Assembly: GCA_965218115.1 (NCBI GenBank)
Contig: OZ244584.1
Span: forward strand, 2,560,012-2,624,011
DNA from: Dehalococcoidia bacterium
GTDB lineage: Bacteria > Chloroflexota > Dehalococcoidia > Bin125
DNA: 64,000 bases
Direction of reading: 5' to 3'
In this document: piece after piece, positions 1 through 64,000 of the stretch
Layout: each line of letters starts with the position of its first letter
Position numbering within the stretch: the first letter of the stretch is position 1
The notes under the pieces: generated by a model
What the model was told of the DNA's origin: nothing
Seen by the model: the letters and a program-made list of their open reading frames with translations, nothing else
The model's database searches: none
Position numbers and translations under genes: made by a program

Positions 1-851
1 TCGATCCTGACCCGGGTCAGCACGCTGTTGGTCGTGTTCTCCACCGTGCCGCGGAAGGAATTGCTTGGGGCGTGGTATCGAAGGATCAGTCGGCCGCCGC
101 TGCGGACCGTATCAAGAGTTTCATTCAGAGCCAGGGCGTTGGCGCCGCGGCCGTCTTCGTCACCACCAGCGGATTGATCACCGCCTTCACCACCGGAGCC
201 ATGTTCATCGCTGCCCTGGGCGCCTTCTTCACCCCCGTGCGGCGTGGGGCCGGGGCCGCTGCAGTCAAACACCTCGATGTGAGCGACGTAGCCATCGAAG
301 GAAACCCCGCCAAGCTTCGGTTCGCTGTCAACTCGCAGGGTTGACGATGCTTCCTGTCCAGGCTCCAGATCTCCCATTTTGTCGGGGCCGAGCTCCCCGA
401 CCGTCCTTGTGCCGGCCTTCATGTGAGGTTCGACCTGCACGTAGCAGAGCGTCTTGGAGAGCGTGTTGCGTACGGTCGTGTGGACCGAGTCGGTTGCCGC
501 GTCGTAGCGCATGGCGACAGCCACTCCGCCGAGCACACCGTTCCACTCTTGATCGAGAGGGGTGATCGGGCTCGACATCTCGGCCTCTCTGCTCTGCCGA
601 GACTGATCGGATCCTTCAGCTTCTGCCCCGTGCTCAGCGCGCTCCTCGCCATGTTCGCCTTGACTCTCATGCTCAGCTCCAGACTGGCCGCCTTCTCGCT
701 CGGAGTGCTGACTCTGCGTCGCGTGCTCAGCATCTCGATCCTCTCCGGCTCCGTTGTGGCCCGCGCAGCCGGAGAGCAGCAGCGCGGGGAGCATGGCGCC
801 GATCACGGCCCCGATCAGGATGAACATCGTGGTGAGCTGCTTGCCGATCAT
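1..851 (-). CDS. Putative lipoprotein with His/Glu/Gly-rich linkers and a repeated beta-rich domain (runs off the window start; not in the ORF track)
   Basis: Manual translation from ATG at 851: MIGKQLTTMFILIGAVIGAMLPALLLSGC (lipobox), then EHESQGEHGEERAEHG, TVRNTLSKTLCYVQVEPH, GTVENTTNSVLTRVRI. Purine-rich RBS upstream; no stop before base 1. Confidence 0.8.
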   Translation of the reverse strand, partial: MIGKQLTTMFILIGAVIGAMLPALLLSGCAGHNGAGEDRDAEHATQSQHSEREGGQSGAEHESQGEHGEERAEHGAEAEGSDQSRQSREAEMSSPITPLDQEWNGVLGGVAVAMRYDAATDSVHTTVRNTLSKTLCYVQVEPHMKAGTRTVGELGPDKMGDLEPGQEASSTLRVDSEPKLGGVSFDGYVAHIEVFDCSGPGPTPHGGEEGAQGSDEHGSGGEGGDQSAGGDEDGRGANALALNETLDTVRSGGRLILRYHAPSNSFRGTVENTTNSVLTRVRI

Positions 852-1044
852 CCCTTCATTCCTTTCGTGAGGTACCGGCGATGGGGCTCACGGTAGAGAC
901 GAAATGTCGCAGAAATGTGTCGTCGGCAGCCCGGACTGGCGCTCGGTCAGCACGCTCGTCAACGCTACCCTGCCGAATGCGATCAGGAGCTCGACCACCT
1001 CCCTGTTCGAGTCTGAGAAGCCGCGGCGTTCGAAGGGGGTTCAG

Positions 1045-1902
1045 ATGGAGCAACTCGAGCTCGTCCCGTACCTGCTCTACGAGAAGGAGGAGAACGGGAT
1101 TCTGTGGATCAAGTTCAATCGACCGGAGAAGCTGAACGCGGCCGTCGGCGGTGGTGAGCGGACCGGCACGCTGGCCAAGGTCGGTGAGTACATGCGCGCC
1201 GGCGACGATGACCCAGACGTGAAGGTGATCGTGCTGACCGGCGTCGGGCGCGGCTTCTGTGCGGGGGTGGACGTGCGTGGCACGGATCTCGGCGAATTCG
1301 AGCCGAACGACAACTATCTCGGTAACGCGCCGTACGAAACCGGCGGGTTGGATGCGACGCGGCAGCGCTTCTACTACGGCATCACGAAGCTGATGAAGGA
1401 CATCTCGTACATCCGCAAGCCGACGATCGCGATGCTGAACGGCGTGGCGGCCGGATTCGGCATGGACATGGCGCTGCAATGCGACATTCGCTATGGCAGC
1501 GAGAACACGCGGTTTATCTCCTACCAGCAGGTTGGCCAGATCATCGAGAACGGTGGCGCCTACTACCTGACGAGGCTTGCCGGGCTTGGTCGCACGCTTG
1601 AGTTCGCCTTCACGGGCCACCTCGACGGCGAGACCGCCGCGGAGTGGGGCGTCGTGAACAAGCTCGTCCCGTCCGATGAGTTGGAGGCGGAGGTGCGCGG
1701 GTTGTGCGACCGGATCATGCGCAACCCGCCGATGGTCACGTGGATCAACAAGCGGGTGATCAGGGCGGCGATGGACAGCACGCTGGAAACCACGGCGGTG
1801 CTGACCTCGAACGCCTCCTCGATTCTCGCCACGTCGGAAGATGCCGCGGAGGCGCGTGCAGCCCTCCGCGAGCGCCGCGCGCCGGAATTCAAGGGCCGCT
1901 GA
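1045..1902 (+). CDS. Enoyl-CoA hydratase/isomerase (crotonase) family protein
   Basis: NRPEKLNA, LTGVGRGFCAGVD, KPTIAMLNGVAAGFG motifs; ATG 1045 after an aagggg RBS. Confidence 0.9.
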   Translation: MEQLELVPYLLYEKEENGILWIKFNRPEKLNAAVGGGERTGTLAKVGEYMRAGDDDPDVKVIVLTGVGRGFCAGVDVRGTDLGEFEPNDNYLGNAPYETGGLDATRQRFYYGITKLMKDISYIRKPTIAMLNGVAAGFGMDMALQCDIRYGSENTRFISYQQVGQIIENGGAYYLTRLAGLGRTLEFAFTGHLDGETAAEWGVVNKLVPSDELEAEVRGLCDRIMRNPPMVTWINKRVIRAAMDSTLETTAVLTSNASSILATSEDAAEARAALRERRAPEFKGR

Positions 1903-1971
1903 GTGCCTCGGCCATTTGGCGGCCGGGCGCCTCGACACTCTCACCAGGAATCCTCTGAACAGGTCGGACCC

Positions 1972-2089
1972 GATCTCCCCCGGCAGAGCGAGGGGAGATG
2001 CCGAAGGCAGATGGGGGCGAGCCGTTGCGGACCGGGGGAGCCCCCCTCTGTCACTCCGTGACATCTCCCCCCGCAAAGCGGGGGGAGAG
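1972..2089. repeat. Inverted pair of REP/CIR-like palindromic repeats
   Basis: ctccccc..ggggagatgccgaaggcaga followed by ccccctctgtcactccgtgacatctcccccgcaaagcggggggagag; the same unit recurs at 2.97-3.46 kb and 58.27-58.42 kb. Confidence 0.8.
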
Positions 2090-2153
2090 TTATTCAGAGC
2101 TCTCCCAGCCAGTACGCTTCGCCTCCCGATGGGGGGTGACGAAGGAGATCGCC

Positions 2154-2939
2154 ATGTCAGATGTCTCATTCGCCCGTTTCGAAGGCAGAGTGGCGCTGAT
2201 CAGCGGGGCCGCCGCCGGCATCTGCCGCGTCAGCGCCGAGATCATCGCTGCCGAGGGCGGCACCATCGCCGCCGTGGACAATGACGGGGAGCTGCTTGAC
2301 GGCGCGGTGGAGTCGTTCGCGGCGGCGGGTGGCGGCGCGCACCACGCCTATCCCGCCGACGTCCTCGTGCAGGAGCAGGTCGATGACGTCGTCGCGGACG
2401 TCGTGGGCCGCTTTGGCAAGATCGACATCCTGATCAACGGCGTCGGCGGCTCGACGATCATCGCGAACTCGGCCGCGCGGGCGGAGGAACTGACGATGGA
2501 GGAGTGGCAGAAGGTGCTGGACTTCAACCTCAGCGGTACCTTCCTGTTCTGCCACGCCGTGATTCCACATATGACCAGGCAGGGCGGTGGCAAGATCGTG
2601 AATTTCGCCTCGATCGCCGGGCGGGGCAAGAGCGCCAGTAGTTCGTCGGCCTACGCGGCGGCCAAGGGTGGGATCATCGCGTTTACCACCAAGCTCGCCA
2701 CCGAGGTCGGGCCGGCGGGGATCAACGTCAACGCGATCGCACCTTCGGTGACCCTCACGGAGCGGATCCGTCGCCACTGGGAAGGGCGGCCGCTGGAGCT
2801 GCGAGATGACGCTCTCACCTCGACGCCGCTGGGCCGGCTCGCGGAGCCGATCGACCAGGCCAACGTGGTGTGCTTCCTGGCGTCGTCACACGCGGACTTC
2901 GTCACCGGGGTGACGATTGATGTGACGGGCGGGGCCTAG
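2154..2939 (+). CDS. SDR family NAD(P)-dependent oxidoreductase
   Basis: SGAAAGIC nucleotide-binding motif, YAAAKGG catalytic motif; aaggag RBS before ATG 2154. Confidence 0.9.
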   Translation: MSDVSFARFEGRVALISGAAAGICRVSAEIIAAEGGTIAAVDNDGELLDGAVESFAAAGGGAHHAYPADVLVQEQVDDVVADVVGRFGKIDILINGVGGSTIIANSAARAEELTMEEWQKVLDFNLSGTFLFCHAVIPHMTRQGGGKIVNFASIAGRGKSASSSSAYAAAKGGIIAFTTKLATEVGPAGINVNAIAPSVTLTERIRRHWEGRPLELRDDALTSTPLGRLAEPIDQANVVCFLASSHADFVTGVTIDVTGGA

Positions 2940-2972
2940 CAGGGGGCTGAGGCGGTTCGGCTGTTGGCGTTC

Positions 2973-3500
2973 GCCCCTCTCCCCCCGCTCTGCGGGGGGA
3001 GATGTCACGGAGTGACAGAGGGGGGCTGCAGCCCCGACGCAACGGCGTAGCGTATCTGGTCCGGCACGGTCGGGCCCCCCTCTGCCTGCGGCATCTCCCC
3101 CCGCGCAGCGGGGGGAGCGGGGATTCGTAGGATCACCCGCGGGTCTGCTGCGAGGGGAGCGGGGATTCGTAGGATCACCCGCGGGTCTGCTGCGAGGGGA
3201 GCGGGGATTCGTAGGATCACCCGCGGGTCTCCTGCGGGGGGAACTGTCGCGCAGCGACTGAGGGGGAGGGACCGTCACGCAGCACGCTGAATCTGGAGCA
3301 CCGCGCAACGGCCGCGGCCTCCCCCTCTGCCTGCGGCATCTCCCCCGCGGGGGGAGAAGTGGGGGCGGTCGGGCTTGGCCAGATACAGCCACGCCGGTGA
3401 GTGGGGACCGCGGCCCCCCTCTGCCTGCGGCATCTCCCCCCGCGATGCGGGGGGAGAGGGGATTGGTAGGATCACCCGCGGGTCTGCTGCGGGGGGGAGA
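2973..3500. repeat. Cluster of REP/CIR-like palindromes with an embedded 42-bp tandem repeat
   Basis: Palindromic units near 2973, 3074, 3318 and 3414. The 42-bp unit ggggagcggggattcgtaggatcacccgcgggtctgctgcga starts at 3112, 3154 and 3196, with a variant near 3452. Confidence 0.9.
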
Positions 3501-3535
3501 GGGAGAGCGGGCGCGATGACTTTTTCGGCGGCCTG

Positions 3536-4573
3536 TTAGATCTCGCCCGACTTGAGCACGGGTAGGACCTCTTTGGCGAAGAGGGTCATGGAATCCAGCA
3601 CCTGTTTTTGCGACAGGTCGCCGAACCAGAAGTTTGCGTTGAAGTGGTCGATGCCCATGACATCGCGGAGCTGCTTGATTTTGGCAATGCAGGTGTCGGG
3701 CGTGCCCATCACGAACGAGCCGTTGAGCAGTTCCTCGGTGGTTGGTTCGCCGTCGAAGGGGATGGCGATCGCTCGGCCCCGATCGACGCGCGCGAGACCC
3801 TCTCGCAGGCTCAAGGTCACGCGCTGGTTCCAGCGGGCCTGTTCGACGATTGCCGGCAGCTCGGATTCATCGTGCGTCACATAGACGGGGCGCTGGGTGC
3901 TGACCCGGACGGCTTGCCGCTGCGCCGGATCAGTGATCGCCCGGTCGAAGGTCTCGCGGAACTCGGCCAACCGCTCGATCGATATGCCGAAGCCGCCGGA
4001 GATCAGATTGAAGCCTCGCTGAGCCGTCGCCACAATCGACTCGGGGCTCTGCGCGACCATCCAGATCGGCGGGTGCGGCTGTTGGATGGACATCGGGAAC
4101 ACGCTGGTCTCGCCGAAGCTGTAGTACTTGCCCTCGTGGGAGAACGGGTCCCCCGCGAACGCCTTCAGCAGAATGTCGACGGACTCGTCGAAGCGCTCGC
4201 GGCTCTGATCGAGCGTCTGACCGAGCCGCTCGAACTCGTAGCGCTGATAGCCACGGCCCAGGCCGACATCAAGACGGCCGCCGCTGAGCAGGTCGGCGGT
4301 GGCGATCTCCTCGGCGACGATCAGGGGATGGTGCAGCGGCAGCACGACGACGGCGGAGCCGACGCGGATCCGTTCGGTCTGGGCCGCGAGGTGGATCGCG
4401 AACATCAAGGGACGTGAGAGGTAGCCATAGGTCGAGAAGTGATGCTCGGCGCACCAGATGCTGTCGAAGCCCAGCCGGTCGGCGGTCTGGGCCATCTCCG
4501 TGGCTCGCACGAACACCGCAGCATGGTCCTGCGCGCCGGGCGACTGGAGCAGCAGGAAGGTTCCGCAATCCAT
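3536..4573 (-). CDS. LLM class flavin-dependent oxidoreductase (luciferase-like)
   Basis: GFDSIWCAEHH, LSGGRLDVGLGRGY, QQPHPPIW motifs; start placed at MDCGTF. Confidence 0.9.
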   Translation of the reverse strand: MDCGTFLLLQSPGAQDHAAVFVRATEMAQTADRLGFDSIWCAEHHFSTYGYLSRPLMFAIHLAAQTERIRVGSAVVVLPLHHPLIVAEEIATADLLSGGRLDVGLGRGYQRYEFERLGQTLDQSRERFDESVDILLKAFAGDPFSHEGKYYSFGETSVFPMSIQQPHPPIWMVAQSPESIVATAQRGFNLISGGFGISIERLAEFRETFDRAITDPAQRQAVRVSTQRPVYVTHDESELPAIVEQARWNQRVTLSLREGLARVDRGRAIAIPFDGEPTTEELLNGSFVMGTPDTCIAKIKQLRDVMGIDHFNANFWFGDLSQKQVLDSMTLFAKEVLPVLKSGEI

Positions 4574-4840
4574 GAGGTCCGCTCCCGTGTCGGTGCGCTG
4601 GTGACACGCCCCGCAGGCTAGCGCGATCCGTTGAGCGTGCGGCCGAGCGCCGAGAGTTCGTCGCGCCGCCGGCGCCGAGTAGGGGGAGACGTCGTCGGCG
4701 CCGGCTCGTCGATCGGGCATTCGCTTCTCTATCTTCAACATCAACCGAGTTTGCTCGCCCGAGCGCGGACCAGCGTTGGTGGGCCAGGTAGAAGGCGACG
4801 TGTGGTGAGCGACATCCATGACGGCGACACCGGTAGGTCA

Positions 4841-6073
4841 ATGAGCGCCCTGCTCGAGCGCGATACGAATGCGTTCTTCAATCAGGCGAACACCAGCCCC
4901 TGCGCGCTTGCGTTCCGCGGCGGTGAGGGTTCGTGGTTAGAGGATCAGGACGGTAACCGCTACCTCGACTGGTACGGCAACAACTGCCACAACCTTGGAC
5001 ACGCGCACCCGAGTGTCGTTGCCGCCGTAGAGGCGCAGCTTGCAACGCTAGCCTTCGTGCCTCGTGGGTTCACCGCCGAGCCGCCGGTGCGCCTGGCCGA
5101 GCGTCTCGCTGCGCTGTGGCCCGGCAAGGCCGCGAGGGTTTCGCTGGTGCCGGGCGGTGCAGAGGCGGTTGAGATTGCGCTCAGTCTCGCCCGTGTGTGC
5201 ACGGGCCGTTCGCGCGTGATCTCGTTCTACACCGCCTATCACGGGCGCAGCGCCGGAGCCCTCAGCGTCAGCGGCGCCAGGCATCGCGATCCGCGTCTGG
5301 GACCCGGTGTGCCCGGCACACTCTTTGTGCCGCCGTTTCATCCGGTCAACGGGACGGATAGTCCCTCCGCTGCCGCCGATCGTTCGCTGCAGTCCATTGA
5401 TGATGCGCTGAAGCTGGAGGGCGACGTGGCCGCGCTCATCGCCGAACCAGTGCGCAACGGACCGTATGTCCCGCCGCACGGATATTGGGAGGACGTGCGC
5501 GCGTTACTCGTCGCGCACGGCGCCCTGCTGATCTTCGACGAGATCCCCGTCGGTCTCGGTCGTGCCGGTCGCCTGTTTACGAGTGAGCATTTTGGGCTCA
5601 GCCCCGACATCACGGTGGTGGGCAAGTCGCTCGGCGGTGGAGTCCTGCCGCTCGCTGCCGTGATCGCCGACGAGCGATTGAATTGTGCACCGGATCTTAA
5701 TCTCCACTACTACACCCACGAGAAGAACCCGCTGACGGCCGCGGCGGGCCTGGCGACCCTGGAGGTGCTGGATGACGAACAGCTCCCGCAGCGCGCGGCC
5801 GGCCTGGGCCGAGAGTTGCTACGGCGCCTGGAACGGGCCGCGGCAGCTTGCAACGCGATCGTGGATGTCCGTGGGATTGGCTTGATGTTCGGATTCACGT
5901 TCGTCTCGCCCGAGTCAGCCGCGGGGTTTGTCGAGGCTGCGAGGAGGGAGGGCGTGATCGCCAACGGGCCCAATGGTGACGCCGTCACGCTGGCGCCGGC
6001 ATTGAACGCCACCGAAGACGATCTCGAGTTTGGGCTGGATGCGATTGAACGGGTACTCGCCGCGATGGCTTGA
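4841..6073 (+). CDS. Class III PLP-dependent aminotransferase-fold enzyme, PbfA-like
   Basis: LIFDEIPVGLGRAG, VVGKSLGGG (PLP Lys), YTHEKNP, GNNCHNLGH. Confidence 0.85.
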   Translation: MSALLERDTNAFFNQANTSPCALAFRGGEGSWLEDQDGNRYLDWYGNNCHNLGHAHPSVVAAVEAQLATLAFVPRGFTAEPPVRLAERLAALWPGKAARVSLVPGGAEAVEIALSLARVCTGRSRVISFYTAYHGRSAGALSVSGARHRDPRLGPGVPGTLFVPPFHPVNGTDSPSAAADRSLQSIDDALKLEGDVAALIAEPVRNGPYVPPHGYWEDVRALLVAHGALLIFDEIPVGLGRAGRLFTSEHFGLSPDITVVGKSLGGGVLPLAAVIADERLNCAPDLNLHYYTHEKNPLTAAAGLATLEVLDDEQLPQRAAGLGRELLRRLERAAAACNAIVDVRGIGLMFGFTFVSPESAAGFVEAARREGVIANGPNGDAVTLAPALNATEDDLEFGLDAIERVLAAMA

Positions 6074-6178
6074 CGGCTTGATGGCGCCGAGCGGCAGCGT
6101 GGTCGGCACTGCAGCGCGAGTTGGGAGCTCGCTCGCCTCAGGTAGCCTGCAGCCCGAAATGGTTTGGAGGAGGCTCAG

Positions 6179-6577
6179 ATGTCTGACGTTGCAGAACAGG
6201 CAAAGGCGGCCGTATGCGCGTTTCAGGATGCGTTCAACGCCCAGGACCACGAGCGGCTGGCCGCTGCGCTGAACTATCCGCACGTGCGCCTCTGGCGCGG
6301 CGTGTTCACGACGATCGAGACTCCCGAGGAGTTCGCCGAGGTCAGCAAACGCGGGCAATCGCAACTCGAGGCGGAAGGCTGGCATCACACCACGACGGCC
6401 TCGATGGATGTCGTGCAGGAGGGCCCCGACAAGGCGCACGTTGCGCTGATCAATCACCGCACTCACGCGGACGGCGCCGTCTATCACAAGTTCGACACCT
6501 TCTGGATCGTCACCAACCAGGACGGCCACTGGGGCGTCAAGTTCCGCTCCAGTTTTCTCGCGTCAGCCTCGCACTAA
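6179..6577 (+). CDS. NTF2/SnoaL-like small protein
   Basis: ggagg RBS; FQDAFNAQD..LNYPHVRL..WGVKFRSS pattern of NTF2-like folds. Confidence 0.65.
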   Translation: MSDVAEQAKAAVCAFQDAFNAQDHERLAAALNYPHVRLWRGVFTTIETPEEFAEVSKRGQSQLEAEGWHHTTTASMDVVQEGPDKAHVALINHRTHADGAVYHKFDTFWIVTNQDGHWGVKFRSSFLASASH

Positions 6578-6835
6578 GGGAGCTCCGAATTTCGTCCCTT
6601 CACCATGCGGGGGAACGCAGACCCAGCTCGTTCTGAGGAATCGCAAAGAACGCCGGCATGTCGAGGGGCCGATCAAGCGAATGCGCCGCTTTGACTTGAA
6701 CGAAGTGGGTCCGGGAGATCACACGGCCTGCGAGGACTAGCCAGATCGGTCATTGCGAACGATCGAAGATTCGGATAGTCCACGATCAGATCGCAGACCG
6801 AACGCAGATAGATGTCTTGGTACATGGGGTGGTAG

Positions 6836-7069
6836 GAGGCCGGGTTCCGCATCGTCCATTCCGAAGACTTGAGCGTCAAGGGCGGGATCTCCAGCGTGGT
6901 GCTGTATGAGACGCTCAACAAGTATTACAGCGCGGTCGACCGGTGGGTGTCGCGGCTATCCAAGTATGGTCTGTTGCCACGAAAGATGAGGGTGATGCTC
7001 AACCAGCTCAACGCCAATGGAGAGGCCTGGTATGAGGCGGACCGCCTGCGGCTGGTCGCACCTACCTAG
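6836..7069 (+). pseudogene. Possible C-terminal remnant of a class I SAM methyltransferase
   Basis: EAGFRIVHSEDLS...EAWYEADRL resembles C-termini of sterol-methyltransferase-like proteins; in-frame stop directly upstream; lower-GC patch. Confidence 0.3.
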
Positions 7070-7257
7070 TATCTAGTTGCCGACAAAGCGCGCGCCGTGG
7101 ACGATCCAGCCGGTCATCGACCGTCGGTCGGCTCGCGTCGTCGATTGGCTCTTGATCCGTTCCCAGCCGCTGCGTATGGTGCAGCCGCGCTGCGCAGGCG
7201 CATCGACCCCGTGCAGCCACGCCGAAGGAGTATGATCTGCTGCGTTTCGCGCTGGCC

Positions 7258-7971
7258 ATGGCGAAGCGGGTCTTGGGCGCCCTTCGAGATTTGCTCCCGA
7301 TCGTCGCCGTGATCGCCCTTTTCCAGGTGGTGGTGGTGCGACAGCCCTTTCCCGATGTGGCCAGCGTGGTCGTCGGGCTGGTGTGCGTCGTCGTGGGGCT
7401 GGCGCTGTTCATTCAGGGTCTGGAGAGCGGGCTGTTCCCGCTGGGCGAGGCGCTGGCGCAGGGGATGGCGCAGAAGGGGAGCACGCCGGCGCTGCTGCTG
7501 CTGGCCTTCAGTCTCGGCTTTGGCACGACAGTCGCGGAGCCGGCGCTGATCGCCGTGGCGGCCGAGGCGGCCGAAGTGGCGGCCGAGGCGAGGTTCATCG
7601 GCTACAGCCAGGCTGCCCAGGCCCGGTACGCCCTTGAGTTGCGCTTGGTGGTGGCGGTCGCCGTCGGCCTCGCCATCGTTCTGGGGGTGCTGCGCATTCT
7701 GAAGGGCTGGCCGATTCACCGCTTTATCATCGGCGGCTACATCCTGGTCATGGTGATGACCGTATTCGCGCCCGAGGAGATTGTGGGCGTGGCCTACGAC
7801 TCGGGCGGGGTGACGACCAGCACGATCACGGTGCCGTTGATCACCGCGCTGGGCGTGGGGCTGGCTTCCGCGATCCGGGGGCGCAATCCGATGCTCGACG
7901 GATTTGGTCTGATCGCGTTCGCCAGTCTCACCCCGATGATCTGCGTGCTGGGCTACGGGATGGTGTCGTGA
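7258..7971 (+). CDS. DUF1538 membrane protein (subunit 1)
   Basis: [44 protein letters not shown]. Confidence 0.9.
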
Positions 7972-8753
7972 TGCTGGAGTCGCTCTCGCTGTTCGGCGAA
8001 ACCCTGCTGTACACGCTTCGCGACGTGTCGCCGATCATCGTCATCCTCGTGGTGTTCCAAGTGGTGGTGTTGCGGCGCAAGCCGCTCAACATCGGGGGCA
8101 TCGTCACCGGCTCGGTGATGGTGTTGCTGGGACTGGCGCTGTTCCTGATCGGACTGGAACAGGCGCTGTTCCCGATCGGCGAGACGATGGCGCGGCAGCT
8201 GACGGAAGAGGCAAGGGCGCTGGTGGGCGCGGTGCGGTGGGAGGACTACTGGCTGGTGTATCTCTTCGCGGCGGCGATCGGCTTTGCGACGACTGTGGCT
8301 GAGCCGTCGCTGATCGCCGTAGGCCTGAAGGCCCAGGAGGTTTCGGGCGGCGCGGTGAAGGCCTGGGGCTTGCGGATCGCCGTGGCAGTGGGAGTGGCCG
8401 TGGGTGTGTCGCTGGGCTGCTTCCGGATCGTGACGGGCACGCCGCTGCTGTGGTACATCTTGGGGGCCTACGTCATCGTCATCGTGCAGACCTACCTGAG
8501 CAGCCGCATGATCGTCCCGCTGGCCTACGACAGCGGGGGCGTCACGACCTCGACCGTGACAGTGCCGGTGGTGGCGGCCCTGGGGCTGGGTCTGGCCGCC
8601 AATGTACCGGGGCGAAGCCCGTTGATCGACGGCTTTGGGCTGATTGCCTTCGCTAGTGTCTTCCCGATCATGTCGGTATTAGGCTATGCCATCGGCGCTG
8701 ATTGGGTGGGACGCTGGCGCAAGCGGAAGGAGCAACAGGAGGTGGAGCAATGA
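7968..8753 (+). CDS. DUF1538 membrane protein (subunit 2)
   Basis: Same signature motifs as the upstream paralogue; 4-bp start/stop overlap. Confidence 0.9.
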
Positions 8754-9100
8754 AGATGGCGCTGGTCGTCGCGCTGGTGAGCGACGAGAAGACAACCGAG
8801 GTCATCAATGCGGCGCGGGAGGGCGGCGCGACGGGCGACACGATCATCGGCGGCGTGCGCGGCGAGGGACTGCGGCCGGAGAAGACGTTCCTGGGGCTGG
8901 ACCTGACCGCACGGCAGAACATGGTGCTGTTCCTGGTGGCGGAGCCGCGTGCGCGGGACATCCTCGAGCGCATCGCGGCGGCCGGCGGCATGAACCGTGA
9001 GCATGGCAACGGCGTTGCCTTTCAGATCACGATCGAGGACGCGGTTGGCCTCTCGACCCAGTTGCCCACGCTGATGGAAGAGTTGGAAGGCTCCCTATGA
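8750..9100 (+). CDS. P-II family regulator-like protein
   Basis: AAREGGATGDTI..RGEG..FLGL and GNGVAFQITIEDAVG; ATGA overlap with the upstream gene. Confidence 0.85.
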   Translation: MKMALVVALVSDEKTTEVINAAREGGATGDTIIGGVRGEGLRPEKTFLGLDLTARQNMVLFLVAEPRARDILERIAAAGGMNREHGNGVAFQITIEDAVGLSTQLPTLMEELEGSL

Positions 9101-9573
9101 CCGATCCGAGCGACCACCCGGCGTTACGCGTGTCCGACGTGATGGGGACGGAACTGCACACGATCGACGGGCTGGCGACGGCGGCCGAGGCTATGGCGTC
9201 GATGAAGCGACTGCAGATCAGTTCTCTGGTAGTGAACCGGCGGCACGACGACGACGAGCTGGGGATCATCGCGGTGGGCGACATAGCGCGGGAAGTGATC
9301 ACGCACAATCGCGCCCCAGAGCGGGTCAATGTCTACGAGATCATGTCGAAGCCGGCGCTGACGGTGCGCTCGGGAATGCTCGCGCGCTACGCGGTGCGGC
9401 TGCTGGTACAGTTTCGCGTTTCCCGCGCGCTGGTGATCGACGAGGATGGCGCGCCTCTTGGTCTGGTCACGTTGCGCGACCTGGTCCTGGGGCCGTCCGC
9501 AGCGCAGGAGTCGCGCGAGCATGACGACGGCGAAGAGGACGGTTGTGATGACCCTGGACGAACGGACGGGTAA
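9097..9573 (+). CDS. CBS domain pair protein
   Basis: VSDVM, VYEIMSKPALTV, LGLVTLRDLV. Confidence 0.9.
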   Translation: MTDPSDHPALRVSDVMGTELHTIDGLATAAEAMASMKRLQISSLVVNRRHDDDELGIIAVGDIAREVITHNRAPERVNVYEIMSKPALTVRSGMLARYAVRLLVQFRVSRALVIDEDGAPLGLVTLRDLVLGPSAAQESREHDDGEEDGCDDPGRTDG

Positions 9574-9704
9574 CCACGAAGCAGTGGCTTCCCCTTACAT
9601 CGAGGAACTCGGCTTCGTTGGGTAGCAGAAATCCCCCGCTCGTCGCGGTTTCGTCATCAGGCGACAACGAAGGTCAATGAGAAGGTTCTCGATTTTGTCT
9701 TGGG

Positions 9705-9781
9705 TGGTAGGGCATGGGGGATTCGAACCCCCGATCTCCGCCTTGAGAGGGCGGTGTCCTGGGCCGCTAGACGAATGCCCC
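9705..9781 (-). tRNA. tRNA-Glu(CTC)
   Basis: GGGGCAT acceptor stem, anticodon arm ccgcc-ctCTCaa-ggcgg, GGTTCGAATCC T-loop, encoded CCA. Confidence 0.97.
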
Positions 9782-9796
9782 ACGTGGTGAGCGGGT

Positions 9797-9870
9797 TGGC
9801 TGGGGATGGAGGATTCGAACCCCCGCTAACTGATCCAGAGTCAGCCGTCCTACCGCTAGACTAATCCCCA
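9797..9870 (-). tRNA. tRNA-Gln(CTG)
   Basis: TGGGGAT acceptor with T1-A72, anticodon arm gctga-ctCTGga-tcagt, T-loop, encoded CCA. Confidence 0.97.
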
Positions 9871-9979
9871 ACCTCGCCACGATATCAGCGGCCCGACGAA
9901 GGCGGCAAGCGAACCAGGCGTCAGACCGAGTGTCAAACCAGCGGGCGAGCCGGCGGCAAACCAGGCGTCAGTCGTGGAT

Positions 9980-11452
9980 TCAGTCGTCCGGCCGGGCCAG
10001 GCGCTCGGCCGCGGCGTTCAGACGCTCCAGCGTGGTCGCGCGACCGAGCACCTCAAGGGTCTCGAAGAGTGGCGGGGCGATCCGCTTGCCGGTCGTGGCG
10101 ACCCGAATCGGCGTGAACAGCACGCCCGGCTTCTCGCCGCGTTGCTCGGCCAGTGCTCGCAGCGCCGCCTCGATCGCCTCCGCGGTCCAGGGTTCGAGGG
10201 CACGCATCGTGCTGAGCACTGCCTCAACGGCCTCGAGCGCGGCCCAGGGCTTGTCGCGGTAGCCGCGGCCCATCAGCTCGGCGTTGGCGTAGTCGAGCGG
10301 ACCCGCGACGTAGAAGAAGTCGGCGTAGTCGACGATTTCGGGCAGCAGCTTGACGCGCTCCTGGATCGCGCCGGCGAGCGGCAGCAGCGGCACCAGATCG
10401 AGCGGGCGGCCGATCGCAGCCTGCAGCCAGGGCCGGCCACGCTCGAGGAAGTCATCGGCTGCGAGGTCGCGGATGTAGCGCGCGTTCATCTCGCGCAGGC
10501 GCTCGACATCGAACGTCGCGCTGGACAGACCGAGGCGCTCAATCGAGAAGGCGTCGCGGATGTCGTCGCGCGACATGATCGTGGTCGATTCGTCCTTTGA
10601 CCAACCGAGCAGCGCCATGAAGTTGAGCAGCGCCTCGGGCAGGTAGCCCTGGTCGCCGTAGGCGCGCAGGCTGGTCGCGCCGTGGCGCTTGCTCAGCTTG
10701 CCCTTGTCGGGCCCGCGGATGATCGGCACGTGGACCCAGATCGGCGCGGGCCAGCCGAGCGCTGCGTATTGCGCGACGTGCCGCGGGGCGCTCGGCAACC
10801 ACTCCTCGCCGCGGATCACGTGGGAGATCTCCATCTCACGGTCGTCGACGACCGAGGCGAGGTGGTAGGTGGGGAAGCCGTCGCGCTTGAGCAGCACGTG
10901 GTCGTCAAGCAGGTCGTTGCGGAACTCGACGGGACCGCGCAACGCGTCGTCCACGACCGTGACGCCGGCCTGGGGCATCGCGAAGCGGACGACGCCGGGC
11001 CCGTGGGCGGCGGCGACGTCGACTTGCTCGGGCGTCAGGCCGCGGCAGTGGCGGTCGTAGCCGGGCGGGAGCTTCTGCTGCTGCTGCGCCTTGCGCACGG
11101 CGTCGAGACGGTCGGGCGAGCAGAAGCAGCGGTAGGCGGCGCCCGACTCGAGCAGGCGGTCGGCTGCGGCGCGATAGCGCGGCAGGCGTTCCGACTGTCG
11201 ATACGGCGCGTGCGGCCCGCCGATGTCGGGCCCCTCGTCCCAGTCGAGGCCGAGCCAGCGCAGCGCGTCGAGGATCTGCTCTTCGGCGCCTTCGACGCGG
11301 CGTGACTGGTCGGTGTCTTCGATTCGCACGATGAACTGTCCGCCGTGGCGGCGCGCGAGCAGCCAGTCGAACAGCGCAGTGCGGATGTTGCCGATGTGCG
11401 GCTCGCCCGTCGGGGACGGTCCGTAGCGGACACGGACGGGCTTATCGGACAC
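9980..11452 (-). CDS. gltX: Glutamate--tRNA ligase
   Basis: RYGPSPTGEPHIGN (HIGH), RIEDTD, KLSKRHG (KMSKS); GTG start at 11452. Confidence 0.97.
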   Translation of the reverse strand: MSDKPVRVRYGPSPTGEPHIGNIRTALFDWLLARRHGGQFIVRIEDTDQSRRVEGAEEQILDALRWLGLDWDEGPDIGGPHAPYRQSERLPRYRAAADRLLESGAAYRCFCSPDRLDAVRKAQQQQKLPPGYDRHCRGLTPEQVDVAAAHGPGVVRFAMPQAGVTVVDDALRGPVEFRNDLLDDHVLLKRDGFPTYHLASVVDDREMEISHVIRGEEWLPSAPRHVAQYAALGWPAPIWVHVPIIRGPDKGKLSKRHGATSLRAYGDQGYLPEALLNFMALLGWSKDESTTIMSRDDIRDAFSIERLGLSSATFDVERLREMNARYIRDLAADDFLERGRPWLQAAIGRPLDLVPLLPLAGAIQERVKLLPEIVDYADFFYVAGPLDYANAELMGRGYRDKPWAALEAVEAVLSTMRALEPWTAEAIEAALRALAEQRGEKPGVLFTPIRVATTGKRIAPPLFETLEVLGRATTLERLNAAAERLARPDD

Positions 11453-12437
11453 GCTGGCTCCGGCGTCGTTTGGTGCGGTTGGGGTCGCGCGGCCTGCGGG
11501 GTCGCGGTGAATTCGCCGGTGTGTCGAGCAGGATCGCGCCGCCGCGCAGGCGCTCGACCAGCGCGCGGAAATCGTCCGGCGGATCGGCGGTGAAGGCAAC
11601 CGACTCGCCGTGGTGTGGATGAGTGAACGTGATCGAGCGGGCGTGGAGCGCCTGCCGCTTGATGTCCGCGCAGCGAATCCCGTACATGTCGTCGCCGGCG
11701 ATCGGGTGGCCGATCGCCGCGAGATGCACGCGGATCTGGTGCGTGCGCCCAGTGATCAGATCGCACTCGATCAGCGACGCGTCCGCGAATCGCTCGAGCA
11801 GGCGGTAGGCGGTGCGCGAGCTGCGCCCGCGGTCGACCACTGCCATGCGGCGGGGGTCGGCGGGGTCGCGGCCGAGCGGGGCGTCGATCAGGCCGACCTC
11901 GGGGTCGGGGACCCCGGCAACGACGGCGAGGTACTCCTTTTCGACGGAGCGCTCGCGCAGTTGTTGCTGGAGCGCGGCGAGTGCGGCCTCGGTCTTGGCC
12001 ACGATCAGCAGGCCGGTCGTGTCGCGGTCCAGGCGGTGGACGAGGCCGGCGCGCAGCGTGTCGCCGAGCTGAGCGAGCTGGGGCCAGCGGCTGAGCAGCG
12101 CGCTGGTCAGCGTGGCGTCGCGCTCGCCCGGAGCGGGATGCACGGTGAGGCCTGCGGCCTTGTTGAGCACGACGAGGTGCTCGTCCTCGAAGATCACATC
12201 GAGGTCGATGGCCACGGGGGGCGGAGCCGGGGCGGCCTCGACCGGGTGCACCGCGATCAGCTCGCCGAAATGCAGACGGTAGGCGGGCCGCTCGAGCGAC
12301 CCCTCGACGCGCACGAGTCCGCGGTCGATCAGCTTGCGCACGTGCGATCGCGAGGTCCCGGGCAGGCGACGGCTGACGAAGACATCAAGCCGTTCGTCAT
12401 CAAGGTCGGCGAGGAGTTCCATCGGGGGATCTGGCAC
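11442..12437 (-). CDS. rluD: RluA/RluD family pseudouridine synthase with S4 domain
   Basis: RLDVFV S4 start, VHRLDRDTTG, TGRTHQIRVH, RQALHA. Confidence 0.92.
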   Translation of the reverse strand: MPDPPMELLADLDDERLDVFVSRRLPGTSRSHVRKLIDRGLVRVEGSLERPAYRLHFGELIAVHPVEAAPAPPPVAIDLDVIFEDEHLVVLNKAAGLTVHPAPGERDATLTSALLSRWPQLAQLGDTLRAGLVHRLDRDTTGLLIVAKTEAALAALQQQLRERSVEKEYLAVVAGVPDPEVGLIDAPLGRDPADPRRMAVVDRGRSSRTAYRLLERFADASLIECDLITGRTHQIRVHLAAIGHPIAGDDMYGIRCADIKRQALHARSITFTHPHHGESVAFTADPPDDFRALVERLRGGAILLDTPANSPRPRRPRDPNRTKRRRSQRVR

Positions 12438-12478
12438 ACGGTCACGCTATCAGCACGACGCCGGGCTGCTTGACCGGG

Positions 12479-12997
12479 TCAGCGCTTCAGGCGGCGGCTG
12501 TCGGAGAAGATGATCGCGATGATCACGGCGGCGACGCCCACGTTGATTGCGGCGTCGGCGACGTTGAAGGCGGGGAAGTGGATGAAGTCGATGAAGTCGG
12601 TCACGTGGCCCTGGTAGATGCGGTCGAGCAGGTTGCCGATCGCGCCGCCGAGGATCAGAGCCAGGCCGCTGCGAATCAGCCAGTGGTTGAGTGGGGGAAA
12701 CAGGTAGTAGGCGGCGACGATCACGATCGCGACGACGGCGGAGACGGCGAGGATCGTGTTCGCGCCGCCGAAGATGCCGAACGCGCCGCCGTCGTTCTGG
12801 ACGTGCGAGAAGGAGAAGAACTGAGCCAGCTGCTCGCGCTCGCCGAACTCGAGCGAGGCGCGCAGGATCACCTTGGTGATCTGGTCGAAGGCCACGATCA
12901 GCGCGGCGGCGCCGAGGAAGGGCAAGTGGCGTCGAGCGTCGAAGCGTGAACGCGGTGGCGGTTCGGCGGTCTCGTGAGCGCTTGCTGGGCCCGCCAT
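12479..12997 (-). CDS. lspA: Lipoprotein signal peptidase II
   Basis: DQITK, NDGGAFG, GGAIGNLLDR, VTDFI, FNVAD. Confidence 0.95.
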   Translation of the reverse strand: MAGPASAHETAEPPPRSRFDARRHLPFLGAAALIVAFDQITKVILRASLEFGEREQLAQFFSFSHVQNDGGAFGIFGGANTILAVSAVVAIVIVAAYYLFPPLNHWLIRSGLALILGGAIGNLLDRIYQGHVTDFIDFIHFPAFNVADAAINVGVAAVIIAIIFSDSRRLKR

Positions 12998-13087
12998 TGT
13001 GTGTCGAGCGTACAGCGTCAATTTGTCGGCGATGCGGTACGATCATCCGGCGACCCCGGCGAATTGTGGGGCCACAGGAGTGTGCGT

Positions 13088-13714
13088 GTGGCGGACGAAC
13101 TGATCTCGACGGGTCCGATGTTCAGCGAGGCTCAGGAGCTTCGCGCCCGCACGGGGCACGACCGGTTGCCGCCGGGGCAGCGACTCGTGCGCCAATGGCC
13201 GGTGCTGACTTACGGCGGCACGCCCCGCGTGGAGACGAAGGATTGGACGCTGCAGGTCTGGGGCGCGGTCGGGCAGGAGCGCGTCCTGAACTGGGACGAG
13301 TTCGTCGGGATCGGGCTGACCGAGCGGTTCAACGACATTCACTGCGTGACGCACTGGTCGCGCTACGACAACAACTGGCAGGGCGTGCTGCTGAGCGACC
13401 TGTTCGCGCAGCTCGATGTCTCGCCGGAGGCCGAGTCGGTGATGTTCCACTGCTTCGGCGGCTACACGTCGAACATCCGCCTGGCGACCCTGCGCGCCGA
13501 CGACCACGCGATGCTGGCCGTTGCGCACGACGGGGCGCCGCTCCGACCCGAGCACGGCGGCCCGGCGCGGGTGGTGGTGCCGTCGCTGTATTTCTGGAAG
13601 AGCGCGAAGTGGGTCGGCGGGATCGAGTTCCTCTCGCGCGATCAACCCGGCTTCTGGGAGATGTACGGCTACCACATGCACGGCGATCCCTGGCGCGAGG
13701 AGCGCTACGGCTAG
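13088..13714 (+). CDS. Sulfite oxidase-like molybdopterin oxidoreductase
   Basis: RLPPGQ, DIHCVTHWS, EHGGPARVVVP, WKSAKW, GFWE..GYH; caggag RBS. Confidence 0.9.
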   Translation: MADELISTGPMFSEAQELRARTGHDRLPPGQRLVRQWPVLTYGGTPRVETKDWTLQVWGAVGQERVLNWDEFVGIGLTERFNDIHCVTHWSRYDNNWQGVLLSDLFAQLDVSPEAESVMFHCFGGYTSNIRLATLRADDHAMLAVAHDGAPLRPEHGGPARVVVPSLYFWKSAKWVGGIEFLSRDQPGFWEMYGYHMHGDPWREERYG

Positions 13715-13770
13715 CGCGGGGCGTCGGCGCCGAGCCGCTGCTCGTATGGTTGCCCTGAGAGGTCTCGCGC

Positions 13771-14403
13771 ATGGTCGCTCAGCGACAGCCCCCTGCGGTC
13801 TCACTCGAACGATCGGCGCTCGTCTACGACGATCCGCAGCCGATCCACTTGCCTCCCGATTGGGAGCTGACGGATGAGCGGTTCCTGGAGATTGGTGAGC
13901 TCAATCCGGAGCAGTGCTTCGAGCGGACGGCCGACGGAAGGCTGCATCAGATGACCTGGCCCGACGGCCTCAGCGAGAGCGTATCGACGAAGATTCTCGC
14001 GTTCGTGACGTTCTGGGCGATGGGTAACAGCGGCGAAACGCGCGGCGAGAATGGCGGCTATTTCCTGCCCGACAGCTCTGCGCGCGGCCCCGATGTCTCG
14101 TGGGTGGATGCGGAGCAGATCGCGGAACGGGGCGGGCTGCGTGGGCAGTTCTACCTTGCTCCGCGTTTCGTCGTCGAAGTACGTTCGCCTTCGCAGACTG
14201 TCCGGGCCCAACAGTCCAAGATGCAGCACTGGGTGAGTGTCGGCGTGCAGCTTGGATGGCTGATCGATCCCTACGAGGAGATCGTCTGGATCTATCGGGG
14301 CGACGGCTCGGTCGAGCAGCTCGATCGACCCGGGGAGCTCTCCGGCGAGGATGTCTGTGTTGGGCTGTCGATCGACATGACGCGAGTCTGGGAAGCCGAT
14401 TAG
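13771..14403 (+). CDS. Uma2 family (DUF820) endonuclease-fold protein
   Basis: RGPDVSWV, APRFVVEVRSPS, GVQLGWLIDP. Confidence 0.9.
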   Translation: MVAQRQPPAVSLERSALVYDDPQPIHLPPDWELTDERFLEIGELNPEQCFERTADGRLHQMTWPDGLSESVSTKILAFVTFWAMGNSGETRGENGGYFLPDSSARGPDVSWVDAEQIAERGGLRGQFYLAPRFVVEVRSPSQTVRAQQSKMQHWVSVGVQLGWLIDPYEEIVWIYRGDGSVEQLDRPGELSGEDVCVGLSIDMTRVWEAD

Positions 14404-14427
14404 GGGTGTTCGTTGACGGTTTTGCGC

Positions 14428-14456
14428 TTGACCTGCGCTCCGGGGGGTGGCACGCT
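14428..14456 (+). promoter_or_regulatory. Putative sigma70-type promoter
   Basis: TTGACC-17 bp-CACGCT with an upstream TG; predicted start site near 14463-14465. Confidence 0.45.
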
Positions 14457-14464
14457 TCGAGGCG

Positions 14465-14551
14465 ATGATGCCTGAACGTGGAACGATGATGCGACGCGCG
14501 GCCGAGGGCCGCATGGCGATGCCCGGGGCCCTGCCCGGCCTGGCGCGCTGA
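14465..14551 (+). CDS. Putative Met-rich leader peptide MMPERGTMMRRAAEGRMAMPGALPGLAR
   Basis: 6 ATG codons in 28; the stop codon lies within the hairpin 14527-14576; upstream of a sulfur amino-acid type synthase. Confidence 0.6.
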   Translation: MMPERGTMMRRAAEGRMAMPGALPGLAR

Positions 14552-14640
14552 GCATTGCGCCGGACTGGCGAGGGCCTCCAGCACTCCCTCCACGACGGTC
14601 GGAGCGACCGCCGGCGCCCACACTCGAAAGCCCCCGCCCG

Positions 14641-15876
14641 ATGACCAACGCCACCCACCTCGCCTGTCGTGAGTGCGACCGCGAGTTCCCGCTCGATCCG
14701 CTCAACGTCTGTGATTTCTGCTTCGGCCCGCTCGAAGTCCGCTACGACCAGGGCGCCATCCAGGCCCGCGTGACGCGCGAGCTGATCGAGGCCGGCCCGC
14801 GCTCGATCTGGCGCTACAAGGACCTCCTGCCGGTCGACGACGAGTACATCGTCGACCTCGGCGTGGGCTACACGCCGCTCCAGCGCGCCGACAACCTCGC
14901 ACGCAAGCTGGGCATGCGAGAGCTGTGGATCAAGAACGACACCTGCAACCCCTCGTGGTCCTTCAAGGACCGCGTGGTGGCGGTGGCCAGCAGCCGCGCG
15001 CGACAGCATGGCTTCGAGACGCTGGCCTGCGCCTCAACGGGCAACCTGGCCAACGCCGTCTCCGCTCACGCCGCGCGCGCCGGGATGCGCGCGATCGTCT
15101 TCATCCCACACGATCTGGAGACCGGCAAGGTGCTGGGCTCGGCGATCTACAACCCGACGATCGTGTCCGTAAACGGCTCCTACGACGACGTCAACCGGCT
15201 CTGCTCGGAGCTGGCCGACAACCACGACTGGGCGTTTGTCAACATCAATGTGCGGCCCTACTACTCGGAGGGCTCGCGGACGCTCGCGTTCGAGGTCGCC
15301 GAGCAGCTGGGCTGGCAGGCGCCGCGGCAGTGCATCGCGCCGATGGCGTCCGGCTCGCTGTTCACCAAGATTCACAAGGGCTTCGAGGAGCTGCAGACCT
15401 ACGGGCTGATCGAGGAGGCCGAGGTCCGCATGATCGGCGCCCAGGCCACCGGCTGTTCGCCGATCTCGACCGCCTGGGAGAACGGCACGACCAACATCCG
15501 CCCGGTCAAGCCGAACACGATCGCCAAGAGTCTGGCGATCGGCAACCCGGCCGACGGCTACTACGCGCTCAAGACCATGGCCAAGACCGACGGCGGCGCG
15601 GCCTCGGTGAGCGACGACGAAGTGGTCGAGGGCATCCAGCTACTCGCGCAGCTGGAGGGCGTGTTCGCCGAGACGGCGGGCGGCGTCACGATCGCCGGCC
15701 TGCGCCAGGCGCTCGAACGCGGCCTGCTGGATCCCGACGAATCAACTGTCGCCTTCATCACGGGCGGCGGACTCAAGACGACGGACGCCGTCGTGCAACA
15801 CGTCACGCAGCCGATCCCGGTCGAGGGCACGCTGCAGTCGTTCGAGGACGCCTTCGCGGCGGCCGGCAAGAACTGA
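14641..15876 (+). CDS. Threonine synthase-like PLP enzyme with N-terminal Zn ribbon (probable MetM-type O-phosphohomoserine sulfhydrylase)
   Basis: CREC..CDFCFGPLEV, NPSWSFKDR, CASTGN, VNINVRPYYSEGS, AETAGGVT, TGGGLK. Confidence 0.85.
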   Translation: MTNATHLACRECDREFPLDPLNVCDFCFGPLEVRYDQGAIQARVTRELIEAGPRSIWRYKDLLPVDDEYIVDLGVGYTPLQRADNLARKLGMRELWIKNDTCNPSWSFKDRVVAVASSRARQHGFETLACASTGNLANAVSAHAARAGMRAIVFIPHDLETGKVLGSAIYNPTIVSVNGSYDDVNRLCSELADNHDWAFVNINVRPYYSEGSRTLAFEVAEQLGWQAPRQCIAPMASGSLFTKIHKGFEELQTYGLIEEAEVRMIGAQATGCSPISTAWENGTTNIRPVKPNTIAKSLAIGNPADGYYALKTMAKTDGGAASVSDDEVVEGIQLLAQLEGVFAETAGGVTIAGLRQALERGLLDPDESTVAFITGGGLKTTDAVVQHVTQPIPVEGTLQSFEDAFAAAGKN

Positions 15877-15899
15877 ACGCAGGGAACACGAGGACAGCC

Positions 15900-16142
15900 A
15901 TGGCGACCCGACGCGTCCGCTTCACATTCGAGGGCGACGCCGTGCGCGAGCCCGTGATCTACCTGCTCGGCCACGAGTTCGCGGTCGTGACCAACATCCG
16001 CATGGCCGATGTGGAGCACGAGTTCGGCTGGGTCGTGCTCGAGCTCGAGGGCGACCACGACGAGATCGACCGCAGTCTCGCCTGGGTCGAAGCCAAGGGC
16101 GTCCGCGTCGATCCCGTCTCCGGCGACGTCGTCGAGAGCTGA
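15900..16142 (+). CDS. NIL domain protein
   Basis: Real ORF is the tail of track ORF 14925..16142: MATRRVRFTF..EPVIY..TNIRMADV..GWVVLELEG; aggac RBS. Confidence 0.85.
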   Translation: MATRRVRFTFEGDAVREPVIYLLGHEFAVVTNIRMADVEHEFGWVVLELEGDHDEIDRSLAWVEAKGVRVDPVSGDVVES

Positions 16143-16219
16143 TCGCTGCGAGCGGGTGCGATACTGCGCCCACAGCGTCTGACACATCACCTGACACCAT
16201 TCTCCGGGAGGATCGAGCC

Positions 16220-17374
16220 ATGCCAGAGCCGTTCAAGATCGAGGTCGCCGAGACCGACCTGCGCGACCTGAAGCGCCGCCTCGCGCAGACCCGCTGGCCT
16301 TCCGAAGTCGAGGACAGCGGCTGGCAATACGGCTCCAACCTCGCCTACATGAAGGAACTCTGCGAATACTGGCGGACCAGCTTCGACTGGCGCGTGCAGG
16401 AGACCTACCTGAACCGCATGCCGCAGTTCACGCAAGCGGTCAGCGCCGACGGCGTCGAGGACTACAACGTCCACTTCGTGCACCAGCAGGGCGTCGGGCC
16501 CGACCCGCTGCCGCTGGTCTTCACGCACGGCTGGCCGGGCACGTTCTACGAGGTCAGCAAGATCCTGCCCTTGCTGACCGACCCAGCGTCGCACGGCGGC
16601 GACGCGGCGGACGCGTTCACGGTCGTCGCGCCCTCGCTGCCGGGCTACGGTTTCTCTGAGATTCCAACTTCGGGCGGCTTCGGGCAGAAGCGCACGGCGT
16701 TGCTCTGGGGCGAGTTGATGAAGCAGCTCGGCTACGAGCGTTACGGCGCGCAGGGCGGCGACTGGGGCGCGATCGTCACCGCGCAGGTGGCCTATCAGCA
16801 CCCTGACAACTGCATCGGCGCGCAGATCAACATGCCGATCGGTCGCCCCCCGCAAACCGATCCGCAGACGTGGACGGACGAAGAACGATCGGTTGCGGCG
16901 CGGGCGCAGCGGTGGCAGGCACAGGAGACGGGCTACCAGGCGATTCAGGGCACCCGCCCGCAGACGCTCTCCTACGGCCTGACCGACTCACCGGCGGGTC
17001 TGGCGGGCTGGATCACCGAGAAGTGGCGCGCCTGGAGCGACTGCGACGGCGATATCGAGAAGCGCTTTAGCAAGGACGAGATTCTGACCAACATCTCGAT
17101 CTACTGGTTCTCCGCGACGATCAACAGCAGCACGCGCTACTACTACGAGATGCGCCAGCACGGGCCCGAGAATTTCCTGCCCGGGCGGCTCGAGACGCCG
17201 ACCGGATTCTCGGTCTTCCCCGGCGAGATCATCACCGCGCCGCGCAGCTGGTGCGAGCCGGGCTACAACATCACGCAGTGGTCGGAGCACGACCGCGGCG
17301 GCCACTTTGCGGCGCTCGAGGAGCCGGAGCTGTTGGCTCAGGACATCCGCGAGTTCTTCCGCCCGCTGCGCTAG
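16220..17374 (+). CDS. Epoxide hydrolase (EHN domain plus alpha/beta hydrolase)
   Basis: HGWP, PSLPGYGFS, GGDWG, DSPAGLA, GGHFAALE. Confidence 0.93.
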   Translation: MPEPFKIEVAETDLRDLKRRLAQTRWPSEVEDSGWQYGSNLAYMKELCEYWRTSFDWRVQETYLNRMPQFTQAVSADGVEDYNVHFVHQQGVGPDPLPLVFTHGWPGTFYEVSKILPLLTDPASHGGDAADAFTVVAPSLPGYGFSEIPTSGGFGQKRTALLWGELMKQLGYERYGAQGGDWGAIVTAQVAYQHPDNCIGAQINMPIGRPPQTDPQTWTDEERSVAARAQRWQAQETGYQAIQGTRPQTLSYGLTDSPAGLAGWITEKWRAWSDCDGDIEKRFSKDEILTNISIYWFSATINSSTRYYYEMRQHGPENFLPGRLETPTGFSVFPGEIITAPRSWCEPGYNITQWSEHDRGGHFAALEEPELLAQDIREFFRPLR

Positions 17375-17386
17375 TCGAGGCCGACG

Positions 17387-18592
17387 GTGGAATCTGAGCC
17401 GTTCCAGGTCGCGGTGGCCGAAGCGCCGATCGAGGCGCTGCGCGAGCGGCTGCGCGAGACACGCTGGCTGCCTGAAGTGCCGGGCTCGGAGTGGCTCTAC
17501 GGGGTTGATCGCTCATTCCTGCGCGAGCTCTGCGACTACTGGGCCGACGGCTTCAACTGGCGCGCTGCAGAGCGATTGTTGAACGCGTTCCCGCAGTACC
17601 GGATGTCGCTGGATTGCCCGAACGGTGAGACGCTCGAGATTCACTTCATCGAGCGGAGCAGCCCGCGGCCCGACGCGATTCCGCTGCTGATCCAGCACGG
17701 CTGGCCTTCGTCGGTGTTCGAGTTCTACAAGCTGATCGATCGCCTGGCGGAGCCCGAAGATTCGAACGCCCCCGCGTTCCATGTCGTGGCGCCCTCGCTG
17801 CCCGGCTACGGCTGGTCGCAAATTCCGCGGCGGCGCGGCGTGGGGCCGCCGGCGATCGCCGACATGTGGGTGCAGCTGATGGAGGGTCTCGGCTACGAGC
17901 GGTTCGCCTACCACGGCGGCGACTGGGGCGCGGCGGTTGGCGGCCAGCTCGGCCTACGCCATGAGTCACGGCTGCGCGGGTTGCATCTGACCGCCGCGGC
18001 GCTCGGGCCTGCCGGCGCCGCAGCGCGGCCGCAGTCCGAGGCGGAGCGGCGCTTCTTCCGCGATGAGCAGGCGCCGTACGTGCGCGACGACGCGGCGCAC
18101 CGCGCGATCCACGGCACGCGCTTCCAGACGCTCTCGTATGGTCTCGCCGACTCCCCCGCCGGGCTGGCCGCGTGGCTGGTCGACAAGTGGTGGATGCTGA
18201 GCGACTGCATGACGCCGGCGGAAGCGCCGCGCGGCGGAGATGTGCTGCGGCGTTTCACGATGGACGAGCTGCTCACGACGATCTCGATCTACTGGTTCAC
18301 GGAGACGATCAACTCCTCGATGCGGATCTACCACGAGGCGCCGCGTCCGGCGGCGACGGTCGAAGCCGAGGTTGGCGGTCAGGTGGCGCTGCGCGCCGGT
18401 CAGCGGGTGGGCGCGGCGACCGGGATCGTGCGGCTGGTGCGCGGCACGCCGCTGCCGCCGCGCAGCTGGTGCGAGCGCGCGTTCAATGTCGTGCACTGGA
18501 CCGAGTTCCCGGCCGGCGGCCACTTCCCGGCCATGGAGGAGCCCGAACTGCTACTGGCCGACATCCGATCGTTCTTCGCGCAGCACGCATGA
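17387..18592 (+). CDS. Epoxide hydrolase paralogue
   Basis: HGWP, GGDWG, DSPAGLA, GGHFPAME. Confidence 0.9.
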   Translation: MESEPFQVAVAEAPIEALRERLRETRWLPEVPGSEWLYGVDRSFLRELCDYWADGFNWRAAERLLNAFPQYRMSLDCPNGETLEIHFIERSSPRPDAIPLLIQHGWPSSVFEFYKLIDRLAEPEDSNAPAFHVVAPSLPGYGWSQIPRRRGVGPPAIADMWVQLMEGLGYERFAYHGGDWGAAVGGQLGLRHESRLRGLHLTAAALGPAGAAARPQSEAERRFFRDEQAPYVRDDAAHRAIHGTRFQTLSYGLADSPAGLAAWLVDKWWMLSDCMTPAEAPRGGDVLRRFTMDELLTTISIYWFTETINSSMRIYHEAPRPAATVEAEVGGQVALRAGQRVGAATGIVRLVRGTPLPPRSWCERAFNVVHWTEFPAGGHFPAMEEPELLLADIRSFFAQHA

Positions 18593-19641
18593 CCCCGCAC
18601 CGACTGTGCTGCCTGCGCTGCGACGCGACCTCCGAGCCGACGCTGGCGCTGAACTGCGGCGAGTGCGGCGGTCTGTTTCGCGTCGAGCATGCGGAGCCGC
18701 CTTCCGCCGCGGGCCCGCGCCTGCCATGGGCGGCGGTCACGCTGGGCGAGGGCGACACGCCGCTCGTGCGCGTCGAACTCGAGGGTGGCTTCTGGGCGAA
18801 GCTCGAGTTCCGGGCGCCCACCGGCTCGTTCAAGGATCGCGGCGCGGCGATCCTGATCGGGGCGGCGCGGGAGTTCGGGGTGCGCGAGTTCGTTGAGGAC
18901 TCGTCGGGCAACGCCGGCGCAGCGCTCGCCGCCTACGGCAGCAGCGTGGGGATGCGGGCGCACATCTTCCTGCCCGCCGACGCGCCACGCATGAAGCTGG
19001 CCAAGATCGAGCGCCGGGGCGTGCCGCACCCTGTCGCGGGGTCGCGCGCTGCCGCTTCCGCCGCCGCGCAGCGTTTCGCCGCCGAGCGCGGGCTGCCGTT
19101 CCTCTCACACAATCTCAGCCCCTACTTCGCCGAGGGGATGAAGGCGGTCGTGTGGGAGCTGCTCGAGCGGCTGGGCGCGCCGCCCGACCACATCGTGCTG
19201 CCGGTCGGCAACGGCTCGCTGCTGCTGGGCCTCCAGCGCGGCTTCGAGGAACTCCTGGCGATCGGCAGACTCGAGCGGCTGCCCAGGCTGCACGCCGCGC
19301 AGTCCGAGTCGGTCGAGCCGCTGGTCGCCGCCGTGAACGGCCGAGCGGCGCGCCCCGCGACGGCGACCGTCGCGGACGGCATCGCCGTCGCGTCGCCCCC
19401 GCGGCTCGACGAGATGGTCGCAGCGAGCCGCAGCAGCGGCGGCACGGCGATCGCCGTCCCCGAAGCGGCGATCCTCGATGCGCAGCGCGTGCTCGCCGAA
19501 CACGACCTCGCCTGCGAACCCACCTCCGCGGTCCCCCTGGTCGCACTCAGGCAGCTCCGCGAGCGCGGCGTGATCGCCGATGCGGACCAGGTCGTCCTCC
19601 CGCTCACGGGGGCTGCGCTGGGCGGGGACGGCCACATCTGA
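18589..19641 (+). CDS. Threonine synthase-like PLP-dependent enzyme
   Basis: CLRC..CGECG, TLGEGDTP, PTGSFKDRG, DSSGNAG, PVGNG, EPTSA; ATGA overlap with the upstream gene. Confidence 0.85.
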   Translation: MTPHRLCCLRCDATSEPTLALNCGECGGLFRVEHAEPPSAAGPRLPWAAVTLGEGDTPLVRVELEGGFWAKLEFRAPTGSFKDRGAAILIGAAREFGVREFVEDSSGNAGAALAAYGSSVGMRAHIFLPADAPRMKLAKIERRGVPHPVAGSRAAASAAAQRFAAERGLPFLSHNLSPYFAEGMKAVVWELLERLGAPPDHIVLPVGNGSLLLGLQRGFEELLAIGRLERLPRLHAAQSESVEPLVAAVNGRAARPATATVADGIAVASPPRLDEMVAASRSSGGTAIAVPEAAILDAQRVLAEHDLACEPTSAVPLVALRQLRERGVIADADQVVLPLTGAALGGDGHI

Positions 19642-19680
19642 TCGCGGGGTAGGCTGGGGAGCAGAGGGGTTGAGGCGCCG

Positions 19681-21894
19681 ATGTCGGCAATCAGCTCGGG
19701 CTCGCGGCAGCCGGCCGGGCGGGTCGCCTTGCCCAGTTTGCCCTACTGGATCTGGCGACGCCTGACCTCGGTGCGGTGGGCGATTGGGCTGATCCTCGGG
19801 GCGGCGCTGTTCTCAGCGGCGGGGGTGATTATCCCCCAGGTGCCGCCGCAGCTGATCGGCATCCCGGGGCAGATCGAGGCGCACATCGACGCGCAGCGCG
19901 GGACCTGGGGCTGGGCGACCGACCCGCTGGCCGAGTTTCCCTGGTTCTATGACGCCAACGGCGGCATCTTCAACCTCTACCAACAGCCCTACTGGTACGC
20001 GCTGATCGCGCTGGTGGCGGTGGCGATCGCCGTCTGCACGGTCAGCCGCTCGGCGCCGATCTGGCGAACGGTGCGGCGGCCGCCGCGGCGCGTCAATGCT
20101 GCGTACTTCGAGCGGGCGCGGCACCGCTACTCGCGCGATCTGGCGGCGCCGCTGCCGCTTGCGGAGAGCGTCGCGACGGTGACCGCGGCGCTGCGCCGCC
20201 GCCGCTACCGCGTTGAGCAGATCGCCGAGGCGGACGGCGCGGTCGAACTCTTCGCGGACCGCTTCGGCTGGACGCAGCTGGCCACGTTCGTCACGCATCT
20301 CGCGCTGCTGCTGCTGCTGGGCGCGACGCTGACCACGAAATTTGGCGGCGAGGAATATCAGTTCTGGGTCGCTGAGGGCGAGAGCCACCCGCTGTTCGCG
20401 CCGGGCGCCGAGCGGCCGCAGGTGCAGATCATTGTCGACGACGCGATCGCGCGGTTCGCCGACGACGGTCAGGCGCTCGATTTCCGCACCGTCCTACGCG
20501 TCGCCGAGGGCGGGACGGAGGTCGCCGACGGCGAGGTGACGGTCAACGGGCCGCTGCACGCGGCGGGCTATCGCTTCCACCAGGCCTCCTATTGGGAGCA
20601 CGGCGCGCCGCTGCGCGTCTACGAGCACGACACCGGTCAGCTGGTCTACGCGGAGACGCACTTTCTCGACCAGCAGCTCGTGGGGCCGCGGATCCGGATC
20701 GAGCGATCCGGGGCGCTCGTGAGCGAGGAGGTGCTGAGCCTGCAGTACGCCGTCGCCGGCGATGCGCCGGAGGGCGCGGCGTACACGCTGGTGGCGCTCG
20801 ACGCGAACCGCAGCCTCGCGCTGACGCTGATCCCGTCGGGGGCAGGGATCGATTTCTGGTACCGCGTCGTCGACGTCCCCGCCCGCTCGCCGATGGCGGA
20901 GCGCCTGACGCTCGCCGAGCTCGGCGTGGGCGCTGAAGCCCCGTGGGCGCCGCGACTGCGGCTCGTTGGCGATGACGGAGAGCTGCTGATCGACGGACTG
21001 GTCGGCCTCGACCAGGCGCTCCAGGACGGTGACGCGCGACTGGCGACGCTGACGCTGCCATCGGGCGAGCGGCTCGCGGTCGGGTTCCGTGCGGTGGGCG
21101 CGGAGCGTGAGTTCTTCTATTACTCGTTCGACGACGAATCGGCCCGCGGCGCGCTGGCTGCCGGCGGGTCGGCGCGGGTCGGTGCGGCGACGCTTGAGTA
21201 TCTCGGCGAAGCGCGCGACACGACACGGCAGGGCCGCCTTGAGGCGGGCGAGCGCCGCCGGGTGGGGACGATCGAGCTCACCTACCTCGGCTCCGAGTCT
21301 GTCTTCTACGCGGTGGTCGGCGACGTGCCGGGCGCCGACGGTGACACGCTCGTGGCGCTGGAGCGCTTCGGGCAGGCGCGGACGGCGGAGACCTTCAACG
21401 CGATGGGCGGCGAAGATGTCGAGCTGGCCGTCGGATCCAATGCGACGAGCAGCGGCGGGCAGGTTGGACGGCCCGCGCGGATGGTGCTCGGGCTCGGCGG
21501 TGAGACGCCGCGGATCGAGCTCGACGAGGGCGAGGACATCGTCGCCAACGGCTACCGCTATGAGTTCAGCGGCCCGCGCGAGTTCACCGGGCTCAACGTG
21601 CGCCGCGACCCGGGTGGGATCGTGTTCTGGGTGGGCGTGGCGCTGGGCGTGATCGGGATGTCGACGACGTTCTTCGTCCCGCGTCGGCGCGTCTGGGCGC
21701 GGGTCACGAGCGAGCGCGTGGCGCTGGCCGGCCAGGCCGGCCACGGCGTGCGGCTGAGCCGCGAGCTGCAGGTCATCGGCGACGAGTCGGCGGGCGACCT
21801 CGAGCAGGTCGAGGCCTCCAGGCGCCGCTGGCTGCGCGGCCGCTACAGCGAGGACTACGCCGCGGGAGCGACCGACGAGGACGAGGCCAGATGA
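19681..21894 (+). CDS. resB: Cytochrome c biogenesis protein ResB/Ccs1 (enlarged)
   Basis: LTSVRWAI..GVIIPQ, conserved His in THLALL, VTVNGPL..GYRFHQASY, FTGLNVRRDPG..RRRVW. Confidence 0.85.
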   Translation: MSAISSGSRQPAGRVALPSLPYWIWRRLTSVRWAIGLILGAALFSAAGVIIPQVPPQLIGIPGQIEAHIDAQRGTWGWATDPLAEFPWFYDANGGIFNLYQQPYWYALIALVAVAIAVCTVSRSAPIWRTVRRPPRRVNAAYFERARHRYSRDLAAPLPLAESVATVTAALRRRRYRVEQIAEADGAVELFADRFGWTQLATFVTHLALLLLLGATLTTKFGGEEYQFWVAEGESHPLFAPGAERPQVQIIVDDAIARFADDGQALDFRTVLRVAEGGTEVADGEVTVNGPLHAAGYRFHQASYWEHGAPLRVYEHDTGQLVYAETHFLDQQLVGPRIRIERSGALVSEEVLSLQYAVAGDAPEGAAYTLVALDANRSLALTLIPSGAGIDFWYRVVDVPARSPMAERLTLAELGVGAEAPWAPRLRLVGDDGELLIDGLVGLDQALQDGDARLATLTLPSGERLAVGFRAVGAEREFFYYSFDDESARGALAAGGSARVGAATLEYLGEARDTTRQGRLEAGERRRVGTIELTYLGSESVFYAVVGDVPGADGDTLVALERFGQARTAETFNAMGGEDVELAVGSNATSSGGQVGRPARMVLGLGGETPRIELDEGEDIVANGYRYEFSGPREFTGLNVRRDPGGIVFWVGVALGVIGMSTTFFVPRRRVWARVTSERVALAGQAGHGVRLSRELQVIGDESAGDLEQVEASRRRWLRGRYSEDYAAGATDEDEAR

Positions 21895-22070
21895 CAGAGA
21901 CGGCGGGACTGGAGAGCACGCTCTTCTACCGCGACAATCTGGAGGTGCTGCGCACCGAGTTCCCCGGCGACTCTGTTGACCTGATTTACCTCGATCCTCC
22001 GTTCAACTCCAACGCGACATACGAGATGCTAGGTGTGCTACGACTCACACCTATTTCGAAAGCAGGGTGA
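21891..22070 (+). pseudogene. Truncated N6/N4 DNA methyltransferase (N-terminus only)
   Basis: MTETAGLESTLFYRDNLEVLR..DSVDLIYLDPPFNSNATY, then loss of similarity and a stop after 59 aa. Confidence 0.85.
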
Positions 22071-22089
22071 CCGTTGGGAGGCAAACGCG

Positions 22090-22551
22090 TCAAGGAGTCA
22101 GGTCGTCGTCGTCGTTCTCACGCCTGCGCGCCCGTGCTCCATAGACGAATATCGCAGCCACGCTCGCGATGGTGCTGGTAACGACTGCAGCAGCCTCCTC
22201 AGACTGCCCCAAGTAGGTCATCAGGGCGCCAGCAGCCACGATCGCTAATGCGACAGTCGCACCTGCTTAGAGGCCACGGTTCGACCTTCCGTAGTCAGCT
22301 TGGATACTCAGCCTCTTGAGTTCCAAGAATGTGCGTTCGGCATCGTGTCGCTGGGCGAGTTCCTTTTCGGCCATCGTGATGATTCGGTCCGCTGCGCCGG
22401 GCAGAACTGACTCGTATTTCGCGAGTTCCTCCGGCTGTGGCAATGGTCCGCTGTCTAACTCAGCACTGATCTGCGTTACGCGGCGTGGGGGCTCTGTGGA
22501 TCCATCTACATCGTCAGGAACGATTGCTTGTTCTTCGTTTTCCCCCACCAT
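22090..22551 (-). pseudogene. DUF2335 membrane protein interrupted by an in-frame TAA at 22267-22269
   Basis: SGPLPQPEELAKYESVLPGAADRIITMAEKE; after the stop the frame continues AGATVALAIVAAGALMTYLG..IFVYG (TM helices) to TGA at 22090. Confidence 0.8.
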
Positions 22552-22560
22552 TGCCCGACT

Positions 22561-22908
22561 CTATTCGCTGTCGTGGATTTCCAACGGCGGCGGCAAAATC
22601 TTCCGCATGTCAGCACCAACCGTCGCCCAAGCCTGCGCCAGTGATTGAGCAGCTGACTTGTCCACAATCCGTGGATTGAGCCGAACGCGCGGAGTGAGCA
22701 CGCCAGCAAAGTCCCACAGGCTCGCCACTCCCCTCAGAACCGTCGGGGCTGGGACAGTGATCGTCCCGTATTCCCGCAGGCGTTCGCGGATGTCTTCCTC
22801 GATCTCCACAACGAATGATGCCCGCCTGTGAACGTGAACCACCCTGCCAGTTGGCTTACCTGACATGGCCAGTGCCTCTCTCTGACCTTGGCTCGTCAGT
22901 GTAGACAT
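22561..22908 (-). CDS. Hypothetical protein of the type found upstream of DUF2335 genes
   Basis: PTVLRGVASLWDFAG..LAQAWATVGADMR pattern; co-oriented and 9 bp from the DUF2335 start. Confidence 0.55.
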   Translation of the reverse strand: MSTLTSQGQREALAMSGKPTGRVVHVHRRASFVVEIEEDIRERLREYGTITVPAPTVLRGVASLWDFAGVLTPRVRLNPRIVDKSAAQSLAQAWATVGADMRKILPPPLEIHDSE

Positions 22909-23114
22909 GGCGTCAAGCGCCACCGTTCCGCGCTACCCAGCTTGTGGTGAGTACTCAGGATGTAAGCACCTCTGCAGAACGCGCTGTTCCACGGCGACAA
23001 CCCGCTCATCTCGCTGGCGGATAAACCTTGCAGGCCGGCTGTCCGACCTGCCGATCCCGGTTTCCTGGGCGCGACGGCGGGCGCTGTTCGGGCGGCGCGC
23101 GATATGGTCCCTCT

Positions 23115-24062
23115 GTGCCAATCTCGCTGATCGCATTCATCAACATTCGGATCAACCCGGTGCTGATCGACACCGGTGGGTTTGCGATCACCTGGCACGG
23201 GTTGTTCACAGCGATCGGGATCGCGGCGGGCGTGTGGCTGGCGATTCGGCTGGCGCAGCTGGCGCGGCTCAACGAGGACGACTCGATGAGCATCGCGGTG
23301 GTCTCGGTCGTATTCGGGATCGTCGGCGCGCGGCTGCTCTGGGTCTTCGAGCACACCGACCAGATTCACAACGTCGGCGATGTGTTCGCTGTGACCGACG
23401 GCGGGATTTCGGTCTACGGGGCGATGATCGGCGGGGTGCTCGGAGGATTCATCTACGTCTCGATCTTCAAGCGCTCATTTCCCAAGTGGGTCGCGCTCGA
23501 TGTCGCCGCGCCGGGGATGATTCTGGGCCAGGCGGTCGGCCGGCTCGGCGACTTCGTCAACGGCGAGCACTTCGCCTCGCAGTCCAGCCTGCCCTGGGCC
23601 TTCCGCTACACGCATCCGCAGACCGACGGTCCCTGGGCGGTCTGGGCGGACGGCAACCCGGTGGGGAACTGGTTCCGCGGCTCACTCGAGCGGGCCGGCG
23701 AAATGCCCGTGCCGGTGCATCCAGTGGCCGGCGGCTACGAGTTGCTGCTCGACTTCATGATTCTCGGTGTGCTGCTCTGGATGCGCCGCTTCCCGATCGG
23801 CGATGGCTGGCGCTTCGTCGTCTACGTGCTGGCCTACGCGGCGGTGCGCGGCACGCTGGCGATCATGCGCACCGATGAGGCGCTCGTCGCGGGGGCGCTC
23901 TCGGTGCCTCAGCTGACCGCGATCGTCACCGCGATCGCCGCGCTGGTGATGGCCGCGCACCTGCTGCGGCGCGACAGAGGCCACAGCACGGGCGGCGGAT
24001 CGTCCCGCGGCAACGCGCCGCGTCGTGGCCGCCTGATGCGCGGCGGCCTGGCCAGGGGCTGA
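23115..24062 (+). CDS. lgt: Prolipoprotein diacylglyceryl transferase
   Basis: ITWHG, GARL, GGISVYG, GQAVGRLGDFVNGE, HP..YE. Confidence 0.92.
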   Translation: MPISLIAFINIRINPVLIDTGGFAITWHGLFTAIGIAAGVWLAIRLAQLARLNEDDSMSIAVVSVVFGIVGARLLWVFEHTDQIHNVGDVFAVTDGGISVYGAMIGGVLGGFIYVSIFKRSFPKWVALDVAAPGMILGQAVGRLGDFVNGEHFASQSSLPWAFRYTHPQTDGPWAVWADGNPVGNWFRGSLERAGEMPVPVHPVAGGYELLLDFMILGVLLWMRRFPIGDGWRFVVYVLAYAAVRGTLAIMRTDEALVAGALSVPQLTAIVTAIAALVMAAHLLRRDRGHSTGGGSSRGNAPRRGRLMRGGLARG

Positions 24063-24070
24063 GCCTGCCC

Positions 24071-24391
24071 ATGCCGACAGAGCAGCCCATAGAGCAGCCC
24101 ACAGAGCAGTCCGCAGAAGTGCGACTCGTGCTCTATCGCCGCGCCGAATGCTCGGCCTGCGACCGCGCGACCGACGCCCTGCGGTCGATCGCCAGCGTCG
24201 TGGGAGTGGGGTGGCAGGAGCGTGAGGTGGACGGCGACACCGAGCTGCAGGCGCGCTACGGGGCGCGTGTCCCGGTGATCGTGCTGGAGGGCGACCGCGA
24301 GCCGGTCGAGCTGGCTGTGACCCACGTCAACGCAGGGGCGCTCGCGCGCGACCTGCGCGCCGCGCTCAGTCGTGCGGCTCGCTCAGGTTGA
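24071..24391 (+). CDS. Glutaredoxin-like protein (DUF836)
   Basis: [28 protein letters not shown]. Confidence 0.85.
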
Positions 24392-25121
24392 TCGCGTGCA
24401 GCCCGCACTCCTTTTGCGTCGCCTCTTCCCACCACCATCGGCCGGCCCGCTCGTGCTCGCCGGGGTGCGTCGCGCGCGTGCAGGGCTCGCAGCCGATCGA
24501 CTTGAAGCCGCGGTCGTGCAGCGGGTTGTAGGGCACGCGATAGGTCTGGATGTAGTCCCAGACCTGCATCGATGAGAAGTTGGCCAGCGGATTGAACTTG
24601 ACCATCGGCTCGGCCGCGCGTCCAAATCCAGCATCGAGCTGCACTACCGGGAGGTCGGAGCGGGTGCCGGGGCTCTGGTCCTTGCGCTGGCCGGTCGCGT
24701 AGGCGCGCACGCCGTGCAGCGCGCGGCCGAGCGGCTCGACCTTGCGGATTCCGCAGCATTCCTGATGCCCGTCGCGGCGGAAGGAGAACAGTCCCTTCTC
24801 GCGCACCAGCGCCTCGAGCGGCGCGGCCTGCGGGCTGACGAGCTCGATGGTGATCCCGTAGTGCTCGCGGACGCGCTCAATGAACGCCAACGTCTCGCCG
24901 TGCAGCCGCCCCGTGTCGAGCGAGAAGACGCGGAAAGCGTCGGCGCCGGCGGCGCGCTGCGCCATGTCGATCAGCACGACATCTTCGGCGCCGCTGAAGG
25001 AGATGCTCAGCCCCGGGAACTGTGCGAGCGCCTCGGCCAGGATGTCGGCCGGATGGCTGCGCTCGAGCCGTGCCGCGGCCTGCTCAACGTCGGATTCGGT
25101 GCGCGGAGTGTCATGTGACAT
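24366..25121 (-). CDS. cysH: APS/PAPS reductase, 4Fe-4S type
   Basis: [43 protein letters not shown]. Confidence 0.95.
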
Positions 25122-25144
25122 GTTGAACTCGCGGGTGATGGGCG

Positions 25145-25169
25145 AAATCGGACTATTTCGGTTAGGATT
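25145..25169. promoter_or_regulatory. Putative Rrf2/CymR operator
   Basis: AT-rich imperfect palindrome aaatcggactatttcggttaggatt between divergent cysH and rrf2. Confidence 0.55.
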
Positions 25170-25250
25170 GTCATCATCGTAGCGCCGAGGGGCCGATCGA
25201 ACCCTCATGTGGACCCTCGCGAGTTGCCATCGGGAAGCTGTTCGTTCGCC

Positions 25251-25685
25251 ATGATGAAGCTGGCCAGCACGAGCGACTACGGCATCCGGGCGCTCGTCGA
25301 CCTTGCCCAGCACGAGGGCGCCGGCCCGATTCCCAGCAGCGAGATCGCCGCCCGCCAGGGCATCCCCGAGTCGCTGGTGGGCCAGGTGCTGGGACGGTTG
25401 CGAACCTCCGGCTTCATCCGCTCGACGCGCGGCGCGCACGGCGGCCATCAGCTGGCCATGCCTCCCGCTCAGATCAGGCTCGACGAGGTGGTTCAGGCGC
25501 TCGAAGGCCCGATCGTGCCCGGGGCCTGCCTCGAGAACGCGCCGATCGCGCGCTGTACGGGGGCCGCCGCACAGGTCCGCCTCTGGGCGGATGTGCGCGC
25601 GGCCATCCTGGAGGTCCTCAACGGGCGCACTGTCGAGGACCTCGCCCAGCAAGAGGTGGCCAGCGGCGGCCGCTATCACATCTGA
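25251..25685 (+). CDS. Rrf2 family regulator, CymR-like
   Basis: [27 protein letters not shown]-terminal RYHI. Confidence 0.9.
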
Positions 25686-25790
25686 CCACACGACTGACCA
25701 CACGAGCCGGCACAGCATCGATCACAGAGGCCGGTGCGCAGCGAATGACCAACGACGAGCGGCGCGGGATGCGGAGCGTTTAACACACTC

Positions 25791-26723
25791 GTGAGCGTGC
25801 AGCGACCAGCAGTAGCGGACACCGTGCTCGACCTGATCGGCGCGACCCCAATGGTGCGCCTGCATCGGGTCACGCCGGCGGGCGCGGCCGAGATCGTCGC
25901 CAAGCTCGAGTCGCTCAACCCCGGCGGCTCGGTCAAGGACCGGATCGCGCACGCGATGGTCGAGGACGCCGAATGCAGCGGCGCGCTCAGCGCCGGCGAC
26001 ACGATCGTCGAGCCGACCTCGGGCAACACCGGCGTCGGGCTGGCGCTCGTCGCGGCGGTCAAGGGTTACCGGCTGATCCTCACGATGCCCGAGGACATGA
26101 GCCACGAGCGGCGCCGGCTGCTTGAGCGCTTCGGCGCGGAGGTGATTCTGACCCCCGCCATTGAAGGCATGACCGGCGCCGTCTTCGCCGCCGAAGAGAT
26201 GGCGAGCGAGCCGGGCTATTTCATGCCGCAACAGTTTCTCAACCCGTCCAATCCCGAGGTGCACCGCCGCACCACCGCCGGCGAGATCTGGGCCGCGCTC
26301 GATGGCGAGCTCGACGCCTTTGTGACCGGCGTGGGCACGGGCGGTACGATCACCGGGGTCGGCGAGTGGATGCGCGAGCGCAAGCCCGACCTGGCGATCG
26401 TGGCCGTCGAACCGGAGCGCTCGCCGGTGCTACAGGGCGGTCGCTTCGCGGTGCACGCGATCCAGGGCATCGGCGCGTCGTTCGTGCCGGGCGTGCTCAA
26501 TCGCGAGATTTACGACGAGGTGATCGGTGTGAGCGACGATGCCGCCCGCTCGATGACCGCCCGCCTGGCCCGCGAGGAGGGCCTCCTGGCCGGCATCTCG
26601 TCGGGCGCCAACGTGCACGCTGCGATCGAGATCGCGCAACGGCTCGGTGAGGGACGCCGCGTCGTCACGACCATCTGCGACACCGGTGAGCGATACCTGA
26701 GCGTGTCGCTGGGGGACAACTAA
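25791..26723 (+). CDS. cysK: Cysteine synthase A
   Basis: NPGGSVKDR, EPTSGNTG, GTGGT, HAIQGIG, DTGERYLS. Confidence 0.95.
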   Translation: MSVQRPAVADTVLDLIGATPMVRLHRVTPAGAAEIVAKLESLNPGGSVKDRIAHAMVEDAECSGALSAGDTIVEPTSGNTGVGLALVAAVKGYRLILTMPEDMSHERRRLLERFGAEVILTPAIEGMTGAVFAAEEMASEPGYFMPQQFLNPSNPEVHRRTTAGEIWAALDGELDAFVTGVGTGGTITGVGEWMRERKPDLAIVAVEPERSPVLQGGRFAVHAIQGIGASFVPGVLNREIYDEVIGVSDDAARSMTARLAREEGLLAGISSGANVHAAIEIAQRLGEGRRVVTTICDTGERYLSVSLGDN

Positions 26724-26784
26724 CGTGCGTAGCAGTGGGCTGCGCGATGCGAGCATCGGCTCGCCAACGACAGAGGAGCCTGGC

Positions 26785-27888
26785 ATGAGCGTTCGCGTCT
26801 ATATCCCGACGCCGTTCCGCAAGATCACCGGCAACCGCACCTTCGTGGACGCTGACGGCGTCGACGTGAACGGGGTGCTGCGCGATCTTGAGCAGCGGTT
26901 CCCGGGCTTCGGCGAGATGGTCTTCGACGGCGAGCAGGAAGTGCTCGAACACGTCAACGTCTACCTCAACAGCCACGAAATCCGCTCGCTGCAGGGCGCG
27001 AACACCGCGGTCGCCGACGGCGATGAAGTCGCCGTGATCCCCGCGATCGCGGGCGGCGAAGCGATGACCCCCGAGATGGTCGAGCGCTACTCGCGACACC
27101 TGATCATGGACCAGGTCGGGCCGATCGGGCAGCGCAAGCTGATCGATGGCAAGGTCCTGGCAGTCGGCGCCGGCGGGCTCGGCTCGCCCGTGCTCGTCTA
27201 CCTCGCCGCGGCCGGGATCGGCACGATCGGGATCGTCGACTTCGATGTGGTCGACCGCTCGAACCTGCAGCGCCAGATCATCCACGGGACGGGCGACATC
27301 GGGCGCCCGAAGGTCGAGTCGGCTCGGGACAGCATCGCCGACATGAACCCGAACGTGGTCGTCGAGACGCACACGCAGCCGCTCACGTCGGAGAACGCGA
27401 TGGAGATCATCCCGCAGTACGACGTGATCATCAACGGCGCGGACAACTTCGCGACGCGCTACCTGGTCAACGACGCCGCCTTCCTGAGCGAGAAGATCCT
27501 GGTCGATGGCAGCATCTTCCTCTTCGAGGGGCAGGTCACGACCTTCTTCCCAGGCGAGGGCTGCTACCGCTGCCTCTACCCCAGCCCGCCGCCGCCCGGC
27601 ATGGTGCCCTCCTGCGCCGAGGCCGGCGTGCTCGGCGTACTGCCCGGCACGATCGGCGCGATTCAGGCGACCGAGGCGATCAAGGTGCTGCTCGAACAGG
27701 GCGAACCGCTCAAGAACCGGCTGCTGCTCTACGACGCGCTGGCGATGGACTTCCGCACCGTCAAGATTCGCCGCGACCCGGCCTGCCCGCTCTGCGGCGA
27801 CGCGCCGTCGGTCACGGAACTGATCGACTACGAAGAGTTCTGCGGCTCACCCTTCCACGAGGGCCCGGCCGCGGCGGCCGGCGCCTGA
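26785..27888 (+). CDS. ThiS/MoaD ubiquitin-like carrier fused to a MoeB/ThiF E1 adenylyltransferase
   Basis: About 91-aa beta-grasp domain ending IPAIAGG, then in frame RYSRH, GAGGLG, SNLQRQ, CYRC, PSCAEAG, CPLC; no rhodanese domain. Confidence 0.92.
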   Translation: MSVRVYIPTPFRKITGNRTFVDADGVDVNGVLRDLEQRFPGFGEMVFDGEQEVLEHVNVYLNSHEIRSLQGANTAVADGDEVAVIPAIAGGEAMTPEMVERYSRHLIMDQVGPIGQRKLIDGKVLAVGAGGLGSPVLVYLAAAGIGTIGIVDFDVVDRSNLQRQIIHGTGDIGRPKVESARDSIADMNPNVVVETHTQPLTSENAMEIIPQYDVIINGADNFATRYLVNDAAFLSEKILVDGSIFLFEGQVTTFFPGEGCYRCLYPSPPPPGMVPSCAEAGVLGVLPGTIGAIQATEAIKVLLEQGEPLKNRLLLYDALAMDFRTVKIRRDPACPLCGDAPSVTELIDYEEFCGSPFHEGPAAAAGA

Positions 27889-27938
27889 CGGCGCCGAGAC
27901 GCGGATGAAGCTGATGCTGCCGGAGAGGATCGCCTGCA

Positions 27939-28217
27939 ATGCCCGTTGAAGTGCGCGTGCCATCGATGCTGCAGAAGTTCACCGCCGGCGAAAAGCTGGT
28001 CCAGCTGGAATCGGCCAGCGTGGCGGAGATGCTCAGCTCGCTTGAGCGTTCGTACCCCGGGATCGGCGGTCAGCTGATGGATCAGGGCGAGCTGCGCCGC
28101 TTCGTCAACATCTATCTGAACGACGAGGACATTCGATTCCTCGACGGCATGGAGACGGCGCTGAACGATGGCGACGTGCTCGCCATCCTGCCGGCGCTGG
28201 CCGGCGGCATCCAATGA
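27939..28217 (+). CDS. cysO: Sulfur carrier protein, CysO/MoaD family
   Basis: LRRFVNIYLNDEDIRF..ILPALAGG-IQ. Confidence 0.88.
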   Translation: MPVEVRVPSMLQKFTAGEKLVQLESASVAEMLSSLERSYPGIGGQLMDQGELRRFVNIYLNDEDIRFLDGMETALNDGDVLAILPALAGGIQ

Positions 28218-29191
28218 CCACGGCGACGGCCACCGCGGTGCGCTTTGAGTCGCTGCTGGACACCATCGGTGACACGCCGCTGGTGCGGCTCAACAAACTG
28301 TCGCCCAACCCCGATGTCGCCATCTGGGTCAAGCTTGAGGGTCAGAACCCGAGCGGCTCGGTCAAGGACCGGATCGCGCGGGCGATGATCGACGCGGCGC
28401 ACGCTGACGGCTCGCTGCGGCCCGGCCAGACGATCCTCGAACCGACCAGCGGCAACACCGGGCTGGCGATCGCGATGATCGGGCGGCTTGCGGGCCACCC
28501 GGTGCGCTGCGTGATGCCGGCCAGCGTGAGCGGCGAGCGCCGCGAACTGCTCAAGTTCTTCGGCGCGGAGGTGATCCTCTCGCCCGGCGAACTGGGCAGC
28601 AACGGCGCGGTTCGGATGGCCCAGGAGATCTATGCGCGGGACCCCAGCGTCTTCATGCCGATGCAGTACGAAAACGCGGCCAACCCGGGTGCGCACTACG
28701 AGACGACCGGCCCCGAGATCCTGCGCGACTGCCCCGAGATCACGCACTTCGTTGCCGGGCTCGGCACGGGCGGCACGCTGACCGGCGTCGGTCGCTATCT
28801 CAAAGAGATGCGCCCGGACGTGAAGATCATCGCCGCCGCGCCGCATCCCGGCGACCTCGTGCAGGGCCTGCGCAGCCTCGACGAGGGCTACATCCCGCCG
28901 GTTCTGGACGAATCGGTGCTCGACGGCCGAATTATGATCGACAGCCGCACCTCGTTCGCCGTGACCAAGGCGCTGCTGGAGGAAGAGGGCATCTTCGCGG
29001 GGATCTCCTGTGGCGCGGCCGTCCGCGCCGCGCAACGAGCGGCGGACCGGCTCGGCGCCGACGGCCGCACCGGCCATATCGTGGTACTGCTGGCCGACGG
29101 CGGCTGGAAGTACATCTCAACCGGCCTCTGGTCGCGCGAATACGACGACATCGCCGGCGACGAGACAATTGAAGGAAAACTCTGGTGGTGA
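28214..29191 (+). CDS. cysM: CysM-type (CysO-dependent) cysteine synthase
   Basis: NPSGSVKDR, VQGLRSLDEGYIP, ADGGWKYISTG, C-terminal EGKLWW like mycobacterial CysM. Confidence 0.88.
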   Translation: MTTATATAVRFESLLDTIGDTPLVRLNKLSPNPDVAIWVKLEGQNPSGSVKDRIARAMIDAAHADGSLRPGQTILEPTSGNTGLAIAMIGRLAGHPVRCVMPASVSGERRELLKFFGAEVILSPGELGSNGAVRMAQEIYARDPSVFMPMQYENAANPGAHYETTGPEILRDCPEITHFVAGLGTGGTLTGVGRYLKEMRPDVKIIAAAPHPGDLVQGLRSLDEGYIPPVLDESVLDGRIMIDSRTSFAVTKALLEEEGIFAGISCGAAVRAAQRAADRLGADGRTGHIVVLLADGGWKYISTGLWSREYDDIAGDETIEGKLWW

Positions 29192-29242
29192 TCGCCACCA
29201 TTGACATGACAGCCTGAGACAGGTCAGAGAAGGGACCGGACC

Positions 29243-30088
29243 ATGGCCGAATACACACACCCTGAGAAGCTGGTCAGCACCGATTGGGTGGCTGACCACC
29301 TCGACGACGCGAACGTCCGCCTGATCGAGGTGGACGTGGACACGAGCGCGTACGACGAGGGCCACCCGCCCGGCGCCGCGGCCTGGAACTGGACCAGCCA
29401 GCTGCAGGACCAGGTCCAGCGCGATGTCGCCAGCCGCGACGCCGTCGAAGCGCTGCTGCGTGGCGCGGGCGCGAACGACGACTCGCAGATCGTCCTGTTC
29501 GGCGACAACAACAACTGGTTCGCCGCATACGCGCTCTGGATGCTCGAGCTGTACGGCGTGACCAACACCGCACTGATGGACGGTGGCCGCGTCAAGTGGC
29601 TCGCCGAGGGTCGGGCGACCACGACCGATGCTCCAGCTCCCGTGGCGGGCAACATCTCGGTCGCGGAGCGCGACGAGTCGAGCAGAGCCAAGCTGCCCGG
29701 CGTGCTGTCGCACGTGGGCGCAGGCGGCCAGCTCGTTGATGTGCGCTCGCCGGACGAGTTCAACGGCGTGATCATGGCGCCGCCGGGCCTGCCCGAGACC
29801 GCGCAGCGCAAGGGCCGCGTGCCCGGCGCCTCGAACATCCCCTGGGCGACCGCGGTCGCCGCGGACGGCACGTTCAAGTCGGCCGATGAGCTGCACGAGG
29901 TCTACGCCAGCCGCGGGATCGACCCGTCGCAGTCGGTGATCGCCTATTGCCGGATCGGCGAGCGCTCGTCGCACTCCTGGTTCGCCCTGAAATACCTCAT
30001 GGGGATTGAGGACGTGACCAACTACGACGGCTCGTGGACCGAGTACGGCAGCGTGGTCGGCGTGCCGATCGATAACCCCACGGCGTAA
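29243..30088 (+). CDS. Two-domain rhodanese sulfurtransferase (CysA/SseA type)
   Basis: LVSTDWV, NNWFAAYA, YCRIGERS active site, YDGSWTEYG. Confidence 0.95.
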   Translation: MAEYTHPEKLVSTDWVADHLDDANVRLIEVDVDTSAYDEGHPPGAAAWNWTSQLQDQVQRDVASRDAVEALLRGAGANDDSQIVLFGDNNNWFAAYALWMLELYGVTNTALMDGGRVKWLAEGRATTTDAPAPVAGNISVAERDESSRAKLPGVLSHVGAGGQLVDVRSPDEFNGVIMAPPGLPETAQRKGRVPGASNIPWATAVAADGTFKSADELHEVYASRGIDPSQSVIAYCRIGERSSHSWFALKYLMGIEDVTNYDGSWTEYGSVVGVPIDNPTA

Positions 30089-30098
30089 GTCGCGCGCA

Positions 30099-30482
30099 GT
30101 GGCGGACCCCGTCTGGCGGCTGACCGTCGCGCGGGCGGTCGCGTCGAACGACGCGTCCGCTCTGCCGCTGCGGCTCAGTGCGCGCGTGCTGGACCGCTAC
30201 CTCGAGCGCCCGGAAAATCGCATCCTGCGCACCGACAGCGTGGGCCGGCTACTGCAGCCTGGCAAATCGACGATCGACTTTGGGATCGTCGGCGACGATC
30301 AGGTCATCCACCTGCGCTTTGCTGACCTGATCCATCTGGTTCCCGAACAGGAGCGCGATCACTGGCTCGACCACCTGCTCGCGCCGGAGCTGAGTCACAG
30401 CCTGCTGCGCATGCAGCTCAGTCCCGGCGCCTGCCACGACGACGGCGAGCTGCGCGACTGGCGACCGGAGCCCTCGTGCTGA
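30099..30482 (+). CDS. Hypothetical protein within the sulfur operon
   Basis: Co-oriented, 10 bp from the rhodanese gene, host-like codon usage. Confidence 0.7.
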   Translation: MADPVWRLTVARAVASNDASALPLRLSARVLDRYLERPENRILRTDSVGRLLQPGKSTIDFGIVGDDQVIHLRFADLIHLVPEQERDHWLDHLLAPELSHSLLRMQLSPGACHDDGELRDWRPEPSC

Positions 30483-31069
30483 CCAGCTTCGCGCCGCTGC
30501 CTGAACAGCGCTACTCGGTGATCTACGCCGACCCGCCCTGGGACTACAAGGGTCAGCTACAGCACGCCGGCCCCGGCAGCGGCGACAGCGGCGGCGCGGT
30601 CCGGCACTTTCCCACCGTGACGACACGCGACCTGATGGACCTACCGGTCGCGGGGATCGCTGAGCCGGACGCGGTGCTGTTCCTCTGGGCGACCTCGCCG
30701 CACCTCGACCAGGCGATCGAGCTGGGCAAGGCCTGGGGCTTCGCCTGGGCGACCGTGGCCTTCGTCTGGGACAAGCAGCGCGTCAACCCGGGGCACTACA
30801 CGCTCTCCCAATGCGAGCTCTGCCTCGTCTTCAAGCGCGGCCGCATCCCGCAGCCGCGCGGCCGACGCGACATCCGCCAGCTGGTCAGCGAGCCGCGCGG
30901 GCGTCACTCCGAAAAGCCCGACGATGTGCGCATGCGGATCGCAGAGATGTTTCCGACACAGTCGAAGATCGAGCTATTCGCCCGCTCCGCCGCAGCCGGC
31001 TGGGACACTTGGGGTGAGGAAATCCAGCACGGCCTGCAACGCGGATTCTGGACGGCGGTGACGCAGTGA
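30476..31069 (+). CDS. MT-A70 family adenine methyltransferase
   Basis: IYADPPW, LFLWATSP, AWGF, HSEKP, IELFAR, GWDTWG. Confidence 0.92.
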   Translation: MLTSFAPLPEQRYSVIYADPPWDYKGQLQHAGPGSGDSGGAVRHFPTVTTRDLMDLPVAGIAEPDAVLFLWATSPHLDQAIELGKAWGFAWATVAFVWDKQRVNPGHYTLSQCELCLVFKRGRIPQPRGRRDIRQLVSEPRGRHSEKPDDVRMRIAEMFPTQSKIELFARSAAAGWDTWGEEIQHGLQRGFWTAVTQ

Positions 31070-31584
31070 CGCTGACACTCCCCCGCTCGCTCGTCGACGA
31101 GATGGTCGCGCACGCTCGCGAGGACCTGCCGAACGAATGCTGCGGGATCATCGCGCGCGCGGCCGATGGGGCGCTGACGCTCTACCGCACGACCAACGCC
31201 GAGGCCTCGCCGTTCCGGTTCAACGTTGAGGGGCAGCAACTCTTCTACTTGTTCCGCACCATTGAAGACGGTGGCGCCGCCTTCCTCGTCATTTACCACT
31301 CCCACGTCGCCAGCCAAGCGCGCCCGTCGCCGACTGATTTGCGACAGTCGATCTTGCTCCGCGGTGCCGATCCATGGCCCTATTGGGTGCTCGTCTCGCT
31401 CAAAGACGAAGAGCCGTCGGTCCGTGTCTGGCGGATCGACGACGGCGACGAAGTCGAAGGCGTCACGCCGACCGAAATCGAGCTGCGCATCGCAGACGTG
31501 CCCCACCGCCGCGTTCAACTGGAGACGTACGAGGTCGAGATCGACGGCAGCCTCCGCCCGCGAGTGCGTGAGCGCGAGCTCTGA
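31066..31584 (+). CDS. JAB/MPN+ (M67, Mec-like) metallopeptidase
   Basis: PNECCG, YHSH..PSPTD JAMM motif. Confidence 0.92.
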   Translation: MTLTLPRSLVDEMVAHAREDLPNECCGIIARAADGALTLYRTTNAEASPFRFNVEGQQLFYLFRTIEDGGAAFLVIYHSHVASQARPSPTDLRQSILLRGADPWPYWVLVSLKDEEPSVRVWRIDDGDEVEGVTPTEIELRIADVPHRRVQLETYEVEIDGSLRPRVREREL

Positions 31585-31587
31585 ACC

Positions 31588-32418
31588 ATGCCTGAACCGC
31601 TGAACATCGGCGGTCGAGACTTCGTGTGGGGCTCGCGGACGTACATCGTCGGCGTGCTCAACGTGACTCCCGACTCGTTCGCCGGCGACGGCCTTGTCGA
31701 TGTCGATGCCGCCGTTGAGCGCGGTCTCGAGATGTGCCGCGCCGGCGCAGACCTGATCGACATCGGCGGCGAATCCACCCGCCCGGGCTTCGAGCCCATC
31801 TCGCTCGACGAAGAGTTCGCACGGGTCTGCCCCGTTCTCGAAGCGCTACAGGCCAACGGCGTCGCGGCGCCGCTCAGCATCGACACGACCAAGCCGGAGG
31901 TCGCGGAGGCGGCATTCTGTGCCGGCGCTGCGCTGCTCAACGACATCAACGGCCTGCGCGGCGACCCGCGCCTTGCCGAGGTTGCCGCGCGCCACGGCGT
32001 CCCGGTGATCGCGATGCACAACCAGCGGGGACGGCCGCCGGCGGCGGACTCCATCGCGGCGGTGCTGGAGGGCTTCACGGCGTCGCTCGCGTGCGCGAGC
32101 GACTCGGGCATCGCGGCCGAACGCGTGATCCTCGATCCGGGCTTCGGCTTCGGTTGGTCGGCGCGGCAGAACTACGAGATTCTGGCCCGCTTGCGGGAGC
32201 TGCGCGCGGCGGGGCGCCCAATCCTGGTTGGTCCCTCGCGCAAGCGCATGACCGGCGAGCAGTTCGGCTGGCCGGCGCGCGAGCGGCTGGAGGGCACCGC
32301 CGCCACGGTCGCGATCGCGATCGCCAACGGCGCAGACCTCGTGCGCGTCCACGATGTCGCCGAGATGGGACGCGTCGCGAGGATCGCCGACGCTGTCGTG
32401 CGGCGTGACGGCATATGA
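31588..32418 (+). CDS. folP: Dihydropteroate synthase
   Basis: LNVTPDSF, DIGGESTRPG, DPGFGF, SRKR, RVHDV. Confidence 0.96.
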   Translation: MPEPLNIGGRDFVWGSRTYIVGVLNVTPDSFAGDGLVDVDAAVERGLEMCRAGADLIDIGGESTRPGFEPISLDEEFARVCPVLEALQANGVAAPLSIDTTKPEVAEAAFCAGAALLNDINGLRGDPRLAEVAARHGVPVIAMHNQRGRPPAADSIAAVLEGFTASLACASDSGIAAERVILDPGFGFGWSARQNYEILARLRELRAAGRPILVGPSRKRMTGEQFGWPARERLEGTAATVAIAIANGADLVRVHDVAEMGRVARIADAVVRRDGI

Positions 32419-32434
32419 CGCCATATGACGCCTT

Positions 32435-32932
32435 GTGACTGAAGTCTTCCTCGGGCTCGGAGCGAATCTGGGCGATCGGCGCGGAACGCTCCGCGCGGCC
32501 GTCGCCGAGCTGCGCGAACTGCTCGCGAACCTGCGCGTCTCAGCGCTCTACGAGACGGCGCCCTGGGGCGACGAAGACCAGCCAGCGTTCCTCAACGCCG
32601 TGGTGCGCGGCGCGACGGAGCTCGCGCCGCTGGAGCTGCTCGACCGGACACAGGCGATCGAGGATCGGCTTGGGCGCGTACGCAGCGGCCGCCGCTGGGG
32701 ACCACGCGCGATCGATCTCGACATCCTGCTCTATGGCGGCGAGGTCGTCTCGCACCCGCGGCTGATGATTCCGCACCTGCACATCCGCGAGCGCGGCTTC
32801 GTCCTGCGGCCGCTTGCCGACCTCGCGCCGGGCCGTTCGATTCCGCCCGAGGGGTCGCAGATCGGCGAGTTACTGACGATCGTGAACGCTGACGATGTGC
32901 TGCAGGTCGAGGGGCCGGGCTGGGCCGACTAA
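32435..32932 (+). CDS. folK: 6-hydroxymethyl-7,8-dihydropterin pyrophosphokinase
   Basis: GLGANLGD, QPAFLN, WGPRAIDLDIL, ERGFV. Confidence 0.96.
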   Translation: MTEVFLGLGANLGDRRGTLRAAVAELRELLANLRVSALYETAPWGDEDQPAFLNAVVRGATELAPLELLDRTQAIEDRLGRVRSGRRWGPRAIDLDILLYGGEVVSHPRLMIPHLHIRERGFVLRPLADLAPGRSIPPEGSQIGELLTIVNADDVLQVEGPGWAD

Positions 32933-33159
32933 ACGTTGTCGATCGGCTCAGTGGCGAACTCGAGTCCTTCGAGATCGTCCTCCATCTGCAGCAGCGTCCA
33001 GCCGGTCCAGAAGACCAGCGCCGAGATCACGAGTACGAGCAGCGCGGCGGGCACGGCGACCGCTGCGTAGCTCCCGCGCGAGAGCGCGCGCAGGAACAGC
33101 AGCAGCTCCAGCGCCACGGCGCCCATCACGATCGCGCCGGTCAGACGTGTGCGTTCCAT
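32929..33159 (-). CDS. Small two-TM membrane protein
   Basis: Two hydrophobic helices and an acidic tail. Confidence 0.6.
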   Translation of the reverse strand: MERTRLTGAIVMGAVALELLLFLRALSRGSYAAVAVPAALLVLVISALVFWTGWTLLQMEDDLEGLEFATEPIDNV

Positions 33160-33210
33160 GCCCGCGAGCCTATCGGTGTCGCGCGCTTCAGCGCTGATAC
33201 GCTTCGCAGC

Positions 33211-33858
33211 GTGAGCGACGTACTGCAGCACGAGGGCGAGTCAGGGACGGAGCGGGAAGCCGCGACGGACCCGCTCGCGCCGCGGACCGTCTTCCTGCAC
33301 CGCCGAGTCGTGCAGATTGGGCCTGAGCGAATCGAGATTCGCCCGCCACGCTCGGCCGTGATCGCGCCGGCGCTGGGCGTCGCCGTGACCGGCGGCCTGC
33401 TGGCGCTGCTCGGCACCTCGGTCGACAGCCTGCCCTTCTGGTTGCTGCCGATCATTCTGCTGGTCTCGGTGCTGCTGCTGCCGCTCTCGGGCATGTCGCT
33501 GGTCTACGCGCTGCTGGGCGCGCACATCGTCGCCAGCGGGCCGGGCAACAACGTGTCGCTCAAGCAGCGCTTCCTCGGACTCGGGATCGGCACCAACGAG
33601 ATGATCCCGTTCTGGAAGATTCGCGAGCTGCGGATCGAAGACGAAGGCCGACCGGTCGCGCGCGCCGATGTCGAGCTGCCCTCGCAGGAGGTCGCGCAGT
33701 GGCAGCTGATTCTGGTCAAGAAATCCGGCACCCGACACACGCTCGGTAGCGTGAACGTGCCGCGCGAGCATGAGGAAGAGGGCCTCGAGCTGATCATGGA
33801 CGTCGCCGATGCGTTCGCCGCCCTCAGCGACGCGCCAATCCGAGGGCCAATCTGGTGA
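33211..33858 (+). CDS. Hypothetical two-TM membrane protein
   Basis: Two TM segments plus a soluble domain; overlaps the next gene by 4 bp. Confidence 0.7.
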   Translation: MSDVLQHEGESGTEREAATDPLAPRTVFLHRRVVQIGPERIEIRPPRSAVIAPALGVAVTGGLLALLGTSVDSLPFWLLPIILLVSVLLLPLSGMSLVYALLGAHIVASGPGNNVSLKQRFLGLGIGTNEMIPFWKIRELRIEDEGRPVARADVELPSQEVAQWQLILVKKSGTRHTLGSVNVPREHEEEGLELIMDVADAFAALSDAPIRGPIW

Positions 33859-34292
33859 GCACTGAGCAAGACAGCAGCTGGGAAGCCGACATTGACCGCG
33901 CCGTCGCCGAAACGCTCCCTGCGATGCGCAACATCGCGGTGATCGGCCTCTCGCCGCGGCCCGAGCGCGACAGCCACCGCGTCTCGGCCTACATGCAGCA
34001 CGCGGCCTACCGCATCATTCCCGTCAATCCCGCCGTGAGCGACGAGGAGATCCTCGGCGAGCCCGTCTACGCCACGCTCGACGAGATCGAGGAGCCGGTC
34101 GACACCGTGGTCGTCTTCCGCCGCTCGCACCAGACGGACGAACCGATCGACGCAGCGATTGCGGCCGGCGCCGATACCGTCTGGCTGCAGCTCGGGATCG
34201 AGAACCCTGCGGGCCTCGAGCGCGCTCGGGCGGCGGGCCTGCGGGCCGTCGAAAATCGTTGCCTGATGGTCGAGCACCGGCTGATCACCTGA
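33855..34292 (+). CDS. CoA-binding protein (YccU-like)
   Basis: IAVIGLS, IIPVNP, VWLQLGI, NRCLMVEH. Confidence 0.92.
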   Translation: MSTEQDSSWEADIDRAVAETLPAMRNIAVIGLSPRPERDSHRVSAYMQHAAYRIIPVNPAVSDEEILGEPVYATLDEIEEPVDTVVVFRRSHQTDEPIDAAIAAGADTVWLQLGIENPAGLERARAAGLRAVENRCLMVEHRLIT

Positions 34293-34397
34293 TAGCCGGT
34301 GGGCGAGCCGGGGTGTTAACTGCGGCATAACGGCCACGGCCGCGAAACGCTCTGGGCTACACTCGAAGTCCAACGGCAGACGACACACGGAGCGCTT

Positions 34398-35843
34398 GTG
34401 GCACTGCCGCCCGCCGCTGACACGCCTCGAGAAGCCTGCGGTGTGTTCGGCGTATGGTCCTCCGAAGTCGATGTCGCGCGCCTGACCTTCTACGGCATCT
34501 ACGCGCTCCAGCATCGCGGCCAGGAGAGCGCGGGAATCTGCGCCACCGACGGCAAGACGCTGCACCTGCAGACCGGCATGGGCCTCGTCTCGCAGGTCTT
34601 CACCGAAGACGGGCTTGAACCGCTCGACGGCGTCGCCGCGATCGGCCACACCCGATACTCGACGACCGGATCGAGCCGCTTCCGCAATTCACAGCCGATC
34701 GAACTGTGCGACCCGAACAACCAGCAGCCGGTGGCGATCGCGCACAACGGCAACGTGGTCAACGCCGCGGAGATCCGCGCGCAGTTGATGGAATCCGGGC
34801 ATCGGTTCAAGACCTCGACCGACACCGAAATTCTCGGCCTCTACCTGCTCGATCAGGGCGTCGATTGGCACTCCCGCTTCGCCGCGATGATGCACCGCAT
34901 CGAGGCCGCCTACTCGATCGTGATGCTCACGCCCGACCGTCTGATGGCGGCGCGCGACCCGCTCGGTGTGCGCCCGCTCTGCATCGGCTCGATCGAGGGC
35001 GGCTTCGTGGTTGCTTCAGAGACCTGCGCGCTGGACCACATCGGCGCGGAGTTCGTCCGCGATGTGCGGCCCGGCGAGCTCGTCACGATCGACGCCGACG
35101 GCCTGCGCAGCGAGCAGGTCGTGGAGGCGCGCACGCCCGCCGGTTGTGTCTTCGAGCACATCTACTTCGCCCGGCCCGATTCGTTCCTTGATGGCCATCT
35201 GGCCTACGAGTCGCGGCGGCGGATGGGCCGCGAGCTCGCGCGCGAGCACCCGGCCGACGCGGACCTGGTGATCGGCGTGCCGGATTCCGCAACCGCGCAC
35301 GCCGTTGGCTACGCCAGCGAATCGGGCATCCCCTACTCCGACGGCCTGGTCAAGAACCGCTACGTCGGGCGCACGTTTATCGAGCCGGACCAGCGCACCC
35401 GCGACCTTGGCGCGCATCTCAAGTACAACCCGATGAAGTCGGTGCTCAAGGGTCGCCGCATTGTGGTCATCGACGACACGATCGTGCGCGGCACGACGAC
35501 GCCGCGGATCGTCAAGCTGCTGCGCCAGGCCGGCGCTTCCGAGGTGCACATGCGCATCTCAGCGCCGCCGATCCGGCACGCCTGTTACTTCGGCGTCGAC
35601 ATGGCGACCCGCGCCGAGCTGATCGCGGCGAATCACAGCGTCGAAGAGATTCGCGAGCACATCGACGCCGATTCGCTCGGCTACCTGAGCATCGAGGGGC
35701 TGCTGCGCGCCGTCGATCTGGGCAAGCCATCCTGCCTGGCCTGCTTCAACGGCGTCTACCCCGTGCCGGTGCAGTTCGGCATGGACAAGCTGATGTTGGA
35801 GCGCGAAGCGGCGCCGATCCAGCTTGCCGGAGCGCTGCGCTAG
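34398..35843 (+). CDS. purF: Amidophosphoribosyltransferase
   Basis: Propeptide then CGVFG, LQHRGQES, GHTRYST, VIDDTIVRGTT, Fe-S cysteines. Confidence 0.97.
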   Translation: MALPPAADTPREACGVFGVWSSEVDVARLTFYGIYALQHRGQESAGICATDGKTLHLQTGMGLVSQVFTEDGLEPLDGVAAIGHTRYSTTGSSRFRNSQPIELCDPNNQQPVAIAHNGNVVNAAEIRAQLMESGHRFKTSTDTEILGLYLLDQGVDWHSRFAAMMHRIEAAYSIVMLTPDRLMAARDPLGVRPLCIGSIEGGFVVASETCALDHIGAEFVRDVRPGELVTIDADGLRSEQVVEARTPAGCVFEHIYFARPDSFLDGHLAYESRRRMGRELAREHPADADLVIGVPDSATAHAVGYASESGIPYSDGLVKNRYVGRTFIEPDQRTRDLGAHLKYNPMKSVLKGRRIVVIDDTIVRGTTTPRIVKLLRQAGASEVHMRISAPPIRHACYFGVDMATRAELIAANHSVEEIREHIDADSLGYLSIEGLLRAVDLGKPSCLACFNGVYPVPVQFGMDKLMLEREAAPIQLAGALR

Positions 35844-36932
35844 ATGACCGAGCCCGGGACCGAGACGTCGAGCGCGCCGCGCTACGGCGCAGTTGGCGTC
35901 GATATCGACGCGAACGATCGCCTGATCCCGCGCTACCGCGAACTCGCCGAGCTGGCCCGTCGCCCCGAGCAGGTCGGCGCGGTCGGCGCCTTCAGCGGCC
36001 TGTTCGACCTGAGCGCCTGGGAGCGGCCCACGCTGGTCGCCTCGACGGACGGCGTCGGCACCAAGGTGTTGCTGGCGAGTCTCGCGGGACGCCTCGACGG
36101 GGTCGGCCGCGACCTCGTCAATCACTCGATCAACGACATCCTCACCGCCGGCGCCGAGCCGCTCTTCTTTCTCGACTACCTCGCCGGCAACGGGCTGTCG
36201 GAAGACGAGAAGGTGGCCGTCGTCTCCGGCGTCGCCGAAGCCTGCCGCGACTCCGGCGTGGCGCTGCTGGGCGGCGAAACGGCCGACATGCCCGATCTCT
36301 ACCGCGCCGGCGAATTCGACCTCGCCGGCACGATCGTCGGAGTGGTCGATCGCGAGCGCGCGATCACCGGCGAAACCATCACGGCCGGTGACGTGCTGAT
36401 CGGCCTGCCCAGCAACGGGCTGCATACCAACGGGTACTCGTTGGCCCGCGACGCGCTCGGCTTGCGCGGCGACGACGCCGACCGCAAGGACGACGACGAG
36501 GCACGGCGCGCGACGCTGCTGACCCACGAGCCGCAGCTCGGCGAAACGCTCGCCGACGCGCTGCTGCGCCCGCACATCGCCTACTGGTCCGCGCTGCGAC
36601 CCGTGCTCGGCATGGTCAAGGGACTGGCGCACATCACGGGCGGCGGCATCGCCGGGAATCTCGAGCGGGTGCTGCCCGCCGAGCTCGGCGCGAGGCTCGA
36701 TCGCGCTATCTGGTACGAGCCACCGATCTTCAGGCTGATTCAGCGCGGCGGCGAGATCGAAAGCACCGAGATGTTCCGCGTCTTCAACATGGGCGTGGGA
36801 ATGATCGTGGTCGTCGCGGCCGCCGACGCGGCGGCGCTGTGCGCCGCGCTCGACGGCGCGGAGCGGATCGGCGAGGTGACCGCCCGGAGCGCGTGGCAGG
36901 CCGGGGCACGGGTGCACATTGATGGTCTCTGA
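35844..36932 (+). CDS. purM: AIR synthase
   Basis: STDGVGTK, FFLDY, GGETA, HTNGYS, HITGGG, FNMG. Confidence 0.97.
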   Translation: MTEPGTETSSAPRYGAVGVDIDANDRLIPRYRELAELARRPEQVGAVGAFSGLFDLSAWERPTLVASTDGVGTKVLLASLAGRLDGVGRDLVNHSINDILTAGAEPLFFLDYLAGNGLSEDEKVAVVSGVAEACRDSGVALLGGETADMPDLYRAGEFDLAGTIVGVVDRERAITGETITAGDVLIGLPSNGLHTNGYSLARDALGLRGDDADRKDDDEARRATLLTHEPQLGETLADALLRPHIAYWSALRPVLGMVKGLAHITGGGIAGNLERVLPAELGARLDRAIWYEPPIFRLIQRGGEIESTEMFRVFNMGVGMIVVVAAADAAALCAALDGAERIGEVTARSAWQAGARVHIDGL

Positions 36933-37104
36933 GCAGCCGGCACGCTTGACCGTCGAATGGGGCGAGCGTACATTCCGCTTGCGCCGGATTGCGCGCTGTC
37001 ATGGTGCGTGATCACGGCTCGCCGCCGGTTGCCTGTGAGCGCTGCGGCTGCGACCGTATGAGTCGAGCGAGGCCCGCGACGGGCGCGATGGAACAGGATG
37101 GACC

Positions 37105-37236
37105 GTGGGCCTGATCGAATTCGCCCTCGTGACGATCCCCTTCCGCTCGGAGATCATGGAGCTGCCGCTGGTGGCGCTGACGATGCTGTTCTGCTTCGCC
37201 GCGCTGGTCGTGCTTGGCCGCTGGTGGGAGCGCTAA
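37105..37236 (+). CDS. Small hydrophobic peptide (43 aa) at the head of the cytochrome b operon
   Basis: GTG start; MGLIEFALVTIPFRSEIMELPLVALTMLFCFAALVVLGRWWER; ends 6 bp before the cytochrome b ATG. Confidence 0.55.
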   Translation: MGLIEFALVTIPFRSEIMELPLVALTMLFCFAALVVLGRWWER

Positions 37237-37242
37237 TCCACC

Positions 37243-37998
<756 letters not shown>

Positions 37999-38017
37999 CG
38001 AGCGGGGGAGGCCAAGC

Positions 38018-38917
38018 ATGGTCAGTCGTGCCGCCGCCGCCGTGCGCACCCGACCGCGCCGTGAGCGTGAGTCGGAAGTGCTCGTCTGGCCGGACCTCGT
38101 CTTCATCGAGTTCATCTCGGCCGTGCTCTTCTCGATCGCGCTGCTGGTGCTCTCGGCGATGGTCAACGCGCCGCTGCTCAACCGCGCGGACCCCGACACC
38201 ACGCCGAATCCTTCCAAGGCGCCGTGGTACTTCCTCAACCTGCAGGAGCTGCTGCTGCACATGGAGCCGGCCTGGGCCGGGGTGATCGTGCCCACCATCG
38301 CGCTCGTGTTGCTCGCCGCGATTCCCTACTGGGACCGCAAAACCGACGGCCAGGGCGTCTGGTTCGGGACCCGCTTCGCCGGCCGCCTCGCGATCTTCGG
38401 TTTCACCGCCGCGGTCATGCTCACCAGCCTGCTGATCATCTACGACGGGTCGCTGCACGTGATCTGGACCGAGAACATCATCCGCGGGACCGGGATCAAC
38501 AGCGATTTCCAGTGGCCTGCGTGGCTCGACTGGTTCCGCAACCTGCGCGGGCTGGACACCAGCATCCCCTGGGAGTCACTGGGCTTCACCATCGGCGGGT
38601 TCACGATGTTCGAGAATTGGCGGGCGATTCCACTGGGGATCCCCGGCACCACCACAGATCCGTGGTTACTCAATCTGAACTTCCCCTCGTTCCTGTCGCA
38701 GCAGCTTGTGCCCGTCGCGACGATGGTCGGGCTGCCGATCATGTTCGTGCTGTTCTGCAAGCTGCTCGGCTGGGTTCACACCCGCCGCGACATCGCGCTG
38801 CTGATTTTCAGCGCCTTCATCGGCGTCTACCTGACGACCACCATCGTCGGCACGGCGTTCCGTGGCCAGGGTCAGGATTTGCGTCCGCCCTGGGACATCG
38901 TGGTGCTGGAGGAGTAG
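38018..38917 (+). CDS. Cytochrome b subunit IV-like protein (ExtQ/PetD type)
   Basis: VWPDL, ADPDTTPNPSKAPWYFLNLQELL, IPYWDR, AFRGQG. Confidence 0.85.
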   Translation: MVSRAAAAVRTRPRRERESEVLVWPDLVFIEFISAVLFSIALLVLSAMVNAPLLNRADPDTTPNPSKAPWYFLNLQELLLHMEPAWAGVIVPTIALVLLAAIPYWDRKTDGQGVWFGTRFAGRLAIFGFTAAVMLTSLLIIYDGSLHVIWTENIIRGTGINSDFQWPAWLDWFRNLRGLDTSIPWESLGFTIGGFTMFENWRAIPLGIPGTTTDPWLLNLNFPSFLSQQLVPVATMVGLPIMFVLFCKLLGWVHTRRDIALLIFSAFIGVYLTTTIVGTAFRGQGQDLRPPWDIVVLEE

Positions 38918-38952
38918 ACGAATGCTGTTCGATCTACCGACATCAAGGATGA

Positions 38953-39687
38953 GTGTGCGCCGTGTCTGAGCGTCGCCAACCGACCAGTGAGGGTGGGCGG
39001 CAGCAGCGTCTGCCGGCGGCCGCCGAACCCTCGGGCAGCTCGCGGCCGGCGCGCGCGCCGCACCTCGCGCCCGGAGCGCGTGGCGGCGTCGTCGCCGACC
39101 AGCAGGGTGAGCGCGCGATCGTCACCCGCGCCCAGCGCCGCCGCGCGCGGGCCGGCCAGGTCACCCGCCGCCAGCTGCTGCGCGTCAGCTTCTGGGGCTT
39201 CTTCATGTTCGGCCTGACCGGCGGGCTCGGCGCATTCCTGGCCAACTTCTGGCCGCGCAACGTGACCGGCTTCGGCGGCAAGATCTCGGTCGCCGCATCC
39301 GTCGTGCCCGAGGGCGGCGACGACCCGGAGCCGGTGCAGATCGGCAAGTTCTACCTCTCGCATCTCAACGCCGGCGCGGGCACGCACGGCGGCTTCGGCG
39401 AAGAGGGCGACCAGGGCCTGTTGGCGCTGTGGTGGAAGTGTCCGCACCTCGGCTGCACCATCCCCTGGCGCTCCGATTTCCCGTTCGAGGGCGTTTCAGG
39501 CTGGTTCCGCTGCCCGTGCCACGGCTCCACCTACACCCCCGGGGGCATCCGCGTCTTCGGACCCGCCCCGCGGCCGATGGACACGATGGAGATCACCATC
39601 AATCCCGACGGTTCGCTAACCGTCGACAGTGGCAAAGTCACCAAGGGCGGGCAGGACAACCCCCGTCGCACGATCCCCTACGCATAG
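38953..39687 (+). CDS. Rieske 2Fe-2S subunit
   Basis: Tat motif TRRQLL plus TM helix; CPHLGC and CPCHGS; GPAPRPM. Confidence 0.93.
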   Translation: MCAVSERRQPTSEGGRQQRLPAAAEPSGSSRPARAPHLAPGARGGVVADQQGERAIVTRAQRRRARAGQVTRRQLLRVSFWGFFMFGLTGGLGAFLANFWPRNVTGFGGKISVAASVVPEGGDDPEPVQIGKFYLSHLNAGAGTHGGFGEEGDQGLLALWWKCPHLGCTIPWRSDFPFEGVSGWFRCPCHGSTYTPGGIRVFGPAPRPMDTMEITINPDGSLTVDSGKVTKGGQDNPRRTIPYA

Positions 39688-39705
39688 CGCAGTGGACGGA
39701 CAACG

Positions 39706-40812
39706 ATGAGCGGCCAGAACACCGAGAAGCAGATCCTTGCGATGGTCATCCTGCTGGTGATTTCGGTCGCCTCGCTGGGCGCCTATGTGTGGTTCGACAA
39801 CGGTCGTCGCACCGAAGCGACGAGCGAAGTCTTCGAGCGCGACTCCGAACGCGGCGCGCACCTCTTTGCGCGCAACTGCCGCGTCTGCCACGGCAACGAC
39901 GGCGCGGGGCGCGAGAGCAACTCCAAACTCGTGGGCGTGGCGCTCAACAAGCCCTCCAACACCTTCGCCTGGCGCACCGAGAACGCCGGCCAGCTCTTGA
40001 TCCTGCAGAACAGATTTCGCTTCACGATCGCCTGCGGCCGCAACGGCACGCCGATGCCGCCGTGGTCGCTCGATCAGGGCGGATCGCTCGACTCGTTCAA
40101 GATCGAGAACCTCGTCACGATGATCACGACCAACGCCGGTGATGCGTGGCATCTCGCCAACGAGGTGGGGATCGAGGAGGACGAGGTGGCGATCGGCAAT
40201 CTGGAGATCGCGCTCGACAGCGCCGAGGACCTGCTTGAGGACGGGGGATGGACTGACAATCTCGAAGCGGCCCAGACCGCAGTGGCCGCCGCCGAAGCCG
40301 ACGACGCGCAGCTCGCTCGCCTGCGCGACGCCGTCGCGCAGGCCGGCGCCGACCTCGACGCACTGAACGAGGACGGCGCGGACGCCGACGAGATCGCCGC
40401 CGCCGAGGCCGACCTCGTTGCCGCGAACAGCGCGCTGGCTGACTACGAAAAGCCGTACACCCGTCTCGTGCTCGCCTTCATCAAGGTCGCGACGGCCGAT
40501 TCCGACGACGACAGCGATCCGGTCGTCGAGGCGCAGGGGCGGCTTAACGAGGCCAGCTCAATCGCTCGCGGCGTCGCCGAACAGCGAGCCTGGCTCAAGG
40601 TCGTCAGCGACCTCGCGGTCGCGCATTCGAACCTCGACGAGGCCGAAGAACGCTTCGCCGCCGGCTTGCCGATCGCCCTGGCGCCGGCGCAGGTCACATC
40701 TGAAACGTGCGGTCAGGTGCACAGCTTCGGCACGATCGAGGAATTGATCGTCGCCGCTGAGGGTGAGGAGCTGGGCGGCTGGCTCGCATCGCGCGGCTCC
40801 GACGACGGCTAG
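39706..40812 (+). CDS. Membrane-anchored monoheme cytochrome c with acidic helical insertion
   Basis: N-terminal TM, CRVCH, GTPMPPW (axial Met). Confidence 0.88.
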   Translation: MSGQNTEKQILAMVILLVISVASLGAYVWFDNGRRTEATSEVFERDSERGAHLFARNCRVCHGNDGAGRESNSKLVGVALNKPSNTFAWRTENAGQLLILQNRFRFTIACGRNGTPMPPWSLDQGGSLDSFKIENLVTMITTNAGDAWHLANEVGIEEDEVAIGNLEIALDSAEDLLEDGGWTDNLEAAQTAVAAAEADDAQLARLRDAVAQAGADLDALNEDGADADEIAAAEADLVAANSALADYEKPYTRLVLAFIKVATADSDDDSDPVVEAQGRLNEASSIARGVAEQRAWLKVVSDLAVAHSNLDEAEERFAAGLPIALAPAQVTSETCGQVHSFGTIEELIVAAEGEELGGWLASRGSDDG

Positions 40813-40878
40813 GACACGCCGGACAACACGGCGCGATCACGTAGACTTTCGGCATTGTGCCGACCCAGGAGGAATTCG

Positions 40879-41001
40879 ATGGCAGCAGCCCAGACCGGTA
40901 AGCGCTACGTGTGCACCAGCTGCGGGGCGGAGTTCATCGTCACACGTGGCGGTGAAGCCGAGCTCAAGTGCGGCGGCAATGCGCTCGAAGAGAAGAAGTA
41001 G
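40879..41001 (+). CDS. 40-aa desulforedoxin/Zn-ribbon-like protein (not in the ORF track)
   Basis: aggagg RBS; MAAAQTGKRYVCTSCGAEFIVTRGGEAELKCGGNALEEKK. Confidence 0.75.
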   Translation: MAAAQTGKRYVCTSCGAEFIVTRGGEAELKCGGNALEEKK

Positions 41002-41054
41002 CCGGCGCCCCCACCAGCCAACCAGCCAGCCAGCACAGCGCAGGAGGCAGCACG

Positions 41055-41198
41055 ATGGCAGTGCAACTCGGTAAGCGATACAAGGACGAGACGACCGGCG
41101 TCGAGGTGCTCTGCATCAAGCCGGGCGAGTGCGAGCTCAAGGCGGACGACCGCGAGATGGAGCTGATGCAGCCCAAGGTGCTGCCCTCGGCCGACTAG
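41055..41198 (+). CDS. 47-aa paralogous small protein ending LPSAD
   Basis: aggagg RBS; MAVQLGKRYKDETTGVEVLCIKPGECELKADDREMELMQPKVLPSAD. Confidence 0.75.
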   Translation: MAVQLGKRYKDETTGVEVLCIKPGECELKADDREMELMQPKVLPSAD

Positions 41199-41212
41199 GC
41201 CCGGACCGCGAG

Positions 41213-41695
41213 ATGGCGCAACCTGGGGCGACAGGCGGGGCGGCAAGTCTGCGCGAGCGGCTGCGCGAAGACCTCAAGGACGCCATGCGCGCACGCGACG
41301 TGGTGCGGCGTGACACGATCCGGCTCGTCGAAGCGGCGATCAAGAACGTCGAGATCGAGCGTCGCGGCGCCGAGCTGTCCGACGCGGATGTCGTCGTGAT
41401 CATGCAGCGCCAGGTCAAGCAGCGGCATGAGAGCATCACGCAGTACGAACAGGTCAACCGCAGCGACCTGGCCGATGTCGAGCGCGCTGAGCTGGCGGTG
41501 ATCGAGGCATACCTCCCGCAGCAGATGTCACGCGAGGAGATCGTCGTGACGGCACGGGCGATGATCGAGCAGCTGGGCGCCCGCGGCCCTTCCGACCGCG
41601 GCAAGGTGATGGGCGGGCTGATGGGGCAGCTGCGCGGCAAGGCCGATGGCGCAACGGTCAACGCGGTCGTCAGCGAGCTGCTCGCAGAGATGTGA
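41213..41695 (+). CDS. GatB/YqeY domain protein
   Basis: DLKDAMRARD, VKQRHES, YLPQQMS, GKVMG, GKADG. Confidence 0.92.
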   Translation: MAQPGATGGAASLRERLREDLKDAMRARDVVRRDTIRLVEAAIKNVEIERRGAELSDADVVVIMQRQVKQRHESITQYEQVNRSDLADVERAELAVIEAYLPQQMSREEIVVTARAMIEQLGARGPSDRGKVMGGLMGQLRGKADGATVNAVVSELLAEM

Positions 41696-41846
41696 GCATC
41701 CCGCCTTGACGACAGCTGCGCATCGATGCTGATGCGTTGAGGAGTCAGGGGCGCCAGCGCTCTTCGGCGTAGCCACGGTGCGGCGTGATATGGATCACTC
41801 TGTATGATCGATCCATCATCTCGAGCAGGGTCGTCGCTGGAAACTG

Positions 41847-44066
41847 ATGCTCCGAGAGCACTACTTCACACCCCTTCGAGTCGGTGTCTTCAGCATCGCT
41901 GTCGCGATCGGGATCGTGCTGGCGCTGACCCCGATTCAGGGCGCCGAGCGATTCCCCCAACTCGGCGAGGTCGCCGAGCGAACGGTCGTCGCGCCCGCCG
42001 ATTTGAGTTTCGCCAGCGCGCATCTGACCGAGTTGGAGCGTGAGGCCGCGCGCGAGGCCGTCCAGCCGCGCTTCATGTACGACCCGGACATCCAGCCTGC
42101 GCAGCTCGCGGCGCTGCGGCACTATCTGGACGAGGTCAGCGCCGCGCGGCAACGCCCGCTCACGCCGTCTCCCGCCGAGGACGCCAGCGAGGATGCGGGC
42201 GAAGACGCCAGCGAGGCCGGCGCGAGCGCTCGCGATGAGCGATCGATCGACAGCCGGATCAGCGAACGCTCCCACGAGGCGCTGCTGAACATGTCGAACT
42301 CGCAGTTCGTTCGCGTGGAGCGCGAAGCGACCAGGGTGCTGGGCGCGATGCTGGAGCGCCGGATCAACGAGGACCAACTTGAGAGCACGCAGCTCGGTGT
42401 CGCCGCGCAGCTCGACCCCGACACGTCCGTCTTCCAGGCGGCGCTGGTTGAGGAACTCGTCGCCGCCTACCTGCGCGCGACGCTGGTACCCGACCCCGCA
42501 GCCACCGCGGTAGCCCGCGACGCCGCAGCTCAGGCGGTGCCGCGAGTCGCGCAGACGTACGTCGAGGATGCGGTGATCGTCGCCAGCGGCGCAACCGTCG
42601 ACGAGGTCACGGCGGAGGCGCTCAGCCAGCTCGCGCCCGCCGGCGCGCGCGTCCCGCTGGGGCCGCTCGTGGCGATGGTGCTACTCGGCGTCGGCGCCTC
42701 CGTCGCCTGCGGGCTCTTCCTGCTCCTCGCCCAGCCCGCCGCCGCCGCCAGTGACCGACGCATGCTGCTGCTCGGCTTCCTGATCGTCGCTGCGGTCGTC
42801 GCCGGGCGCGCCTGGTTCGAGTTCACGCTGCCCGACTATCGCCCTGAGTCTCTCGACCTGATGGTCCCCGTCGCGGCTGGGCCGCTGCTGATCGCCGCCC
42901 TGCTCAGCGTTCCGCTGGGCGCCATGTCGAGCATCTTGATCGCCTTGCTGCTCGGCGTGGCGGCGGTGGTGCTGCCCGACTACCGCGACGCCGCGCCGAC
43001 GGGGGCGCAGGCGCTGCGTCCGGCGGCCGTGTTCCTGATCGTCTCACTGACCGCCGTCGCCGCGTCGACGCGCGCGCAGGCGCTCTCACAGTTCGGCCTC
43101 ACCGGGATCGCCGCCGGCGCGGCGGCGTTCGTCACCGGCGTCGCGTTCTGGCTGCTCGATGGGTCCCGCGAGACGATTCAGCTCGCCTGGCTGGGGCTGG
43201 CCGCGGTCGCGATCGCGGTCGGCACCGCGGTGATCACGATCGGCGCGTTCTCGCTGCTCGGCGCGCTGTTCGGGATCACCACGCGGATGCAGCTGCTCGA
43301 GCTCGCACAACTACAGCGACCGTTGCTCCGACGCCTCCAGGAGGAGGCGCCCGGGACGTTCCACCATTCGCTGCTGGTGGCCACGCTGGGCGAGCGCGCG
43401 GCGGTGCAGATCGGGGCGAATTCACTGATGGTGCGCGTCGGCGCGTACTACCACGACATCGGCAAGCTGCATTCGCCGGGGATGTTCATCGAGAACCAGG
43501 CCGAGGGGACGAACCCGCACGAGCAGCTGCCGCCGCGCGAGAGCGCCCGAGTGATCATCGAGCATGTGATCCACGGCGACGTGCTGGCCAGGACCGCCCG
43601 CTTGCCCGAACGGATCCGGGCCTTCGTGACCGAGCATCACGGGACGCGCCGGGTGACCTATTTCTACCGCAAGGCAGCGCTGGCCGACCCGCGGGTCCAG
43701 CCGGCCGACTTCACCTATGCCGGCCCCGCGCCGCAGACCCGCGAGACGGCGATCGTGATGCTCGCCGACTCGTGCGAGGCGGTCGTGCGCGCCAGCCCCG
43801 AGCACGATGACGAGACCATCGGCCTGCTGGTCGACAGCGTGATCGACGAGCGCCTCCACGAACGCCAGCTGATCGACTGCGACATCACCATGCGCGACCT
43901 GCAGTCGGTCGGCGAGTCCTTCAAATCGACGCTGCGCGGCGTCTACCACGCGCGCATCGAGTACCCCGAGCCGTCGGCCGCCGAGCGTGCAGAAGCTGAG
44001 ATGCGCGCGGCCGGCGCCGCCGTCGCCGTCAGCGGTGGCGGCCAGAGCGCCCCGCCGCCGTCATAA
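41847..44066 (+). CDS. 7TM-HDIG phosphohydrolase (PgpH-like)
   Basis: Extracellular domain, TM bundle, APGTFHHS, YHDIGK, EHHGT, MLADSCEA. Confidence 0.92.
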   Translation: MLREHYFTPLRVGVFSIAVAIGIVLALTPIQGAERFPQLGEVAERTVVAPADLSFASAHLTELEREAAREAVQPRFMYDPDIQPAQLAALRHYLDEVSAARQRPLTPSPAEDASEDAGEDASEAGASARDERSIDSRISERSHEALLNMSNSQFVRVEREATRVLGAMLERRINEDQLESTQLGVAAQLDPDTSVFQAALVEELVAAYLRATLVPDPAATAVARDAAAQAVPRVAQTYVEDAVIVASGATVDEVTAEALSQLAPAGARVPLGPLVAMVLLGVGASVACGLFLLLAQPAAAASDRRMLLLGFLIVAAVVAGRAWFEFTLPDYRPESLDLMVPVAAGPLLIAALLSVPLGAMSSILIALLLGVAAVVLPDYRDAAPTGAQALRPAAVFLIVSLTAVAASTRAQALSQFGLTGIAAGAAAFVTGVAFWLLDGSRETIQLAWLGLAAVAIAVGTAVITIGAFSLLGALFGITTRMQLLELAQLQRPLLRRLQEEAPGTFHHSLLVATLGERAAVQIGANSLMVRVGAYYHDIGKLHSPGMFIENQAEGTNPHEQLPPRESARVIIEHVIHGDVLARTARLPERIRAFVTEHHGTRRVTYFYRKAALADPRVQPADFTYAGPAPQTRETAIVMLADSCEAVVRASPEHDDETIGLLVDSVIDERLHERQLIDCDITMRDLQSVGESFKSTLRGVYHARIEYPEPSAAERAEAEMRAAGAAVAVSGGGQSAPPPS

Positions 44067-44156
44067 GCGCAAGCGCCGCTCCGACAACAGCGGCAAACGC
44101 GACTCGGCGATAGCATCGAAATCGCCCCCAGCATCGGTCGCTCGCGGGAGTTCACT

Positions 44157-44843
44157 GTGCGCTTTGCGGTCGTCGCCTTTCCCGGCACCTGGAGCGAGCA
44201 CGATTGCATCCACGCCCTGCGCGATCTCGGCCAGCAGGCCGAACGCGTCTGGCATCGCGAGTCCGACCTGGACGGCTTCGACGGGGTGATTCTGCCCGGC
44301 GGCTTTTCCTACGGCGACCACCTGCGCTGCGGCGCGATCGCCCGCTTCTCGCCGGTCATGGACGCGGTGCGGCGGCTCGCTGAGCAGGGCCGTCCGGTGT
44401 TCGGCTCCTGCAACGGCTTCCAGATTCTCTGCGAGGCCGGCCTGCTGCCCGGTGCATTGCTGCGCAACGCCTCACTGAAGTTCCGCTGCCAGCCCCAGCA
44501 CGTCCGCGTGGAGCGCGCCGACACGGGCTTCACGGCAGCGTGCGAGCGCGGCCAGGTGCTGCAGCTGCCGATCTCGCACGGCGAGGGCAACTACCACGCC
44601 GGCGCCGATCTGCTGCGCGAGCTCGAAGAGACCGGCCGCATCCTGTTCCGCTATTGCGACGAGCAGGGCGTGCTCGGCGGTCACGCCAATCCCAACGGCT
44701 CCGCGCACGACATCGCGGGCGTGATCAATCCGGCCGGCAACGTGCTGGGCATGATGCCCCACCCCGAGCGCGTTTCAGACCCGCTGCTGGGCGGCGACGA
44801 CGGCAATCTGTTGTGGCGCTCGATGATCGAGCGCTGGGGCTGA
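44157..44843 (+). CDS. purQ: FGAM synthase glutaminase subunit
   Basis: PGGFSYGD, CNGFQIL, MMPHPER. Confidence 0.96.
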   Translation: MRFAVVAFPGTWSEHDCIHALRDLGQQAERVWHRESDLDGFDGVILPGGFSYGDHLRCGAIARFSPVMDAVRRLAEQGRPVFGSCNGFQILCEAGLLPGALLRNASLKFRCQPQHVRVERADTGFTAACERGQVLQLPISHGEGNYHAGADLLRELEETGRILFRYCDEQGVLGGHANPNGSAHDIAGVINPAGNVLGMMPHPERVSDPLLGGDDGNLLWRSMIERWG

Positions 44844-44845
44844 GC

Positions 44846-47098
44846 GTGGCCGGCTCCCAGCCCGACCCTGACGCGCGGCAGGCCGAGCCCGACGACGAGG
44901 TGTTGGCGCAGATCGCGTTGAGCCGCGACGAGTACCGCCGCGCCTGCGAGCTGCTCAACCGCAGCCCGACCGATGTCGAGCTGGGCATGATCGGCGCGCT
45001 CTGGAGCGAGCACTGCGGCTACAAGCACTCACGCCCGCTCTTCCACCACTTCCCCACCGAGGGCGAACGGATTCTCACGAGGCTTGGCGACGAAAACGCC
45101 GGCGCGATCGACATCGGCGACGGCTGGGTTGCCGTGATGAAGATCGAATCCCACAACCACCCGAGCGCGATCGAGCCCTACGAGGGCGCCGCGACCGGCG
45201 TCGGTGGGATCGTGCGCGACATCTTTGCGATGGGCGCGCAACCGATCGCGCTGCTCGACTCGCTCCGCTTCGGCCCGCTCGAAGACGCCCGCAATCGTCG
45301 GCTGTGCGTCGGCGTGGTCGCCGGGATCGGCGGCTACGGGAACTGCCTCGGCATCCCCACGGTCGGCGGCGAGGTCGTGATCGCGCCCGAATACTCCGGC
45401 AACCCGCTGGTCAACGCGATGTGCCTCGGCGTCACCCGGCGCGAGCAGCTCATCTCGGCCACGGCGGGTCCGCCCGGCAGCCGGCTGATGCTCGTCGGCG
45501 CGGACACCGGCCGCGACGGTCTGCACGGCGCGACCTTCGCCAGCGTCGAGCTCGACGAATCAAGCGTCGAGCGCCGGCCCGCGGTGCAGGTCGGCAACCC
45601 ATTCCTCGAGAAGCTGCTGATGGATGCGTGCGTCGGCCTCGTCCGCGAGCACCGCGACTGGATCGAGGGCCTGCAGGACTGCGGCGCAGCCGGCCTGACC
45701 AGCTCCACGGTCGAAATGGCCGAGCGCGCCGGAGTTGGGATCATCCTCCATACGGAGCGCGTCCCGCGCCGCGAACGCGGCATGACGCCCTACGAAGTGA
45801 TGCTCTCCGAGTCGCAGGAGCGGATGGTCGTCTCGGTGAAGCCCGGCCACATCGGCGATGTCGCCGCCTGGTTCGAGCAGTGGGAGCTCGACGCCACCGA
45901 GATCGGCGAGGTCACCTCCGACGGCCTCGCCCGCGTCATGGAAGGCGCCGCCGAGGTCGCTGCGGCGCCCGTCCGGATGCTGACCAACGCCCCGACCTAT
46001 GAACCCGTCGCCGCACGCGACCCCGCCGCCGCGGCGCGCGCCGCGTTCGATCCCGCCACGCTGCCCGACCTCGACCCGGCGGATGCGAACGACGCTCTGC
46101 TGCAACTGCTCGCCTCACCCAATATCGCGTCCAAGCGCTGGGTCTGGCGACAGTACGATCACATGGTCGGCACAAACACCGTCGTCACGCCCGGCTCGGA
46201 TGCCGCCGTTCTGCGCATCCGAGGTCTCAAGCAGGGACTCGCCGTCTGCACAGACGGCCCCGGCCGCGCGGTTGAACTCAATCCCTACGTCGGCGCCGCC
46301 CGCGCCGTCGCCGAGGCGGCGCGCAACATCGCCTGCACCGGCGCGCGACCGGTCGCTGTCACCGATTGCCTCAACTTCGCCAATCCCGAACGCCCGCACA
46401 TCTACTACCAGCTGCGCGAGTCGATCCGCGGCATGGCCGACGCCTGCCGTGCCTTCGATGCGCCCGTCGTCTCCGGCAACGCCTCGCTCTACAACGAGTC
46501 GGACGACGGCCCGGTGCTGCCCACGCCGGTGATCGGGATGCTCGGCCTGCTCGCGGGCCCGGAGCTGGCGGTTCGCTCGGCGTTCCGGTCGGAGGGCGAC
46601 ATCGTGATCCTGCTCGGCGCGGGCCTCGAGCAGCCCGCCGCCTCACTCGGCGCGAGCGAATACCTCGCCGTGCGTCACAGCCTCAGCGCCGGCCCGGTCG
46701 AGGTCGACCTCGACGCCGAGCGCCGTCTCGTCGATTGCCTCGTCGAAGCCGCAGAAGCTGGGCTCCTTCGTTCGGCCCACGACTGTAGCGAGGGCGGTCT
46801 GGCGGTCGCGCTCGCCGAGTCGGCCATCGGCGGGGGCGTCGGAGTGCAGGTCGCCGGCGAGCTCGGCGTCCGCCTCGATGCCGCCCTCTTCGGCGAATCC
46901 GGCCACCGCGCGATCGTCACGACCAGCCTCGAATCCGCCGCCAGACTGCGTGCCATCGCCGCCGCTCACCACGTCCCTCACACCGAGCTCGGCCGGGTCG
47001 GCGGCGACCGGATCGCGATCAGCGACGCGATCACCGTCCCAGTGTCAGCCGCAGCGGCCGTGTGGGACTCAGCTCTGCCACGGCTGCTGGACGTCTAG
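44846..47098 (+). CDS. purL: FGAM synthase subunit
   Basis: WSEHCGYK, ESHNHPS, GGIVRDI, SESQERM, SAHDCSEGG. Confidence 0.96.
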   Translation: MAGSQPDPDARQAEPDDEVLAQIALSRDEYRRACELLNRSPTDVELGMIGALWSEHCGYKHSRPLFHHFPTEGERILTRLGDENAGAIDIGDGWVAVMKIESHNHPSAIEPYEGAATGVGGIVRDIFAMGAQPIALLDSLRFGPLEDARNRRLCVGVVAGIGGYGNCLGIPTVGGEVVIAPEYSGNPLVNAMCLGVTRREQLISATAGPPGSRLMLVGADTGRDGLHGATFASVELDESSVERRPAVQVGNPFLEKLLMDACVGLVREHRDWIEGLQDCGAAGLTSSTVEMAERAGVGIILHTERVPRRERGMTPYEVMLSESQERMVVSVKPGHIGDVAAWFEQWELDATEIGEVTSDGLARVMEGAAEVAAAPVRMLTNAPTYEPVAARDPAAAARAAFDPATLPDLDPADANDALLQLLASPNIASKRWVWRQYDHMVGTNTVVTPGSDAAVLRIRGLKQGLAVCTDGPGRAVELNPYVGAARAVAEAARNIACTGARPVAVTDCLNFANPERPHIYYQLRESIRGMADACRAFDAPVVSGNASLYNESDDGPVLPTPVIGMLGLLAGPELAVRSAFRSEGDIVILLGAGLEQPAASLGASEYLAVRHSLSAGPVEVDLDAERRLVDCLVEAAEAGLLRSAHDCSEGGLAVALAESAIGGGVGVQVAGELGVRLDAALFGESGHRAIVTTSLESAARLRAIAAAHHVPHTELGRVGGDRIAISDAITVPVSAAAAVWDSALPRLLDV

Positions 47099-47140
47099 CC
47101 GCACCGCCTGAGCCTGCCCGCCGCGCTGAACCAACTGTGC

Positions 47141-48364
47141 CTAATCGCCTGCGGCGGCAGCGCCTTGCTGACGCACGGCGGTGATGCCGGCGTCGTGGAA
47201 GCGCTCGATGTCGCTCCAGTCGTAGCCGAGGTCGAGCAGCACCTGCTCAGTGTTCTGGCCCAGCTCCGGCGCGGCCGTCTGCACCTTCGTCGCCGTCTCG
47301 CTGAACTGCACCGGGATGCCGACCACGCGATGGTTCTCGAAGTTCGCGTGCGGCACCTCCTGGAGGTAGCCGTTGATCCAGAAGTGCTTGTCGTCGGCCA
47401 CCTGCTGGTAGTCGTAGACGGGACCGCAGGGGATTCGCCCCGCGACCAGCCGCTCGATCCACTCGTCGCGAGGGCGTGTGAGGAAGACCTGCTCCAGCTC
47501 GTTGCGCAGCCAGTCCTCGCTGTCGCGCCGCGCGAACGGGTCGACCGTGCGGTCGTCAGTCAGCAGATCGGGACGCTCGATCGCCGCACACAGCGCCGGC
47601 CACGTCTTCGGGTCGAGCAGGCCCATCGTGAACCACTCGCCATCCGAGCCCTGATACCAGGAGAAGGTCGCGCTGAAGCCGCGACCCGGCTTGAGCCGGT
47701 GCTGCATGCCGTTGTGCAGGAAGGCCTGCAGCGACAGCACCTGCAGCGACATCATCGCGCCGAGTTGCGAGACGTCGATCTTCTGGCCCACGCCATGCTG
47801 GGCGCGCGCGAACAGCGCTGTGACGATCCCGTAGGCGAAGACGATCGAGCCGGTCTGGTCGGCCAGTCCCCACGGCGCGGTGATCGGGCGCTCGCCGGGC
47901 CCGCCGCCGAGCGCGACCATCGCGCCCGACATGCCCTGCGCGACGACGTCGAACGATCCGCGCGTCCTCCACTCGCCGTTCGGCCCGAAGCCCGAGTTCG
48001 TCGCGTAGATCAGCTGGGGGTTGATCTTGTGCATCGCTTCGTAGCCGATGCCGATCGAGTCGAGGTAGCCGGGGCGGAAGTTCTCCGTGAGCACGTCGGC
48101 CTCTGCGACCAGCTTGTGCACCAGCTCGAGCGCGCCGTCCGCGCGCAGGTCGAGCGTCATGCTGCGCTTGCCGCGGTTGAGGCCCTCGAAGTAGGAACAG
48201 AAGCCGTCCGGGCCGACGCCCAGCTGGCGGCCGGGGTCGCCGTTGCCGGGCATCTCCACCTTCAGCACGTCCGCGCCCATATCGGCCAGCATCGCCGTGG
48301 CGTGCGGACCGTTCTGGTAGCGGGTGAAATCGACGATCTTGATTCCCTCAAGCGGTGCGGGCAT
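47141..48364 (-). CDS. CaiB/BaiF family III CoA transferase
   Basis: LADMGADVLKVE, NRGKRS, ENFRPG, APELGQ. Confidence 0.93.
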   Translation of the reverse strand: MPAPLEGIKIVDFTRYQNGPHATAMLADMGADVLKVEMPGNGDPGRQLGVGPDGFCSYFEGLNRGKRSMTLDLRADGALELVHKLVAEADVLTENFRPGYLDSIGIGYEAMHKINPQLIYATNSGFGPNGEWRTRGSFDVVAQGMSGAMVALGGGPGERPITAPWGLADQTGSIVFAYGIVTALFARAQHGVGQKIDVSQLGAMMSLQVLSLQAFLHNGMQHRLKPGRGFSATFSWYQGSDGEWFTMGLLDPKTWPALCAAIERPDLLTDDRTVDPFARRDSEDWLRNELEQVFLTRPRDEWIERLVAGRIPCGPVYDYQQVADDKHFWINGYLQEVPHANFENHRVVGIPVQFSETATKVQTAAPELGQNTEQVLLDLGYDWSDIERFHDAGITAVRQQGAAAAGD

Positions 48365-48451
48365 GTCGCTGCTCCTTGCTGACCCAATCGGGCGGCCAAC
48401 GCCTCTGAATCCAGAGAGTATCCGATCGCATCGGGCGAGTAGGATGCCGCC

Positions 48452-48724
48452 ATGTCCACGGAGAAACGCGACGAGTCGGAGACCGACGTCCCGGAACCGT
48501 CAGGCGCACGGAAGCGCAAAAGGTTCCCACATCCGCTGCTGGGGGTGGTCGCGGTGATTGTCGGCTACTACTCGCTCGACCTGATCTACGGCGCGCTCGA
48601 ACCCTCACTGGGCGCGGTGCTCTCGGGCGTGCTCGCCGCGATCGCGGCGTTCGCGCTGGCGATGGCGCTCTACTACGGCGGTATGTACCTCGCCAGGCGC
48701 GCGCCGCGGGGTAGCCCCGACTGA
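48452..48724 (+). CDS. Small two-TM membrane protein
   Basis: Two hydrophobic segments; RBS-like agga upstream. Confidence 0.6.
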   Translation: MSTEKRDESETDVPEPSGARKRKRFPHPLLGVVAVIVGYYSLDLIYGALEPSLGAVLSGVLAAIAAFALAMALYYGGMYLARRAPRGSPD

Positions 48725-48759
48725 TCGGCTGAACATCCTCCGGCGGCTACGCTGCCGCC

Positions 48760-49452
48760 ATGGTCGCGCAGGTCTTCGACTCGGCGGATGCGGCGGTCGC
48801 GGGCATTCGCGACGGCTCGTCGATCATGGTCGGCGGCTTCATCTCCGCCGGGTCGCCCTCCAACCTGATTCGCGCCGTCGCCCGCAGCGGCGCAACCGGC
48901 CTGACCGCGATCGCCAACAACATCGGGCTCGGCGACCTGCTCGATGAGCTGTGTGAGGATCGGCAGCTGGAGCGGGTGATTGCGACGTTTGCGATCCGCG
49001 CGTCGGGCAGCCGCAGCAGCCGCTTCGAGCAGCAGTACCGCGCCGGCGAGGTCGAGCTGGAGCTGGTCCCGCAGGGCACATTGATCGAGCGCATCCGCGC
49101 CGGCGGCGCCGGCCTCGGCGGCGTCCTGACCAGGACCGCTGTCGGCACGATCGTCGCCGAGGGCAAGCCGATCGTTGAGCTCGACGGCGAAGAGTGGCTG
49201 CTCGAGCGCCCGCTGCGAGCGGATGTGGCGCTGCTCAAGGCCGCCCGCGCCGACACGCTGGGCAACCTCGAGTACCGGCTTGCCGGGCCCAACTTCAACC
49301 CGGTGATGGCGACCGCCGCCGACCTCGTGATCGCCGAGGTCGAAGAGATCGTCCAACCCGGCCGGATCGCGCCGGAGCGTGTCGGAACGCCCGCCCTGTT
49401 CGTCGATCGAATCGTCGCCTGTGAGCCGATCCCCGTGCGCTGGGAGGGTTGA
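48760..49452 (+). CDS. 3-oxoacid CoA-transferase subunit A
   Basis: IMVGGF, LVPQGTL.ERIRAGGAG, NFNPVMA. Confidence 0.93.
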   Translation: MVAQVFDSADAAVAGIRDGSSIMVGGFISAGSPSNLIRAVARSGATGLTAIANNIGLGDLLDELCEDRQLERVIATFAIRASGSRSSRFEQQYRAGEVELELVPQGTLIERIRAGGAGLGGVLTRTAVGTIVAEGKPIVELDGEEWLLERPLRADVALLKAARADTLGNLEYRLAGPNFNPVMATAADLVIAEVEEIVQPGRIAPERVGTPALFVDRIVACEPIPVRWEG

Positions 49453-49453
49453 G

Positions 49454-50110
49454 ATGCCCGGCCTGACTCGCGAACTGATCGCCCTCCGCGTCGCCCGCGA
49501 GCTGCAGCCCGGCAGCGTCGTCAATCTCGGGATCGGTTTGCCGACGCTGGTCGCCGGCTTCGTCGAGCCCGGCGACGGGATCCTCTTCCAGGCCGAGAAC
49601 GGCATCCTCGGCTACGCCGGCGTGACCAGCGGCGACTACGACCCCGACCTGATCAACGCCGGCGGCCAGCCGGTCGACCTCGTCGCCGGGGCCAGCTTCT
49701 TCGACACCGCCGCGTCGTTCGCGATGATTCGCGGCGGCCACATCGACGTCGCGGTGCTCGGCGGTCTACAGGTCTCCGAGCATGGCGATCTGGCCAACTG
49801 GTTCGTGCCCGAGCGCGGCGGTGGCAGCGTCGGCGGCGCGATGGATCTCGCCGTCGGGGCGCGCAAGCTGATCATCGCGATGGCCCACCGCACCCGCGAC
49901 GGCGGGCCGCGAATCGTGGTCGAGTGCGACTATCCACTGACCGCGCGGCGCTGCGTGGACGTGATCATCACCGACCTCGCGGTGATCGACGTGAGCGGCG
50001 CCGGCCTGCGTCTCCGCGAGCTCGCCCCCGGGGTCAGCGCGGGTGAAGTTGCGGCGGCGACGGGTGCGGCGCTGGAGATTCCGCCTTACGCCCCCGAGAT
50101 GCAGCTGTGA
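49454..50110 (+). CDS. 3-oxoacid CoA-transferase subunit B
   Basis: VNLGIGLP, AENG (catalytic Glu), GDLANW, GGAMDL. Confidence 0.93.
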   Translation: MPGLTRELIALRVARELQPGSVVNLGIGLPTLVAGFVEPGDGILFQAENGILGYAGVTSGDYDPDLINAGGQPVDLVAGASFFDTAASFAMIRGGHIDVAVLGGLQVSEHGDLANWFVPERGGGSVGGAMDLAVGARKLIIAMAHRTRDGGPRIVVECDYPLTARRCVDVIITDLAVIDVSGAGLRLRELAPGVSAGEVAAATGAALEIPPYAPEMQL

Positions 50111-50162
50111 GCTATCCTGTCGAGCGTGGCGCGACGACGCTGCGCAACGGAGAGTCGGGCAA

Positions 50163-50702
50163 ATGCGGGGTGTGCTGAAGGTCCTGAGTCGCGGAGCCCA
50201 GGTCGTCGCGCGCGGCCCGGTCACCGTCCACTACCCGTACGAGAAGAAGCAGCTGCCCAAGCGTGCCCGCACCTTCCCCTATCTGATCTGGAATCACGAC
50301 CTCAACGAGACGAACTGCACGGGCTGCGGCAAGTGCGCCACCGCCTGCCCCGTCGACTGCATGACCACGACGCTGCAGAAGAACCCCGGCCACGCCGCCG
50401 GCACGAGCAATCACAAGTCGCTGATCAAGGACTTCTACATCGACTTCGGGCGCTGCATGCGCTGCAACATCTGCGTCGAGGTCTGCCCCTTCGACGCGAT
50501 CGCGATGCTGCCGCAGTGGGAGGGCCACGAGCAGACCACGTACGACCGGCACGAGCTGATCATGGACCTCGACGACCTGCTCGCCCCCAGCCGCGCCGAT
50601 CCCAACCTGCCGTTCTGGATTCCCGAGACGATCCTCGAGAAGACCGAAAAAGAGCGCGTTAACCGCAAGGCCTTCGCCGACCAGCTGGCCAGCGGCGACT
50701 GA
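50163..50702 (+). CDS. NuoI-like 2x[4Fe-4S] protein
   Basis: VTVHYPYEK, CTGCGKCATACP, IDFGRCMRCNICVEVCP. Confidence 0.88.
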   Translation: MRGVLKVLSRGAQVVARGPVTVHYPYEKKQLPKRARTFPYLIWNHDLNETNCTGCGKCATACPVDCMTTTLQKNPGHAAGTSNHKSLIKDFYIDFGRCMRCNICVEVCPFDAIAMLPQWEGHEQTTYDRHELIMDLDDLLAPSRADPNLPFWIPETILEKTEKERVNRKAFADQLASGD

Positions 50703-50728
50703 CCCGACTCGCCCGCAGCTTGCGCTAA

Positions 50729-51628
50729 CTAGATCTCCTGCCCCGCGGCTCGTCGCGTGAGCAGCTCTTCGAAGTCGATCGCGACGGGCGTCTCGCGGGC
50801 GAGGATGTGTTGGACCCGGCTGAGCACGACATCGTCCCAGCCCGGGTGGGGCAGGATGTAGGCGCGCTGCTCGACGATCGCATCGACGACCTGATCGGCC
50901 ACGTTGTCAGGGTCCATCCCGCCGCCCAGGAGCGCGGCGGTCGCCTGCGCCTGTTCGTCCGACACATCCGTTAGCTTCTCGCCGAACTCCTGCGGGCGGT
51001 TGCGCTCGGCCTCGGCGATCTTCGTATTCACGAAGCCGGGGCAGAGCACCGACGCGCCGATCTTCGAGCCGAGCAGAGCCAGCTGGCCGTGCAGCCCCTC
51101 CGTCAGCGTGAGCACCCCATGCTTGCTCACGCCGTACGCGCTGGCGCCGGGAATCAGCCCGGCGACCGAGGCCGTGTTGACGATGTGTCCATCTTCCCCG
51201 TGGCCGTGCATATGCGGCATGAACACCTGTAGGCCGTAGAGCACGCCCCAGAAGTTCACGCCCATCACCCACTCCCAGGTGCTGTCGGGCACCTCCCAGA
51301 CCGCGAGTACGCCGTTGCCGGCGCCCAGACCGGCATCCTCGCGGCTCGTCACGCCGGCGTTGTTGCAGAGGATGTGGATATTGCCGAACTCCGCGATGGT
51401 GCGATCGCGGACCTGCTCGAGCGCCTCGCGGCGCATCGTGTTGACCGTCAGGCCCAGGACGGTGCGTTCTTCCTGCTGCAGTACCTGGACCTGCGTCTGG
51501 AGCGCTTCCTCCTCGATGTCGGCCAGCACCACGTTCATGCCCTCGGCGGCGAATCTCCGGGCGAAGGCAAGGCCCATGCCGCTCGCCGCCCCCGTCACGA
51601 CCGCCGTCCTGCCTGCGAACTCGCGCAT
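50729..51628 (-). CDS. SDR oxidoreductase (paralogue 3)
   Basis: TGAASGMG, NNAG, YGVSKH. Confidence 0.93.
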   Translation of the reverse strand: MREFAGRTAVVTGAASGMGLAFARRFAAEGMNVVLADIEEEALQTQVQVLQQEERTVLGLTVNTMRREALEQVRDRTIAEFGNIHILCNNAGVTSREDAGLGAGNGVLAVWEVPDSTWEWVMGVNFWGVLYGLQVFMPHMHGHGEDGHIVNTASVAGLIPGASAYGVSKHGVLTLTEGLHGQLALLGSKIGASVLCPGFVNTKIAEAERNRPQEFGEKLTDVSDEQAQATAALLGGGMDPDNVADQVVDAIVEQRAYILPHPGWDDVVLSRVQHILARETPVAIDFEELLTRRAAGQEI

Positions 51629-51689
51629 GATCGGTGTCCTCTCGCGTCAGTCTGTGTAGAGCGCGCGAATTATAGGCAGGCGTCCGCTC

Positions 51690-52547
51690 CTAGACGTTGA
51701 GCGAGATCGGCGCCCCGCGTGCCAGGACGTGCTCGACGCGACCGCGCACGATGAAGTCCAGCTCCGGGTGCGGCAGGATGTAGCAACGTTGCTCGACGAT
51801 CGCCTCGAAGACCAGATCGGCCACGTCGGCGGGGTCGGTCGCCTGCGCGAACAATCCCTCGATCATCGCCGCCTCTTCGTCCGGGATCTCGATCAGCTTG
51901 CCGCCCAACTCCGGGGGTCGGTTGCGCTCCGCCTGCGGGATGTTCGTGTTGACCAGCCCGGGGCACAGCACCGACGCGCTGAGGTTCGCGCCCAACTGCT
52001 CGAACTGCTGGTAGAGCCCCTCGGTCAGGGTCAGCACTGCATGCTTCGAGACCGCGTAGGCGCTGCCGCTCGGGATCAGGGCGGCCAGCGAGGCGGTGTT
52101 GACGATGTGCCCCTCCTCGCCGTGCTCCAACATGTGCGGCACGAACACCTGCACGCCGTAGAGCACGCCCCAGAAGTTCACCCCCATGATCCAGTCCCAC
52201 GTGTTGTCGGGAATATCCCAGGTCGCCGTCTGACTGCGGACGACGCCCAACGCGTCGTCGAGTCCAGAAACGCCGGCGTTGTTGCAGAGGATGTGCACGT
52301 TGCCGAAGCGCTCGATCGTCTCGTCGCGCAGCCGCTCGAGGGTCTCGCGGCGCATCGTGTTGACGGTCACGCCGAGCACGCTGCGCTCCTCCTGCTGAAG
52401 CCGTTGCACCTGGGCCTCGAGCGCGTCCTGCTCGATATCCGCCAGCACCACGTTCATGCCCTCGGCGGCAAAGCGCCGGGCGAAGGCCAGCCCCATCCCG
52501 CTCGCCGCCCCCGTCACGACCGCCGTCTTGCCTGCGAACTCACGCAT
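51690..52547 (-). CDS. SDR oxidoreductase (paralogue 2)
   Basis: TGAASGMG, NNAG, YAVSKH. Confidence 0.93.
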   Translation of the reverse strand: MREFAGKTAVVTGAASGMGLAFARRFAAEGMNVVLADIEQDALEAQVQRLQQEERSVLGVTVNTMRRETLERLRDETIERFGNVHILCNNAGVSGLDDALGVVRSQTATWDIPDNTWDWIMGVNFWGVLYGVQVFVPHMLEHGEEGHIVNTASLAALIPSGSAYAVSKHAVLTLTEGLYQQFEQLGANLSASVLCPGLVNTNIPQAERNRPPELGGKLIEIPDEEAAMIEGLFAQATDPADVADLVFEAIVEQRCYILPHPELDFIVRGRVEHVLARGAPISLNV

Positions 52548-52568
52548 GATCCAACTCCTCCACTGTGG

Positions 52569-53465
52569 TTATACCGAGTCGCCGGCCGCGCGACGCCGAT
52601 TGAGCTCCGCGAAGTCAAGCGCGAGCGGCGCGCCGCGGGCGAGCACATGCTCGACGCGACCGCGAATGATGTCGTCCCAGCCGAGGTGCGGCAGGATGTA
52701 GCAGCGCTGCTCGACGATTGAGTTGAAAACGACCTCGGCGACCTCGCTGGGGTCCATGCCGCCGCCGAGCGTCGCGATGATGCCGGCCTCCATTTCAGGC
52801 GTGATCTCGATCTGCTCGCCGAATTCCTCCGGCCGGTTGCGCTCGGCGTAGCCGATCTTCGTGTCGACCAGCCCGGGACAGAGCACCGAGGCGCTCAGCT
52901 TCGCGCCCATCTGCTGGAACTGTTGATACAGGCCCTCGGTCAGGGTTAGCACGGCGTGCTTGCTGACGCCGTAGGCGCCGCCGCTGGGGATCAAGCCGGC
53001 GACCGACGCGGTATTGACGATGTGCCCTTCCTCGCCGTGTTCGAGCATGTGCGGGACGAACACCTGGATGCCGTGCAACACGCCCCAGAAGTTGACCCCG
53101 AGCACCCAATCCCAGGTGTTGTCGGGTACCTCCCAGCTGCCCCTCAGGTCCCGGCCCATGCCGGCCCCGGCGTCCTCCATGCTGGCCACGCCGGCGTTGT
53201 TGCAGAGGATGTGGACGTTGCCGAAGCGCTCGATCGTCTCCTCGCGCAGCCGCTCGAGCGTCTCGCGGCGCATCGTGTTGACGGTCACCCCGAGCACGCT
53301 GCGCTCCTCTTGCTCGAGACGCTGCACCTGCGCATCGAGCGCGTCCTGTTCGATGTCGGCGAGCACCACGTTCATCCCCTCGGCCGCGAAGCGTCGGGCG
53401 AAGGCCAGGCCCATCCCGCTCGCCGCGCCCGTGATTACCGCCGTCTTGCCTGCGAATTCACGCAT
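52569..53465 (-). CDS. SDR oxidoreductase (paralogue 1)
   Basis: TGAASGMG, NNAG, YGVSKH. Confidence 0.93.
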   Translation of the reverse strand: MREFAGKTAVITGAASGMGLAFARRFAAEGMNVVLADIEQDALDAQVQRLEQEERSVLGVTVNTMRRETLERLREETIERFGNVHILCNNAGVASMEDAGAGMGRDLRGSWEVPDNTWDWVLGVNFWGVLHGIQVFVPHMLEHGEEGHIVNTASVAGLIPSGGAYGVSKHAVLTLTEGLYQQFQQMGAKLSASVLCPGLVDTKIGYAERNRPEEFGEQIEITPEMEAGIIATLGGGMDPSEVAEVVFNSIVEQRCYILPHLGWDDIIRGRVEHVLARGAPLALDFAELNRRRAAGDSV

Positions 53466-53545
53466 GTCTGTCTCCGTTGGTTCGATTCCTGAGGGCTGAC
53501 TGCGCCGACGATACGCGCGACGGAGCGGGCGGGTCGGCTCGCGCC

Positions 53546-53611
53546 TCAGCGCAATACGAAGCGCGCTTCAGCACAATACGAAGCGCGCCTCAACGCGACG
53601 CGAAGCGCGAC
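53546..53611. repeat. Three imperfect 22-bp tandem units overlapping an SDR stop codon
   Basis: tcagcgcaatacgaagcgcgct / tcagcacaatacgaagcgcgcc / tcaacgcgacgcgaagcgcgac. Confidence 0.7.
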
Positions 53612-54384
53612 TGGAAGATGTCGAAGCCGGGCGGGATCTCGTTGACGGTGATGCCGCCGTCGACGTACAGCGTCTGGCCCGAGGTCCACGCGGCCGCGTC
53701 GCCGGCGAGATACAGCGCCATCTGCGCGATGTCTTCCGGCTCGCCCAGCCGCCCCATCGGCGTCGCGCCGACCATCGCCTCATCCCAGCCCGGCACGTCC
53801 CGCGCACGGGCGGTCAGCGGCGTCCTGGTGTGGCCCGGCCCGATCGCATTGACGCGGATGCCGTACTGCCCCAGCTCGAGCGCCGAGACCTTGGTCAGCA
53901 TCACGACGCCGGCCTTGGCCGCGCAGTAGGCCGCCAGCCCGGCCGTCGCGTGTGTGGCGTTGATGCTCGCCGTGTTGATCAGGGATCCGCCCTCGCCCTG
54001 GGCGATCAGCTGCCTCGACTCGTGCTTGATGCAGAGGAACACGCCCGTCATGCAGACCTCGACGATTCGCTGGAACTGCGCCAGCGGAAAGTCCTGAATC
54101 GGCGCCAGCCCCGCGATCCCGGCGTTGTTGAAGGCCACGTCGAGCCGACCGAAGCGCTCGACGCAGGCCGCGACCATCCCCTCCACGTCGGCTTCGTTGG
54201 TGACATCGGCGCTGACCGCCACCGCGCTCGGCCCGAGCTCGCGCGCCGCGTCGTGCACGGCGTCGGCGTTGCGGTCGGCCATCGCGACCTGCGCGCCCTC
54301 CCGCGCGAAGAGCTGCGCGGTCGCCAGGCCGATTCCCGATGCTGCGCCTGTGATCAGCGCCACCTTGCCATCGAGCGTTGCCAT
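53590..54384 (-). CDS. SDR oxidoreductase
   Basis: TGAASGIG, NNAG, YCAAK. Confidence 0.93.
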   Translation of the reverse strand: MATLDGKVALITGAASGIGLATAQLFAREGAQVAMADRNADAVHDAARELGPSAVAVSADVTNEADVEGMVAACVERFGRLDVAFNNAGIAGLAPIQDFPLAQFQRIVEVCMTGVFLCIKHESRQLIAQGEGGSLINTASINATHATAGLAAYCAAKAGVVMLTKVSALELGQYGIRVNAIGPGHTRTPLTARARDVPGWDEAMVGATPMGRLGEPEDIAQMALYLAGDAAAWTSGQTLYVDGGITVNEIPPGFDIFQSRFASR

Positions 54385-54579
54385 GGTGCATTCCTCCCAG
54401 AATCCAGCCCGCCAGCTGGTTGCTCAGCAGGCTACGATTGCCCGCCAGTTCGAGCCCGCCGCGGGCCACGCGGACGCTTGGGAACGCGATCTCACCCGCG
54501 TCAGGATTGCACGAACACGGAGCGTCGAATTCGCTACGATCCTGCCCACACCGGTCAACGCACCCTGAAGGAGAGGCTC

Positions 54580-55371
54580 GTGCCGCACCACGAACAGCTG
54601 CTCAGCGACCCGGTCGGCGTCCTGCGCCGCGCCTGGGGCGACACTGGTTGTCGCGCCGCGATGATCGCAGCAGCGCTGATCTTCATCTTCGAAGCGATCA
54701 TCTCGGCAGTCGATGTCGAGCTTGGCGTCGCCTGGATCCCCTGCGTCATCTCGCTGCTTGCGATCGGTCGCTTCCTGACCCTGCGACCGCTGCGCGGCGA
54801 CCTGCATGATGCCGAGAATCTCAGCCTGCTGCTCGGCCTGCTTGGCGTGCTGGCTGCGGAGTCAATCTTCTGGTTCACCAGCGTGGGCGACAGCTTCGCC
54901 GCACACGTGATCTTCTGGCCGTACGCGCTCACGCTGATGGCCGTCGTGCTCGCTGCGCGCGCGCTTGCGGACTACGCGACCCGACCGCTTGTCGCCTGGG
55001 CGCTACTCTTCTCGCTCTTGTTCTTCAGCGCGGAGATGATCGGCTGGGCCTCGAACGCATTGGTGCCGGGTCCGTCGTTCTCATGGGGCGTGATCGCGAC
55101 CGTCTTCGCTCTGTTCGCCCGCTGGGTGGTCGGGCGCGGCTTCGCCGGCTCGATCGTCAGCCCGCTCAACGTCGCGACCTCACTGTTCATCTTCCTCGTC
55201 TGGTGGCTGCAGTACGGCGCGGAAGTCAGCGGCGTCGGCGCCGACCCCTGGGGCTTCCAGGAGCTCTACTGGCCCTGGATCGTGATGACCACGGGCATCG
55301 CCGCCGGCTGTGCGATCGCCGCGCCCTACATCACGGACTGTCTCAAGCGGCGCGCCGGCGACACGGACTGA
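54580..55371 (+). CDS. Uncharacterised multi-TM membrane protein (paralogue A)
   Basis: aaggag RBS before GTG 54580; about 8 hydrophobic helices; clear paralogue of the next gene. Confidence 0.8.
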   Translation: MPHHEQLLSDPVGVLRRAWGDTGCRAAMIAAALIFIFEAIISAVDVELGVAWIPCVISLLAIGRFLTLRPLRGDLHDAENLSLLLGLLGVLAAESIFWFTSVGDSFAAHVIFWPYALTLMAVVLAARALADYATRPLVAWALLFSLLFFSAEMIGWASNALVPGPSFSWGVIATVFALFARWVVGRGFAGSIVSPLNVATSLFIFLVWWLQYGAEVSGVGADPWGFQELYWPWIVMTTGIAAGCAIAAPYITDCLKRRAGDTD

Positions 55372-55428
55372 AGGCGCGAGTCGGCGCCTCCGACTTGATC
55401 GATCCCGCCGGCGCCTGGAGGCCTTGCG

Positions 55429-56205
55429 ATGCTGCAGCACGAGCGCTTGATCAACGACCCAGGCGGCACGCTGCGCGGTATCTGGAGCGACACGGGCTGG
55501 CGCTTTGTCGTGATCGCCGCGGCGCTGGTGTTCATCCTCGAGACGGTCGCGGAACTGGTGGGGCTCGCCGAGAGCTCGGCGTGGTGGTTCGCGCTGACGC
55601 TCACAATCGTCTGGATCGCGCGCAGCCTCGTCTCGCGTCCTCTGCGCGGCCGGCTGACGGACACCCCAAACATGACCGTCGTGCTGGCAGTCGTCGGCAT
55701 GACCAGCATGCAGGGCATCTTCAGCTACACGACGGTGGGCGCGACGTTCTCGGCCGAGCCGATCTTTTGGCCGTACTCGCTGATCATGATCGGCACGCTG
55801 ATAGCGGCTCGGTGTGCCGCGCCCTACGCGGCGCAGCCGCTCAACATCTGGCTGCTGGCCTATGCGTTCCTGGTCTTCTGGCTGCACCTGGTGATGTGGA
55901 CGAGTGAACTCTCGTTCGTCGACCCGCCGTTCAGCTGGGGCCTGGCGATCATGGGGCTGGCGCTGCTGGCCCGATGGATTGCGGGCCGCGGCTTCGACGG
56001 CCCGGTGCTGAGTCCGCTCAACGTCACCGTCGCGCTCACGATCTTCCTCCAGTGGTGGCTCGAATACGGCGTGAACAAGAGCGGGATCGGCGCCGACTCG
56101 TGGGGCAACCAAGAGATGTACTGGCCCTGGGTCCTGGCCACGTTGGGGATCGCGCTGGGGGTGTGGCTGCTCGCGCCCGCACCTTCATCCGGCAGCGACG
56201 AATAA
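55429..56205 (+). CDS. Uncharacterised multi-TM membrane protein (paralogue B)
   Basis: Shares HExLxxDP, IFWPY, FSWG, SPLNV, WWLxYG and QExYWPW with the upstream gene. Confidence 0.8.
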   Translation: MLQHERLINDPGGTLRGIWSDTGWRFVVIAAALVFILETVAELVGLAESSAWWFALTLTIVWIARSLVSRPLRGRLTDTPNMTVVLAVVGMTSMQGIFSYTTVGATFSAEPIFWPYSLIMIGTLIAARCAAPYAAQPLNIWLLAYAFLVFWLHLVMWTSELSFVDPPFSWGLAIMGLALLARWIAGRGFDGPVLSPLNVTVALTIFLQWWLEYGVNKSGIGADSWGNQEMYWPWVLATLGIALGVWLLAPAPSSGSDE

Positions 56206-56230
56206 TCGCGGGCCGAGCTGCCGCGCGCCG

Positions 56231-57226
56231 TCAGCCCCCGCGAACGGCGGCGGCGACTGCGGCGCGGTTTTCGTGCGTCGTGTGCGGCGGGATTGAGCAG
56301 CCGCCAGTAACGAAGACGCGGCTGGGGCCGACGGCGGCGGCTTCGCCGGCCTGGGCGCCGATCTCGTCCGCGCTCAGGTCGCCGAGACCGGTGCGGCTGA
56401 CGCCGCCCATGACGGCCTTGTCGGTCGCACCCCAGACGTCGGCGAGGCTGGCGTTGGTCTCGTGGCGGTCGTCCCAGTTGATCGCGGCGACGGGGTAGTC
56501 GAGCAAGTCGGCGAGCATGTTGTTGCTGTGGCAGACGTGCAGCACGTTGAACGAGGCGTCGCGGATCGCGTCCAGCACCTGTAGGTCATATGGACGCCCG
56601 AACTCGCGGTAGAAGTCCGGCGTCGAGTTCTCGGTGCTGGCCCACTGCAGCGGCGCGTAGAACACCCCACTCGCGCCGGCGTTCAGGTTGGCGCGGCTGT
56701 AGTTGATGATCGTCTCGGTGATTCGCCCGATTGCGCCGTGGACCGCGGCCGGCGCCTCTGCCGCCGCCTGCTTGAGCGCGCGCGGGTGACCGAACATCAA
56801 GCCCAGCACCGACATCGGCGAGAAGACGGTCTGGATCACGTCGACCTCGCCGCCGGTGCGCTCGACGACCAGCCGCGTGGACTCGACGTGCTCGCCGAAG
56901 ACGCCGCGCTCGGCGTGGACCGCGACGACTTCGTGGAGCTCATCGAGCGATTCGAGCGCGGACTTGACCATCGTCTGAGGCGTCTGCTCCACAGGCGGTT
57001 CATAGACCCCGCCCCAAGCCTCGGCGAACATTGACCAGCGCGGGTTGATCTTGATGAAGTCCCAGTCGTACGCCTCATATTGCTCAACGGTCTCGCCGAC
57101 GAGCTCGTCGTTGCTCCACTCGCGCAGGAAGTTGTGGCCCCACAGCGAGGCCGGCGCGCGGTCGACCGGCTCCCCACTGACTGCCGCCGCCACCCGTTCG
57201 CGTTTCGTCATCTCTGTCATCGCCAT
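56231..57226 (-). CDS. Uroporphyrinogen decarboxylase/MtaA superfamily protein
   Basis: ERVAAAVSGEPVDRAP, QTVFSP, YDLQVL, LHVC, GGCSIP. Confidence 0.85.
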   Translation of the reverse strand: MAMTEMTKRERVAAAVSGEPVDRAPASLWGHNFLREWSNDELVGETVEQYEAYDWDFIKINPRWSMFAEAWGGVYEPPVEQTPQTMVKSALESLDELHEVVAVHAERGVFGEHVESTRLVVERTGGEVDVIQTVFSPMSVLGLMFGHPRALKQAAAEAPAAVHGAIGRITETIINYSRANLNAGASGVFYAPLQWASTENSTPDFYREFGRPYDLQVLDAIRDASFNVLHVCHSNNMLADLLDYPVAAINWDDRHETNASLADVWGATDKAVMGGVSRTGLGDLSADEIGAQAGEAAAVGPSRVFVTGGCSIPPHTTHENRAAVAAAVRGG

Positions 57227-57378
57227 GCTCCATTCGTCGCCTGCTCGCCCGCGCGCCAGCGCAGCGCGAACAACTGTTGAGGTTCTTCGATCCCGCGCAG
57301 CGTGTGTACGCCGCGGTCGGCGTAGGCGATCGCCACGCCATCGTCGGTGCGCGCGTATTGGACGGGCGGCGCCAGCAT
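57217..57378 (-). pseudogene. Internally deleted alpha/beta hydrolase-adenylate cyclase gene (53-aa remnant)
   Basis: MLAPPVQYARTDDGVAIAY (hydrolase N-terminus) joined directly to DRGVHTLRGIEEPQQLFALRW (class III cyclase C-terminus). Confidence 0.7.
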
Positions 57379-57428
57379 GCCCTCAGTCTAGGGAGCGGGA
57401 CAGATCATCGGCCCCGCTCGCGCGCCGC

Positions 57429-58178
57429 TCAGATGCCCTGGATCATTCCGCCGTCGATGATGAACTCGGTCCCGTTGCAATATTCGCTGTCGTCCGAGAC
57501 CAGGAACAGCGCCAGCTTCGCCACCTCGACCGCTTCGGCGACCCGTCCATAGGGAATCCGCCGCACAATCTGGTCCAGCTGCCCGCCTTCAACGGCCGGC
57601 AACTCCTGCAGCATCGGCGTGTCGATCAGACCGGGGTGGATCGAGTTGACGCGCACGCCGGAGGGGGCAAACTCGGACATCGCCACCTTCGTCATCCCCC
57701 GCACCGCCCATTTGCTGGCGGTGTACGAGATCGACCCCCCGCCGCCGCGCATCCCCGCGATCGAGGAGATGTTCACGATTGCACCCGACCCCGCCGCGGC
57801 CATCACCTGCCCCACATGCTTGAGCCCCAGGAACACGCCGACCTGGTTGATCTCGATCACCAGCCGGTATTCCTCGATCGTGGTCTCGGTGATCGGGGCG
57901 TGGCGGTAGATGCCCGCGTTGTTGATGAACGCGTCGATCTTGCCGTGGTCTTCGAGCACCTCGGCGATCACCGATTCCCACTCGGACTCTTGGGTGACAT
58001 CGTGGTGCAGGTAGGAGACGCCTTCGGCGCTGGCGGCCACCGCTTCACCGTCGGAGTCGAGCACGTCGGTGATCACCACCCGCGCGCCTTCGGAGGCGAA
58101 GAGCAGGGCTTCGGCAGCTCCCTGGCCGCGCGCGCCGCCGGTGATCAGCGCAATCTTGCCGTCGAGTCGTCCAGCCAT
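57429..58178 (-). CDS. SDR, 3-alpha(20-beta)-hydroxysteroid dehydrogenase-like
   Basis: TGGARGQG, YTASKWAVRGMTK, NSIHPG. Confidence 0.92.
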   Translation of the reverse strand: MAGRLDGKIALITGGARGQGAAEALLFASEGARVVITDVLDSDGEAVAASAEGVSYLHHDVTQESEWESVIAEVLEDHGKIDAFINNAGIYRHAPITETTIEEYRLVIEINQVGVFLGLKHVGQVMAAAGSGAIVNISSIAGMRGGGGSISYTASKWAVRGMTKVAMSEFAPSGVRVNSIHPGLIDTPMLQELPAVEGGQLDQIVRRIPYGRVAEAVEVAKLALFLVSDDSEYCNGTEFIIDGGMIQGI

Positions 58179-58269
58179 GGCTCCGCCTTTCTGAGTGTGT
58201 TGGTCAACGGCAGGCTAGCCGCGTCGGCCCCGTCCGGCCGAGACGCGGGCCGGAGACGGGGAGGGGGAG

Positions 58270-58420
58270 CCCCCCTTTGTCCCTACGGGACATCTCCCCC
58301 CGCAAAGCCGGGGGGAGAGGAGATCCGAATCCCATCTCCACCCGCGGATGTGGGGGAGAGCAGCCCCAGATCCCCTCTCCCCCCGCAAAGCGGGGGGAGA
58401 TGCCGCAGGCAGAGGGGGGC
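58270..58420. repeat. REP/CIR-like palindromic repeat cluster
   Basis: Forward unit at 58270, degenerate unit at about 58331, reverse unit at 58372; same family as the 2-3.5 kb copies. Confidence 0.85.
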
Positions 58421-58454
58421 TCCCGTCCTCAGCCCCACGCGAGGGAACCGGATT

Positions 58455-58481
58455 CCGCTGACCACTCAATGTGGTCAGCGG
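58455..58481. other. Perfect 11-bp hairpin downstream of the thioesterase gene
   Basis: ccgctgaccac-tcaat-gtggtcagcgg; no U-tract. Confidence 0.5.
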
Positions 58482-58491
58482 GGGGGAGCAG

Positions 58492-58917
58492 TTACTCGGG
58501 GGGCAGAATCACGTACGTGCCGTTGCCGTGGCCGATGTGCCGGTCGCGCGCGTCGTAGAGGTCCACCGAGCAATGGCTGAGCGTGCGCCCGCGGCGAATC
58601 ACCTCCGCGCGCGCACGGATCGTGTCGCCCTCGAGCCCGCGCAGCCAGCGGAACTCCGACTGCGCCGTGATCACCCGCTCGCCCTCGGCCTGGACCGTGC
58701 CCAGCGCGCCGCCCATCGCCGAATCGGCCACCAGCAGCCAGACCCCGCCGTGCACGATGCCGTACAGATTGTGGGTGCGGTCCGTCGCGGTCAGGGTGAT
58801 TTCGCACCAGCCGTCGCCGGCGTCGGTGAAGCGGTAGCCGAGGTCGCCGAACAGGGCGACGGCCTGCATGTCGCGCAGCGCCGGATAGCGTTCCAGGATG
58901 TCGTTGGTGCTGGCCAA
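58492..58917 (-). CDS. PaaI family thioesterase
   Basis: [24 protein letters not shown]; start uncertain. Confidence 0.88.
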   Translation of the reverse strand: MASTNDILERYPALRDMQAVALFGDLGYRFTDAGDGWCEITLTATDRTHNLYGIVHGGVWLLVADSAMGGALGTVQAEGERVITAQSEFRWLRGLEGDTIRARAEVIRRGRTLSHCSVDLYDARDRHIGHGNGTYVILPPE

Positions 58918-58922
58918 TGCGA

Positions 58923-59396
58923 CTACCCGAGCGTCCGCTGGATCGTGTCGCGGTGCTCCTCGAAGTGCTCGCGCATGAAGCGAAACGAATCGCGCACGGT
59001 GTAGTGCTGGCCGCGCACCATCGCGCCGCGGCTCCACTCCGCGTCCTGCACCGACTCGATCACCTGCACGGCGCGCTGGTGTCCCTTGTTGTACCGCTCA
59101 ACGACCGTCCGTTGGGTCGCGTTACGGCCGAGGAAGCGGAATAGCACCGCACTCACGGGGTCCATCAGCTTCAGGATCGGCGCGGGCGGGTTGGAGCCCT
59201 TGCCCAGCCGGAGTCGATCGGCCGTACGCGCCATCGGCCCCATCGCGGCGGCCATGTGGACGCACAGCGCAGCGTTGGACCAGGCCTGCCCCGGCGCGCG
59301 CTTCCTCCAGTCCTCCGGACTGATGCTCGCGACCAGATCCCGGTAGTCAGCGCGCGTCGTCTCCAGCAGCGTTCGTAGCTCGGTTTTGTCACTCAT
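58923..59396 (-). CDS. DinB/MDMPI superfamily protein
   Basis: WSNAALCVH..HFEEH metal-binding pattern. Confidence 0.8.
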   Translation of the reverse strand: MSDKTELRTLLETTRADYRDLVASISPEDWRKRAPGQAWSNAALCVHMAAAMGPMARTADRLRLGKGSNPPAPILKLMDPVSAVLFRFLGRNATQRTVVERYNKGHQRAVQVIESVQDAEWSRGAMVRGQHYTVRDSFRFMREHFEEHRDTIQRTLG

Positions 59397-59417
59397 GCTG
59401 TCCTCGCAGACGCGGCC

Positions 59418-59804
59418 TCAGATGCCGCTGTACCAATCGTGAATCGCCGCGCCGATCTCGTGCGGCGAATCTTCCTGAACGAAGTGGCTGCCGGGCACGG
59501 TGACCTCGGTCTGGTTCGGCCAGGTGCGGCAGAATTCGGGCTGAGCGTCGTTCAGAATCGCCCCCGGCTCGGCCTGCACCGTGCCCAGCGCGCCGCCCGT
59601 CGCCGAGTCGGCGACCAGTAGCCAGACCCCCCCGTGAACGATGCCGTACAGGTTGTGGGTCTTCGCTGAGGCGGTCAGGGTGATTTCGCACCAGCCATCG
59701 CCGGCGTCGGTGAAGCGATAGCCGAGCTCCTGGAAGAGCGCGACCGCCTCCATGTCGCGCAGCGGCGGGTAGCGCGCGAAGATTTCTGCGGAGTTCAGCG
59801 CCAT
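59418..59804 (-). pseudogene. Chimeric ORF: PaaI N-terminus fused to haloalkane dehalogenase C-terminus
   Basis: The first ~79 aa match 58492..58917; the last ~50 aa match the end of 60312..61184. Confidence 0.9.
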
Positions 59805-59819
59805 CTGCGTGTTGCGCGC

Positions 59820-60296
59820 TTAGTCGCGGCGCACTTCAGCGGTGTGCTCGGCGATGTGCCCGCCGAGAAAGCCAAACGCGCTGCCGACGGTCATCGGTTT
59901 GCCCAGGAAGACGCCGCCGTTGCCCCACTCATCGTCGCCGACAGTATCGATCACCCCCTGCGTGACCGCGAAGCCCTCGTCGAAGAAGGCGAGCACTGAT
60001 TCCGGCGTCGCGCCCCGTGAGCGGATGCGGACCAACCATAAGCTGAGCAGATTCAAGGCCGCCATCAGCGGAGCGGGCGGGTTCATGCTCTTGTTCTTGC
60101 GCAGCCGCGAGACACGGAGGGTTCCGCCCCCCGCCCCTAAGGCGATGTGCCAACAGAGCTGACCGTTTGTCCAGCCGGCGTTGTCGCTCTGACGATCCCA
60201 TTCCTCTCCGGACAGCCCTAAGACAAGTTCGCGGAACTCCTCCCGCGCTTGCGCCAACGCGGCGCGAGCTTCGTCGGCATTTGCGATTTCGGACAT
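59820..60296 (-). CDS. DinB/MDMPI superfamily protein (paralogue)
   Basis: WTNGQLCWH..HIAEH; NPPAP shared with 58923..59396. Confidence 0.8.
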   Translation of the reverse strand: MSEIANADEARAALAQAREEFRELVLGLSGEEWDRQSDNAGWTNGQLCWHIALGAGGGTLRVSRLRKNKSMNPPAPLMAALNLLSLWLVRIRSRGATPESVLAFFDEGFAVTQGVIDTVGDDEWGNGGVFLGKPMTVGSAFGFLGGHIAEHTAEVRRD

Positions 60297-60311
60297 ATCG
60301 TCCCGTCCTAA

Positions 60312-61184
60312 CTAGATCCCGGCGTACCAATCCCGGATCGCTTCGCCGATCTCGTGCGGCGAATCTTCCTGAACGAAGTGGCTGCCCGGCGCCGAGACCT
60401 CAGTCTGATTCGGCCACGCGCGGCAGAACTCCAGCTGCGCGCCGTTCAGAATCGCGCCCGGCTCGGCCTTCACCAGCAGCTTCGGCACGGCACTCTCGTG
60501 CAGCCAGTCGGCGTAGGCCTGCACGATCTCCACGACATCCGCCGGCTCCCCGTCGATCGGAAGCTCGCGCGGCCAGGTCAACGTCGGCCGCCGACTCTCG
60601 CCCGGCTCGCGATACGGCAGTCGATAGGTCTCCATGGTGTCGGAGATGTCGCGGATGCAGCTGCCGGGCAAGACGCGCTCGACGAAGACGTTCTTTTCCA
60701 GCACCATCTCCTCGCCGGCCTCGGAGCGGAAGCCCTGGAAGATGCGTGCGGCGGCGGCGGGCCACTCCTCCCAGCTGACGGGGCGCACGATCGCTTCCAT
60801 GTAGACCAGTCCCTTGACCCGTTCGGGATGGCGCCGCGCCCAGTGGAAGCCGAGCGCGGAGCCCCAGTCGTGGATCACAAACGTGAGGTTGTCGCCGAGG
60901 TCCATGCCTTCGATCCAGGCGTCGAGCCAGGCGGCGTGGTCGACGAAGCGGTAGGAGCCCGATGGCGAGGAGCCCGACTGCCCCATGCCGATCAGGTCCG
61001 GCGCCAGGCAACGGGCGATCTCGGTGCAGTGCGGGATGATGTTGCGCCAGAGGTACGAGGACGTCGGATTCCCGTGCAGGAAGATGATCGGGTCGCCCGC
61101 GCCCTCGTCAACGTAGGCCATCGTCGTCTCGCCGATGGTCAGGCGCTTGCGCGGAAACGTGTCGTCAGGAGAGATGTCGGGCAT
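60312..61184 (-). CDS. dhaA: Haloalkane dehalogenase (HLD-II type)
   Basis: HGNPTSSYLWRN, HDWGSALG, YMEAI, TWPR, HFVQED. Confidence 0.93.
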   Translation of the reverse strand: MPDISPDDTFPRKRLTIGETTMAYVDEGAGDPIIFLHGNPTSSYLWRNIIPHCTEIARCLAPDLIGMGQSGSSPSGSYRFVDHAAWLDAWIEGMDLGDNLTFVIHDWGSALGFHWARRHPERVKGLVYMEAIVRPVSWEEWPAAAARIFQGFRSEAGEEMVLEKNVFVERVLPGSCIRDISDTMETYRLPYREPGESRRPTLTWPRELPIDGEPADVVEIVQAYADWLHESAVPKLLVKAEPGAILNGAQLEFCRAWPNQTEVSAPGSHFVQEDSPHEIGEAIRDWYAGI

Positions 61185-61285
61185 GGTTGCGTAAACCTCT
61201 TGCTAGCCACTCAACGATGGCGCAGAGGCTAGCAGTGCAATGCGAGGCGATCGGGGCGACCTGGTGGCGTCTCACCTATCGCTGT

Positions 61286-61486
61286 CTATCGTCGAGGTCG
61301 TCCGATTGGGACGACTGACAGTTCCTTACAAATTTCCCTAGCCAAGATGTTCGAGACCTCGACGTGTCGGGGCACCACGGCTGTGTCCTTGCTGCTGCGG
61401 TTGGTCCAAATCGAATGACCTCGGCCCTCTCGCAAGAGCTCACACCCATGTCTCGAGAGGTGTCGGAGCAACACGCTCCGCTTCAT
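61286..61486 (-). CDS. hicA: HicA family toxin
   Basis: REGRGHSIW, VPRH, ICKEL. Confidence 0.88.
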   Translation of the reverse strand: MKRSVLLRHLSRHGCELLREGRGHSIWTNRSSKDTAVVPRHVEVSNILAREICKELSVVPIGRPRR

Positions 61487-61695
61487 CCAAGAACTAGTGT
61501 CTCGTGTTCAACCTCGCCAGGCCATTCCTCGTCCGCCGATTCAAGACGGCATTCCAGCAAGAGTTCGATCGCCTCAGTCAAACTCTCAAGCGCCTCTTGT
61601 TTCGTCCGTCCCTGTCCAAATGCTCCCGACACCTCAAGGCAGGAAGCGATATGCCATTCCTCATCAACTGCGCAAATCGCAGTAAAGGTCCTCAC
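61483..61695 (-). CDS. hicB: HicB family antitoxin (short form)
   Basis: GQGRTKQEALESLTEAI; 4-bp overlap with hicA. Confidence 0.88.
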   Translation of the reverse strand: MRTFTAICAVDEEWHIASCLEVSGAFGQGRTKQEALESLTEAIELLLECRLESADEEWPGEVEHETLVLG

Positions 61696-61784
61696 GATGA
61701 CTCCTCTTGGCGCTCCTTCTGATTCCATGAAATCAGTGACGGCTTAGCATAGCGCCGAGCCAGTGATTTGATCGGAGCTTGCCG

Positions 61785-62204
61785 ATGCCTGTCACCGGAT
61801 TCGATCACGCGGCGATCCCCGCCGGCGACCCCGAGGCGCTGATGCGCTTCTATCGCGCGCTGGGCTTCAGCGTCGTGGGCGAAGCTGACTGGCGCTCCGG
61901 CGCGATGCCCGCCTTCGCGCTCGCCGCGGGCGACCAGAAGATCAACGTGCACGACCCGAAGCTCTGGCAGAACGAGGAGTTCACGCTGCGCGGACCGACC
62001 GCGCAGCCGGGCTGCGGCGATTTTTGCTTCGTCTGGGAGGGCACGACGGAGGAGGCGTCGGCCGCGATCCTCGCCGCTGGCGGCGAGGTGATCGAAGGCC
62101 CGGCGACGCGCCAGGGCGGCCGCGGCGGCGGTCTCACCGACGGGACTTCGGTCTACACGCGCGACCCCGACGGCAATCTGGTCGAATTCATCGTCTACGA
62201 CTAA
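61785..62204 (+). CDS. VOC/glyoxalase family protein
   Basis: FDHAAI, KINVH, SVYTRDPDGNLVEF. Confidence 0.92.
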   Translation: MPVTGFDHAAIPAGDPEALMRFYRALGFSVVGEADWRSGAMPAFALAAGDQKINVHDPKLWQNEEFTLRGPTAQPGCGDFCFVWEGTTEEASAAILAAGGEVIEGPATRQGGRGGGLTDGTSVYTRDPDGNLVEFIVYD

Positions 62205-62278
62205 CCACGACTGACCACCCACTGACCACGACTGACCGCGACTCACCAGCCGATAACCACGCACAGGAGGCCTCGCCG

Positions 62279-62947
62279 ATGGAATTCTTCGAAACGCTCT
62301 TCTCCGCCCGAGCGATGCGGCGCTACTCCGACGAGCCAATCCCCGAGGACATCCTGCTCAAGCTGATCGAGGCCGCGCACGCCGGCCCCAGCGGCTCCAA
62401 CCGCCAGTCGCGCCACTGGATCGTCGTGCGCGACTCCGAGCAGAAGCAGCGCCTCGCCGACCTCAACCGCCGCTTCGTCTCGCGTTACCTCGAGGCTAAT
62501 CGCGACGCCGCCAACCCGCACGTGACGCCGGAGAAGCGCCAGCGCTTCCTCGCCGCCGTCGAGTACCAGATGGAGCACCTGCACGAGGTCCCCGCGATCG
62601 TGATCGCCTGCGCCGACATGGTCGTGACGCCGCAGGGCACGTTTGGCGAAGGCGTCCAGGCCGCCACGGAGGTCTGGGGCGCCGTGCAGAATCTGCTTCT
62701 CGCCGCGCGTGCGCTCGGCGTCGGCTCGGTGCCCACGACGCTCGGGCTGGTCGACCGCGACGCCGCGCGCGAAGTGCTCAACCTGCCCGACCACATTCTG
62801 CCGATGGTGCTGGTCCCGCTCGGCTGGCCGACGGGGAATTTCGGGCCGATCCGGCGGCGTCCACTGGAGGAAGTGCTGCACTGGGACCGCTACGACGCTG
62901 CGAGCGCCGAAGCCACTCCCGCTGTCGGAGCCTTCCGGCGCGACTGA
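62279..62947 (+). CDS. Nitroreductase family protein
   Basis: RAMRRY, GPSGSNRQ, QNLLLAARALGVG; aggagg RBS. Confidence 0.92.
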   Translation: MEFFETLFSARAMRRYSDEPIPEDILLKLIEAAHAGPSGSNRQSRHWIVVRDSEQKQRLADLNRRFVSRYLEANRDAANPHVTPEKRQRFLAAVEYQMEHLHEVPAIVIACADMVVTPQGTFGEGVQAATEVWGAVQNLLLAARALGVGSVPTTLGLVDRDAAREVLNLPDHILPMVLVPLGWPTGNFGPIRRRPLEEVLHWDRYDAASAEATPAVGAFRRD

Positions 62948-62960
62948 GAGGAGCCATCCG

Positions 62961-63851
62961 ATGTCCACCGCTACCGACGAGCTCACAATGCGCAGCGACA
63001 TCGGCCGCTACACCGTGGCCAACAGCTTCAGCGTCGACGCCCGCTCGATCACGGCCTTTGCATCCGGCGTGGGCGACTTCAACGAGTGCTACATGGACGA
63101 CGCCCGCGAGGGTGGGCTGATCGGGCATCCGGGGATGGTCTTCAGTTTCCAGTGGAACAGCCGCTTCACGCCCGATGTGCAGCTGCCGCTCGCGCTGGTC
63201 CGCCGCGGGGTGCACGCCTGGGTCGACACGCGCATCGAACGCCCGATTCGAGAGGGCGACGTGATCACCAGCCAGGGGCAGTCCGTCGCGGTGCGCCAGG
63301 TCAAGCCCGGCGTGCTCTCGACCCAGCGCTATGTCATGCGCGATTCCGCAGGCCGGGTCGTCGCCGTGATGGACAGCGGCGGGATCACCCGCGGCGCGCG
63401 CCTCGATGGCTCTGATCAGGAGATCCAGGTGGCCCCTGAGCTACCCCAACGCTCCGGCAGCGGCGACGACCCGGTGTGGTCCGTCGAAGTCCCGATCGAC
63501 CCGCAGGCGCCGCACATCTACACGGAGTGCGCGGACATCTGGAACCCGATTCATACCGAGCGACGGGTGGCGCTGGCGGCGGGACTGCCGGACATCATTC
63601 TGCATGGCAGCGCGAATATCACGATTGCGCTGCGCGAGGTGATCAACCGCAGTTTCGGCTCCGATCCCACCACCCTGCGTAGGTTTGCGGGGCAGTTCCG
63701 GGGGATGGTGATCCCGGGGCGTCCGGTGACGGTTCGGGCGATTGAGGTTCGGGACGAGGCCGATGAGACCATCGTGTTCTTCGAAATGCTCAACGACCAG
63801 GCCGAACTCGCCGTCGCGAACGGCGTCGCGGTCGCCGGCCGGCCTCACTGA
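62961..63851 (+). CDS. Double hot-dog MaoC-type (R)-hydratase
   Basis: RGVHA, YTECADIWNPIH, ILHG; aggag RBS. Confidence 0.88.
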   Translation: MSTATDELTMRSDIGRYTVANSFSVDARSITAFASGVGDFNECYMDDAREGGLIGHPGMVFSFQWNSRFTPDVQLPLALVRRGVHAWVDTRIERPIREGDVITSQGQSVAVRQVKPGVLSTQRYVMRDSAGRVVAVMDSGGITRGARLDGSDQEIQVAPELPQRSGSGDDPVWSVEVPIDPQAPHIYTECADIWNPIHTERRVALAAGLPDIILHGSANITIALREVINRSFGSDPTTLRRFAGQFRGMVIPGRPVTVRAIEVRDEADETIVFFEMLNDQAELAVANGVAVAGRPH

Positions 63852-64000
63852 GACCCACGCGCATCCAACCGTCGTTTCCGCACCCAAGTCGTCATTGCTA
63901 CGGACGGACACGTTTGCAAGGGGAACTACATCGTTGAGCCCGCCATAGCCAGTCGAGTAGCTACTCTGCCCCAGCCGTACGCAGATGCTCGCAGCCTGAG

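What the first reader, a model, noticed from the sequence alone, without database searches (positions are those of the whole stretch)
14428..14640. Candidate methionine-sensing leader-peptide attenuator
Seen: ORF 14465-14551 encodes MMPERGTMMRRAAEGRMAMPGALPGLAR, with 6 Met in 28 codons, one Thr and no Ile. It begins about 8 nt after a TTGACC-17-CACGCT promoter, so it may be leaderless. Alternative pairings follow: agggcc (14505-10) or agggcc (14571-76) can pair with ggccct (14527-32), and gaggg (14570-74) can pair with ccctc (14586-90). The last Met codons (14513, 14519) lie between segments 1 and 2, and the stop codon lies within the long 14527-14576 hairpin. Known: amino-acid attenuators use runs of cognate codons, including leaderless poly-Cys ORFs in mycobacteria, whereas Met genes normally use SAM riboswitches or T-boxes. 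Inference: a ribosome-stalling Met-tRNA sensor replaces the SAM riboswitch. There is no U-tract, so control would be Rho-dependent or translational.
Basis: partly seen in the sequence, partly recalled or inferred. Interest (0 to 1): 0.85.

Follow-up and report, generated by a model that had tools for sequence, protein, structure and literature searches.

The report
Methionine-codon leader ORF before metM
A tiny, conserved upstream reading frame with two fixed methionine codons placed just before an RNA hairpin precedes a methionine-pathway operon in uncultured Dehalococcoidia, and most likely lets the ribosome itself report methionine supply, a kind of sensor not found in print for methionine.

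Summary
ORF 14465-14551, its 6 Met codons, the 14527-14576 hairpin and the lack of a U-tract are all as described.

The downstream operon is a ThrC-like PLP enzyme plus an 80-aa NIL-domain protein. This pair looks like MetM/MetO. In relatives it sits behind SAM-I riboswitches or a Met-specifier T-box.

The small ORF is conserved:
- All 24 family loci with upstream sequence and 46 more close loci carry it.
- So do 74 of 115 sampled leaders elsewhere in the class.

The invariant parts are two Met codons separated by one codon (M-x-M) and a covarying hairpin starting about 8 nt after the second Met codon. Peptide sequence, length and stop position all vary. Start codons with a Shine-Dalgarno lie in the M-x-M frame (50 loci, against 9 in the other two frames). 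In this SAM-I-less family, extra Met codons pile up upstream of the core (10.8% against 1.87% background).

The module occurs in three settings: alone (as here, probably leaderless), after a translational SAM-I, and after a terminator-type SAM-I. In two genomes of another family the hairpin competes with a canonical U-tract terminator, giving classical stall-to-antitermination logic.

Best reading: a Met-tRNA-sensing ribosomal attenuator. I could not resolve how it turns the operon off in this genome. A C-rich unstructured spacer and a Rho gene point to Rho. Expression is untested.

The parts
14428..14456 (+). Promoter-like TTGACC (14428-33), 17 nt, CACGCT (14451-56). The ATG lies 8 nt downstream, so the ORF may be leaderless.
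   Evidence: Sequence. A -10-like NANNNT hexamer ends 5-11 nt before the in-frame ATG in 55 of 55 stand-alone family leaders. It is not called by the sigma-70 consensus scan. The transcription start is inferred, not mapped.
14465..14551 (+). Leader ORF, 28 codons plus TGA: MMPERGTMMRRAAEGRMAMPGALPGLAR.
   Evidence: It is conserved in frame with variable length in relatives. Length differences between close relatives are multiples of 3 (28 vs 37 codons; 23 vs 27 and 31 codons).
14486..14491 (+). Extra Met-Met pair (codons 8-9); codon 2 (14468-70) is also Met.
   Evidence: In 48 unique family peptides, Met makes up 69 of 637 codons upstream of the core (10.8%), against a 1.87% background. No Met follows the core.
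14513..14521 (+). Invariant core ATG-GCG-ATG (Met17-Ala18-Met19), the presumed sensing codons.
   Evidence: M-x-M is present in 57 of 57 unique leaders and in 74 of 115 class leaders. The middle residue x is A 39, V 23, F 8, other 5. The following residue is P 21, R 17, L 16, S 9, T 5, A 5, Q 2.
14527..14576 (+). Stable hairpin whose first pair lies 8 nt after the A of the second Met codon. The uORF stop (14549-51) is in its loop.
   Evidence: With the base at +8 forced to pair, all 57 leaders form a hairpin of -20 to -46 kcal/mol. The outer 5 bp pair in 158 of 158 cells, 3 of 5 pairs show compensatory changes, and 0 of 500 shuffles reach the observed score.
14577..14640 (+). C-rich, G-poor, weakly structured spacer with a weak SD-like GAAAG at 14626-14630. 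Candidate Rho loading region.
   Evidence: Own spacer is C 0.50, G 0.26; the family mean is C 0.46, G 0.22. Only 2.4% of 60-nt windows upstream of long ORFs are this skewed. The native spacers are less structured than shuffles (mean z +1.29). A Rho gene is present (574 bits).
14641..15876 (+). ThrC-like PLP enzyme with an N-terminal Cys-rich segment (metM-like).
   Evidence: Pfam PALP 3.5e-70. NCBIfam thrC TIGR00260 279 bits. The genome has three further ThrC-like matches. Orthologues sit behind SAM-I or a T-box.
15900..16142 (+). 80-aa NIL-domain protein (metO-like partner).
   Evidence: Pfam NIL 6.6e-16. It lies next to the ThrC-like gene in 110 of 110 loci.

Best explanation
This is a ribosome-mediated methionine sensor. 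A short ORF, probably leaderless, is translated at the 5' end of the metM/metO-like mRNA. When Met-tRNA(Met) is scarce, the ribosome waits with the first or second core AUG in its A site. The hairpin begins 8 nt after the second AUG. From recalled ribosome geometry, that is the downstream edge of a ribosome holding that codon in the A site, so a stalled ribosome leaves the hairpin folded. A ribosome that moves on must unwind it. Hairpin intact with a parked ribosome is the ON state. No ribosome, or a ribosome that has run through, gives the OFF state. In this genome there is no U-tract terminator. The OFF route is therefore inferred to be Rho-dependent termination, or poor initiation, in the C-rich unstructured spacer before a weak ribosome-binding site. 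Shown: the conserved ORF, its frame, the two Met codons, the hairpin position and covariation, and the Met-regulated gene context. Inferred: translation, stalling, the direction of the response and the output step.
For: Conservation:
- All 24 family loci with upstream sequence have the ORF, as do 46 of 46 further close loci.
- 74 of 115 class leaders outside the family have it.

Coding signature:
- Start codons preceded by a Shine-Dalgarno fall in the M-x-M frame in 50 of 74 leaders, against 4 and 5 in the other two frames.
- Indels are multiples of 3.

What is conserved:
- Only M-x-M and the hairpin offset (+7/+8 in 67 of 74) are kept. Peptide, length and stop position (+6 to +66) vary.
- Hairpin covariation is shown.
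- Extra Met codons are enriched 5.8-fold upstream of the core in this SAM-I-less family, and none follow the core.

Gene context:
- Orthologues carry SAM-I or a T-box whose specifier I read as AUG. Met/SAM and tRNA-Met charging are therefore natural inputs for this gene.

Direction of the response:
- In two genomes of another family (L296, L304) the hairpin's 3' arm overlaps a U-tract terminator. Folding gives an antiterminator when the ribosome is placed at Met2, and a terminator when the RNA is free or the ribosome is at the stop. The terminator is called in L304.

Modularity:
- The module is kept after terminator-type SAM-I aptamers and where SAM-I is absent, so it acts as a sensor in its own right.
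- One copy per genome, at this operon only.
Against: - No expression data exist: no RNA run holds the locus, and neither the transcription start nor translation has been shown.
- In this family no specific OFF structure was found. 3'-arm-to-spacer pairing is no better than shuffles (mean z 0.04). uORF-to-spacer pairing equals shuffles (19.6 vs 19.5 pairs). Predicted accessibility of the metM start region barely changes: 0.50 free, 0.53 stalled, 0.53 at stop.
- There is no U-tract. The Rho model rests only on composition and on a Rho gene being present.
- Some relatives have just two elongator Met codons, always spaced by one codon. A plain hunger sensor does not explain that spacing.
- In L018 and L022 the ORF runs to 14-23 nt before the metM start. 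That could couple full translation positively to metM, which is the opposite direction.
- The own promoter is weak by the E. coli consensus.
- The relatives are related to one another, so the counts overstate independence.
Confidence: 0.6

Rival explanations
1. A programmed-arrest or roadblock uORF with positive coupling. Ribosomes that pass M-x-M and open the hairpin are needed for metM expression. The stall is imposed by the hairpin and the nascent M-x-M peptide, possibly strengthened by free methionine or SAM, and switches the operon off when the product is plentiful.
For: - Where a translational SAM-I precedes the ORF, an anti-SD-like CGCUCC follows the aptamer and a strong SD precedes the ORF. 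SAM would then shut off uORF translation, so an untranslated uORF should mean OFF.
- In 30 of 74 class leaders the stop follows M-x-M-X directly, as in arrest peptides that act at termination (recalled: TnaC).
- L018 and L022 end next to the metM ribosome-binding site.
- The spacer avoids structure.
- The hairpin spacing resembles stall-enhancing structures (recalled).
Against: - The residue after M-x-M is not conserved (P, R, L, S, T, A, Q), x varies, and the upstream peptide is unconserved. Known ligand-sensing arrest peptides need longer conserved segments (recalled).
- Extra Met codons at variable positions fit codon sensing, not a peptide motif.
- Under this logic Met starvation would also stall ribosomes and switch the biosynthetic operon off.
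- The L296/L304 terminator arrangement predicts that stalling gives read-through.
- The uORF stop to metM distance is mostly 50-140 nt, which is long for reinitiation.
Confidence: 0.12
2. A conserved, translated uORF-plus-hairpin that tunes expression without sensing methionine specifically. Examples would be a 5' mRNA stabiliser, or a general gauge of translation status whose Met codons are incidental.
For: No OFF structure or accessibility change could be modelled. The hairpin alone is very stable. Stalled ribosomes and 5' hairpins are known mRNA stabilisers (recalled, ermC).
Against: The exact M-x-M is invariant across more than 130 leaders while everything else drifts. Met enrichment is seen only upstream of the core. 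The element is exclusively tied to one Met-pathway operon. Its counterparts on orthologues are SAM-I and a Met T-box.
Confidence: 0.13
3. An untranslated structured RNA (a riboswitch or a protein or tRNA binding site) in which AUGNNNAUG plus the hairpin is a recognition element. The open frame would be a by-product of high GC content.
For: Nucleotide conservation around the core (GGGCCGCAUGGCGAUGCC) is higher than the peptide requires in many genera. No Rfam family matches, so an undescribed RNA is possible. AUG is the Met codon that a tRNA-binding RNA would display.
Against: Start codons are frame-locked (50 vs 9). A -10-like hexamer is placed 5-11 nt before the in-frame ATG in 55 of 55 stand-alone leaders. 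Indels are multiples of 3. There are synonymous changes next to the core (CGC/CGA, ACA/ACG). The GGGCC segment is absent from several lineages that keep M-x-M. No stop codon occurs between start and core in any leader.
Confidence: 0.07

Closest known systems
Classical leader-peptide transcription attenuators (trpL, hisL, thrL, leuL, pheL; recalled textbook systems)
   Same: A short ORF lies ahead of an amino-acid biosynthetic operon and carries cognate codons placed just upstream of a hairpin. The stalled ribosome selects between RNA folds. In L296 and L304 the same M-x-M ORF is wired to a U-tract terminator in exactly this way.
   Different: The amino acid is methionine, for which my searches found no such leader in print. 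The regulatory codons are always M-x-M rather than a run. In this genome there is no terminator and no demonstrable 1:2 or 3:4 alternative. The ORF is probably leaderless.
Poly-Cys leaderless short ORFs of mycobacteria (Canestrari et al., bioRxiv 10.1101/834739; abstract and discussion read)
   Same: A leaderless sensory short ORF is the first cistron of an amino-acid pathway operon. As few as two cognate codons suffice. There is no intrinsic terminator.
   Different: In that system the stalled ribosome blocks a duplex that hides the downstream ribosome-binding site. Here the modelled accessibility of the metM start region does not change. The phylum (Chloroflexota) and the amino acid differ, and there is one locus per genome rather than a multi-locus set.
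SAM-I riboswitch (Rfam RF00162)
   Same: It controls the orthologous gene in relatives and responds to the same pathway's end product.
   Different: There is no aptamer here: no Rfam match in the leader, and 0 of 9 genomes of the genus have any SAM-I. The sensor is a translated ORF. In 41 of 115 class leaders the two occur in series.
Riboswitch-uORF interplay at M. tuberculosis metE/ppe2 (Kipkorir et al., PMC11260477; abstract and outline read)
   Same: A riboswitch sits upstream of a short translated ORF whose translation modulates the downstream gene. This resembles the SAM-I plus M-x-M ORF tandems in relatives.
   Different: That paper's abstract does not describe cognate-codon sensing. The ligand (B12) and the geometry (overlapping termination-reinitiation for ppe2) also differ.
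Rho-dependent uORF attenuators (tnaC, speFL, mgtL; recalled)
   Same: There is a uORF, no intrinsic terminator, a C-rich unstructured region after the uORF, and Rho is encoded.
   Different: In those systems the stalled ribosome masks the rut site or refolds it. Here a hairpin separates the stall site from the C-rich spacer, and no refolding could be shown. Rho involvement is untested.
T-box leader with Met specifier
   Same: It senses tRNA-Met charging and controls the orthologous gene in other Chloroflexota classes (L286 at 98.9 bits; T-box core in 8 of 60 leaders).
   Different: A T-box binds tRNA directly without translation. There is no T-box core sequence here or in the 115 class leaders.

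Membership tests
Ribosome-mediated leader-peptide attenuator (classical) | Short ORF directly upstream of an amino-acid biosynthetic operon | tested here: met
   ORF 14465-14551 lies 89 nt before the ThrC-like/NIL operon.
Ribosome-mediated leader-peptide attenuator (classical) | Enrichment and conservation of codons for the pathway's amino acid | tested here: met
   M-x-M is invariant. Upstream codons are 10.8% Met against a 1.87% background. That the operon is a Met-pathway operon is inferred from SAM-I and Met T-box control of orthologues and from recalled MetM/MetO work.
Ribosome-mediated leader-peptide attenuator (classical) | Mutually exclusive hairpins (antiterminator versus terminator) | tested here: inconclusive
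   This is met in L296 and L304. It is not demonstrable in this family.
Ribosome-mediated leader-peptide attenuator (classical) | Intrinsic terminator with U-tract before the structural gene | tested here: not met
   0 terminator-like sites in 14300-14800. No T-run follows the hairpin in the family leaders I read.
Ribosome-mediated leader-peptide attenuator (classical) | The leader is translated and expression responds to the amino acid | not testable with these tools
   Only indirect coding signatures are available. No RNA run holds the locus.
Leaderless sensory short ORF, translational attenuator (mycobacterial Cys type) | Transcript begins at the ORF's start codon | tested here: inconclusive
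   A -10-like hexamer ends 5-11 nt before the ATG in 55 of 55 stand-alone leaders, and no SD is present. The consensus scan calls no promoter and the transcription start is unmapped.
Leaderless sensory short ORF, translational attenuator (mycobacterial Cys type) | RNA duplex hiding the downstream ribosome-binding site, relieved by the stalled ribosome | tested here: not met
   Mean unpaired probability of the metM start region is 0.50 free and 0.53 stalled across 57 leaders.
SAM-I riboswitch (RF00162) | Match to the aptamer covariance model | tested here: not met
   No hit at gathering score or at E up to 10 in 14300-14760. 0 of 9 genomes of the genus have one.
Rho-dependent uORF attenuator | C-rich, G-poor, unstructured RNA after the uORF, and a Rho factor | tested here: met
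Rho-dependent uORF attenuator | Rho-dependent 3' ends in the leader that are suppressed by ribosome stalling | not testable with these tools
   This needs Term-seq or Rho inhibition. No RNA data exist.
MetM/MetO homocysteine route (Streptomyces; Hasebe et al. 2024, seen only as cited in PMC13759103 and PMC12172450) | ThrC-family enzyme paired with a small sulfur-carrier gene under Met/SAM control | tested here: inconclusive
   The gene pair is conserved in 110 of 110 loci and SAM-I control occurs in relatives. I could not compare with the Streptomyces proteins, because the primary paper is not held. I also do not know whether MetO is a NIL-domain protein. Here the small protein ends in ...VVES, not Gly-Gly.

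The most novel reading that the evidence does not exclude
M-x-M plus the abutting hairpin is not a hunger sensor. It is a minimal programmed-arrest site: a ribosome with AUG in both the E and A sites, pressed against a helix, is held or released by free methionine, SAM or uncharged tRNA-Met. metM is expressed only from ribosomes that get through. This would be a bacterial counterpart of ligand-sensing arrest peptides for a biosynthetic pathway, wired in series with SAM-I in many relatives.
Probability: 0.12. Interest if true: 0.9.

Novelty: new variant of a known kind. Interest (0 to 1): 0.78.

Why it matters
Methionine is the conspicuous gap among amino acids known to be controlled by leader-peptide attenuation. 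Its genes are described as using MetJ-type repressors, SAM riboswitches or T-boxes. Here a ribosome-based sensor with a precise, testable geometry appears on the same gene that relatives control with SAM-I or a Met T-box. The geometry is two AUG codons one codon apart, with a hairpin at the ribosome's leading edge.

It also occurs in series with SAM-I. This suggests a two-input gate: low SAM and low Met-tRNA. It shows how a lineage can lose the riboswitch and keep, and reinforce, the codon sensor.

It gives a regulatory handle on a recently described homocysteine route in abundant uncultured Dehalococcoidia. It also offers a compact natural part for methionine-responsive expression. Finally, it shows that a fixed spacing between codon and hairpin, rather than a terminator, can be the conserved core of an attenuator.

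Tried and rejected
- **Rfam.** No family matches the leader, at gathering score or at E up to 10.
- **RNAalifold on the MAFFT alignment A1.** It gave only a 3-pair artefact, because short and long hairpins were misaligned. I supplied the outer stem myself.
Mean z was 0.04 against shuffles. Rejected as specific structure.
- **uORF-to-spacer long-range helix.** It gives the same number of pairs as shuffles, and the native sequence is less stable. Rejected as specific.
- **SD sequestration relieved by stalling.** Accessibility is unchanged.
- **Read-through or frameshift into the ATGA overlap at the metM start.** The uORF stop to metM distance is 0, 1 or 2 mod 3 in different relatives, so the in-frame TGA here is chance.
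- **Other copies in the genome.** The regex and hairpin scans and the covariance model R1 each find only this one.
- **R1 hits outside metM leaders.** Of the 24 I looked at, I inspected 12 in context. Three lie upstream of a metM-like gene (G043, G091, G113), as does the G039 site already seen as L028. The rest sit in long open frames or lack the gene, and were treated as chance.
- **My first SAM-I regex.** It missed many aptamers. I replaced it with an nhmmer profile from 6 verified seeds and checked it with Rfam: 20 of 20 tandem loci and 0 of 20 uORF-only loci have a hit.
- **Known error in the class counts.** L237 carries the ORF but was scored 'none', so the class counts are lower bounds.
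- **Loci L078-L110.** These were screened only with a narrow regex, not with the later method.
- **Terminator scan on L296.** L304 was called.
- **RNA evidence.** No RNA holder is listed.
- **Tools and papers not available.** Hasebe et al. 2024 is not held. Supplements were closed and not requested; Canestrari's Table S2 might list other amino-acid-rich short ORFs.
- **Not used.** Protein fold, structure, complex and atlas tools, because no claim needed them.
Full report
**1. The observation**

The window has ATG at 14465 and TGA at 14549-14551. The frame reads MMPERGTMMRRAAEGRMAMPGALPGLAR. The MFE fold places a long hairpin at 14525/14527-14576/14578 with the stop codon in its loop. No T-run follows, and the terminator scan finds nothing.

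Five elongator Met codons in 27 is unlikely against a genome Met frequency of 1.87% (P = 1.3e-4). The promoter is weaker evidence. TTGACC-17-CACGCT is there, but the consensus scan does not call it. The transcription start is unknown.

**2. Context**

The gene at 14641-15876 is a ThrC-family PLP enzyme. An 80-aa NIL-domain gene follows 23 nt later, at 15900-16142. The pair is adjacent in 110 of 110 related loci. The genome has three other ThrC-like matches.

Two papers that cite Hasebe et al. 2024 describe a ThrC-like homocysteine synthase MetM with a small carrier MetO, behind a SAM riboswitch in Streptomyces (passages in PMC13759103 and PMC12172450). The primary paper is not held, so calling these genes metM/metO-like is an inference. 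Record titles of close relatives name uncultured Dehalococcoidia (Chloroflexota) MAGs.

**3. Conservation in the family**

A protein search of 41 genomes gave 24 family loci with upstream sequence. All 24 have a small ORF with the core M-[A/G]-M-[P/R]. Of 47 further close loci in the public species set, one is truncated, and the other 46 all have the ORF, including M-V-M, M-M-M and M-L-M variants.

Among 57 unique leaders, ORF length runs from 17 to 43 codons, the N-terminal peptide is not conserved, and length differences between close relatives are multiples of three. A -10-like hexamer ends 5-11 nt before the in-frame ATG in all 55 stand-alone leaders, with no Shine-Dalgarno. This fits a leaderless mRNA.

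**4. The hairpin**

In every leader a GC-rich hairpin starts 5-8 nt after the A of the second core Met codon, and the solid core of the stem starts at +8. When the base at +8 is forced to pair, all 57 fold to -20 to -46 kcal/mol. Stem sequences differ between genera but stay paired. On alignment A1 the outer five pairs are paired in 158 of 158 cells, three of the five pairs show compensatory changes, and 0 of 500 shuffles reach the observed score.

The stop codon sits anywhere from +6 to +66 relative to Met2. The conserved geometry is therefore Met2 to hairpin, not stop to hairpin. From recalled ribosome work, which I did not check here, duplex RNA can persist from about +11 of the P-site codon. 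With Met2 in the A site, that position is +8. A ribosome waiting for Met-tRNA at Met2 would touch the intact hairpin, and the next translocation would begin to unwind it.

**5. Wider survey**

A metM-like gene (E <= 1e-100) is found in 276 of 401 genomes of the class (the tally includes unpublished G262). I fetched the upstream 450 nt of all 115 listed places outside the family that I had not already seen. They class as follows:

| Leader type | Count |
|---|---|
| SAM-I plus M-x-M ORF | 41 |
| M-x-M ORF only | 33 (plus 1 doubtful) |
| SAM-I only | 31 (26 with a T-run) |
| Other pseudoknot-like element | 3 |
| Nothing found | 6 (one is a missed ORF) |

Rfam confirmed SAM-I in 20 of 20 tandem loci tested and in 0 of 20 ORF-only loci tested. 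In these 74 leaders the hairpin offset is 7 or 8 in 67. The middle residue is A, V or F in 70. The residue after Met2 is P, R, L, S, T, A or Q. Only the two Met codons, their spacing and the hairpin position are universal.

Start codons with a Shine-Dalgarno lie in the M-x-M frame in 50 leaders, against 4 and 5 in the other two frames.

In other classes of the phylum, 60 leaders were sampled:

| Leader type | Count |
|---|---|
| SAM-I only | 33 |
| Nothing found by my SAM-I, ORF and pseudoknot screens | 21 |
| SAM-I plus ORF | 3 |
| ORF only | 3 |

A T-box core sequence is present in 8 of the 60: seven of the 21 'nothing found' leaders, plus L258, which is counted above under SAM-I only. One T-box is above Rfam's cut-off, and I read its specifier as AUG.

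**6. What the architectures say**

The module appears in three settings:
- Alone, as in this family. No SAM-I is found in 9 of 9 genomes of the genus. The 8 family genomes with a SAM-I have it on another contig or far from the metM-like gene.
- After a SAM-I aptamer with no terminator. There a CGCUCC segment follows the aptamer and a strong Shine-Dalgarno precedes an 11-14-codon ORF ending M-x-M-X-stop.
- After a SAM-I aptamer with a U-tract terminator. A T-run lies between the aptamer and the core in 16 of 41 leaders, and in those I read the ORF starts just past the T-run.

Because the module is kept after a complete terminator-type riboswitch, and also where there is no riboswitch, it is a regulatory unit of its own. 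In the SAM-I-less family, extra Met codons accumulate upstream of the core: 69 of 637 codons in 48 unique peptides, with none after the core. The short tandem ORFs I read mostly have none. This fits selection for Met-codon number.

**7. Direction of the switch**

In two genomes of another family (L296, L304) a leaderless-looking ORF ...M-I-M-R-R-G-G... is followed by a hairpin whose 3' arm overlaps the 5' arm of a U-tract terminator. That terminator also covers the metM Shine-Dalgarno.

Folding of L296 with a ribosome footprint at Met2 gives the antiterminator. Folding it free, or with the ribosome at the stop, gives the terminator. L304 behaves in the same direction, with a shortened stem remaining in the stalled fold. 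This is the textbook logic: stalling gives read-through.

**8. What remains open here**

In this family I found no terminator and no specific alternative pairing. Accessibility of the metM start region does not change in the model.

What is conserved after the hairpin is composition. The spacer is C-rich and G-poor (C 0.46, G 0.22). It is less structured than its own shuffles (mean z +1.29). It ends in a weak GAAAG-type ribosome-binding site. Rho is encoded. Rho-dependent attenuation is therefore my favoured output, but it is an inference, and I cannot say how a parked ribosome would block it.

Two leaders whose ORF runs up to the metM ribosome-binding site (L018, L022) fit a positive-coupling model better. 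The strict one-codon spacing of the two Met codons is unexplained.

**9. Comparison with known systems and novelty**

The element works like a leader-peptide attenuator, and most resembles the leaderless poly-Cys short ORFs of mycobacteria (10.1101/834739, abstract and discussion read). It fails two defining tests of the classical family in this genome: a U-tract terminator and demonstrable alternative hairpins. It also fails the RBS-duplex test of the mycobacterial type. The tandem forms recall riboswitch-uORF interplay in M. tuberculosis (PMC11260477, abstract and outline read).

Four full-text searches found no description of a methionine-codon leader or of this element. These cover open-access papers and bioRxiv only. 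I rate it a new variant of a known kind.

**10. Limits**

All evidence is comparative and thermodynamic. The genomes are related, so counts are not independent events. Start sites are assigned by heuristics. My ORF detector requires a hairpin and so leans towards the pattern it counts. No transcript or ribosome data exist for these organisms in the runs served.

Noticed in passing
L080, L085, L093, L097, L109, L110 (about 60-90 nt before the match at 1501; at 358 in L109); also L234, L242, L249, L252: Another group of metM-like genes (about 60-63% identity) is preceded by a conserved hairpin, GCGCGG-AGUAGGCKAAC-CCGCGC. Its loop GGCKAAC can pair with the GUUGCC lying between the Shine-Dalgarno and the start codon, giving an H-type pseudoknot over the ribosome-binding site. 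The stem covaries between sequences. There is no Rfam match at gathering score or at E up to 1. It may be an undescribed SAM-type riboswitch.
   Followed up: partly
L286 117-404; T-box core also in L256, L257, L258, L272, L281, L285, L294: In other Chloroflexota classes the orthologous gene sits behind a T-box leader (98.9 bits in L286). I read its specifier loop as AUG (Met). L258 has both a SAM-I profile hit and a T-box core, which may be a tandem.
   Followed up: partly
L296 and L304 (other family, same phylum): A leaderless-looking ORF ending ...MIMRRGGFRT is wired to a canonical U-tract terminator that also covers the metM Shine-Dalgarno. This is a textbook-style methionine attenuator candidate, and probably the best construct for a first experiment.
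   Followed up: partly
Tandem leaders such as L147, L152, L164, L166 (between the SAM-I aptamer and the uORF): A conserved GGCCCAYGCGGA lies upstream of the uORF Shine-Dalgarno. It is complementary to the UGGGCC of the Leu-Gly-Arg codons just before M-x-M. This may explain why GGGCCG is so conserved at the nucleotide level.
   Followed up: no
window 18172-19641 (+): A second PALP/ThrC-like ORF lies 2.3 kb downstream. The listed ORF is 489 aa with about 185 residues ahead of the domain, so the true start may be later. Two tandem epoxide-hydrolase-like genes (16220-17374 and 17387-18592) lie in between.
   Followed up: no
window 13771-14403 (+): A Uma2-family putative endonuclease gene ends 25 nt before the promoter-like site. 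The same gene end is seen upstream of the leader in several relatives of different genera (for example L005, L008, L010-L012), so the junction is old.
   Followed up: no
window 9708-9870 (-): Two adjacent tRNA genes (Rfam 63 bits each).
   Followed up: no
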